Part shown: piece after piece, positions 1 to 32,000 of the stretch
Position numbering within the stretch: the stretch's first letter is position 1
Layout of the letters: each line of letters begins with the position of its first letter
DNA from: Nitrosopumilaceae archaeon
Lineage (GTDB): Archaea; Thermoproteota; Nitrososphaeria; Nitrososphaerales; Nitrosopumilaceae
Direction: 5' to 3'
NCBI GenBank assembly: GCA_965203465.1
Contig: CBDBCR010000001.1
Span: forward strand, 428,060 to 460,059
Length of the DNA stretch: 32,000 nt
Notes under the pieces: generated by a model
What the model saw: the letters and a program-made list of their open reading frames with translations, nothing else
Told to the model about the DNA's origin: nothing
Database searches by the model: none
Translations under genes and position numbers: made by a program

Positions 1-1369
1 ATTCGACCGCGCTGACCGCCTCTTTCCCGGACACGTCTGCCCACGCGCCCGCCTCCGGATCCCACGCGACCGCGCCGGGCGGCATGGCCAGCTTTCCGAG
101 CGGGCCGGCGGTCCTGACGTCCCACTGGGCGCGCACCGGCATGACCAGGCCCGTGTACGGGTGCCGGAAGACCGAGGGATCCGAGACGGCCCCCCAGATC
201 TGCGTGCTGTACACGTCCGAGAGGCCCATGACGGGGTTCCACGCCCCCTGGTACACCTGCTTTACCCCGATGTCGAGCACGCCGTCGGGGGCGCGCGCGT
301 TTATCGGCGTGAAGCGCGTGGGCACGCCGGCGCCAAAGTCGTTGATTATCCCCGAGACCGATTCGTTTGCGACGTACTGGTCTATCTTGGCCGCCAGGAA
401 TATGCGGACGGCCTCGCGCGCGCCGGCGCCGGCCGCCTCGGACACCAGCGCGTCGCGCTCGCCGGCCGACGCAAAGTCGCCCGAGTATATCCTGCGCGTC
501 AGCTCGTCGATCTCCACGTTTTCGTAGTTCCAGTAGCCGGGGCTGTTGAAGCCGGGCATGTTGGAGAACCACGGCGCGTACATCTGGGCGAGGCCCGTCT
601 GGTCGTAGCGCACGAACGCCGAGCGGCCGCCCCACCCCTCGGTGTACGCGTGCCACCTGTGCTCGGCAGGATCCGAGCCGTACACGACCACGAACGCCTT
701 GTTGAGGTCGCCGAACTGGCGCTTTACCGCAAAGCCCGAGCCCTCCAGGGCCGAGGCCAGCGTCTCGCCTATCGACCTGCGCACCGGATCGTCGCTCCTT
801 ATGAACACCGAAAGCTCCACCGGCTCGCCGCCGTGGTGCCAGGCGCCCCCGGACATGACCGCGCCCATCCCTTCCATGTATTTCGATATTATTCCGCGCG
901 CCCGGCCCGGATCGTACGAGACGCCGAGCCCCTCTATTTCGGCCAGCACCGCAGGATAGTCGGGATCGAAGGGCCCGTAGTTAGACACCATGGGCACGCC
1001 GTAGCCGCCCATCAGCTCGTTGACTATCAGGTCGCGGTCGAGCATGTAGTTTACCGCGAACCGAACCTCCCTCGACGCGAACGGGTTGAGTTTTTCGGAT
1101 TCTGCGGGGTTTAGCAGTATGTCGTAAGAGCCGCCGGTCGATTCGTGCACCTGCAGGCCCTCGCGCGCGCCCGCCCCCTGCAGGCGGTCCGACGGCATCC
1201 TGTAGTAGTAGATGTCCAAGTTGCCGGAGCGCACCTCCTCTAGCGCGGTGCTCTCGTCTGCGTACTGCACGAACCGCACGCCGTCAGAATAGGCGCCCGA
1301 GCCGTGCGCCGCGCCGGCGGCCGACGCGGCGGCCAGTAGCGCGCACAGTTGCAGCGCGAGCCGTGCCAA
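1..1369 (-). CDS. ABC transporter extracellular solute-binding protein, family 5 (DppA/OppA-like); C-terminus runs off the window
   Basis: Not in ORF track because it is partial. Minus-strand translation from TTG (1369-1367) reads LARLALQLCALLAAASAAGAAHGSGAYSDGVRFVQYADESTALEEVRSGNLDIYYYRMP...NPFASREVRFAVNYMLDRDLIV. This is a signal peptide followed by a family-5 SBP-like block. The frame was spot-checked at several points and found open down to position 1. TATA-like box lies ~29 nt upstream. Confidence 0.75.
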   Translation of the reverse strand, partial: MARLALQLCALLAAASAAGAAHGSGAYSDGVRFVQYADESTALEEVRSGNLDIYYYRMPSDRLQGAGAREGLQVHESTGGSYDILLNPAESEKLNPFASREVRFAVNYMLDRDLIVNELMGGYGVPMVSNYGPFDPDYPAVLAEIEGLGVSYDPGRARGIISKYMEGMGAVMSGGAWHHGGEPVELSVFIRSDDPVRRSIGETLASALEGSGFAVKRQFGDLNKAFVVVYGSDPAEHRWHAYTEGWGGRSAFVRYDQTGLAQMYAPWFSNMPGFNSPGYWNYENVEIDELTRRIYSGDFASAGERDALVSEAAGAGAREAVRIFLAAKIDQYVANESVSGIINDFGAGVPTRFTPINARAPDGVLDIGVKQVYQGAWNPVMGLSDVYSTQIWGAVSDPSVFRHPYTGLVMPVRAQWDVRTAGPLGKLAMPPGAVAWDPEAGAWADVSGKEAVSAVE

Positions 1370-1391
1370 CCACCGCGCGCCCGCGCCGCCT

Positions 1392-1405
1392 GTTATAGTT
1401 TAAAC
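1392..1405. promoter_or_regulatory. Shared bidirectional TATA-like box (GTTATAGTTTAAAC)
   Basis: Only A/T-rich block in a GC-rich 58-bp divergent spacer. It lies ~27 nt from GTG 1428 (+) and ~29 nt from TTG 1369 (-). Confidence 0.5.
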
Positions 1406-1427
1406 CCCCGCCCCGCGCGCCCCGCGC

Positions 1428-2054
1428 GTGGATCTGTCCTGCCTGCGCGCCATCTCCCCGGGCCTCACGACGGCCGCGCGGTTCGCCTCGCTGTGCGGCG
1501 CCGGCCTGGACGCGGCGCGCGCGGACTTGAAGTTCTTGGAGGGGGCGGGGATAGGCGAGCGCGCCCCCGGCGGGCACCGCTTCGCCGAGGGCGACCGGCT
1601 CTCGGCGGCCCTGCTGCTGCTCGAGCTGGGCGAGCCGGCGGGGCCGGTCTCTGCCGAGCTGGACTGGAGGTCGTTCGAGGGGCTGGCAGCCCGCATACTC
1701 GAATCGCGCGGCTACCTGACCGAGCGCAACCTGGTGCTGCGCGCCCCTAGGGCCGAGATAGACGTGGCCGCGCGGGCCGGCGGCCTCGCGCTGCTCGTAG
1801 ACTGCAAGCACTGGATGCGCCTCGCCCCCTCGCAGGCGCGCCGGGCCGCGCGGATGCAGGCGCGCCGGGCGGCACGGTACGCGCGCGCCCGCGCCGTGCA
1901 GGCGGTGCCGGCCGTGGTGGCCCTCGAGCCGGATTCAAAGTTCGAAGGCGGGGTGCCCATCGTGCCCGTGGCGCAGCTGGGTGAATTCGCCGACCAGCTG
2001 CCCGGCAGGCTCGACGAGGTGCTCTGCTTCTCACCAGACCAGGACGGCGGCTAA
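1428..2054 (+). CDS. PD-(D/E)xK (Mrr-like restriction endonuclease fold) protein with N-terminal HTH-like region
   Basis: ORF track 1428..2054, GTG start. WRSFEGLAARILESRGY...EIDVAA...LLVDCKHW matches the Mrr_cat-type D...(D/E)xK core. TATA lies 27 nt upstream. Confidence 0.6.
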   Translation: MDLSCLRAISPGLTTAARFASLCGAGLDAARADLKFLEGAGIGERAPGGHRFAEGDRLSAALLLLELGEPAGPVSAELDWRSFEGLAARILESRGYLTERNLVLRAPRAEIDVAARAGGLALLVDCKHWMRLAPSQARRAARMQARRAARYARARAVQAVPAVVALEPDSKFEGGVPIVPVAQLGEFADQLPGRLDEVLCFSPDQDGG

Positions 2055-3767
2055 CAGCACGGCAAAGCCTGCCGAGGCGAATATCTTCGTTATGCGTAGC
2101 GAGTTGTCCATGGCCGCCTTGAAGTCGGCGAATATCTTGGGGCCCATTATCTTGGTCTTCGATACGTTTTCGAGCACCTCGAAACTGCCGCGCGCCGCGC
2201 GCGTCACGGCGCTGCCTGCAAGCTCGAGGTACCACTCGGATATGTCCGACGGCTTTGACATTATGCCGAACTGGTAGTAGCCGTTCTTGTTCCTGACGCG
2301 CACGCGCGAAAAGTGCGTGTCCGACGTGAACATCTCGAGCATGCGCAGCCCGCGCGCCCTGAAGGCTTCGGCGACGGCCTCGCGCACGCCGTTCTCCATG
2401 TTGTTGGCGTCGGCCCACCCGAAAAAGTAGTCCGCGCCGCCCACCTTCAGGCACAGCACCCCGATGCCGCCGTCGGCGAGGTCGGGCGCGCCGAAGCGCG
2501 AGCCGGGGTGGCCCGCGTAGCCGAACTCGAAGGGCAGGCTCTCCTTTCCGACCAGCTCGTCGAGGCACGACTTTGCGGCCCTGAGCATGTCGCGCATGTC
2601 CGGCTCGGATATCTCCTCGCCCATGGCGTTGTGGCAGTCGGCCACCATCACCTGCTCGAAGCCCCTGCTCTTGGCGAACGCCTCGATGTCGGTCCTCACC
2701 TGGTTGGGCAGGTCCTCCATGCCTTCGGGCGAGAGAGAGAGGAGCAGGAGGGGGCTGCGCCCGAAGAGCACGCCGGTGGCCCTCGCCCTGTTGACCTGCA
2801 CCACGACCGGCTCGGTGCACGTCTTGCCGCCGAGCACGCCGGCCGGCTCGGCGCGCAGGCCGTCGAGGTACTTTTCGACCTGCTCCTGCGAGGGCAGGTT
2901 GAGCGAGTGGTCCGATATGCTGTGCATGACCATGGCCGACGAGCCGAGCGCCTCGTAGATGCGGTAAGAGACGTTGCTGCCGCCTATGGGGTGGTAGGGG
3001 CCGGGGTGTATCTCGGGCAGCACCATGCGCACGTCGGCGCCGCCCGAGCGGAGCCGAACCTGGCGCGTCCTTACGGTGGACGGGCTGGACCTGCTCTCGA
3101 TTATAGATTCTATGTCGCCGTGGCTCTTTTTCTGCGAGGACAGGTACACCTGTATCAGCTCGTGCGTGCTCTGCACGCTGGGCCTGCCGGCAGCGTCGGT
3201 CATCTTTGACCACGCCGAGGCCATCACCACCAGTATGCCGCCGACGGCTAGCGGGATCGGCTCGAGCAGCGCGCCCCAGCTGTGGTTGGGCACGATGCAC
3301 AGAAAGAGCGGCAGCGGCTGGAGCAGGCATATGGCCCAGGCCTTCCTGAGGCTGGCGCCCAGCACTGTCGTGTAGATGCCGATGCGGAACGCCACGAACA
3401 GGAACATCCCGGTGGCCACGTGCATGGCCGAGGGCTCCGGCCTGCCGGCCACCTGCGCGGCCAGCACGGCCGCCGAGGCGGCCGCCAGCCATATCAGGTT
3501 GCCGAACAGGGACATGTGCACGGCCTTTGAGTATTCGCGGTTGCGCACCAGCCTCGAGTCCGCCGCCTGCGTGGCCAGGAGCACCGGCACCGAGAGGGCC
3601 AGCGCCGCGGCGTAGCCGCCCATGCCGTACCAGAACGCTGCCACCGCCGCGGTGGCAGCCACCGCGGCCATCGAAAAGACCAGCGAGTGGTACTGGGAGG
3701 ACGGGTTGAGAAGCGTGAGGGTGTACCTCTTGTGTATTCCGGAGACGTTTTCGGACGAGCCGCCCAT
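2031..3767 (-). CDS. Polytopic membrane protein with large soluble C-terminal domain (DUF2070/COG3356-like, assigned from memory)
   Basis: ORF track 578 aa. Several hydrophobic helices sit in the first ~200 aa, followed by a globular domain. The start is 7 nt after the Sec61-beta stop, suggesting an operon. Confidence 0.7.
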   Translation of the reverse strand: MGGSSENVSGIHKRYTLTLLNPSSQYHSLVFSMAAVAATAAVAAFWYGMGGYAAALALSVPVLLATQAADSRLVRNREYSKAVHMSLFGNLIWLAAASAAVLAAQVAGRPEPSAMHVATGMFLFVAFRIGIYTTVLGASLRKAWAICLLQPLPLFLCIVPNHSWGALLEPIPLAVGGILVVMASAWSKMTDAAGRPSVQSTHELIQVYLSSQKKSHGDIESIIESRSSPSTVRTRQVRLRSGGADVRMVLPEIHPGPYHPIGGSNVSYRIYEALGSSAMVMHSISDHSLNLPSQEQVEKYLDGLRAEPAGVLGGKTCTEPVVVQVNRARATGVLFGRSPLLLLSLSPEGMEDLPNQVRTDIEAFAKSRGFEQVMVADCHNAMGEEISEPDMRDMLRAAKSCLDELVGKESLPFEFGYAGHPGSRFGAPDLADGGIGVLCLKVGGADYFFGWADANNMENGVREAVAEAFRARGLRMLEMFTSDTHFSRVRVRNKNGYYQFGIMSKPSDISEWYLELAGSAVTRAARGSFEVLENVSKTKIMGPKIFADFKAAMDNSLRITKIFASAGFAVLLAAVLVW

Positions 3768-3773
3768 TTCAGG

Positions 3774-3935
3774 TCACGCCAGCAGCAACTCGATGGCCCA
3801 AGACACGGCTATCAGGCCTATGGGCATGCTCACGACGATGCGGGGATCCACCTTGAACCCTTTGGTTTCGTCCTCGAAGAACCTCAGCAGGCCCGCGCTA
3901 GAGGCCGGCAACGGGGCACCCTTCTTGTCCGCCAT
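3774..3935 (-). CDS. secG: Preprotein translocase subunit Sec61-beta (archaeal SecG)
   Basis: Internal ATG of track ORF 3774..4307. MADKKGAPLPASSAGLLRFFEDETKGFKVDPRIVVSMPIGLIAVSWAIELLLA has the typical Sec61-beta length, motif and C-terminal TM anchor. TATA-like TTTAAGTAAAC lies ~27 nt upstream. Confidence 0.85.
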   Translation of the reverse strand: MADKKGAPLPASSAGLLRFFEDETKGFKVDPRIVVSMPIGLIAVSWAIELLLA

Positions 3936-3961
3936 GGGGCGGGGCGCCCTGGGCCGTTTAC

Positions 3962-4117
3962 TTAAACGTTGGCAGAGGCGCACTCGGCGCACGCGCACTC
4001 TGCCATCCTTGTCCCGAAAGAGCAGTCGTGCGGCCCCTCCGAGCCGTCCCCGACGGGGACCTCGCCCATGCAATCGCGGTGCCTGCCGTTGCGGCAGAAC
4101 CAGCACACCGGCTCCAC
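3962..4117 (-). CDS. Candidate 51-aa Cys-rich (7 Cys) small protein, putative metal-binding
   Basis: Below the track size cutoff. GTG 4117 gives VEPVCWFCRNGRHRDCMGEVPVGDGSEGPHDCSFGTRMAECACAECASANV. By hand count 45 of 51 sense codons end in G/C, comparable to known genes here. TATA-like CTTAAAGG lies ~28 nt upstream. Confidence 0.4.
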   Translation of the reverse strand: MEPVCWFCRNGRHRDCMGEVPVGDGSEGPHDCSFGTRMAECACAECASANV

Positions 4118-4197
4118 ACCCGTCCCCGCAAGGACTCCTCCCTTTAAGCCTCTCCTGAAAGGGTAATATGTAGCGCCCCGCGCGGTGCGCGCCTGTC

Positions 4198-5127
4198 ATG
4201 ACAAAATCCGTAGCCGTGCTGTCGGGGGGATCCGGCTCCGTAAAGCTGGTCAGGGGCCTTGCCTCGCAGTCGGCCGACGTGACCGTGATAAGCAACGTGG
4301 GGGACAACTACTGGCTGTACGGCATGTACGTGTGCCCCGACATCGACACGGTAGTCTACGGGCTGGCCGACATGCTCGACACGGAGCGCGGCTGGGGGAT
4401 CAAAAAGGACACGTTCAACTTTCTGCGGCAGATGGAGGTCTTCGGCGAGGAGACGTGGTTCCGCATCGGAGACCGCGACACGGCCACGCACTTGGTGCGC
4501 ACCAACATGCTCAAGAACGGGCGCAACCTGGGCGACATCACAAAGTGGATGTGCGAAAAGTTCGCCATCGCGGCCAACATCGTGCCGGTCACCGACAACT
4601 CGGTCGAGACGCGCATAACCACCTCAAAGGGCGAGATGCACCTGCAGGAGTACTGGGTGAGGTACCGCGGCAGGGACCCCGTCGAGGGCATACGGTACGT
4701 GGGGGCCGACAAGGCCCGGCCCAACCCGGAGGCGACTTCGGCCATACAGTCGGCCGACGTGGTGGTGCTGGCGCCGGGAAACCCGCTTACCAGCATAGGC
4801 CCCATGCTGCAGATAAAGGGTGTACACAAGGAGCTGGCGCGCAGGCGGCGCGACGTGGTGGCCGTCAGCCCGCTGATAGGAGATTCGGCCGTGAGCGGCC
4901 CGGCGGCAAAGTACATGACGGCCGCCGGCATCGAGCCCAACGCGCTGGGCCTGGCAAAGATGTACTCTGACGTGTGCAGGACGGTGGTGCTCGATTCGCG
5001 CGACAAGGCGCTCTCGGCCAAGATAAGGGATCTGGACATGCGCACTCTCGAGACGCACATCACGATGAAGACGCGCAAGGCCGAGGACGCGCTGGCCTCG
5101 TTCATACTAAAGCAGGCGCGCGGCTGA
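4198..5127 (+). CDS. cofD: 2-phospho-L-lactate transferase (F420 biosynthesis)
   Basis: ORF track 309 aa. N-terminal VLSGGSGSVKL, GDRD and the overall CofD-family pattern are present. Confidence 0.85.
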   Translation: MTKSVAVLSGGSGSVKLVRGLASQSADVTVISNVGDNYWLYGMYVCPDIDTVVYGLADMLDTERGWGIKKDTFNFLRQMEVFGEETWFRIGDRDTATHLVRTNMLKNGRNLGDITKWMCEKFAIAANIVPVTDNSVETRITTSKGEMHLQEYWVRYRGRDPVEGIRYVGADKARPNPEATSAIQSADVVVLAPGNPLTSIGPMLQIKGVHKELARRRRDVVAVSPLIGDSAVSGPAAKYMTAAGIEPNALGLAKMYSDVCRTVVLDSRDKALSAKIRDLDMRTLETHITMKTRKAEDALASFILKQARG

Positions 5128-5128
5128 G

Positions 5129-5761
5129 TTGCTGCGCACCGCGGCCATCGTGCCGGTAAAGCGCTTCGACGCGGCAAAGACCCGCCTGGACATGCCGCCG
5201 CGGCGGCGCGCCAGCCTCTGCTCGCTGATGCTGAGCGAGGTCCTCCTGACGCTGTCGGCCTCGCCCCAGATATCATCCACGTTCGTGGTCACATGCGACG
5301 GCGAGGCCGCGGAGCTCGCGCGCAGGCACGGCGCCTCGGTGGTGCCCGACCCCGACGAGGCCGGCGTGAACAGGGCAGTCGAGCTCGCGGCCGGCCCGGC
5401 GCGCGAGGCAGGCGCCTCGACCACCCTGGTGCTGCCCCAGGACGTGCCGCTCGTCGAGCCGGCCGACATATCGGCCCTGATGCGCACGCAGATGCCGCAC
5501 GGCTTCGTGACCGTGGTGCCCTCGCGCCGGTTCGACGGCACCAACGCCCTGCTGCGCATGCCGCCGGACATCATAAAGACCAGCTACGACGAGGACAGCT
5601 ACCGGGCGCACATGGCCTCGGCCCGCCGTAGCACCCCCAACGCCTCGGTGCTGTTCGTGCCGCGCATCATGCAGGACATCGACGTGCTCGAAGACCTGCG
5701 CTCGGCCCTCTCGTCGGGCTACAAGCCGGGGTTCTGCCGGGCGGCCCGGGATCTCTTGTAG
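5129..5761 (+). CDS. cofC: 2-phospho-L-lactate guanylyltransferase (F420 biosynthesis)
   Basis: ORF track 210 aa. TTG start lies 1 nt after the cofD stop. AIVPVKRFDAAKTRL...DGTNAL is a CofC-like pattern. Confidence 0.75.
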   Translation: MLRTAAIVPVKRFDAAKTRLDMPPRRRASLCSLMLSEVLLTLSASPQISSTFVVTCDGEAAELARRHGASVVPDPDEAGVNRAVELAAGPAREAGASTTLVLPQDVPLVEPADISALMRTQMPHGFVTVVPSRRFDGTNALLRMPPDIIKTSYDEDSYRAHMASARRSTPNASVLFVPRIMQDIDVLEDLRSALSSGYKPGFCRAARDLL

Positions 5762-6690
5762 CGCGCGGCCACGAACAGGGCGGACATGGCTCCCGAGGCC
5801 AGCAACACGGCCTCGACGGCCAGCAGCAGGCCCTGGTCGAACGCGCCGGCCACGTCGGTGCCGGTCAGGCGCGCCGTCATGTACGCGTACGAGAGCGCGA
5901 AATAGTTGGCGGCCCAGTGCAGCACGACGGCGGCCCCGATGCCGTGCCTGTAGTACACCCACCCCAGTATCAGGCCGGCGGCCGCCGCCTGCGGGGCCTT
6001 GCCGTAGCTCCACCCGTCGCCTGCCACGTGCAGGGCGCCAAAGAGCGCCGCCGAAAAGGCGATCAGCGCCGCCACCTGCATCCGGCCGTGCGGGCCGGCG
6101 TCGTGCGGCCGCCATAGCGCCCGCAGCGGGGACGCCGAGCCGGGACGCCACGCAAAGACCGCGAGCGGCGCGCCTATCAGGAGCAGCCTGAAGGCCGGCT
6201 CCTCGAGCAGCGGCGCCAGCGCGGCGCCCAAGAACCTCTCTTGGTCGCTCGCGAAGGCGGGCGGCTCTATGGTCACGCCGAACAGGCCCTGCGCCCACGC
6301 TATGGCCGCCGAGACGAGCACCATGATGCCGAGCCAGCGCAGCACGGCCATCATGGCAGAGGGCGTCTCGCGCCCCTCCGATATGAGCGAGGCTAGCGCG
6401 CTCGAAAAGCCCGTCCTGGGGCCCATTATGCAGACCGCAAAGAGCACCGCGTACAGCGACCATGCCGCGACGAACGCGTCGCCGGAGCTGGGCCGCAGCT
6501 GCGAGTCGGCCATCCATCCCAGCGCGGGGTACGCTAGGTCGAGCGGGTAGCCGGGGCCGATGTCGGCATCGGCGGGCGGCTCGAAAAAGACGTACGCGCC
6601 GATGGGGAAGGAAAACGAGATCAGGGCGAACGAGACCGAGAGCAGCGCCGCGTGGGGTATCCCGAGGATCCTCTGCGCGCGCGAGACCAA
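5719..6690 (-). CDS. CPBP family intramembrane glutamic endopeptidase (CAAX protease-like)
   Basis: C-terminal two-thirds of track ORF 5719..7233. Motifs EEPAFR, FGALH and HWAAN are present. The upstream part of the track ORF overlaps SUI1 out of frame, so the start was set to TTG 6690, 2 nt after the SUI1 stop. Confidence 0.7.
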   Translation of the reverse strand: MVSRAQRILGIPHAALLSVSFALISFSFPIGAYVFFEPPADADIGPGYPLDLAYPALGWMADSQLRPSSGDAFVAAWSLYAVLFAVCIMGPRTGFSSALASLISEGRETPSAMMAVLRWLGIMVLVSAAIAWAQGLFGVTIEPPAFASDQERFLGAALAPLLEEPAFRLLLIGAPLAVFAWRPGSASPLRALWRPHDAGPHGRMQVAALIAFSAALFGALHVAGDGWSYGKAPQAAAAGLILGWVYYRHGIGAAVVLHWAANYFALSYAYMTARLTGTDVAGAFDQGLLLAVEAVLLASGAMSALFVAARYKRSRAARQNPGL

Positions 6691-6692
6691 CT

Positions 6693-7001
6693 CTAGTGCA
6701 GCTCGATGGACGACTCTGCGAACCCCAGATCCACGAGCGTCTCCTTTATGCTGTCGCGGTGATCGCCCTGCAGGAACACGTATCCCTCCTTCGCGGTGCC
6801 GCCGCAGGCGTACTTGTTCTTCAGATCCTTGGCCACCCTGTCCAAGTCGTTGAGCTTTGGATCGAGCCCCTCTATCATGGTGCCCTTTTTCTTGAAGCGG
6901 CGCGTCTCGAGCCTTATGATGATCTTGGCGCTGTCCTTGGCCAGGTCGCCGCATGCGCACAGATCCTCGGGAAGGCCGCAGGTGTTGCAGATTACCGCCA
7001 T
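6693..7001 (-). CDS. sui1: Translation initiation factor aSUI1 (eIF1)
   Basis: ORF track 102 aa. An N-terminal Cys cluster is followed by a SUI1 domain (...KKKGTMIEGL...YACGGT...VFLQGDHR). Confidence 0.9.
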   Translation of the reverse strand: MAVICNTCGLPEDLCACGDLAKDSAKIIIRLETRRFKKKGTMIEGLDPKLNDLDRVAKDLKNKYACGGTAKEGYVFLQGDHRDSIKETLVDLGFAESSIELH

Positions 7002-7080
7002 TGATTCGAGCCGATCGGGGCCGGCGCACTATTAAGGGTTGTTCAGGCGCGCAGGCGCGGGGCCCGCGGAAAGGCTTCAA

Positions 7081-7093
7081 TTCATTTAAAAAG
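7081..7093 (+). promoter_or_regulatory. TATA-like box (TTCATTTAAAAAG) for rpl39e-rpl31e
   Basis: A/T-rich block centred ~28 nt upstream of ATG 7115. Confidence 0.5.
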
Positions 7094-7114
7094 AGCTCCG
7101 GAGGGGCGGGCCGA

Positions 7115-7273
7115 ATGGCAGCCCGCAAGCCGTCGTCCCGCAAGATACGGCTGTTCAAGAAGGTAAAGCAGACCTCGCCTGTTCCCGCGTGGGTGATACT
7201 GAAGACCAAGCGGGGCGTGCGCACCAACCCCAAGCGGCGCCCGTGGAGGACGGGCGACGCGGAGGTCGGCTGA
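7115..7273 (+). CDS. rpl39e: 50S ribosomal protein L39e
   Basis: Internal ATG of track ORF 6953..7273. MAARKPSSRKIRLFKKVKQTSPVPAWVILKTKRGVRTNPKRRPWRTG matches the L39e pattern. Confidence 0.9.
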   Translation: MAARKPSSRKIRLFKKVKQTSPVPAWVILKTKRGVRTNPKRRPWRTGDAEVG

Positions 7274-7274
7274 C

Positions 7275-7823
7275 TTGGCAGAAGAGCGGGTGTACACGAT
7301 TAACCTCGGCAAGGCGCTGCTGTCGCAGCCGCAGCACCGGGCGGTGCGGGCCGTCAACATGGTGCGCGAGTTCGCCTCGAAGCACATGCGCAGCTCGGAC
7401 GTAAAGATAGACGAGGATCTTGCGCACCAGATATGGGCGCGCGGCGCGCGCAGCCCGCCGCGCAGGGTACGCGTCCGCATGTGGGAGGGGGAATCCGGCG
7501 AGATCATCGTATCAAAGCACGACGGGGACGTTGAGACGAAAACGGTGCCGGCTGCAGCGGATCGAGACGAACCCAAGCCAGCCGAGGCCGGAGCCGGATC
7601 CGAGCAACCCGAGCCGAAAGCACCCGAGACCAATGCCGAACCTGAAAAGCCCGAGCCGGAAACCGCCGAGCCGAAAGCACCCGAGACCAAAGCCGAACTT
7701 GAAAAGCCCGAGCCGGAAACCGCCGAGCCGAAAGCACCCGAGACCAAAGCCGAACTTGAAAAGCCCGAGCCGGAAACCGCCGACGGGCCGAGCCCCGCCA
7801 AGGACGAACCTCCCAAACCATAA
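7275..7823 (+). CDS. rpl31e: 50S ribosomal protein L31e with ~95-aa repetitive Pro/Glu/Lys-rich C-terminal extension
   Basis: ORF track 182 aa. TTG start lies 1 nt after the rpl39e stop. The N-terminus ERVYTINLGKA...RVRVRM is L31e-like. The tail carries AEPKAPETKAELEKPEPET repeats. Confidence 0.85.
   Translation: MAEERVYTINLGKALLSQPQHRAVRAVNMVREFASKHMRSSDVKIDEDLAHQIWARGARSPPRRVRVRMWEGESGEIIVSKHDGDVETKTVPAAADRDEPKPAEAGAGSEQPEPKAPETNAEPEKPEPETAEPKAPETKAELEKPEPETAEPKAPETKAELEKPEPETADGPSPAKDEPPKP
7621..7791 (+). repeat. 3 x 57-bp in-frame tandem repeat inside rpl31e
   Basis: Units are 7621-7677, 7678-7734 and 7735-7791. Copies 2 and 3 are identical. Copy 1 differs at 2 positions. Confidence 0.9.
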
Positions 7824-8071
7824 CGCCGAGACGGAACAACCTCCACGTAAGGCAAGCCCGCCAAATTCCCCAAGTTGGAGGGGTTCAAAACTCGCGACTC
7901 GATCGATTGCGCGTGGCGCGGATCTGGCTGCGTGGCAGAGGCTGGCCCCGCGGCACGCATTGCCTCGAGCCCGGAACGCAGTTCCGCACATCTTGGAGGG
8001 CGGCGAGCGGGCACTGGCCAGGTACGCATGCAGACGGCTTTGAGTCCGAGTTTAGCCTAGGGGCGGCGCAT

Positions 8072-8162
8072 CTTTGTTCGCCAATTCGAATTTTCGTGCC
8101 TGCGTAGCCGGATCGGCCAAAAGGGGCTCCGCTCATGCACGGGTTGCAGAATCACCAAAGCC
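8072..8162 (+). repeat. Degenerate copy of the ~100-bp inverted-repeat hairpin element (intact copy at 30403-30505)
   Basis: Hand alignment to 30406-30504. Shared blocks are CTTTGTTCG.CAATTCG.ATTTTCGTGCCTGCG, TAGCCGGATCGGCCAAAA, GGCTCCG.TCA.GCACGG and GAAT.ACC..AAAGCC, in the same orientation. Confidence 0.7.
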
Positions 8163-8206
8163 GCACAACCACACAAAATATGACTCACGAAGCGAGAGCA
8201 AGATCG

Positions 8207-8617
8207 ATGTCCAAACTGCAGACGACAACCGTGGACAAAAAAAGGCCGGGTAAAATACCCAAGATTCTGTTGGAAAATCTGGGGCTGGAGGCGCCTGCGA
8301 CTCTTGCCATTGGGATTGAAGGCGGCTCGATTGTGATGACGCTGCACCCGACACCAGGCGAACCCGCATCGCGCCGACTCAAGCAATTTGTAGAAAAAGA
8401 AACGATCTCCGACAGGATCGCAGAGCTCGTAGACGGTGCAAGCGGACAAGACCCGAAGCACCGGGGTTCAAAAGACGAGCTGCGCGACATAATGGAGTTG
8501 CTGGGCATGGACGACGACGGAGACGTGCCGGAAACCATCGAGGGCTTGATAAAAGATTGCGCAAAAGAGGGCGAAAATTCTTTAGACATTGTGCGATCCG
8601 TCAGAAATCGCATCTGA
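8207..8617 (+). CDS. AbrB/SpoVT (MazE-like) DNA-binding domain protein with acidic C-terminal extension
   Basis: Track ORF 8135..8617. The start was moved to ATG 8207 because ATG 8135 lies inside the repeat element and AAAATAT lies ~27 nt upstream of 8207. N-terminus KIPKILLENLGLEAPATLAIGIEGGSIVMTLHP looks like an AbrB swapped-hairpin. Codon usage is AT-richer than in neighbouring genes. Confidence 0.6.
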   Translation: MSKLQTTTVDKKRPGKIPKILLENLGLEAPATLAIGIEGGSIVMTLHPTPGEPASRRLKQFVEKETISDRIAELVDGASGQDPKHRGSKDELRDIMELLGMDDDGDVPETIEGLIKDCAKEGENSLDIVRSVRNRI

Positions 8618-9044
8618 CAAGCAACGCGAATATTGCGACACCGTCTGGGGCAACGGACAAGACTCACACCGGAGCTCGGCCAACCGTCGCAGCAAAACGC
8701 GAAATTGCCGTCGAGACAAAGACACTTGCGCGGGACGAAAAACCGCGGCAAGCTTGAATTCCGCGCACCGGAATCGCCCTTGACCGCGCACCACGGGCAG
8801 GTTTTGTCAAAGATCACCACGCAACCAGTTCTAACAAAAGCCGACGCCCGGAAGCGCCGATACTCGAGTCTGGGGCCCGCAGACATCGAGCATGCGTATC
8901 TTGCACGCCGGGCGGGATCTGGCTTTCACGCGACGGACGGCTCTTTCGAGCACTTGGCCGATCCAGACCTTGAACACATGTCGTTTCACGCATTGGAGAG
9001 GCAAAGCCCGGCCCAAAAACGCCCGTCGAGCCTGAACGGGCCGG

Positions 9045-10034
9045 CTAGTCTTCCAGCTGGTAGCCGCCCAGCCCCCAGTCGTAGCTGGCGTCGGGCACGT
9101 CCCAGTCGAGCGTCTTCGACGATGGTATGGCGCCGAGCGGATCGTACGCGTCGAACTTTGCCAGGCTCTGCGCGCCTGCCAGCAGGGCTATCCCGGAGCG
9201 GCCGGTCCCCGACTCCACCACGGTGGCCGCGCCCTCGCCCGCGCCGCGCCCCGTCTCGGAGAGCACCCTGAGCATGCCGGCCGGCACGCCGTCGCCCATC
9301 ACGTGCACCGCAGAGCCCGAGACCGAGCCGGGCGCCACGCTCCCGTACAGCGTGCTCAGCGCGTCGCGCAAAGCTTCGCGCGGCTCCAGGCCGCCGCGCG
9401 AGGGGGCCAGCACGCCGTCGCCCTGCGGGGCGGATCTGTCCCTGAGCGAGGCGGCGATGGCGCGCACGGCCGGATCCGACAGCCTGCAGCACGACCTGGC
9501 CGACAGGTCGGGGTTGCACTCTGCCACCGCGTCGTTGTCTATTATGACGGTGCACGAAGAGGCGGCCCTGAGACGCCTGAGGGCCACGCCCGAGCCGAAC
9601 ACCCTGTCCTTTTCGTGGGCGAACGGCATGATGGCCAGCGTGACCAGCGTCCTGCCTCCGAAGAGCGGGGCTATCAGCGGCCCGAGCGCCTGCCCGGAGC
9701 GGCCGGCCAGGTTGGCCACGAGCACGGCGGTGTGGTACTTTGAGAGGCGATCGGATATCTCACCCATCGCGGCCCCCGCGTACCCGCGTATGGCCCCGGC
9801 GGAGGGGTTGACCAGCGGCCCGGTGCCTACGCGGATGCCGCCGGGCCCCAAGTCTGCAGGATCGGGGCTGACAAGCACGGGCTCGGCGCCGAGGGCCTCG
9901 GCTACGAGCGGCGCGAGGCGCGCGCCGGCGCCCCCTATGCCGATCGCAGCTGCGGGCTCGCCTATCTGGTAATCCAACGCCGGGCCCTCCCCGTTTCGGA
10001 TAAAAAACCTTGTTGTGGCCCGGGATCTGACCAT
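9045..10034 (-). CDS. ftsZ: FtsZ/tubulin-family paralogue with degenerate GTP-binding signature
   Basis: ORF track 329 aa. IGIGGAGARL corresponds to FtsZ GxGGxG. VLVANLAGRSGQALGPLIA sits where GGGTGTG is expected. IIDND is also present. Start is 3 nt after the upstream stop. Confidence 0.7.
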   Translation of the reverse strand: MVRSRATTRFFIRNGEGPALDYQIGEPAAAIGIGGAGARLAPLVAEALGAEPVLVSPDPADLGPGGIRVGTGPLVNPSAGAIRGYAGAAMGEISDRLSKYHTAVLVANLAGRSGQALGPLIAPLFGGRTLVTLAIMPFAHEKDRVFGSGVALRRLRAASSCTVIIDNDAVAECNPDLSARSCCRLSDPAVRAIAASLRDRSAPQGDGVLAPSRGGLEPREALRDALSTLYGSVAPGSVSGSAVHVMGDGVPAGMLRVLSETGRGAGEGAATVVESGTGRSGIALLAGAQSLAKFDAYDPLGAIPSSKTLDWDVPDASYDWGLGGYQLED

Positions 10035-10037
10035 TGT

Positions 10038-11291
10038 CTAATTTTCTCGACAAAGGCGCCCGGCCAGCCCGTGGGCCGAGGCCCCGGTGATCTCGACGGT
10101 GTGCGTGCCCTCGGGGGCCCCCTCGGCCAGGACGGGCCTGTAGGCGGGGGTGCGCCCCTTTTGGCCCGCGAACAGGACGGGCCCGCGCCACCCCACCCAC
10201 GCCCTGTTGCTCTCGAGGGATATGCGCTCGGCCTCGGCGGCGGCCATGCGGCTCCTCTCGGATATGGCCGCGTGCGGCACCTGCTCCCTGCCGGCGGCCT
10301 CGGTGCCGGGCCTCCTGCTGTACTTTGAGAGGTTCACGATGTCGGGCCTCGTCTCCCTGATCAGATCCAGGGTCTGCCGGAACTCCGCGTCAGTCTCGGA
10401 CGGGAACCCGGCTATGATGTCCGTAGAGAGGGTGAACCGCTCGAACCTCTTCCTCGCCTCCGAGGCGGCCTTCCTGAAGGCGCCGGCCGTGTGCCCGCGC
10501 GCCATCTCGCGCAGCACCCTGTCGCTGCCCGACTGGACGGGCACGTGCAGGAACTTGTACACCTTTGGGTGGTCCATAGCCTCGAGCAGCCTCTCGCGTA
10601 TGCGCGGCATGTACATGGGGTTCATCATGCCGACCCTTATCATGAACTCGCCGGGCACCGCGCGCACGCGCTCGACCAGCTCGGGCAGGTCTGTTCCTAT
10701 GTCGAGGCCGTAGCACCCGTTGTCCGTCGAGGTGAGCCAGATCTCGCGGCACCCGTCGCGCACGTCGCGCTCGACCTGCTCCGCTATGCGGCCGGGCCGG
10801 TAGCTGCGCAGGCCGCCCTTTGCAAGCTTTGTCTGGCAGAACGTGCACTCGCTCATGCAGCCGCTGGCGATCTCGACGATGCCCACCGAGCGGTTCAGCC
10901 TGAGCCTCGGCAGGGCCGTCTTTTCGGCGCCCGTATCCTCCAGCGCGACAGTCCGCCTGCCCTCCAGCGCCGAATTGACAACCTCGAGGGCCCTGCTTAC
11001 GGCGCCGGGCCCCATCAGGCTGGCCGAGCCGGCCGCCCTGCTGACCGTCTGCGGCTCGGCCTTTGCCATGCAGCCGGCCACGACCAGCGGCCGCGAGCCC
11101 AGCTTGCGCACGCGGTGCATCATCCTGCCGGCGGTCGCGTCCTTTACGGAGCAGGTCACCACGAGGCTCAGATCCGCCTCCTCGGCCGAGCCCGCCATCG
11201 AGTGGCCCCCGCCCGCCAAGATCCCCGCGATCGCCTCCGAATCCGCATAGCTTGCAGAGCAGCCGTACGCCTCTATCCATATGCGGGCCAT
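10038..11291 (-). CDS. Radical-SAM methylthiotransferase, MiaB/MtaB (CDKAL1-like) family
   Basis: Internal ATG of track ORF 10038..12431. MARIWIEAYGCSASYADSE is an UPF0004-type N-terminus. The CMSECTFC radical-SAM CxxxCxxC motif and a TRAM-like C-terminus are present. Start is 2 nt after the upstream stop. Confidence 0.8.
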   Translation of the reverse strand: MARIWIEAYGCSASYADSEAIAGILAGGGHSMAGSAEEADLSLVVTCSVKDATAGRMMHRVRKLGSRPLVVAGCMAKAEPQTVSRAAGSASLMGPGAVSRALEVVNSALEGRRTVALEDTGAEKTALPRLRLNRSVGIVEIASGCMSECTFCQTKLAKGGLRSYRPGRIAEQVERDVRDGCREIWLTSTDNGCYGLDIGTDLPELVERVRAVPGEFMIRVGMMNPMYMPRIRERLLEAMDHPKVYKFLHVPVQSGSDRVLREMARGHTAGAFRKAASEARKRFERFTLSTDIIAGFPSETDAEFRQTLDLIRETRPDIVNLSKYSRRPGTEAAGREQVPHAAISERSRMAAAEAERISLESNRAWVGWRGPVLFAGQKGRTPAYRPVLAEGAPEGTHTVEITGASAHGLAGRLCREN

Positions 11292-11293
11292 GG

Positions 11294-12661
11294 CTACCTC
11301 AGCGCCGCGTCCAGCTCGGGCTTGCCCACCATCTTCTTCTCCAGGACCAGGCTCCGCACGGTCTTGCCGGTGGCCAGGGATTCCTTGAACAGCTGGGCCG
11401 CCTTCTGGTACCCTATCAGGGGGGCAAGCAGGGTGACCGTGAGCGGGCTGCGCTCCACGCCTTCTGCCAGCTTTTTTCTGTCGGCGCCCAGCCCGTCTAT
11501 CAGGTTGGACGCAAAGACGGGCACGAAGTTGGAGAGCATATCCGTCGAGTCGAGCACGGCCCGCAGCATGCCGGGCAGCATCACGTTGAGCTCGAACTGC
11601 CCCGCCGCCGCGGCCTGCGCGGCGGCAGCGTCGTTGCCGGCGACGGCGAAGCAGACCATGTTCATCGATTCTGCGAGAGACGGGTTGACCTTGCCGGGCA
11701 TTATCGAAGAGCCCGCGTGCACCGCCGGTATCTGAAGCTCCGCCAGACCCTCGAGCGGGCCAGAGGCCATCAGGCGCACGTCGCTTGCTATCCTGCCTAT
11801 CTCGGAGGCCAGGCAGCGCAGGGCCGCCGAAGCCGAGGCCACCGCGAGCCTGCTCTGCAGCGCGTACTGCATGTCCGGCTCGGGGATCAGCGGCAGCTTT
11901 GAGATCCGGGCAAGCTCGGCCACGGCCCTCTTCCTGTAGCCTCGCGGCGCGTTGGCCCCGGTGCCGACCGCCGTGCCGCCCAGCGCGACGCGGCGCAGCT
12001 CCTTCCTTGACGCGTCGAGCGCCGACGAGGCCCTCGAGACGGCCGTCGCGTACGCGCCGAACTCGCCGCCGAGGCTGACGGGCAACGCGTCCATCAGGTG
12101 CGTGCGGCCCACCTTTCTGTGCCCGGCGAACCTGCGCGCCGCGCGCCGCAGCGACGAGCTCAGCTTTTCGGATGCCTCCAGCACCCGGCCTGCGCCGAAC
12201 AGCACCGAGACGTGCATGGCGGTCGGGAACGTGTCGTTGCTCGACTGCGACATGTTGACGTGGTCGTTTGGGTGGAGCTTTTCGTACTGGCCCTTCCTGC
12301 CGCCCATGTGCTCCAGGGCCGCGTTGGCCAGGACCTCGTTGACGTTCATGTTGACGGCCGTGCCGGCGCCGGAGTTTATCGCGTCTACGGCAAACTGCCC
12401 GTCCAGCCTGCCGGCAAGGGCGTCGTCGCACGCCTTTTTTATCGCGCGGCCCCTCTTGGCGTCCAGCGCGCCGACCGCCACGTTGGCGGAGGCAGCAGAG
12501 CGCTTTATCATGACGAAGGCCCTTACCAGGTCGGGGTGCGACGGCCTGCCCGAGGCGGTGTACTGGCCCAGGGCCCTCTGGGTGAACGGCCCCCAGTACG
12601 CGCCTGCCGGCACGCGCACCCTCCCCAGCGAGTCCTCGTCGATCCTGTACCCGCCGGCCAC
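11294..12661 (-). CDS. Class II fumarate hydratase / aspartate ammonia-lyase family enzyme
   Basis: C-terminal 455 aa of track ORF 11294..13153. The GSSIMPGKVNP lyase signature is present. Start was set to GTG 12661, with AATATATGT box ~26 nt upstream. Confidence 0.85.
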   Translation of the reverse strand: MAGGYRIDEDSLGRVRVPAGAYWGPFTQRALGQYTASGRPSHPDLVRAFVMIKRSAASANVAVGALDAKRGRAIKKACDDALAGRLDGQFAVDAINSGAGTAVNMNVNEVLANAALEHMGGRKGQYEKLHPNDHVNMSQSSNDTFPTAMHVSVLFGAGRVLEASEKLSSSLRRAARRFAGHRKVGRTHLMDALPVSLGGEFGAYATAVSRASSALDASRKELRRVALGGTAVGTGANAPRGYRKRAVAELARISKLPLIPEPDMQYALQSRLAVASASAALRCLASEIGRIASDVRLMASGPLEGLAELQIPAVHAGSSIMPGKVNPSLAESMNMVCFAVAGNDAAAAQAAAAGQFELNVMLPGMLRAVLDSTDMLSNFVPVFASNLIDGLGADRKKLAEGVERSPLTVTLLAPLIGYQKAAQLFKESLATGKTVRSLVLEKKMVGKPELDAALR

Positions 12662-12682
12662 GCGCCGGCCGGAGGGGGGCTT

Positions 12683-12691
12683 ACATATATT
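12683..12691 (-). promoter_or_regulatory. TATA-like box for the fumarase operon
   Basis: ACATATATT on the plus strand, centred ~26 nt from GTG 12661. Confidence 0.5.
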
Positions 12692-12722
12692 GCCAGCTCG
12701 GCGCCGGTTCCAAAATTGTATT

Positions 12723-12732
12723 CTATATATTA
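12723..12732 (+). promoter_or_regulatory. TATA-like box for the NirK-family gene
   Basis: CTATATATTA, centred ~27 nt upstream of ATG 12755. Confidence 0.5.
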
Positions 12733-12754
12733 CGCCGCCCGCCCGCGGCGGCCA

Positions 12755-14161
12755 ATGAATAGACGTACTAGCATGGTGTTCACCATCGCCGCGGTAGCGG
12801 CAATGGGAGCAACGCTGTTCGGAGGCACGTTCACTCAGTCCGCCGCGTCCGGCGCCGCCCTCGGCAAAGACACCGAGGCGGCCCACCAGATGGGCGGCCT
12901 CGAGCTCGTGATGCCGAGCGCGTTTGCCAGCACGCACTGTGAAAACGTAGACACGATGGGCCGCAACGTGGTAGAGGCAAATCTGGTCGGTGTCAGCGTC
13001 GAGCTGCCCATCATGGGAGGCAAGACGTACAGCGCGATGACCTTCAACGAGCAGGTCCCCGGACCTACCGTGAGGGCCACGCAGGGCGACGTCATAAAGA
13101 TGACGCTCACCGTACCCGAAGACGAGCTCACCGCGCACGGAAACGACATGCACGCCTCGCAGATAAGCGGCGCCAACTTCGGCGCCGTCCAGCCGGGCGA
13201 GTCAAAGACCTACTGCTTCATCGCGGAGGTCCCCGGCGTGTTCAAGTACCACTGCTCCGGCATAGACCTGGCCGCAATGGATCAGCACGTGTTCTCTGGC
13301 ATGTACGGCATAACCATAGTCGATCCGCTCGACGGCTACAAAAAGCTGATGACGGAAAAGACGATGGTGGAGAACGGGCGGATCAAGATAGATCGCCAGT
13401 TCGTAGAGCCCGACGCGCTAGAGTTCCAGCTCCAGTACAACGAACTGTACCTCAACGACGACGGCGGCTACGACATGAACAAGATGTTCGACCACGATCT
13501 GGCACAGACGGTGGTCAACGGCTTGGCGTTTTCGTACCTGCCCAACGAGATCCACAACACGCTGATCAACGGCGACCCGCGCAGGGACGTCACCATAGCG
13601 CAGGTGTGGAACTCTTCGGACCTCAACCAGTACCAGGCGCAGCTGCTCTTCGTTGAAGAGGATCAGCACGTCCGGTTCTTCGTGCAAAACCAGGGCCGCG
13701 AGTCCGTGTTTTGGCACATCGTCGGCGAGATCCTAGACAGGGTCACGCAGGGCAACAGGGTCCAGGCGCAGGGAACGGAGACGTGGCTGCTCGGCGGCTC
13801 GCAGAACATGATCGTTGATGTGGTATTCGACGAACCGGGCCACTACATAGCGGTCAACCACGACTATGCGGCCATATACCAGGGCGCCGCGACGGTCATC
13901 GTCGTAGGCGATCCGTTCGGCCTCAACCCGACACTGATGGATCTAGGCGTGATTGAATCTCCTGTACCTTCGTACGCGCACGTCATGGGCAACCCCACCG
14001 ACGCAATCCCGCCGATGGGCTCTCAGAGCGTAGCGCACCCCGCGCAGATACTCCACGGCCTGTACACCGACGATCGCGCAGCGCAGATACAGCAAGAGAC
14101 GGGCGCCCTTACGGGCAGCGCCGTCATGCAGATAGTCAACGACGCGCTGGCAGCTTCCTAG
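12755..14161 (+). CDS. nirK: Copper-containing nitrite reductase (NirK) family two-cupredoxin protein with signal peptide and extra C-terminal ~85 aa
   Basis: Internal ATG of track ORF 12098..14161. Motifs are HGNDMH (H-x2-D-x-H), YHC-x10-H-x4-M (YHCSGIDLAAMDQHVFSGMYG), WHIVGE and AVNHDYAAIYQGAATVIVV. N-terminus is MNRRTSMVFTIAAVAAMGATLF. Confidence 0.7.
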   Translation: MNRRTSMVFTIAAVAAMGATLFGGTFTQSAASGAALGKDTEAAHQMGGLELVMPSAFASTHCENVDTMGRNVVEANLVGVSVELPIMGGKTYSAMTFNEQVPGPTVRATQGDVIKMTLTVPEDELTAHGNDMHASQISGANFGAVQPGESKTYCFIAEVPGVFKYHCSGIDLAAMDQHVFSGMYGITIVDPLDGYKKLMTEKTMVENGRIKIDRQFVEPDALEFQLQYNELYLNDDGGYDMNKMFDHDLAQTVVNGLAFSYLPNEIHNTLINGDPRRDVTIAQVWNSSDLNQYQAQLLFVEEDQHVRFFVQNQGRESVFWHIVGEILDRVTQGNRVQAQGTETWLLGGSQNMIVDVVFDEPGHYIAVNHDYAAIYQGAATVIVVGDPFGLNPTLMDLGVIESPVPSYAHVMGNPTDAIPPMGSQSVAHPAQILHGLYTDDRAAQIQQETGALTGSAVMQIVNDALAAS

Positions 14162-14172
14162 GGTCTTTACCC

Positions 14173-14178
14173 TTTTTT
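14173..14178 (+). terminator. Oligo-T tract downstream of the NirK-family gene
   Basis: A T6 run starts 12 nt after the stop. Archaeal terminators are typically oligo-T. Confidence 0.4.
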
Positions 14179-14216
14179 AGACGCGCATGGCGGGCCGCCC
14201 CGCGCGCGGCTTTGTA

Positions 14217-14294
14217 TGGTGGGCCCGATGAGATTCGAACTCATGACCTTTCGATTATCAGTCGAACGCTCCAGCCAAGCTGAGCTACGAGCCC
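14217..14294 (-). tRNA. tRNA-Ile (anticodon GAT), CCA encoded
   Basis: Reverse complement reads GGGCTCGTAGCTCAGCTTGGCTGGAGCGTTCGACTGATAATCGAAAGGTCATGAGTTCGAATCTCATCGGGCCCACCA. It folds as a full cloverleaf with anticodon loop CTGATAA. TATA-like box lies ~29 nt upstream. Confidence 0.9.
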
Positions 14295-14326
14295 ACGGGG
14301 GCGGGCGGGGCCGGCCGGATTTAAGT

Positions 14327-14869
14327 CTAATTTGCCGGCTTCCACTTTATCGAGCAGCCGATCGAGGGATCAAAGTCCTTCTCTATGGGCCTGCCGGCAA
14401 GCAGGCTCTCTATGTTGGCCTCCATGGTCATTTCGGAGGCCTGCGCCTCGGGAGTCGCCGCGTCGTCTAGCCTGCCGTGGAAGACCAGCCTGCGGCCCGC
14501 GTCGAACAGGAACGGATCCGGCGTGCAGGTGGCCCCGTAGGCCCTGGCCGTCTCCTGCGTCTGGTCTGCCAGGTAGTCTATGCCGAGATCCATTTTTTTC
14601 ATGGCCTCGAAAGAGTCCTCCGGGTATGCCTGCGCGTCGTTGCTGTTTATCCCCACGATGTCTATTTTGCCGCCGAACTTTCCTGCCAGCCTGCGTATCT
14701 CGGGGATCTTTGCCTTTACGTAGGGGCAGTGGTTGCACATGAATATGACTAGCAGGCCGGCCTTGCCGTACTCGGAGAGCCTGTGGTCTTTTCCGTCGGT
14801 CCCGGGAAGCTCGAACGGGGGGGCCGCGTCGCCCGCCGACAGCTTTGTCTGGGATTCGAGAAGCACCAC
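14327..14869 (-). CDS. Thioredoxin-fold thiol-disulfide oxidoreductase (redoxin/AhpC-TSA-like, CNHC active site)
   Basis: Track ORF 14327..14908, FMCNHCPYV motif. Start was moved to GTG 14869 because TTTTTAT lies ~26 nt upstream of it and would overlap the track's TTG start. Confidence 0.75.
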   Translation of the reverse strand: MVLLESQTKLSAGDAAPPFELPGTDGKDHRLSEYGKAGLLVIFMCNHCPYVKAKIPEIRRLAGKFGGKIDIVGINSNDAQAYPEDSFEAMKKMDLGIDYLADQTQETARAYGATCTPDPFLFDAGRRLVFHGRLDDAATPEAQASEMTMEANIESLLAGRPIEKDFDPSIGCSIKWKPAN

Positions 14870-14891
14870 GGCGCCGCCCGGCGGCCTGCTA

Positions 14892-14898
14892 CATAAAA
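14892..14898 (-). promoter_or_regulatory. TATA-like box for the redoxin gene
   Basis: ATAAAAA on the plus strand, ~26 nt from GTG 14869. Confidence 0.45.
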
Positions 14899-14910
14899 AC
14901 CGTGACAAAG

Positions 14911-14918
14911 CAATAAAA
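14911..14918 (+). promoter_or_regulatory. TATA-like box for tRNA-Ala
   Basis: AATAAAAC, centred ~28 nt upstream of the tRNA 5' end at 14943. Confidence 0.5.
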
Positions 14919-14942
14919 CCGGCCAGCGCCGGGCGCCGCCGT

Positions 14943-15016
14943 GGGCTGGTAGTATAGCCTGGTAGTATACCCGCCTTGCACGCGGGGGGTCATGGGTTCG
15001 AATCCCGTCCAGTCCA
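14943..15016 (+). tRNA. tRNA-Ala (anticodon TGC)
   Basis: GGGCTGGTAGTATAGCCTGGTAGTATACCCGCCTTGCACGCGGGGGGTCATGGGTTCGAATCCCGTCCAGTCCA. It forms a cloverleaf with the G3:U70 Ala identity pair and anticodon loop CTTGCAC. No CCA is encoded. Confidence 0.9.
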
Positions 15017-15028
15017 TTTCCCTTGTCC

Positions 15029-15038
15029 CTTTTATCGG
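15029..15038 (+). promoter_or_regulatory. TATA-like box (CTTTTATCGG) for the 15059 unit
   Basis: Centred ~26 nt upstream of ATG 15059. Confidence 0.4.
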
Positions 15039-15058
15039 ATGTTTCCGGGTGGCAGTCG

Positions 15059-15256
15059 ATGAAGATAACGCGCGCAGAGTTCGAAAGGACGGGCGGGCGG
15101 GCCTGCCGGAGAAACCCGCCTCGGATCCGGGCGTCTTGGAAGTACCCGCCCGGAATTTTGGGCGGGGTGGACTCGGGGCCAGCCGGCAGCACCGGCACCC
15201 GGACCGCCGGAGATCTAAGGCGGCGGCCCTCGCCTGGGGCGGCCGCCCGGCCGTAG
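15059..15256 (+). other. Small TATA-driven transcription unit: 65-aa Arg/Gly/Pro-rich micro-ORF or a structured ncRNA
   Basis: ATG 15059 is in frame within track ORF 15023..15256. GC3 is high by hand count, but the peptide (MKITRAEFERTGGRACRRNPPRIRASW...) is low-complexity. The region contains perfect hairpins (CCCGCCC-GGAATTTT-GGGCGGG; CGCCCC-GGAA-GGGGCG) followed by T6 at 15284-15289. Confidence 0.3.
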
Positions 15257-15314
15257 TCCGGCACGCCCCGGAAGGGGGCGAAGTTTTTTACTAGGGTACC
15301 TGAGGGTGCGGTAC

Positions 15315-15512
15315 ATGGAAGGGCGGCGGGCGGTCAGGTGTCCGGAGTGCGATTCGGCGGTGCTCAACACGCCGCGCATAGTCGTGCGCCGCACAAAGTC
15401 GACCCGGATAGGGCTGCCGCTCAAGGCGTGCCCCCGGTGCAGGATAATCGTGGCGGCCGGGGCCATGGACGGCTGGAGGATATGGACGCCCAACGGGCTG
15501 GCCGAGACGTGA
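15315..15512 (+). CDS. Small zinc-ribbon protein (CPEC...CPRC)
   Basis: Track ORF 15306..15512. ATG 15315 is preferred because TTTTTTACTA lies ~26 nt upstream. High GC3 and two CxxC pairs. Confidence 0.55.
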   Translation: MEGRRAVRCPECDSAVLNTPRIVVRRTKSTRIGLPLKACPRCRIIVAAGAMDGWRIWTPNGLAET

Positions 15513-15571
15513 GGGCCGCCCCGCTTGGCCGCGGCCGCATGGGTTATACGCGCCGGGCGCGCACGTAGTGC

Positions 15572-16441
15572 GTGGCGCGCGGGTACGCATCCGACGAGCT
15601 TGGCAGGCGCGTGGCCGACCTGCTCGGATCGAACCCGGGCCTGCCGGGCTCGGAAATTTCGCGCAGGCTGGGCGTGGGCAGGGCCACCATGGCAAAGTAC
15701 CTCTCGCTCTTCGAATCCGAGGGCCTTGTGCGCAAGAGCCTCGCCGGCGGCGTGGCCCTCTGGCACGCAGGAGACGCGGCCGAGCGGTTCTCGTTTCCCG
15801 AGGACTATTTCCGCGTGCAGAAAAAATACTCAAAGGCGCTCTCGTCGCTTTCCGTCTCCGAGGCGCGCTCGCTCGTCTCGGGGTGCGCGCACTCGGGCGC
15901 GTCGGTCTCGCGCATGGTGTCGGAGGTGTTTTTGCCGTCGGTGCTAGAGACGGGCGCGCTCTTCGACCAGGGCAGGATCGGGGCCGCCGAGGAGAGCATG
16001 ATGAGGACGATGGTCTCCGATTCCATACGGCAGCTCGACTTTCCGCCGCCGCCCGAGCCGGGCAAGACCGCGGTGCTCATGTCGGCAGACTCGGACAGGC
16101 TCATGCTCGACGCCGCGCGCGCCATGTACGGCGCCGAGCGCTGGCGCACCTGCTCTCTAGGAAACGTGGCCACCGCGGCCGACGTGATATTCGACCTGGA
16201 CCTGCAAAAGCTCGTCGCGCGCGTCTCGGGCGGGCGCGGCACCACGGTCGTGGCCGTCTTTTCCGGCTCGCCCGAGCCCATGGCGTTCTTTGCAGAGGCC
16301 GTAAAGTCGGTAAAGTCGCGCCACCGCGGCCGGCTCCTGTCGGTGCTGTGCGGCCCCGACTGCGGCGTGGAGGCGGACCTTGCCACCGACGACCTCTCGG
16401 CGGTGCTCCAGTGGTCCGAGACCGCCTGCGGGGCGGCCTAG
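15572..16441 (+). CDS. Winged-HTH transcriptional regulator fused to a B12-binding-like (cap helical bundle + Rossmann-like) module lacking the DxHxxG His
   Basis: ORF track 289 aa, GTG start, with GTTATACG ~26 nt upstream. N-terminus SEISRRLGVGRATMAKYLSLFESEGLV is a wHTH. The middle, VSEVFLPSVLETGALFDQGRIGAAEESMMRTMV, resembles B12-binding_2. GKTAVLMSADSDRLML then sits where the Dx-H-xxG loop is expected. Confidence 0.65.
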   Translation: MARGYASDELGRRVADLLGSNPGLPGSEISRRLGVGRATMAKYLSLFESEGLVRKSLAGGVALWHAGDAAERFSFPEDYFRVQKKYSKALSSLSVSEARSLVSGCAHSGASVSRMVSEVFLPSVLETGALFDQGRIGAAEESMMRTMVSDSIRQLDFPPPPEPGKTAVLMSADSDRLMLDAARAMYGAERWRTCSLGNVATAADVIFDLDLQKLVARVSGGRGTTVVAVFSGSPEPMAFFAEAVKSVKSRHRGRLLSVLCGPDCGVEADLATDDLSAVLQWSETACGAA

Positions 16442-17319
16442 CCGAGCGCGATCCCGGCCGCCGCCAAGGCGCCTGCGGCCCTCGAAGACCAGACCGTCCT
16501 CGACATGGCCTCGATGCAGTCGCCCGAGTGGCCGCGGCGCAGCGAGAGGCCGGCGCGCGCGGCCAGGGGCAGGGCCGCCAACGCCAGCAGCGCAGAGTGC
16601 GGAAGGGCCCCAGAAAGGGCCCCCGCGGCCACCGAGGCGTAGGCGGCCGCCGCAAAGACCCAAAAGAGCGGAGCGGCCCTCTCCCTGCCCAAGAGCGTCA
16701 CGAGCGTCCTGCGCCCGCCGGCCTTGTCGGCGTCGTGGTCCGGAAAGGATGTCACGAACAGGACCAGCGCCGAGAGGCACCCCGCCGCCGCGCCGGCAAA
16801 GGCCACCTCGGCCCCGAGCCCGCCGGACTGTATCAGGTATGTGCCGGCCACGATGGCCGCGCCCTTGGCGGCAACGAAGACCTCGGCCAGCCCCGTATCG
16901 ACGATGCGCCCCGAGTACATGTACACCGAGACGACGGCAAAGGCCAGCAGGGCCGCGACGGGCCACCCCTGCATGTACACAAAGTACGCGCCGGCCGCGG
17001 CCCCCGCGGCGAGCAGCGCGAGGCCGGCCCTGCGCACCTTCTCCGGCTCCAGCAGGCCCTCGGGCAGCACGCCGGTGCCGCCGCTCATGCCTGTCCTGCG
17101 CGTCCTAGAGTCGATGCCGCGCCTGTAGTCGTGGTAGTCGTTGAGCATGTCGACGCTCGCGTGGAGGGCCAGCACGCCCGCCATGGTCAGGGCCGCGTGG
17201 CCCGCGTCGAGCGTCCCCGACTGCCACCACTGCAGCGCGAGGCCCGAGCACACGGCTATGACAGAGGCCAGCATGAACTTGGGGCGCGCCAGGCGGGCCC
17301 ACGCGCGCAGCGCGCCCAA
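16438..17319 (-). CDS. UbiA-family aromatic prenyltransferase (MenA-like)
   Basis: ORF track 293 aa, TTG start 2 nt after the upstream stop. NDYHDYRRGID and DHDADKAGGRRTL Asp-rich motifs are present, and the protein is polytopic. Confidence 0.75.
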   Translation of the reverse strand: MGALRAWARLARPKFMLASVIAVCSGLALQWWQSGTLDAGHAALTMAGVLALHASVDMLNDYHDYRRGIDSRTRRTGMSGGTGVLPEGLLEPEKVRRAGLALLAAGAAAGAYFVYMQGWPVAALLAFAVVSVYMYSGRIVDTGLAEVFVAAKGAAIVAGTYLIQSGGLGAEVAFAGAAAGCLSALVLFVTSFPDHDADKAGGRRTLVTLLGRERAAPLFWVFAAAAYASVAAGALSGALPHSALLALAALPLAARAGLSLRRGHSGDCIEAMSRTVWSSRAAGALAAAGIALG

Positions 17320-17320
17320 T

Positions 17321-17704
17321 CTACACTAGCGCCTCGTCGCTTACCTCGAGCGGCTTGCGCCCGGCAAAGCCCGACCCGATCTCGTGCCAGAACTTGACCG
17401 AATCCTCGCCGTACTTCCAGCACAGCCACACCTCCTCGCCGAACCTTTTCGACGGAAAGTCGGCCAGCCCGCCCTCGACGCTCTTTACTATCACGCCGGC
17501 CGACTCCATCTCCTCCATGTCGGCATGAAAGCGCGCGGCGGCAGAGTTGAAGCGCTGCTTCAGCCGTATCCACTCGTCCAGGCTGGAGGCCCGCGACATC
17601 ATGGCCTCGGCCTTGTCCATCTCGCCCTTTTCCTTGATGATTTTCCCCATCAGACCCGAGACGGCCGGAAGGGCGGCGTTGGCCTCGGACTGCGTAAAGA
17701 ACAC
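17321..17704 (-). CDS. DUF2203-family protein (assigned from memory)
   Basis: ORF track 127 aa. FTQSEANAALPAV...GGLADFPS...VWLCWKYGEDSVKFWHE..GFAGRKPL matches the family pattern I remember. TTTAAA box lies ~27 nt upstream. Confidence 0.7.
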   Translation of the reverse strand: MFFTQSEANAALPAVSGLMGKIIKEKGEMDKAEAMMSRASSLDEWIRLKQRFNSAAARFHADMEEMESAGVIVKSVEGGLADFPSKRFGEEVWLCWKYGEDSVKFWHEIGSGFAGRKPLEVSDEALV

Positions 17705-17725
17705 GCACGCGCGGCGGCCCGGCCC

Positions 17726-17735
17726 GATTTAAAGC
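17726..17735. promoter_or_regulatory. Palindromic TTTAAA TATA-like box in a divergent spacer
   Basis: GATTTAAAGC, ~27 nt from ATG 17704 (-). The + gene has its own box CTTTATACGG (17801-17810), 26 nt before TTG 17831. Confidence 0.45.
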
Positions 17736-17830
17736 CTGCGCGCGAACCCGCGCACTCTTTTCCGGGCCGCGGGGACGGCCCGCCGCTCCAAACAATCCAT
17801 CTTTATACGGGCGGCAGGCCGGCCGCCGAG

Positions 17831-18394
17831 TTGCTCAACAGGCTGCGCGGACGGCTAGAGCCGGCGCTTTCCGCGGTGGGGCGGGCGTTCGCGGCCACCG
17901 GCCTGCCGCCGGACTTTTGGACGTACCTCGGGCTGGCCCTCGCGCTGGCCTCGGCCGGCGCTTTCGCGAGCGGGCTGCAGCACGCCGCGCTCTTGGGCGG
18001 CGCGCTGCTCTTGGCCTCGGGATTCTTTGACGTGGTCGACGGGCAGGTGGCGCGCGCGGCAAAAAAAGAGTCGCGCCGCGGCGCGTTCGCCGACTCGCTC
18101 GCGGACAAGGCGGCCGAGGCGGCCGTCTTTGTCGGCATCATGGCCGGTTCCCTGGCCGAGCCGCTGCTGGTCGCCGCGGCCCTCTCGCTCTCGCTGCTGG
18201 TAAGCTACGCGCGGGCGCGCGCCGAATCTTTGGGCGTGCAGCTGTCCGGCGTCGGGATAGGCGAGCGCGCGGAGCGCCTGCTGATACTGGCCGTCGTGGG
18301 GATGTTTTGGATGGAGGCCGCCGTGGCCGCGGTGGCCGCCGCAGCGGCTATAACCTTGGCGCACAGGGCCGTATCCACGGCCCGGCGGCTCTAG
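17831..18394 (+). CDS. CDP-alcohol phosphatidyltransferase family (archaeal phospholipid head-group synthase)
   Basis: C-terminal 187 aa of track ORF 17384..18394. DGQVARAAKKESRRGAFADSLADK matches D-G-x2-A-R-x8-G-x3-D-x3-D. Start was set to TTG 17831 using the TATA spacing. Confidence 0.8.
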   Translation: MLNRLRGRLEPALSAVGRAFAATGLPPDFWTYLGLALALASAGAFASGLQHAALLGGALLLASGFFDVVDGQVARAAKKESRRGAFADSLADKAAEAAVFVGIMAGSLAEPLLVAAALSLSLLVSYARARAESLGVQLSGVGIGERAERLLILAVVGMFWMEAAVAAVAAAAAITLAHRAVSTARRL

Positions 18395-18678
18395 CGGAGC
18401 CGGCCGCGCTTGCGGCGGTTGTCCGCCGAGCGTATCTTTAGGATCTTGAAGTGTATGGCGCACGATATGCAGTACCAGTTGAGCACCTTGGGGGAGGCGA
18501 TGTAGGTGCCCTGCGCGCGCAGCTCCTTTGCGAGCGTGTGCTCGACTAGGCTGAGCCTGGAGGTGACCTTTTTGGCCTTGTCCTTGGGGACCGTCTGGCC
18601 GCAGTTGGAGCACTGGACAACGCCGGTCGAGCCCTTGCCCCCCTTGGTGCGGCCCCTGCTTGCGCGCTTTAGCGGCAT
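18391..18678 (-). CDS. rps26e: 30S ribosomal protein S26e
   Basis: Internal ATG of track ORF 18391..18726. MPLKRASRGRTKGGKGSTGVVQCSNCGQTVPKDKAKK...YCISCAIH matches S26e. CTATATATTC box lies ~27 nt upstream. Confidence 0.9.
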   Translation of the reverse strand: MPLKRASRGRTKGGKGSTGVVQCSNCGQTVPKDKAKKVTSRLSLVEHTLAKELRAQGTYIASPKVLNWYCISCAIHFKILKIRSADNRRKRGRLR

Positions 18679-18700
18679 GGGTGAGCGCGCCCGAATCTGG

Positions 18701-18710
18701 CTATATATTC
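18701..18710 (-). promoter_or_regulatory. TATA-like box for rps26e
   Basis: CTATATATTC, centred ~27 nt from ATG 18678. Confidence 0.5.
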
Positions 18711-18759
18711 GTGCGTCTGCCGGCAACCCCTAAATCGCTCGCGCCGGCGCCGCCCGGAA

Positions 18760-19620
18760 GTGAAGGCCGAGGTATGGGGGCACTGCACATTCGATTCGCT
18801 GTCGGTTGTCGGCGCCCGGTACCAGAGGCCGGGCGGGCCGCCCTGCTACTGCGGCCGCGCCGCGGCCCGCATGGGCGCCTCGGTCACGCTGCGCACGCGC
18901 TTCGGGCCCGACTTCGACCCCGCGCATCTTGGCGGCATGGAGTGCCCCGACGCTCGGTGCCCCTCGCCCACGACGCGCTTCCGCATAGAGGTGGAGGGGG
19001 CCTCGCGCCGCGTCTTTTTCGAAAACTCGTGCGAGCCGGTGCTGCCCGCCAGCTCCGATCCGGACTGTTCCATGGTCAACCCCGTCATGGGCGAGCTCGC
19101 AGGCGAGGCGCTGCTGTGCGCCCGCAGGGGCGGCTTCGTGATGCTCGACCCGCAGGGGTTTTTGCGCAGGGCCGGTGCCGGCGGCTTGGTGAGTTTCGAG
19201 GGGCGGGCCCCGGACATGGAGGGCGTCTCGGCCGTAAAGGCCAGCCCGCCGGAGCTGGAGGCCATGACGGGAAGCTGCGGCCTCGAGGGCATGAAGCTGC
19301 TGCAAAAGGCCGGCGCGGCCTGCGTGCTGCACACCGACGGGCTCGAGATATCTATGTTGGAGGGGGGGCGCCTGTACTCCATCCGGCTGCCCAACCGCGA
19401 CGTGGGCGACACGACCGGGGCCGGCGACATACTCGGCGCCACGTTCGCCTGCGCGATGGTGCGCGAGCGCGACCCCGTCTGGGCCCTGTGCTTCGCCGGC
19501 GGGGCGGTCCAGGCCGCGCTAGAGTCGGGCCTGCCGGGGCCCGACAAGGTGCAGCCTGCCGGGGCCACCTCGACCAACGCCTCGTACTTTTACAACCTGC
19601 TGGAATTCCGTTCCGCATGA
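18760..19620 (+). CDS. PfkB-family (ribokinase-like) sugar/nucleoside kinase
   Basis: ORF track 286 aa, GTG start. DTTGAGD motif lies near the C-terminus. Confidence 0.75.
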   Translation: MKAEVWGHCTFDSLSVVGARYQRPGGPPCYCGRAAARMGASVTLRTRFGPDFDPAHLGGMECPDARCPSPTTRFRIEVEGASRRVFFENSCEPVLPASSDPDCSMVNPVMGELAGEALLCARRGGFVMLDPQGFLRRAGAGGLVSFEGRAPDMEGVSAVKASPPELEAMTGSCGLEGMKLLQKAGAACVLHTDGLEISMLEGGRLYSIRLPNRDVGDTTGAGDILGATFACAMVRERDPVWALCFAGGAVQAALESGLPGPDKVQPAGATSTNASYFYNLLEFRSA

Positions 19621-19651
19621 TTATTTTACCGGTGGCGGGGGCGGGGCGCCC

Positions 19652-20653
19652 GTGAAGGTCTCGGTGTACGCGCCAGACGCGCCAGAGCAGTCGGTGCGCA
19701 GGCTGCGCCGCATGCTGGAGCTGGAGGGCGTGCAGAGCAGGGCGGCCAAGCCGCGCTCAAAGCCCGCCGGCGAGGACTGCGTGCTGGTGCTCGGCGGGGA
19801 CAAGGGGGTGCGCGAGTACTTTCACAAGGCGCCCGACACGTCGGTGCCGGTGCTGGGCCTAGGCGAGGGCGAATCGGGCGGCATGCTGGCGCAGACCGAC
19901 ATACGGGATCTCGCCTCGGATCTGCCGCGCCTGCGGCGCGGGCGGTACTCGGTGCAGGAGGTGCCGCGCCTCGGCGTGGCAATAGACGGGGGCGAGGCGC
20001 GCCCGGCGCTAAACGACGCGGCGGTCTTTCCTTCGCGCAGCGCCATGCTCATGGAGCACACGCTGCGCGTCAACGGCCAGGACGTCTGGCACGACAGCGG
20101 CGACGGCGTGATCGTCTCCACGCCGATGGGCTCGTCGGCGTATTCCATGTCGGCCGGCGGGCCTATGATATTCCAGGAATCGCGCGTCTTTGGCGTGATC
20201 TCGGTCAACTCGCTGGACATCACGCGCCGGCCCTTGGTGGTCTCGGACGGCTCGGTCATAGAGATGGGCGACATTTCGTCCCAGCTGCACTGCGAGGCGG
20301 TCATCGACGGCATCGCGCGCCACCCGGTCAAAAAGTCGGTCTCTTGCTCGCTGATGCAGCCGCCGGCGCGCATCGTGCGGCTGCGCGACGACTCCGCTTC
20401 CATAACGGCGCTCGCGCGCAAGGTGGATCTTGCGGCCGAGCTGCTGCGCATGCCGCCAAGCTCCAAACTTCTGCTAAAGACGCTAGAGTACGAGGGGGCC
20501 CTCACCCAGCGCGACCTTGCCAGCCGCACGATGCTGCCGCCGCGCACCCTGAGGCTCTCGCTGCGCCACCTGCTCGACGGCGGGTACGTCAAGCGGCGCG
20601 TCTCGGCGCGCGACGGCAGGCAGAGGATCTACGAGATTGCCGGGCTCGAATAA
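19652..20653 (+). CDS. nadK: NAD kinase fused to a C-terminal winged-HTH domain
   Basis: ORF track 333 aa, GTG start, with TTATTTTACC ~27 nt upstream. LVLGGDKG and DGVIVSTPMGSSAYSMSAGGP are NADK motifs. The last ~70 aa, LLKTLEYEGALTQRDLASRTMLPPRTLRLSLRHLLDGGYVKRR, are MarR/ArsR-like. Confidence 0.8.
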   Translation: MKVSVYAPDAPEQSVRRLRRMLELEGVQSRAAKPRSKPAGEDCVLVLGGDKGVREYFHKAPDTSVPVLGLGEGESGGMLAQTDIRDLASDLPRLRRGRYSVQEVPRLGVAIDGGEARPALNDAAVFPSRSAMLMEHTLRVNGQDVWHDSGDGVIVSTPMGSSAYSMSAGGPMIFQESRVFGVISVNSLDITRRPLVVSDGSVIEMGDISSQLHCEAVIDGIARHPVKKSVSCSLMQPPARIVRLRDDSASITALARKVDLAAELLRMPPSSKLLLKTLEYEGALTQRDLASRTMLPPRTLRLSLRHLLDGGYVKRRVSARDGRQRIYEIAGLE

Positions 20654-20678
20654 ATTGGGGGGCGCGGGGGACGCCGGC

Positions 20679-21077
20679 GTGCAGTGGACCGGCGGCCTGT
20701 TCGTGCGCCACGAGGGGGGCTTTGAGATGGTCATGCGGGCCCTCAACCACTACAACAGGCGGCTGCGACGCATCTCGGAAAGCCCCGAGCTGGGCTCGGC
20801 CGGGGCCATGCTGGCCTCGGTGCTCCAGTCCGAATCCGCAAAGACGGCGCCGAAACTGAAGGAGCTTGCCGCGCGCATGCGCGCCTCGCTGACAGACGAC
20901 GCCGCGCTGGCCTCGCTGGAAAACGACCTGGACTTGGCGGGGCGCGCCATGTCCTGCTACGCCTCGGACCTGCGCAGGGCCGCGTCGGGCGACGAGTTCT
21001 GCGCCTCGCTGCTGAGGGACGCCGACGAGCCCGGGGCCGTCGAGGCCGCCCTGGAAAAGCTCAAAGGGTACTGCTAG
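20679..21077 (+). CDS. Hypothetical helical protein
   Basis: Track ORF 20637..21077. Start was moved to GTG 20679 because GAATAAATTG lies ~26 nt upstream. High GC3. No family recognised. Confidence 0.5.
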   Translation: MQWTGGLFVRHEGGFEMVMRALNHYNRRLRRISESPELGSAGAMLASVLQSESAKTAPKLKELAARMRASLTDDAALASLENDLDLAGRAMSCYASDLRRAASGDEFCASLLRDADEPGAVEAALEKLKGYC

Positions 21078-22657
21078 GAGGCGGCCCTGACGAACGCAGA
21101 GAACGCCTCCTCTGGGAAGCCGGGCCTGCTGTTGAACTCGGGGTGGAACTGCACGCCGAGGAAGAATTTTTTGGACGGTATCTCGAGCACCTCTATGCGC
21201 CCGTCGGCGCTGCTGCCGCTGAATTCCATCCCCTCCGATTCCATCTCTTGGGCGTAGCGCGGGTTTATCTCGTAGCGGTGCCGGTGCCTCTTTGTTATCC
21301 TCTCGGCGCCGTATATGCTCGCCGCCATCGAGCCTTCGCGCAGCCGTATCTCCTCTGCGCCGAGGCGCAGCGAGCCGCCCATCCGGTCCTCGCCGCCGCG
21401 GCCCGGCAGCAGGCCCACCACGGGGTGGGCCGTGCGCGGGTCTATCTCGGTCGAGTTTGCCTCGGCCCTGCCGCAGGCCGCGCGGCAGAACGCGACCGCG
21501 GCGAGCTGGAACCCGAAGCAAATGCCGAGGTACGGCACGTCCCTCTCCATCGCGTAGCGCGCGGCCGAGAGTATGCCGTCCGAGCCGCGCGTGCCGAACC
21601 CGCCGGGCACCAGTATCCCGTCGTACTTTTCCAGGTCCGGCTCGGCGCCGATCGCCTCGGAGTCGAGCCAGTCTATCGCGACGGGGCGGCCGGCGCGCGC
21701 GCCCGCGTGCCGCAGCGCCTCGTTCACGCTCACGTAGCTGTCCGCCAGCGTCACGTACTTGCCCACCATGGCTATGCGGACCGGCTCGCCGGAGGGCTGC
21801 GCGCCGACCACGCCGTTCCACGCGCTCCACCCGCGCGACGTATCGACCAGCCCGATTACGCCGAACCTGCGCAGTATGGCGTCCTCGACGCCCTGCTCGT
21901 GCAGCATGGCCGGCACCTTGAAGACCGGATCGGCGTCGTGGCACGAGACCACGTCGCGCGCGGCCACGTTGGTGAACATGGCTATCTTGGACTTTGTCTT
22001 CTCTTCGAGCGGCTGCGAGCAGCGCACCGCCAGCATGTCCGGCTGTATGCCTATGCGGCGCAGCTCCTGCACGCTGTGCTGCGTGGGCTTTGTCTTCTGC
22101 TCGCCTACCACGTCCAGCGAGGGGGCCAGCGTGACGTGCACGAACACGACGGCGCCCGGGCCGTCCTCGGCCCTTATCTGCCTGAGCGCCTCGAGGAACG
22201 GCAGGCTCTCGATGTCCCCGACGGTGCCGCCGCACTCGACTACGAGCACGTCCAAATCCTCGTCCTTTGCCACGCCCCTTATGCGCCGCTTTATCTCGTC
22301 GGTGACGTGGGGTATTATCTGCACGCACGCGCCCAGGTACTCGCCTGCGCGCTCTGCCCTCAGCACGCTCGAATACACCTGCGCGGTGGTGATGTTGTGC
22401 GACCTGCGCATGTCCTGGTTGAGGAACCGCTCGTAGTTGCCTATGTCCATGTCGCACTCGCCGCCGTCCTCGGTCACGAAGACCTCGCCGTGGGCGACCG
22501 GGTTCATGGTGCCCGCGTCGTAGTTTAGGTACGGGTCTATCTTTACGCACGAGACCCGCTGGTTGGCAAGCTGGAGCAGCTTTGCTATCGAGGCGGTCGT
22601 GACGCCCTTGCCGAGCCCGGACATGACCCCGCCGGTCACAAAGACGTACCTCGTCAC
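21074..22657 (-). CDS. pyrG: CTP synthase
   Basis: ORF track 527 aa, GTG start. VFVTGGVMSGLGKG, the GICFGFQ glutaminase site and QFHPEF are present. Confidence 0.95.
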   Translation of the reverse strand: MTRYVFVTGGVMSGLGKGVTTASIAKLLQLANQRVSCVKIDPYLNYDAGTMNPVAHGEVFVTEDGGECDMDIGNYERFLNQDMRRSHNITTAQVYSSVLRAERAGEYLGACVQIIPHVTDEIKRRIRGVAKDEDLDVLVVECGGTVGDIESLPFLEALRQIRAEDGPGAVVFVHVTLAPSLDVVGEQKTKPTQHSVQELRRIGIQPDMLAVRCSQPLEEKTKSKIAMFTNVAARDVVSCHDADPVFKVPAMLHEQGVEDAILRRFGVIGLVDTSRGWSAWNGVVGAQPSGEPVRIAMVGKYVTLADSYVSVNEALRHAGARAGRPVAIDWLDSEAIGAEPDLEKYDGILVPGGFGTRGSDGILSAARYAMERDVPYLGICFGFQLAAVAFCRAACGRAEANSTEIDPRTAHPVVGLLPGRGGEDRMGGSLRLGAEEIRLREGSMAASIYGAERITKRHRHRYEINPRYAQEMESEGMEFSGSSADGRIEVLEIPSKKFFLGVQFHPEFNSRPGFPEEAFSAFVRAAS

Positions 22658-22689
22658 GGGCGCCGCCCGGGCAGCTCTTCTTTTGTACC

Positions 22690-23166
22690 TTACTTTTTGC
22701 TGTCCGAGACGGATGTGCCCGGGAAAAAGTCGGCCTCGCGCCCCTCCTCCAGGGCGTTCTTTATGGCCAGCACGGTGGTTATGGCCACGTTCTTGTACTT
22801 TTCGAACATGTCCATGGCCTCGACGGCCTCGCCGGTCTTCCAGGGCAGCAGCATGTTGCCCACGTACCCCCTTATGCGGTCCTCGGACGGCTCGAGCTTG
22901 TGGGCGAACTTGTTGCGTATGCGGTTCATCTGCTGGCCGTTGTAGTACAGCACGTCCGAGAGGAACCCCATGCCGTGCAGCAGCCTCAGCTTGAGCTCGG
23001 TCGGAAAGTAGTGCTCGTCGAGCAGGCTCTTCTGCCGGGGGAACTTTCTTTCTATGGCCGCGTCAAGATAGTGCTCCAAGTACAGGTGGGCCCGCACGAA
23101 CAGCGTGATCTCCTTCTCGGCCCCGAGTATCTCCTTTATGATGTCGTCGCGCACCGCGTCGCTCAT
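22690..23166 (-). CDS. HEPN-like protein (RNxxAH motif; MtlR/DUF4145/AbiD-like helical domain)
   Basis: Internal ATG 23166 of track ORF 22690..23265. It overlaps the trpA stop as ATGA. MNRIRNKFAHKLEP carries R-x4-H with Asn after the Arg. The upstream part of the track ORF is Arg-rich junk overlapping trpA. Confidence 0.6.
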   Translation of the reverse strand: MSDAVRDDIIKEILGAEKEITLFVRAHLYLEHYLDAAIERKFPRQKSLLDEHYFPTELKLRLLHGMGFLSDVLYYNGQQMNRIRNKFAHKLEPSEDRIRGYVGNMLLPWKTGEAVEAMDMFEKYKNVAITTVLAIKNALEEGREADFFPGTSVSDSKK

Positions 23167-23915
23167 CTCGTAGCCTCCTTGAGGCGGCCGGCGAGGCCGG
23201 CCGGATCCGGCGACCTTATCAGGGCGCTGCCGACTATGACCGCGTCGGCGCCGGCGCGCACGCACGCGCGCACGTCTGCCGGCTCCGAGACGCCGAAGCC
23301 TATGCCGACGGGCAGCCCCGTCGACGCCCTGGCCCTGCGCAGCGCCGAGGCCGCGTGCGAGGCCACGCCGGCCCGCCCGCCGGTCGTGCCGTACGCTGCG
23401 ACCACGTACACAAAGCCGCTCGAGGCAGAAGCTATGCGGGCCATGCGGGCGGGCTGCGTGTTGGGGGCCGCAAGGAATATCGTGTCCAGCCTGCCGCGCG
23501 CGGCCCTCCTGTACTCGGATTCCTCGGGGGGCATGTCGGGCACCACCATGCCGTCGATGCCCGCCTCGGCGGCCTCGCCGGCGAACCTTTCGTAGCCGTG
23601 CCGGTGCAGCACGTTTGCGTACGTCATCAGTATCAGCGGCGCGTCGGTTTTTCCGCGTATCCTCTTGGCGGTCCTGAAGAACGCGGCGCGGCGCGCCCCC
23701 GCCTTTAGCGACTTTTCGGCCGCTTCCTGTATGACCGGCCCGTCGGCGAGCGGATCGGAGAACGGGAACCCCAGCTCGAGCATGTCGGCCCCGCCGCCTA
23801 GCAGCGAGAGGGCCGACTTTTCCGAGGCGCGCGCGGCGCCGGCCATGGTGTACGCTATCAGGGCACGCTCGCCCCTGCCGGACAGCTCAGAGAAGAGCTC
23901 GCCTATGCGCGTCAC
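23163..23915 (-). CDS. trpA: Tryptophan synthase alpha chain
   Basis: C-terminal 250 aa of track ORF 23163..24728. [18 protein letters not shown] motif. GTG start overlaps the trpB stop (GTGA). Confidence 0.9.
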
Positions 23916-25081
23916 GGCCGCCCGCCCGAGTATTTCTGGATCATCTCGACGTCCTTGTCCCCGCGACCCGACAGGGTCACCACTATGGTGTCGGACTTTT
24001 TGCCCCCGCGCGCCATCTTTACGGCCCCGGCCACCGCGTGGGCCGACTCGAGGGCCGGTATGATCCCCTCGGTCTCGGAGAGCGTCCTGAACGCGGCGAC
24101 GGCCTCGGCATCGGTCACGGCAGAATACGAGGCCCTGCCCGTCTCCTTGAGGTGCGCGTGCTCGGGCCCCACGCCAGGGTAGTCGAGGCCCGCGGACAGG
24201 CTGTGCGTCTGGAGCACCTGCCCGTCGCCGTCCTGCAGCAGGTACGACTTCATGCCGTGCAGTATGCCGGCGCTGCCCGCCGAGAGCGTGGCCGAGTGGC
24301 GCCCGCCGCGCAGCCCCGAGCCGCCGGCCTCGAAGCCTGCGAGTTTCACCCCGTCGCGCAGCATCGGGTAGAACGACCCTATGGCGTTGGAGCCGCCCCC
24401 GACGCAGGCCACCACGGCGCCGGGCAGCCGGCCGGTCTGCGCGACCGACTGCGCCTTTATCTCCCTGCCTATTACGCTCTGAAAGTCCCTGACCATGCGG
24501 GGGTACGGGTGGGGCCCGACCGCCGAGCCCAAAAGGTAGTACGTGCTCTTTACGTTGGCTATCCAGTCGCGTATGGCCTCGTTTATGGCGTCCTTTAGCG
24601 TCCGGGAACCGGACCGCACCGGCCTGACCGTCGAGCCGAGCAGCTCCATGCGGAACACGTTGAGCTTTTGCCTGACCGTGTCCTTGTGCCCCATGTACAC
24701 CTCGGCGGACCTGCCGAGCGCCGCGCACGCCATTGCCGTGGCCACGCCGTGCTGCCCGGCGCCGGTCTCGGCGATTATCCTCTTTTTGCCCATCCTCTCG
24801 GCGAGCAGCGCCTGGCCGAGCGTGTTGTTTATCTTGTGGGCGCCGCCGTGCAGCAGATCCTCGCGCTTTAGGTATATGCGCGAGCCGCCCACCCTGCGCG
24901 TCAGGTTCTCGGCGTAGTGCAGCGGGGTCGGCCTGCCTGCCCCCCTCAGCAGCTTTGCCAGGCGGGCCCTGAAGCGCGGGTCGGCCCTGGCCTCGAGGTA
25001 CTCGGATTCGAGCTCTTGGAGCGCGGGCACCAGCGTCTCTGGGACGTACGAGCCGCCGAACCTGCCGAACGCGCCCCTCAA
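23912..25081 (-). CDS. trpB: Tryptophan synthase beta chain
   Basis: Track ORF 23912..25165. HGGAHKINN and GGGSNAIG motifs. TTG 25081 overlaps the trpC stop (TTGA). Confidence 0.9.
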
Positions 25082-25821
25082 AGCGCGCCCACCATCTCGG
25101 ATACGCGGGCGCCGATGTCGCCGGACATGACCGAGGTGCCCACCAGCAGCGCGTCGGCCCCGCACGCGCGCAGGCGGCGCACGTCTTCTGCCGTCCGCAC
25201 GCCGCTTTCGGCCACCAGGGGCGCCCCGGAGAACCCGCGCGCCAGTCTGCAGAACAGGCCGGGGTCTATCTTCAGCGTGTCCAGGTCGCGGCTGTTGACG
25301 CCGATGACGTCCGCGCCGGCCTGCCGCGCGCTCTCCATCTCTTTTCCGGTGTGCACTTCCAAGAGCACGTCCAGTCCCCTTTTATGTCCATGCTCGAGAA
25401 GCTCCGCCATGTTTTCGGCGTGGCCCGCGTCGAAGACCGCCTGTATGAGCAGCACGCAGTCGGCGCCGGCCGAGGCGCCCGCGTCTATCTGCTCTTTTTC
25501 CACCACGATGTCCTTCATCAGCAGCGGGACGTCCACCGCGCGCCGCGCGGCGGCCAGGTTCTCCACTGAGCCGCCGAACAGGTGCGGCTGCGTGAGCACC
25601 GATATGGCGCGCGCGCCGGCGCCGGCCATGGCCTCGGCCGCGCGGGCGGGGTCGCCCGACGCTATGCGTCCCATCGACGGGGATGCATACTTTATCTCGG
25701 CTATTATGGACGGCGAGGCCAGCGCGGCGGCCATGGACCGCGAGCCGGCCAGCCCGTGCCTTTTTTTGTACGCGCCCTCGTCGAGCGCCCTGTAAGAGTT
25801 GGCCACCAGCCGGGCCAGCAT
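25078..25821 (-). CDS. trpC: Indole-3-glycerol phosphate synthase
   Basis: ORF track 247 aa. [15 protein letters not shown] and EVH motifs. Start is 1 nt after the trpD stop. Confidence 0.9.
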
Positions 25822-25822
25822 G

Positions 25823-26782
25823 TCAGCCGTTCCTTATCACCTCGAGCAGCTCGGGCCTCCCGGCGTCGGCCACGAACTCGTCCAGCTTTCTGGCCGCGGC
25901 CCCGGATCTTACCGCCTCGGCGGACATCCCGACGCCCTCTTTTACGGAAGAAGCGGCGCCGGCCACGAACAGGCCCGCGCCCGCGTTGAAGGCGGCCGTC
26001 TGCCAGACGGCCGGCGGCGCGGTGCCGTCTACGGCCCCCGCAAAGGCCGAAAGCGCCTCGGCCCTGCCGGACACGCGCAGCTCTTCGGGCCTGCAGCGCT
26101 GCAGCCCCACGTCCTCGGGCGAGACGGTGCCGCGCTCCGAGGCGCCGGCCGTTTCCAGCGCGTAGCTGCACGCGCAGCTTGCGACGAGCTCGTCGGCGCC
26201 GTCCTCCGAGCAGACGGCCATGGCCGTCTTTGCGCCCCTGCCGGCGAGCAGCCTGGCCATCCTTTCGGGGCCGAACCCCGGCGCCACCCCGACGAGCTGA
26301 GCCGCGACGCCGGCCGGGTTGGCCAGAGGGCCCAGCAGGTTGAACGCGGTGCGCCCGCCGGCCCTGCGCCTCGCGCCGGCCACGCGCTTCATGGCGGGGT
26401 GGAACCGGGGGGCGAACATGAAGCATATGCGGTGCCTCGAGAGCAGCTCTTGCACTCTGCGGGGGCCCGCGCCGAGGTCGCACCCGAGCGCCTCGAAGAC
26501 GTCGGCGCTGCCGCACGCCCCCGAACTGGACCTGTTGCCGTGCTTTGCCACCGAGCAGCCGGCCGCCGCGGCCACGAAGGACGCCGCCGTCGATACGTTG
26601 AACGTGCCGGCGCCGTCGCCGCCGGTCCCGCACATGTCGATGGCCTCGGCCGGGCCCCACCTGCACGCGCGCCCGTCCACCGCCTCGAGCATGCCGAGCA
26701 GCTCCTCGTCGGTCTCGCCCCTGTCGGCCATGGAGCGCAAAAGCTCGGCGCACTCGGCCTCGGGCATGTCCCCCGAGAGCAT
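25823..26782 (-). CDS. trpD: Anthranilate phosphoribosyltransferase
   Basis: ORF track 319 aa. CGTGGDG and KHGNRS motifs. The true start may be upstream at a non-canonical codon (see findings). Confidence 0.85.
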   Translation of the reverse strand: MLSGDMPEAECAELLRSMADRGETDEELLGMLEAVDGRACRWGPAEAIDMCGTGGDGAGTFNVSTAASFVAAAAGCSVAKHGNRSSSGACGSADVFEALGCDLGAGPRRVQELLSRHRICFMFAPRFHPAMKRVAGARRRAGGRTAFNLLGPLANPAGVAAQLVGVAPGFGPERMARLLAGRGAKTAMAVCSEDGADELVASCACSYALETAGASERGTVSPEDVGLQRCRPEELRVSGRAEALSAFAGAVDGTAPPAVWQTAAFNAGAGLFVAGAASSVKEGVGMSAEAVRSGAAARKLDEFVADAGRPELLEVIRNG

Positions 26783-26819
26783 GCGCGAGGCGGCCTCGCG
26801 CGCGCCGGCGCGGCCCAGC

Positions 26820-27413
26820 TCAGCCGTGGCGGCGCGCCTCCCGCAGGAAGTTTTCCAGTATTTTCTTGCCGTGCTCGGTCATGACCGATTCGGGGTGGAA
26901 CTGCACGCCTACTATCGGGTGCTCTTTGTGGCGCACGGCCATGACCTCGCCGTCGTCGGCCGCCGTGGCGGTCACCTCGAGCGAGTCGGGTATGGACGTC
27001 TTTTCGCCCACCAGCGAGTGGTAGCGCGTGGCGCGGAACGGATCGGGGACCCCCTCGAAGAGGCCGTCGCCCGCGTGCCGTATCATGCTCGTCTTGCCGT
27101 GCCTCACGCAGCCGGCGTTTGCCACCCTGCCGCCGAACGCGTGTATTATCCCCTGGTGGCCCAGGCAGACGCCGAGCAGCGGCACGCGCGGGCCGGCCGA
27201 GCGTATTATGTCGGCGCACTGGCCAAAGTGCCTCTTTTGCTCGGGCGTGCCCGGGCCCGGCGATATCACCACGGCCCCGTACCCGCCCGAGGCCGCCTCT
27301 GCGGCCGTCACCCTGTCGTTGCGCACGACTTGCGGCTCGGCGCCAAGCTCGCCTAGGTACTGCGCTATGTTGTACACGAACGAGTCGTAGTTGTCCACGA
27401 CGAGCACCCTCAA
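26820..27413 (-). CDS. trpG: Anthranilate synthase component II (glutamine amidotransferase)
   Basis: C-terminal 197 aa of track ORF 26820..27578. GVCLGHQ and FHPES motifs. TTG 27413 overlaps the trpE stop (TTGA). Confidence 0.9.
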   Translation of the reverse strand: MRVLVVDNYDSFVYNIAQYLGELGAEPQVVRNDRVTAAEAASGGYGAVVISPGPGTPEQKRHFGQCADIIRSAGPRVPLLGVCLGHQGIIHAFGGRVANAGCVRHGKTSMIRHAGDGLFEGVPDPFRATRYHSLVGEKTSIPDSLEVTATAADDGEVMAVRHKEHPIVGVQFHPESVMTEHGKKILENFLREARRHG

Positions 27414-28759
27414 GGCGGGCCCCCCCGCAGCGCCTGGATCATGGCGCCGGCCTTGTCCTGCGTCTCCTGCAGCTCGTTTTCCGGCACCGAATCCGAGACG
27501 ATGCCGGCGCCCGACTGCACGTAGCCGCGCGCGCCGTCGATGAATATGCTGCGTATGGCTATGGCAAAGTCGCAGCACCCGTTGAACCCAAAGTACCCCA
27601 CGGCCCCCGCGTACCCGCCGCGCGGGCCCGGCTCGAGCTCGTCGATTATCTCCATGGCCCGCACCTTGGGGGCCCCCGAGACGGTGCCTGCAGGAAAGAC
27701 CGACCTGAACGCGTCGAACATGTCGCGGCCCGGCTCGAGCTCGCCGGTTATGTGGCTGACTATGTGCTGCACGTGGCTGAAGCGCCTGATGGCAAACGAC
27801 TCCCGGGGCCTGACGGTGCCGTACCTGCAGACCCTGCCCACGTCGTTCCTGCCCAGATCGACGAGCATGGTGTGCTCGGCCCTCTCTTTTTCGTCCGCGA
27901 GCAGCTCCGAGGCCAGCCGCGCGTCCTCTTTCTCGTCGCCCGTGACCGGGCGCGTGCCCGCTATGGGGAACGTCTCGACCGTGGAGCCGGAGACGCGCAC
28001 GAGCATCTCGGGCGAGGCGCCCACCGTGCGCCTCTTGCCGTGCCTGACGTGGTACATGTACGGCGACGGGTTGAGCCGGCGCAGGCGGGAGTACAGCTCC
28101 AGCTCGTCGCCCTCCGCGTCGAACGAAAACCTGCGCGACAGCACCACCTGGAAGACGTCGCCGTCGTGCACGTACTCTTTGGCCTTTCGGACCGAGTTTA
28201 TGTAATGGCCGGGGGCCTCCTCGGCCCGGGCCTCGGCGGCGGCGAACTTCCCAAAGCCGGGCTCTTGGCAGAGGGTGCCGGACCTGTCCTGGCCGTAGTG
28301 AAAGTAGAACGCCCTGCCCCGCGCGTTGTCGTAGAGCACGCCGTCGTCGTATATGCCGAACTCGAAGAGCGGGCCCGCCTCGCCGTGCGAATCGGGTATC
28401 TTTTCGAGCAGGCGGACCGCGCCGTAGCTTACCGTGCCCACCGCGCCCCCCAAATACCTGTACGAGCGGTCCGGGTTGCTGCCCAGCATCTTTTTGAGCT
28501 CGTCGAGCGGATCGGCGCAGTCCAGCGTGCGGGACCTGCCGCCCCTCTCCGAGATCTCCAGCCTGCCGGGGTACCCGCGGACCAGCGCGGCCGGATCGAA
28601 TCCCATGACCGAGGTCTCTGCTAGCTCGCCGGGGCCGGTCAGCGATTCGAACAGGAAAGAGTGGGAGCAGCCGCGCGCCGCGGCGCTGTACATTTCGAAC
28701 TGGTCGCGCCGCGTCTCAAGCGGCACGAGGCGAGGTGCCCCGTCTCCAAAGGCGTCCAC
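27410..28759 (-). CDS. trpE: Anthranilate synthase component I
   Basis: ORF track 449 aa, GTG start. Chorismate-binding domain motifs are present (GAPKVRAMEII, GGYAGAVGYF). Confidence 0.9.
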   Translation of the reverse strand: MDAFGDGAPRLVPLETRRDQFEMYSAAARGCSHSFLFESLTGPGELAETSVMGFDPAALVRGYPGRLEISERGGRSRTLDCADPLDELKKMLGSNPDRSYRYLGGAVGTVSYGAVRLLEKIPDSHGEAGPLFEFGIYDDGVLYDNARGRAFYFHYGQDRSGTLCQEPGFGKFAAAEARAEEAPGHYINSVRKAKEYVHDGDVFQVVLSRRFSFDAEGDELELYSRLRRLNPSPYMYHVRHGKRRTVGASPEMLVRVSGSTVETFPIAGTRPVTGDEKEDARLASELLADEKERAEHTMLVDLGRNDVGRVCRYGTVRPRESFAIRRFSHVQHIVSHITGELEPGRDMFDAFRSVFPAGTVSGAPKVRAMEIIDELEPGPRGGYAGAVGYFGFNGCCDFAIAIRSIFIDGARGYVQSGAGIVSDSVPENELQETQDKAGAMIQALRGGPP

Positions 28760-28862
28760 CCATGGGTGGGCGGCGGCCGCGGTTCATATTTAAACCGTGG
28801 ACAGCGGCCCCGGCCCGGGGCGCTTTGCAAATGTTAATTACCGTGTGCCCCGCCGGCGCCCC

Positions 28863-29255
28863 GTGGCATCCTCGCCGTCGGCAAAGTGGGAATCCAAGGT
28901 CAGCGCGCTGCGCAAAAAGTGCCAGGCTGCGGCCTCGCTGTCCGCCAAGATAAGGTACGTGGGCGTGATCAACGAGTTCGGGCGCACCATGACCGGGGCG
29001 CTGCGCCCGGGCACCGTGCCCATACTGGACAAGCGCCACACGCACAACGAGTTCTTCATCATGTCGAGCCTGCTGAACATGCGCAGCGGGTCGGTCAGGC
29101 CGCTTGGTAGGCTCGACCACATGACGCTGCAGCACGACAAGGTCTACGTGGTGGTGATACCTGACGGGCGCAACATCTTTTACGTCTCGATAGACGTGGA
29201 CGTGCGCAACATATCGAACCTGATACTAAAGATCAAGAAAAAGATATCCGGCTAG
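28863..29255 (+). CDS. Conserved hypothetical protein (possible roadblock/LC7-like fold, weak)
   Basis: Track ORF 28797..29255. Start was moved to GTG 28863 because GTTAATTA lies ~27 nt upstream. High GC3. KIRYVGVINEFGRTMTG...KVYVVVIPDG pattern. Confidence 0.55.
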   Translation: MASSPSAKWESKVSALRKKCQAAASLSAKIRYVGVINEFGRTMTGALRPGTVPILDKRHTHNEFFIMSSLLNMRSGSVRPLGRLDHMTLQHDKVYVVVIPDGRNIFYVSIDVDVRNISNLILKIKKKISG

Positions 29256-29257
29256 CC

Positions 29258-29662
29258 TCAGATCGGGGTGAACCCGTGGTATCCGCCGGTCTGCTGCGTC
29301 TGATCTTCGAACTTTGGCTCGAACAGCGAGACGTGGTACCCGTCCGGATCCTCTACTATGGCGTGCTTGCCAGCGGTCCTGTCGGTTATGTCCTTGTGGA
29401 CGCGCGCGCCCTTTGCCTTCAGCTCGCCTAGCGCCGACTCTATGTCGCCCACCAGGAACCCGACCATGATGCCGCCGCCCCGGCCGCCCTCGGAGTCGAG
29501 CGAGGCGGGGTGGAGGCTGAGCAGCGCGCCGCCGGTACCCAGGTCCACCCACGAGCGCCGCTGGTTGCGGATGGGGAGCCCTATGGTGCCGTGGTAAAAG
29601 TCGATGGACCTGTCCAAGTCCTCGACGGCCAGTATCACGTTGCCTACTTTTTTGACGTTCAC
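29258..29662 (-). CDS. VOC-family protein (glyoxalase/bleomycin-resistance/dioxygenase fold)
   Basis: ORF track 134 aa, GTG start. LAVEDLDRSIDFYHGTIGL...AIVEDPDGYHVSLFE pattern. Confidence 0.8.
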   Translation of the reverse strand: MNVKKVGNVILAVEDLDRSIDFYHGTIGLPIRNQRRSWVDLGTGGALLSLHPASLDSEGGRGGGIMVGFLVGDIESALGELKAKGARVHKDITDRTAGKHAIVEDPDGYHVSLFEPKFEDQTQQTGGYHGFTPI

Positions 29663-29699
29663 TGGGTACCCCCTCCGTGCCGGGCCATAAAAACCGAAC

Positions 29700-29918
29700 C
29701 TACTGTACCTCCACCATGGTCTCGGTCCTCTCCACGCCGCGTATCCTCTGGATCTCGGTGATTACCTCCTTTATCTGGGCCAGCGTGTCCGCCTCTATGA
29801 CGGCCACCGCGTCGAACTGCCCGCTGGTCGGAAACGAGTCGCGCACCCCGGCGGTCTTGCGCAGCCGGGCCGCGATCAGCTTTTTGGGCGAGTTTACCAG
29901 CACGACCGCCTTTACCAA
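29700..29918 (-). CDS. Stand-alone Lrp/AsnC-type RAM (ligand-binding) domain protein, copy 2
   Basis: C-terminal 72 aa of track ORF 29700..30140. TTG 29918 overlaps the end of copy 1 by 7 nt. LVKAVVLVNSP...FDAVAVIEADTLAQIKEVITEIQRIRGVERTETMVEV. Confidence 0.65.
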   Translation of the reverse strand: MVKAVVLVNSPKKLIAARLRKTAGVRDSFPTSGQFDAVAVIEADTLAQIKEVITEIQRIRGVERTETMVEVQ

Positions 29919-30151
29919 CCCAGGTTCACCTCCACCTCTATGAGGGTCTCTGTGGTCTCTATCTCCTTGACCCTTTTGAGGTCGATGACGGTCTTGTTTA
30001 TCTCGTCCATGGAGCCGGAGAGCATGAGGCAGATGTCGGCCCTGCCCGCCACCACCATTATCTCCTTGGATATGCGCCGCCTCTTCCTGAGAACGGCGGT
30101 GACCGTGTCCACCTGCCCCGGCTTTACCGAGATCATGCACAGCGCCCTCAC
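29912..30151 (-). CDS. Stand-alone Lrp/AsnC-type RAM (ligand-binding) domain protein, copy 1
   Basis: ORF track 79 aa, GTG start. ISVKPGQVDTVTAVL...ADICLMLSGSMDEINKTVIDLKRVKEIETTETLIEV. Confidence 0.7.
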   Translation of the reverse strand: MRALCMISVKPGQVDTVTAVLRKRRRISKEIMVVAGRADICLMLSGSMDEINKTVIDLKRVKEIETTETLIEVEVNLGW

Positions 30152-30187
30152 GGGTACCTGTATGGGGGCCGGCAGTGATAAGGTTTG

Positions 30188-30355
30188 CTAGTCGGACGCC
30201 TCTTGCGAGCGCGCCTCCTCCAGGTACGCCCGCCTCTCCTCGTTGACCTTGTCCTGGTCTATGGACAGGTCGTCGTCTACTATGACGATGCCGCTGTCCG
30301 GCGAGGGGTCAGAGCTCTTGGGCTTTTTGGCCTTTTTCTCCTTTTTGGCAGCCAT
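30188..30355 (-). CDS. 55-aa charged protein (Lys-rich N-terminus, acidic C-terminus), hypothetical
   Basis: Internal ATG 30355 of track ORF 30188..30706. MAAKKEKKAKKPKSSDPSPDSGIVIVDDDLSIDQDKVNEERRAYLEEARSQEASD. High GC3. GTTTTAATAAC box lies ~30 nt upstream. Confidence 0.5.
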   Translation of the reverse strand: MAAKKEKKAKKPKSSDPSPDSGIVIVDDDLSIDQDKVNEERRAYLEEARSQEASD

Positions 30356-30402
30356 CGTGCGGCTCTTTTTGCCCGCCGCGTTATTAAAACTTGACCGGAG
30401 TC

Positions 30403-30505
30403 GGGCTTTGTTCGGCAATTCGTATTTTCGTGCCTGCGCAGTAGCCGGATCGGCCAAAAAACGGCTCCGTTCAGGCACGGATCGCGGAATTACCGAACAA
30501 AGCCC
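30403..30505 (+). mobile_element. 103-bp MITE-like / rod-hairpin element with 19-nt terminal inverted repeats
   Basis: GGGCTTTGTTCGGCAATTC (30403-30421) pairs with GAATTACCGAACAAAGCCC (30487-30505), 18/19 complementary. Nested pairs are CGTGCCTG (30429-36)/CAGGCACG (30472-79) and AGCCG (30443-47)/CGGCT (30462-66). A second, decayed copy lies at 8072-8162. Confidence 0.6.
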
Positions 30506-30517
30506 CTCTGCGCTGAC

Positions 30518-30527
30518 CTTTATTACG
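30518..30527 (+). promoter_or_regulatory. TATA-like box for ileS
   Basis: CTTTATTACG, centred ~26 nt upstream of GTG 30548. Confidence 0.5.
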
Positions 30528-30547
30528 GCGCCGCGCGGGCCGGGGCC

Positions 30548-32000
30548 GTGGAAAAGGACTTCGACCCCAAGGCCATAGAGGCGGAAACGCGCGCTAGGCT
30601 GCCAGTCCAGGAGCAGAGGCGCCTGGTGGCCGCGTCCGAGCTCTCCGGGACGGTCGGCTTCGTCGAGGGGCCGCCCACCATGAACGGCACGCCGCACGCC
30701 GGCCACCTACGGGGCCGCATAATAAAGGACGTCTGGTACCGGCATTCGACGCTGTCCGGCAGGCGCGTGCGCTTCGAGGCCGGATGGGACGCGCAGGGGC
30801 TGCCCGTCGAGCTGCAGGCCCAAAAGGAGCTGGGCGTCTCGGGCTCAAAGTCGGAGCTGATGGCAAAAGTCGGCGCCGAGGGGCTGGCCGCAAAGTGCAA
30901 GGAGCTGGTACACCGGTACCAGAAAGAGTGGGCCGAGGCAGACGAGCTGCTCGGCGTCTCGCTGGGCCAGGAGGGGGCGTACTGGACGTACCGCGACGAG
31001 TACATCGAAAAAGAGTGGCAGGTGCTCCGGCGCGGGCTGGAGCGGGGCATACTGGAGCAGGACTACACGGTGGTCGCCTACTGCCCCAGCTGCCAGACCT
31101 CGCTGAGCCACGCCGAGGTCAACCAGGGGTACGAGGAGGTCGAGGATCCGTCGATGTACTACAAGGTCCGGCTAGCCGGGCGCGACGAGTACCTCGTAGT
31201 GTGGACTACCATGCCGTTCACGCTGGTCACCGACGCCATGATAGGGCTGGATCCGGACGAGACGTACTGCCGCGTGCGCGTCGGATCCGAAAAGTGGGTA
31301 GTGGGCGGCTCGCGCCTCGGGCCGCTCATGGAAGAGCTCGGCCTCGGGTACGAAGTCGAGTCGCGCGCGCCCGGCTCTTCGTTCGAGGGGCTAAAGTACG
31401 AGCACCCGCTGCTGGACGTACTGCCCAGGCTGGCCGAGCTCGCGCGCGGGCCAAAGTACCACGTGGCCGTGTGCGAAAAGTTCGTCGACGCGGGAGCGGG
31501 CAGCGGCCTGGTCCACCTCTCGCCCGCAAACGGCGAGGAGGACATGGCGGCTGCCTCGAGGCGCGGCGTGGATGTGTTCTGCCCGATCGACGACGAGGTC
31601 CGCTTCACGGAAGACGCGGGCCCCTACGCGGGCCTGCAGGTGCGCGAAGCCGACGCGGCGGTCGCGCGCGATCTGGAGGCGCGCGGGGCGCTGGTGCGCC
31701 TCGGCAGGCTGCGCCACAAGTACCCGCTGTGCTGGAGGTCGCGCCACCCCGTCGTCTGGCTCGCCCGCCGGGGCTGGTTCTACAAGCTGGACCGGCTGGG
31801 CGACGCGGCCGTAAAGGCGGCCGAATCGGTGCAGTACTATTACGAGCAGCCGCGCAACCGGTTTCTGTCCATCGTGCGCGAGCGCCACCCGTGGTGCGTA
31901 TCGCGCGAGCGCGCCTGGGGGACGCCGCTGCCAGCCTGGAAGTGCTCCGGGTGCGGCAAGCACACGTGGATGTTCTCGCGCGAGCAGATAGTGCGGGCCG
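30548..32000 (+). CDS. ileS: Isoleucyl-tRNA synthetase (N-terminal ~484 aa; continues past the window)
   Basis: Not in ORF track because it is partial. Translation from GVG-adjacent GTG 30548 reads VEKDFDPKAIEAETRARL...GPPTMNGTPHAGHLRGRIIKD (HIGH-type motif)...AYCPSCQTSLSHAEV...WCVSRERAWGTPLP. The frame is open to 32000. Confidence 0.9.
   Translation, partial: MEKDFDPKAIEAETRARLPVQEQRRLVAASELSGTVGFVEGPPTMNGTPHAGHLRGRIIKDVWYRHSTLSGRRVRFEAGWDAQGLPVELQAQKELGVSGSKSELMAKVGAEGLAAKCKELVHRYQKEWAEADELLGVSLGQEGAYWTYRDEYIEKEWQVLRRGLERGILEQDYTVVAYCPSCQTSLSHAEVNQGYEEVEDPSMYYKVRLAGRDEYLVVWTTMPFTLVTDAMIGLDPDETYCRVRVGSEKWVVGGSRLGPLMEELGLGYEVESRAPGSSFEGLKYEHPLLDVLPRLAELARGPKYHVAVCEKFVDAGAGSGLVHLSPANGEEDMAAASRRGVDVFCPIDDEVRFTEDAGPYAGLQVREADAAVARDLEARGALVRLGRLRHKYPLCWRSRHPVVWLARRGWFYKLDRLGDAAVKAAESVQYYYEQPRNRFLSIVRERHPWCVSRERAWGTPLPAWKCSGCGKHTWMFSREQIVRA

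What the first reader, a model, noticed from the sequence alone, without database searches (positions are those of the whole stretch)
15572..16441. Winged-HTH regulator fused to a cobalamin-binding-like module that lacks the His ligand
- The architecture is an N-terminal wHTH, then a helical cap resembling the B12-binding_2 domain (VSEVFLPSVLETGALFDQGRIGAAEESMMRTMV), then a Rossmann-like domain.
- This mirrors bacterial CarH/LitR light- and B12-dependent repressors, except that those use a MerR-type HTH.
- At the position of the canonical DxHxxG loop the sequence reads ADSDRLML, so the lower axial His is missing.
- Thaumarchaea are known cobalamin producers. A B12-, corrinoid- or light-responsive regulator has not, to my knowledge, been characterised for them.
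- A small zinc-ribbon ORF (15315-15512) sits directly upstream. A MenA-like prenyltransferase converges on the 3' end.
Basis: inference. Interest (0 to 1): 0.6.

Follow-up and report, generated by a model that had tools for sequence, protein, structure and literature searches.

The report
Candidate regulator of archaeal ammonia oxidation
This gene encodes a DNA-binding protein, found in nearly all ammonia-oxidizing archaea and built on a vitamin B12-binding fold that has lost its B12 contacts; indirect evidence makes it the leading candidate for controlling the ammonia monooxygenase genes, for which I found no known regulator.

Summary
Observation confirmed: a 289-aa winged HTH joined to a CarH-type cap and Rossmann cobalamin-binding fold. 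The lower His is missing, as are the Wx9EH light motif and the open nucleotide pocket (Ser to Phe230, Gly to Cys260), so B12 or light sensing by this copy is unlikely. The gene is single-copy in all four families of ammonia-oxidizing archaea (AOA) and matches amoA's range. Three of nine Nitrosomirales orthologues keep His, Ser and GG, so the ancestor probably bound B12. The menA and zinc-ribbon neighbours are not conserved; in most Nitrosopumilaceae the gene lies 2-4 kb from amoA. I found a 22-bp element 170-188 bp upstream of amoC in all four families; it is the best genome-wide match in this genome. It also abuts this regulator's own promoter in Nitrosomirales and one Nitrosocaldaceae genus. 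Best reading (0.45): a B12-independent dimer that binds this amo box. Binding is not shown. In one Nitrososphaeraceae genus the gene has a conserved -1 frameshift at an A10 run (27/27). Databases already label it 'B12-binding domain protein'; I found no study, and no earlier scan note, on it.

The parts
15572..16441 (+). Regulator gene, 289 aa: wHTH plus degenerate cobalamin-binding fold; AOA core gene
15544..15549 (+). TATA-like element of its own, probably leaderless, promoter; no amo box here
15587..15769 (+). Winged HTH (residues 6-66); recognition helix R37-x-T39-x-x-K42-Y43-L44 conserved in 97-100% of 106 AOA orthologues
15806..16033 (+). Four-helix cap (B12-binding_2-like); Wx9EH reads F131-x9-E141-S142; residues 137-146 lie in the predicted dimer interface
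16064..16435 (+). Rossmann domain of cobalamin-binding fold
16085..16111 (+). Loop where ExHxxG should be (residues 172-180): no His, no Gly
16181..16213 (+). AOA-specific insert of about 10 residues with F207-D208-x-D210, absent from the bacterial homologues; in the predicted dimer interface
16259..16261 (+). Phe230, in place of the pocket Ser of the SxT/V motif
16349..16351 (+). Cys260, in place of the first Gly of the GG motif
15306..15512 (+). Small zinc-ribbon ORF; not found beside orthologues, probably unrelated
16438..17319 (-). MenA/UbiA prenyltransferase, convergent; adjacent only in the closest relatives
14217..15017 (.). tRNA-Ile, AhpC/thioredoxin-family gene, tRNA-Ala: the block that flanks the regulator in most Nitrosopumilaceae, here moved to its 5' side

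Best explanation
It is the AOA-wide transcription factor that binds the amo box, a pair of 9-bp half-sites TG(A/T)T(A/T)A(A/T)CA repeated at 13 bp, upstream of amoC and, where the genes are divergent, amoB. Shown computationally: wHTH plus cobalamin-binding fold; single copy in all AOA families; loss of B12 ligands here; existence and fixed position of the box. [quoted passage not shown] Most lineages then lost the His and filled the tail pocket, keeping the module as a head-to-tail dimer scaffold as CarA did. The dimer binds the box upstream of the TATA boxes, probably as an activator, and in deep lineages it represses its own promoter, where the box overlaps the BRE. The present-day input signal is the weakest step: probably protein level or a partner, not B12 or light. 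My estimates: regulator with this fold about 0.97; no His-on B12 binding in this copy about 0.85; amo box is its target about 0.5.
For: Range equals amoA by family: regulator 172/180, 9/9, 39/39, 4/4 versus amoA 174/180, 9/9, 37/39, 4/4; no amoA, and only weak regulator matches (E 5e-7 or worse), in 68 other class genomes. It lies 1.8-4.2 kb from amoA in 10 of 11 Nitrosopumilaceae loci, 6 kb in Nitrosocaldus and 1.8 kb in an 80%-identical relative. The box is 170-188 bp from the amoC start in all four families. Exact matches in Nitrososphaeraceae: 42 against 2 for the reversed control, at amoC or amoB in 18 of 25 genomes. It is the top hit in this genome with a matrix built without it, 15.7 versus 10.5. 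The box abuts the regulator's own TATA in L033, L051, L053 and L049, scoring 9.5-18.6 against a maximum of 8.4 in 111 control promoters. The recognition helix is nearly invariant. Homodimer score 0.81, best control 0.00 (mark met by 20/30 solved pairs and 1/23 single chains; contacts agree 73% or more, pLDDT 85 or more; may reflect likeness to solved CarH dimers).
Against: No binding data. The box is absent from the regulator's promoter in this window, in Nitrosopumilaceae and in Nitrososphaeraceae. Its right half overlaps the BRE there, and the positive cases are related. 289 families were gained at the AOA root (PMC7554672), so a shared range is not specific. Gene order near amo is conserved for unrelated genes too, linkage is lost in Nitrososphaeraceae, and here amoA is 24 kb away. 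Nitrosocaldus boxes score low, 5-11 bits. I did not list all other AOA-wide regulators.
Confidence: 0.45

Rival explanations
1. It is a B12-independent AOA core regulator with other targets. The amo box is read by a different factor, and the regulator gene is at most a member of that regulon.
For: No box at its promoter in the two largest families. Other conserved regulators lie near amo: an AsnC-family gene in Table S15 of PMC10030591 and the divergent RHH-like gene. In genus g141 the gene is frameshifted while the box stays perfect.
Against: The RHH-like gene has its own, different motif and homologues outside AOA. Both halves of the g141 gene are under purifying selection, so full-length protein is probably made. 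In three deep-branching genomes the regulator promoter is among the few best sites.
Confidence: 0.3
2. It still binds a corrinoid without His (base-on cobalamin, cobinamide or a biosynthetic intermediate) and reports B12 or cobalt status.
For: The fold is intact. This genome has cbiD and three canonical B12-binding domains. B12 synthesis was gained at the AOA root (PMC7554672). Nitrosomirales L033 passes Pfam PF02310 (33.7 versus cut-off 32.1).
Against: The loop and pocket positions vary freely outside Nitrosomirales, and no substitute axial ligand is conserved across families. No cobalamin biosynthesis gene was recognised among the conserved neighbours I identified; not all were named.
Confidence: 0.13
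3. It binds heme or another redox-active group (as AppA SCHIC does) or uses Cys105/Cys260, and senses oxygen, NO or peroxide.
For: SCHIC is a close fold match (Z 16.1) and a precedent for a cofactor switch (PMC9144470). Cys105 (44/53) and Cys260 (47/53) are conserved in Nitrosopumilaceae, and an AhpC-type gene is a neighbour there.
Against: SCHIC keeps the His as heme ligand (PMC9144470); this protein does not. Both Cys positions lack Cys in the other three families.
Confidence: 0.09
4. It is a CarH/LitR-like adenosylcobalamin photoreceptor.
For: Fold and predicted dimer resemble CarH.
Against: No Trp131 or His142 in any of 106 AOA sequences, and His177 in only three. The HTH is not MerR-type.
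Confidence: 0.03

Closest known systems
CarH/LitR (Thermus thermophilus, PDB 5c8d; CtMerR 8jbs)
   Same: N-terminal DNA-binding domain, four-helix cap and Rossmann domain; predicted symmetric cap-to-Rossmann dimer; proposed operator of tandem repeats.
   Different: ArsR/IclR-like wHTH instead of MerR; no Wx9EH; no lower His; filled tail pocket; an insert of about 10 residues; 13-bp repeat.
CarA of Myxococcus xanthus (PMC9304148)
   Same: A regulator that kept the B12 fold but works without B12, as a stable dimer.
   Different: CarA keeps the B12-binding motif and the EH pair and has a MerR HTH; this protein lost both motifs and no antirepressor is known.
AppA SCHIC and AerR/PpaA (PMC9144470; PDB 4heh, 7te2)
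   Same: Same module reused in gene regulation with an altered cofactor site.
   Different: They keep the His and have no DNA-binding domain of their own.
Bacterial XRE-HTH plus B12-binding proteins (P0134, P0145, P0147, P0149)
   Same: Closest non-AOA sequences with HTH and module together (E about 1e-9; HHalign probability 97.8%).
   Different: HTH_3 domain, intact Wx9EH and D/ExH, no insert.
amo promoter motifs of Bartossek et al. 2012 (PMC3379541)
   Same: Conserved candidate cis-elements near amo promoters; their amoB motifs may overlap part of this box (figure not visible to me).
   Different: They found lineage-specific motifs, none for amoC, and named no regulator.

Membership tests
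CarH/LitR photoreceptors | Four-helix cap plus Rossmann cobalamin-binding fold | tested here: met
CarH/LitR photoreceptors | Wx9EH motif in the cap (PMC9304148; GxxW and EH in PMC11796333) | tested here: not met
   F131-x9-E141-S142; no Trp or His142 in 106 orthologues
CarH/LitR photoreceptors | D/ExHx2G/P...SxT/V...GG motif with lower axial His | tested here: not met
   His absent, Ser to Phe230, Gly to Cys260
CarH/LitR photoreceptors | MerR-type DNA-binding domain | tested here: not met
   Pfam hits are HTH_IclR (above cut-off), HTH_24 and MarR_2, none MerR
CarH/LitR photoreceptors | Adenosylcobalamin- and light-dependent oligomer switch | not testable with these tools
   Needs purified protein
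CarA (B12-independent paralogue) | B12 motif and EH kept, Trp lost, MerR HTH | tested here: not met
   it may work like CarA but is not a member
CarA (B12-independent paralogue) | Stable cofactor-free dimer | tested here: inconclusive
   Predicted dimer 0.81 versus control 0.00, may be by likeness to solved structures
SCHIC / AerR / PpaA | His ligand in the loop after the first strand | tested here: not met
   PMC9144470
Cobalamin-binding domain superfamily | Homology to PF02607 and PF02310 | tested here: met
   Fold match for this protein; both families above cut-off in orthologue L033. This copy is below both cut-offs.
AOA core genes | Present in all four AOA families, not found in non-AOA relatives searched | tested here: met

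The most novel reading that the evidence does not exclude
This family is the long-missing transcriptional regulator of archaeal ammonia monooxygenase. It arose at the root of AOA as a B12-binding sensor that tied amoC/amoB expression to cobalamin status, still has the motif in some Nitrosomirales, lost it several times, and in one soil genus is made only through a programmed frameshift.
Probability: 0.35. Interest if true: 0.88.

Novelty: new variant of a known kind. Interest (0 to 1): 0.7.

Why it matters
AOA drive much of global nitrification, and I found no paper that names a regulator of their amo genes. A 2012 comparison could find no conserved element for amoC (PMC3379541). A named protein and a 22-bp site conserved in all four families make the question testable with one gel-shift experiment. 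The family is also a natural series, from intact B12 motif to empty fold, for studying how a cofactor sensor becomes cofactor-independent. The A10 frameshift would add to the very few recoding cases in archaea (one -1 frameshift reported as of PMC8211752). For annotation: the label 'B12-binding domain-containing protein' is probably wrong for most members.

Tried and rejected
Functional link to menA or the zinc ribbon: rejected for lack of conservation. The NCBIfam MntR, ArsR and Csa3 hits are HTH-only and far below cut-off. Receiver-domain reading: there is an acidic loop after strand 1 but no Asp at the end of strand 3. The GTAC-N6-GTAC motif between this gene and its divergent neighbour travels with the RHH-like gene, so I did not take it as this protein's operator. 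The second matrix hit in this genome (window 258-279) lies inside an ORF and near background. The first promoter control was contaminated by amoB promoters and was redone. The DNA-pattern search of genomes found one locus only. The Atlas gave leads under 0.9 only. Paper searches found no study of this family or of the box; the N. maritimus locus tag I tried was a guess from memory, and Kerou 2016 was not held. I could not tell whether the gene is one of the unnamed families in Table S15 of PMC10030591. Cobalamin docking was not possible with these tools. One search failed on wrong coordinates.

Full report
VERDICT. The protein is a core transcription factor of ammonia-oxidizing archaea (AOA) built on a degenerate cobalamin-binding fold. 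Three indirect lines of evidence point to the amoC/amoB promoter region as its target. Binding is not shown.

1. OBSERVATION. The ORF 15572-16441 encodes 289 aa from a GTG start, with a TATA-like element 23 bases upstream, as in orthologues. The AlphaFold model (pLDDT 85, pTM 0.73) has a winged HTH, a four-helix cap and a five-stranded Rossmann domain. Foldseek ranks CtMerR, CarH, photocobilins, LitR and AerR first (best E 6.6e-9). The wide structural search gives photocobilin Z 19.7 (rmsd 2.0, 193 aligned), AppA SCHIC 16.1, MtmC 16.1, MetH 14.9 and CarH 14.4. Public names for orthologues are 'B12-binding domain-containing protein' or 'transcriptional regulator'.

2. RANGE. The genome belongs to Nitrosopumilaceae (inferred from the named relatives; about 68% GC at the locus). 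A profile of 25 orthologues finds the gene, nearly always once, in 172/180 Nitrosopumilaceae, 39/39 Nitrososphaeraceae, 9/9 Nitrosocaldaceae and 4/4 Nitrosomirales genomes. The other 68 genomes of the class gave four weak matches (E 5e-7 or worse); the one inspected covers the HTH only. amoA has the same range: 174/180, 37/39, 9/9, 4/4 and none elsewhere. Among 1.8 billion cluster representatives, the full-length strong hits that I could assign are AOA proteins; the nearest others with both domains are bacterial XRE-HTH plus B12 proteins at E about 1e-9.

3. COFACTOR SITE. CarH is defined by Wx9EH in the cap and D/ExHx2G/P...SxT/V...GG in the Rossmann domain (PMC9304148; PMC11796333). I counted these columns in 106 AOA sequences. 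Trp131 is Tyr or Phe in 103, and His142 never occurs. The lower His is present in 3 of 9 Nitrosomirales (L033, L040, L053) and in none of 97 others; a few have a His a few positions away, without conservation. The pocket Ser is Phe in 49/53 Nitrosopumilaceae and Tyr or Phe in 21/33 Nitrososphaeraceae, and the first Gly of GG is Cys in 47/53 Nitrosopumilaceae. The three His-bearing proteins keep Glu, His, Gly, Ser and GG; L033 passes both Pfam B12 cut-offs and its model matches CtMerR at E 2e-12. In the tree of the sensor module they form a short-branched group (96/87), and the AOA sequences are separated from the bacterial ones with full support (rough bootstrap, midpoint root). Inference: the ancestor bound cobalamin His-on without the light motif, and the His was lost about three times. 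This genome still makes and uses B12 (cbiD and three canonical B12 domains), so the loss is not due to loss of the vitamin.

4. WHAT IS CONSERVED INSTEAD. The recognition helix (R37, T39, K42, Y43, L44) and wing (G59, W64) are 97-100% conserved, as is an AOA-specific insert with F207-D208-x-D210 (87-99%). A homodimer is predicted with score 0.81 against a best control of 0.00 (mark reached by 20 of 30 solved pairs and 1 of 23 single chains; runs agree in at least 73% of contacts; pLDDT at least 85). The interface packs cap residues 137-146 on 193-218 of the partner, including the insert. This may be learned from CarH dimers and shows likeness only.

5. NEIGHBOURS. The zinc ribbon and menA are not beside the gene in 30 other loci. 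The zinc ribbon was not found in five genomes, and menA is adjacent only in the closest relatives. The common Nitrosopumilaceae order is amoB, amoC, amoX, amoA, a DNA methyltransferase, tRNA-Thr, a divergent RHH-like gene, the regulator, tRNA-Ile, ahpC and tRNA-Ala. amoA is 1.8-4.2 kb away in 10 of 11 loci, 6 kb in Nitrosocaldus, and 1.8 kb in an 80%-identical relative; amoC is 12-24 kb away in two Nitrosomirales. In this genome a rearrangement put amoA 24 kb away, outside the window. Nitrososphaeraceae have lost the link. Unrelated genes share this synteny, so alone it is weak evidence.

6. THE AMO BOX. Upstream alignments showed a conserved element between amoB and amoC: two 9-bp half-sites, TG(A/T)T(A/T)A(A/T)CA, 13 bp apart, often in longer runs. 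It lies 170-188 bp from the amoC start in 11 Nitrosopumilaceae, 9 Nitrosomirales, 5 Nitrosocaldaceae (weaker, 5-11 bits) and 16 Nitrososphaeraceae loci (the first two sets trained the matrix and the last was picked by pattern). As an independent test, the exact pattern gave 42 matches in 121 Nitrososphaeraceae genomes against 2 for the reversed control; in 18 of the 25 positive genomes it is upstream of amoC or amoB. With one mismatch it occurs in 195/232 AOA and 14/68 non-AOA genomes (the latter are less complete, and kin are not independent). In this genome a matrix built without it ranks the amoB-amoC site first (C1:405799, 15.7 bits, next 10.5). The distance to amoC is fixed while that to amoB varies, which suggests amoC is the main target. 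Bartossek et al. found no amoC motif, and my searches found no later report.

7. LINK BETWEEN PROTEIN AND BOX. The same element abuts the TATA box of the regulator gene itself in Nitrosomirales L033, L051 and L053 and in Nitrosocaldaceae L049. These score 18.6, 14.2, 9.5 and 10.1 bits against a maximum of 8.4 (95th percentile -11.2) in 111 control promoters, using a matrix trained on Nitrosopumilaceae only. In G431, G559 and G502 this site is among the few genome-wide matches with at most one mismatch. A regulator gene carrying an operator usually regulates itself (established knowledge), but co-regulation by another factor fits too. Against the link: the right half overlaps the BRE, three of eight Nitrosomirales score below the control 95th percentile, and the site is missing from the regulator promoter in this window and in both large families.

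8. MECHANISM. Most likely (0.45): a cofactor-free dimer reads the two half-sites with its wHTH domains, acts from upstream of the TATA boxes as an activator of amoC and amoB, and originally repressed its own promoter. The direction of control and the input signal are inferred. Rivals: other targets (0.30), His-free corrinoid sensing (0.13), heme or thiol redox sensing (0.09), photoreceptor (0.03).

9. A FRAMESHIFTED LINEAGE. In one Nitrososphaeraceae genus (g141) the gene is split in all 28 genomes with a match. That tally includes the unpublished genome G603, which I left out of all further analysis; no other claim rests on it. All 27 loci analysed have exactly ten A at the same place, and a -1 shift restores the conserved wing sequence. 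dN/dS is 0.077 before and 0.073 after the shift, at dS about 0.9, while the zero-frame tail stops after 4-23 codons. Other orthologues have runs of 2-9 A in frame. The C-terminal piece is annotated separately in a cluster of 372 proteins. The amo box is intact in this genus. This looks like programmed slippage or ribosomal frameshifting; it is not shown.

10. NOVELTY AND SCORE. Not a member of CarH, CarA or SCHIC by their defining motifs; it may work like CarA. I rate it a new variant of a known kind. Interest 0.7, because the protein-and-site pair makes the control of archaeal amo genes directly testable, while the link itself remains about even odds.

Noticed in passing
G000:C1:405799-405820 (outside the window); L089-L108, L176-L191, L192-L220: Amo box: conserved 22-bp element 170-188 bp upstream of amoC in all four AOA families; no report found. 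Real whichever protein binds it.
   Followed up: yes
L036, L109-L111, L113-L135 (Nitrososphaeraceae genus g141): Conserved -1 frameshift at an A10 run in this regulator gene, 27/27, with both halves under purifying selection; candidate programmed slippage or frameshift.
   Followed up: partly
L089:7638-8021 (-); G000:C1:420598-420975: Conserved 127-aa RHH-like protein with a C-terminal Cys/His cluster, divergent from the regulator in Nitrosopumilaceae and Nitrosomirus. Its promoter has GTAC-N6-GTAC just after the TATA box; that motif follows TATA-like boxes at several other places in this genome.
   Followed up: partly
L089-L108 upstream of amoA, amoB, amoX: A short CGATC element recurs upstream of the BRE of amoA, amoB and amoX in Nitrosopumilaceae; may be one of the motifs of PMC3379541.
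   Followed up: no
window 12098-14161 (+): Multicopper protein resembling AOA NirK (from memory, not tested), beside tRNA-Ile and ahpC.
   Followed up: no
L038, L050 (G441, G379): A 267-aa protein with a similar HTH joined to a V4R-like domain in some Nitrososphaeraceae; possible source family of the DNA-binding domain.
   Followed up: no
L185 (G561:C32:2255-2791): Divergent amoC-like sequence (35% identity, one stop inside the match) in a Nitrosomirales genome, with amo-box-like sites nearby.
   Followed up: no
L218 (G612:C104): An amoC-amoB pair of Nitrosopumilaceae type in a Nitrososphaeraceae assembly; probably binning contamination.
   Followed up: no
window 19652-20653 (+): NAD-kinase-like protein with a C-terminal MarR-type HTH; a gene of the same length and place in L251 has these Pfam hits.
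   Followed up: no

What the first reader, a model, noticed from the sequence alone, without database searches (positions are those of the whole stretch)
30403..30505. Intact ~100-bp inverted-repeat rod-hairpin element between two divergent core promoters
- The element has 19-nt terminal inverted repeats (18/19 complementary).
- Two nested inner inverted repeats let the whole 103 bp fold into one long imperfect hairpin.
- It lies 12-13 nt from the TATA-like box of the 55-aa gene (30380-30390, minus strand) and 12-13 nt from the ileS TATA-like box (30518-30527, plus strand).
- A second, decayed copy in the same orientation lies 22 kb away at 8072-8162, so this is a dispersed family and not a local palindrome.
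- Candidate identities: a MITE (non-autonomous transposon), a structured small RNA gene, or a protein-bound regulatory/insulator module.
- I saw no clear target-site duplication.
Basis: seen in the sequence. Interest (0 to 1): 0.7.

Follow-up and report, generated by a model that had tools for sequence, protein, structure and literature searches.

The report
Mobile 101-bp MITE between two promoters
The hairpin-forming repeat is a tiny non-autonomous transposon (a MITE) that is still jumping within a population of ammonia-oxidising archaea; this kind of element is well known, but I found no earlier description of one in this group.

Summary
Window 30404-30504 is a 101-bp element with 19-nt terminal inverted repeats (18/19), and the whole unit folds into one hairpin (z about -7 on both strands). 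A decayed copy lies at 8070-8164.

It is a MITE. Contigs from related metagenome strains show:
- Identical or near-identical copies at new sites, each flanked by an exact 8-bp target-site duplication: TAGTCGGA, CGGAGTCG, CGTTTTGA, GGCCTGAA and CCGGAGTC.
- Matching empty sites for three of these insertions.

The window copy has no duplication because its right-hand copy, plus about 25 bp, has been deleted. Sister strains still carry CCGGAGTC on both sides. A related species has the empty site, with the two TATA boxes only 20 bp apart.

I found no Rfam match and no covariation, so nothing supports an RNA gene.

I did not find the transposase. The 8-bp duplication and the GG..TGT repeat tips fit archaeal IS6-like elements. 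A sister strain carries an active IS6-like transposon that also makes an 8-bp duplication, but its repeats differ, so the link is inferred.

Surviving insertions sit at the edges of core promoters. Selection in a compact genome probably explains this.

Verdict: new member of a known kind, moderate-to-low interest.

The parts
30404..30504 (+). MITE copy A, canonical and intact, 101 bp
   Evidence: Boundaries come from 8-bp duplications around 97-100% identical copies in L016 and L028. Hairpin z-scores are -6.65 and -7.67.
30404..30422 (+). Left terminal inverted repeat, GGCTTTGTTCGGCAATTCG
30486..30504 (-). Right terminal inverted repeat. Its reverse complement is GGCTTTGTTCGGTAATTCC.
30395..30403 (.). 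Target sequence CCGGAGTCG next to the left end. This is the only surviving copy of the duplication at site A, and it is re-used by a second insertion in L017.
   Evidence: L033, L041 and L036 carry CCGGAGTC on both sides. L017 carries CGGAGTCG on both sides of an extra copy.
30505..30517 (.). Right flank, CCTCTGCGCTGAC. The second copy of the duplication and about 25 bp (CCGGAGTCGGGCGCAGCGCCGGGCC...) are missing here compared with L033, L041 and L036.
   Evidence: read by eye from the printed sequences.
30189..30196 (.). Empty target TAGTCGGA of the polymorphic insertion N. It overlaps the stop codon of the 55-aa gene.
   Evidence: L016 2190-2290 holds a 100% identical copy flanked by TAGTCGGA on both sides. 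The stop codon is regenerated by the element's terminal base.
8070..8164 (+). MITE copy B, old and decayed. It is 84% identical, its left tip reads AT instead of GG, its right arm has indels, and no duplication is recognisable.
   Evidence: L018, L019 and L027 have a shorter, diverged sequence at this position.
30380..30389 (-). TATA-like box of the 55-aa gene (context only, not part of the element)
   Evidence: Conserved in all lineages, including the empty site. It lies about 25-30 nt upstream of the ATG at 30355.
30518..30527 (+). TATA-like box of ileS (context only, not part of the element)
   Evidence: Conserved in all lineages. The ileS GTG start is at 30548.
30188..30355 (-). 55-aa gene flanking the element (context only)

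Best explanation
The element is a 101-bp non-autonomous DNA transposon (MITE).

Shown:
- It has 19-bp terminal inverted repeats and no coding capacity.
- It inserts with an 8-bp target-site duplication.
- It is mobile now: 100%-identical copies sit at positions that are empty in sister strains.
- The window copy sits in a target hit repeatedly in different lineages. This target is the roughly 8 bp of free DNA between two back-to-back core promoters. The copy has since lost its right-hand duplication through a deletion of about 25 bp.

Inferred:
- A DDE transposase supplied in trans binds the repeats, makes cuts staggered by 8 bp in the target, and gap repair creates the duplication.
- That transposase belongs to the archaeal IS6-like group (sub-claim, about 0.4).
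- Surviving copies hug promoter edges because, in this compact genome, only insertions where the duplication rebuilds both neighbours are tolerated.
For: Target-site duplications and insertion polymorphism:
- L016: extra copy flanked by TAGTCGGA. The same site is empty in the window and in the other contigs that cover it.
- L017: extra copy flanked by CGGAGTCG, abutting the resident copy.
- L021, L022, L024, L025, L026: a 93% copy upstream of SUI1 flanked by CGTTTTGA. It is absent from the window and from L018, L019, L020, L023 and L027.
- L028: a 97% copy flanked by GGCCTGAA. The empty site, with a single GGCCTGAA, is in L062.
- Site A: empty in L044-L050; flanked by CCGGAGTC in L033 and L041; flanked by the same 8 bp but with the element inverted in L036.
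- An exact 8-bp match has a chance probability of 1.5e-5 per site.

Element anatomy:
- Repeats and hairpin.
- Older copies (82-88% identical) show one-sided indels in the repeats, as expected for decay.

Against an RNA gene:
- No Rfam family reaches threshold.
- The RNAalifold covariation term is 0.06, with one compensatory pair out of 24.

For an IS6-like transposase:
- Published IS6 features are an 8-bp duplication, a GG tip, G at position 7 and a cTGTt motif. Archaeal members have repeats of at least 18 bp and lack G10 (PMC7986276, PMC6807381). The element's GGCTTTGTTCGGCAATTCG fits these.
- Sister strain L061 carries a 4.3-kb transposon with repeats GGTTCTGTGTAAAACYGGTGATACGGGC and an 8-bp duplication TCAAAGGC. 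Its 373-aa transposase matches NCBIfam transpos_IS6 at E = 1.5e-35.
Against: - No autonomous element with matching repeats was found in about 0.7 Mb of related, highly redundant contigs. The IS6-like transposon found shares only the GGyTyTGT tip.
- Only six insertion sites are known. The genome-wide copy number could not be measured: the 19-mer scans of genome and metagenome collections returned only chance hits.
- The window copy itself has no duplication.
- Two key contigs, L016 and L017, are short metagenome contigs of 2.9 and 1.3 kb. I did not check the junctions against reads.
- The published IS6 analysis notes that the same conserved repeat bases (GG tip, G7) also occur in other IS families. 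Other IS families that I recall as making 8-bp duplications (ISL3, IS1595, IS256, IS1) are not excluded; I did not check this.
- The hairpin runs the full length of the element. A secondary role as RNA, DNA cruciform or protein site is untested.
Confidence: 0.9

Rival explanations
1. It is a structured small-RNA gene present in several copies, and the hairpin is the functional product.
For: The predicted fold is very stable on both strands. One compensatory pair occurs, and the L036 copy has matching changes in both arms.
Against: - The only Rfam match is a sub-threshold generic hairpin, 23.7 bits against a gathering score of 114.
- The covariation term is 0.06, and most changes are one-sided or break pairs.
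- Copies occur in either orientation at the same site, and none has its own promoter box.
- Exact 8-bp duplications and empty sites show that the unit moves as DNA.
- Equal stability on both strands is what a DNA palindrome gives.
Confidence: 0.03
2. It is a transposon-derived sequence now kept as a regulatory module: a binding site, an insulator between divergent promoters, or an oligo-T terminator. This would be in addition to being a MITE.
For: - Six of seven informative flanks place an element end 11-15 nt from a TATA-like box.
- The - strand carries a T6 run (CCGTTTTTTGG), a plausible archaeal termination signal (my own knowledge, not checked here). In L016 the element sits directly after a stop codon, in the orientation that puts this run on the transcript.
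- Site A is occupied in several lineages.
Against: - The related species with the empty site has the same two conserved promoters, so they exist without the element.
- Orientation relative to the neighbouring gene is not consistent.
- Old copies decay freely.
- The L028 copy lies between a TATA box and the start codon, which looks disruptive rather than helpful.
- Selection for harmless positions in a compact genome explains the spacing without any function.
Confidence: 0.08
3. The transposition machinery actively targets core-promoter edges, for example DNA bent by TBP/TFB or a motif such as AGTCGG. Selection is not the main cause of the pattern.
For: - The same 8 bp (CCGGAGTC/CGGAGTCG) was used by at least three distinguishable insertions: an older subfamily, an inverted subfamily with its own repeat variants, and the canonical copy in L017.
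- Two unrelated targets share AGTCGG.
- Element ends are consistently 11-15 nt from AT-rich boxes.
Against: - Only six sites are known.
- The other targets (GGCCTGAA, CGTTTTGA) share no motif.
- The free DNA between the two promoters at site A is itself only about 8 bp, so selection predicts the same register.
- Other, unrelated cassettes also land in this intergenic region.
Confidence: 0.15
4. It is a palindromic element moved by a single-strand (HUH, IS200/IS605-type) transposase, or an integron attC-like recombination site.
For: It is a long imperfect hairpin of about 100 bp, like the REP/PATE elements and attC sites I recall from the literature. This resemblance is from memory and was not tested.
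Against: To my knowledge those systems do not make a fixed-length target duplication. Here an exact 8-bp duplication flanks five insertions. No cassette array or neighbouring tnpA or integrase gene appears in any locus.
Confidence: 0.01
5. It is a coincidental palindrome that was duplicated once.
For: None beyond the low copy number in the window.
Against: Six sites across several lineages, exact duplications, matching empty sites, and shuffle statistics.
Confidence: 0

Closest known systems
IS6-family MITEs listed in ISfinder (MITEBth2 and MITEHarch3; two entries, of 227 and 336 bp)
   Same: Non-coding and bounded by IS-type inverted repeats. The family makes 8-bp duplications. The repeats have a GG tip and a G7/TGT signature. 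Archaeal IS6-like repeats are at least 18 bp long and lack G10 (PMC7986276, PMC6807381).
   Different: This element is much shorter (101 bp) and is palindromic along its whole length. It lacks the 'caaa' motif in the usual register. No cognate IS6-like transposase with the same repeats was found, so membership is only a lead.
The 4.3-kb IS6-like transposon in sister strains (L061 5664-9958; also L063-L067)
   Same: Same host population, same 8-bp duplication length, and the same repeat tip GGyTyTGT.
   Different: Beyond position 8 the repeats are unrelated (about 10 of 27 positions match). It is autonomous and carries MmeI-type restriction-modification and MazE-like passenger genes. It is probably not the direct mobiliser.
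Archaeal MITEs of Sulfolobus (SM1-SM4) and haloarchaea. This comparison is from my own knowledge and was not tested here.
   Same: Short non-autonomous elements with inverted repeats and duplications matching a resident IS family, found in intergenic DNA.
   Different: Different host phylum, different IS families, and no sequence relationship was examined. I found no thaumarchaeal MITE in the papers I searched: the 2019 survey of thaumarchaeal mobile elements never uses the word, and a full-text search gave one irrelevant hit.
Bacterial promoter-proximal MITEs such as Neisseria Correia elements and ERIC/IRU repeats. This comparison is from my own knowledge.
   Same: Imperfect palindromes of about 100-150 bp in intergenic DNA, often next to promoters. 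They can be co-transcribed and alter expression.
   Different: Bacterial, with different duplications (TA for Correia) and much higher copy number. No effect on expression has been shown here.

Membership tests
MITE (non-autonomous DNA transposon) | Small size and no transposase gene | tested here: met
   The element is 101 bp. It has no start-to-stop ORF of its own.
MITE (non-autonomous DNA transposon) | Terminal inverted repeats | tested here: met
Counted from the TSD-defined tips, the first 18 nt match at 17/18 in the canonical copy. The same repeats appear in copies S and P.
MITE (non-autonomous DNA transposon) | Target-site duplication of fixed length at the junctions | tested here: met
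   An exact 8 bp flanks five insertions: TAGTCGGA, CGGAGTCG, CGTTTTGA, GGCCTGAA and CCGGAGTC. The window copy A lacks it because of an adjacent deletion. Copy B is too decayed to tell.
MITE (non-autonomous DNA transposon) | Presence/absence polymorphism with precise empty sites | tested here: met
   Site N is empty at window 30189-30196. Site P is empty at L062 10882-10889. Site A is empty in L044-L050.
MITE (non-autonomous DNA transposon) | Multiple dispersed copies | tested here: met
   Six sites in about 0.7 Mb of redundant related contigs. The genome-wide number is unknown.
MITE (non-autonomous DNA transposon) | An autonomous partner with the same terminal repeats | tested here: not met
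   No repeat-flanked transposase was found in the held sequence. The whole genome could not be searched. This feature is usual for MITEs but is not required to call one.
IS6-like derivative | 8-bp target-site duplication | tested here: met
   compared with PMC7986276.
IS6-like derivative | Repeat signature: G1, G2, G7, a cTGTt motif; archaeal type at least 18 bp without G10 | tested here: met
   GGCTTTGTTCGGCAATTCG has G1, G2, G7 and TGTT at positions 6-9, has C at position 10, and is about 19 bp long. The source paper notes that these bases also occur in other IS families.
IS6-like derivative | The 'caaa' motif at positions 11-14 | tested here: not met
   The element has GGCA at positions 11-14. 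CAAT appears two positions later.
IS6-like derivative | A cognate IS6-family transposase in the same genomes that recognises these repeats | tested here: inconclusive
   An IS6-like transposase is present in sister strains (NCBIfam transpos_IS6, 122.8 bits against a cutoff of 125; Pfam DDE_Tnp_IS240 E = 1.1e-10). Its own repeats differ beyond the tip.
Structured non-coding RNA | Match to a curated family, or covariation supporting the fold | tested here: not met
   No Rfam family reaches threshold. The covariation term is 0.06, with 1 of 24 pairs compensatory in 10 sequences.
Structured non-coding RNA | A discrete transcript | not testable with these tools
   No expression data were available.
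IS200/IS605-type palindromic element (REP/PATE) | No target duplication; insertion next to a fixed short motif | tested here: not met
   8-bp duplications are present and the targets vary.

The most novel reading that the evidence does not exclude
The element, or the transposase that moves it, homes to the upstream edge of archaeal core promoters. Integration would occur a fixed 11-15 bp from the TATA box and would re-use the same 8-bp target repeatedly. That would make it a promoter-targeting transposon in archaea whose copies, with their hairpin and T6 run, could rewire or insulate neighbouring genes.
Probability: 0.12. Interest if true: 0.6.

Novelty: new member of a known kind. Interest (0 to 1): 0.3.

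Why it matters
- It documents a currently active MITE family in uncultivated ammonia-oxidising archaea. The sample names suggest sponge metagenomes. The thaumarchaeal mobile-element survey I read lists 13 IS families and never mentions MITEs.
- Presence or absence of individual copies differs between metagenome samples. That makes the element a usable strain marker and a small window on how a compact symbiont-type genome tolerates transposition.
- The promoter-edge pattern shows how an 8-bp duplication can rebuild both a stop codon and a promoter's upstream flank.
- None of this changes what is known about how MITEs work.

Tried and rejected
- Exact 19-mer scans of genome contigs and metagenome contigs with GTAGCCGGATCGGCCAAAA returned 4 and 7 loci. 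All were chance matches in unrelated organisms.
- Two viral-contig scans, one with the terminal repeat and one with the core, gave chance matches or nothing.
- blastn against the plasmid and phage collections gave no match.
- A protein search with all six translated frames of two copies, meant to catch spurious ORFs lying over other copies, found a single protein. That protein led to copy P in L028.
- The IS5-family IS in L020 was tested as a possible partner. Its repeats (AGAGKYTATGCGTAATC) and its duplication of about 3 bp do not match.
- The IleS homologue search returned only relatives of 64% identity or less. It gave the taxonomy (Nitrosopumilus and Nitrosopumilaceae) but no useful loci.
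- Looking up homologues of the IS5-like transposase gave either the same contig or an unrelated 54%-GC organism.
- The 2.2-kb insert at site A in L037 was considered as a possible autonomous element. Its junction duplication is about 5 bp (CGCGC), its ends are unrelated, and no transposase was called in it.
- A fold-back assembly artefact was considered for the L017 tandem. That would join the element to the reverse complement of its left flank. The observed junction is a direct repeat instead.

Full report
**1. The observation**

The window is about 67% G+C. The element lies in the 192-bp gap between a 55-aa gene on the minus strand (30188-30355) and ileS (GTG at 30548).

- The terminal repeats GGGCTTTGTTCGGCAATTC and GAATTACCGAACAAAGCCC are 18/19 complementary.
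- The whole unit folds into one rod. MFE is -63 and -64.1 kcal/mol on the two strands, against shuffle means of about -38. The z-scores are -6.65 and -7.67, and 0 of 200 shuffles fold as well.
- A second copy in the same orientation lies at 8070-8164. It is 84% identical, its left arm and centre are well preserved, and its right arm is decayed.
- The two copies share an exact 19-mer; 0.04 matches are expected by chance.

**2. Finding relatives**

Exact-pattern scans of the genome, metagenome and viral collections gave only chance hits. The productive route was to look up contigs that encode exactly the window's own proteins, or members of their 90%-identity clusters.

- This yielded about 0.7 Mb of syntenic contigs from many metagenome samples. 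Most are named PANK22-1_SAMN122.... One comes from a JGI metagenome, and a few are Logan assemblies.
- The contigs represent several strains and at least one sister species.
- The organism is an ammonia-oxidising thaumarchaeon. amoA lies in L044, and the best non-self IleS hits are Nitrosopumilus and Nitrosopumilaceae at about 60% identity.
- A sponge origin is my inference from the sample names and from BioProject PRJNA555077, which I recalled from memory and which leads to a Caribbean-sponge study. I did not verify that link.

**3. What the relatives show**

| Site | Where | Identity to window copy | Flanking 8 bp | Empty site seen |
|---|---|---|---|---|
| N | L016 2190-2290 | 100% | TAGTCGGA on both sides | window 30189-30196 and the other contigs that cover the site |
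| A1 | L017 75-175 | 100% | CGGAGTCG on both sides; abuts a second copy | not applicable |
| S | L021, L022, L024, L025, L026, upstream of SUI1 | 93% | CGTTTTGA on both sides | absent from window 7002-7114 and from L018, L019, L020, L023, L027 |
| P | L028 3557-3657 | 97% | GGCCTGAA on both sides | L062 10882-10889 |
| A | L033, L041 | 87-88% | CCGGAGTC on both sides | L044-L050 |
| A, inverted | L036 | 82% | CCGGAGTC on both sides | L044-L050 |
| A, window type | window 30404-30504 | n/a | left copy only | L044-L050 |
| B | window 8070-8164 | 84% | none recognisable | shorter, diverged sequence in L018, L019, L027 |

- Site N: the duplication overlaps the stop codon of the 55-aa gene, and the element's terminal base regenerates that stop.
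- Site A1: the second, adjoining copy carries a one-base variant that is also seen as the sole copy in L014.
- Site S.
- Site P: found through a spurious ORF that runs across it. L062 carries a single GGCCTGAA at the corresponding position.
- Site A empty: the sister species reads ...GCTATTAAAAGTTGACCGGAATCGCGCTGACCTTTATTACGG..., with only 20 bp between the two TATA-like boxes.
- Site A in L036: the copy has its own variant bases in both repeats.
- Site A in the window: the canonical copy keeps the left CCGGAGTCG but lacks the right copy and about 25 bp beyond it.

An exact 8-bp flank match has a chance probability of 1.5e-5. Five such matches, three of them with a matching empty site, settle that the unit moves as DNA and duplicates 8 bp of target.

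**4. Identity**

The element is a MITE. It is 101 bp long (30404-30504 by the duplication-defined ends), has 19-bp terminal inverted repeats, encodes nothing, is dispersed, and is polymorphic.

- It is active now, because identical copies sit at sites N and A1 in single samples.
- It has been active for some time, because copies of 82-88% identity with decaying repeats sit at site A and site B.
- A profile built from ten copies finds nothing more in the sequence held. The family is therefore low in density here: six sites in total.

**5. Alternatives**

- RNA gene: no Rfam family reaches threshold. The one sub-threshold hit is a plant miRNA hairpin model at 23.7 bits against a gathering score of 114. 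On ten distinct copies RNAalifold gives a covariation term of 0.06 and one compensatory pair in 24. The other changes are one-sided or break pairs. The element also occurs in both orientations at one site.
- Single-strand (HUH-type) palindromic elements and attC sites: to my knowledge these do not make fixed duplications.
- Domesticated regulatory role: not excluded. However, the empty-site species has the same two conserved promoters without the element.

**6. Mechanism and partner**

No transposase flanked by these repeats was found. The IS5-family IS in L020 has unrelated repeats and a duplication of about 3 bp.

Published descriptions of IS6-family elements give an 8-bp duplication, a GG tip, G at position 7 and a cTGTt motif. 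Archaeal members have repeats of at least 18 bp and lack G10. Two IS6-family MITEs are listed in ISfinder (PMC7986276, PMC6807381). GGCTTTGTTCGGCAATTCG fits those points, but it lacks the 'caaa' motif in register.

A sister strain carries a 4.3-kb transposon inserted in nucS (L061 5664-9958).
- Its repeats are GGTTCTGTGTAAAACYGGTGATACGGGC (27/28).
- Its 8-bp duplication is TCAAAGGC.
- Its passengers are an MmeI-type restriction-modification gene and a MazE-like gene.
- Its 373-aa transposase matches NCBIfam transpos_IS6 at E = 1.5e-35 (122.8 bits, cutoff 125) and Pfam DDE_Tnp_IS240 at 1.1e-10.
- The same transposon sits at another locus in L063-L067.

So IS6-like transposition with 8-bp duplications does operate in this population. 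That transposon's repeats share only the tip GGyTyTGT with the MITE, however. I therefore put mobilisation by a related but unseen IS6-like transposase at about 0.4. The deletion next to the window copy is the kind of event I would expect from replicative intramolecular transposition, but that is an inference from memory.

**7. Position relative to promoters**

In six of seven informative flanks the element end lies 11-15 nt from a TATA-like box.

- At site A the free DNA between the two back-to-back promoters is only about 8 bp.
- At site N the duplication rebuilds both the stop codon upstream and the 13 nt in front of the next gene's TATA box.
- Unrelated cassettes of 2.2-2.9 kb also land in the site A gap (L037, L051-L060).
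- Site P is the exception. There the element separates a TATA box from the start region.

I read the pattern mainly as selection for harmless positions in a compact genome. Active targeting is possible: the same 8 bp was hit at least three times, and two targets share AGTCGG. Six sites are too few to show it.

**8. Verdict**

The partner family is inferred, and any regulatory role is untested. MITEs are well known in bacteria and archaea. One census reports them in 20% of archaeal genomes (PMC11602168). I found no earlier description of one in Thaumarchaeota in the papers I searched. This is a new member of a known kind, of modest interest.

Noticed in passing
L061 5664-9958 (also L063 about 6900-11200, and L064-L067): A 4.3-kb IS6-like transposon with 28-bp inverted repeats and an 8-bp duplication (TCAAAGGC). 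It carries an MmeI-type restriction-modification gene (913-915 aa), a MazE-like gene and a 373-aa transposase with an N-terminal zinc ribbon. It is inserted in nucS in one strain and next to an LSM gene in others.
   Followed up: partly
L020 13613-15109 (window junction 3980/3981): A 1.5-kb IS5-family insertion sequence (384-aa DDE_Tnp_1 transposase, repeats about AGAGKYTATGCGTAATC). It is nested inside another insert of about 1.1 kb. Both are absent from the window.
   Followed up: partly
L012 11535-12811 versus window 28802-28821: A 1.3-kb segment carrying an Mrr-type restriction endonuclease gene is present in some strains and absent from the window and from L013.
   Followed up: no
window 7275-7823: The ribosomal protein L31e gene has a C-terminal extension of tandem KPEPETAEPKAPETKAELE-like repeats. 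The repeat region differs in length between the window (7622-7793) and L020.
   Followed up: no
L037 7674-10000; L051-L060 between ileS and the 58-aa gene: The same divergent-promoter gap that holds the MITE carries unrelated cassettes of 2.2-2.9 kb in other lineages. The gap appears to be a general integration hot spot. The L037 cassette has a junction duplication of about 5 bp (CGCGC).
   Followed up: partly
L028 3676-3716; L062 10899-10939: A conserved 12-codon upstream ORF (ATGGTC...TGCTAATG) overlaps the start codon of the next gene. In L028 the MITE sits between the ORF's TATA box and its start.
   Followed up: no
L036 7683-7778: The copy at site A in this strain is inverted relative to the copies in the other strains. 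It has matching derived bases in both terminal repeats (GGCC... and AATCC). This suggests an independent hit of the same 8-bp target by another subfamily, or conversion between the two arms.
   Followed up: partly
window 8000-9000: G+C drops to 56% around copy B. The region holds a small ORF (about 8206-8617) whose N-terminus looked to me like an AbrB/MazE-type domain. I ran no domain search on it.
   Followed up: no
window 14220-14294 (-) and 14943-15016 (+): Two tRNA genes, the only Rfam matches in the window.
   Followed up: no
L043 12476-13295: An unrelated 54%-GC organism, fetched by accident, carries a CRISPR-like array with a 73-bp period next to DndB-E genes.
   Followed up: no
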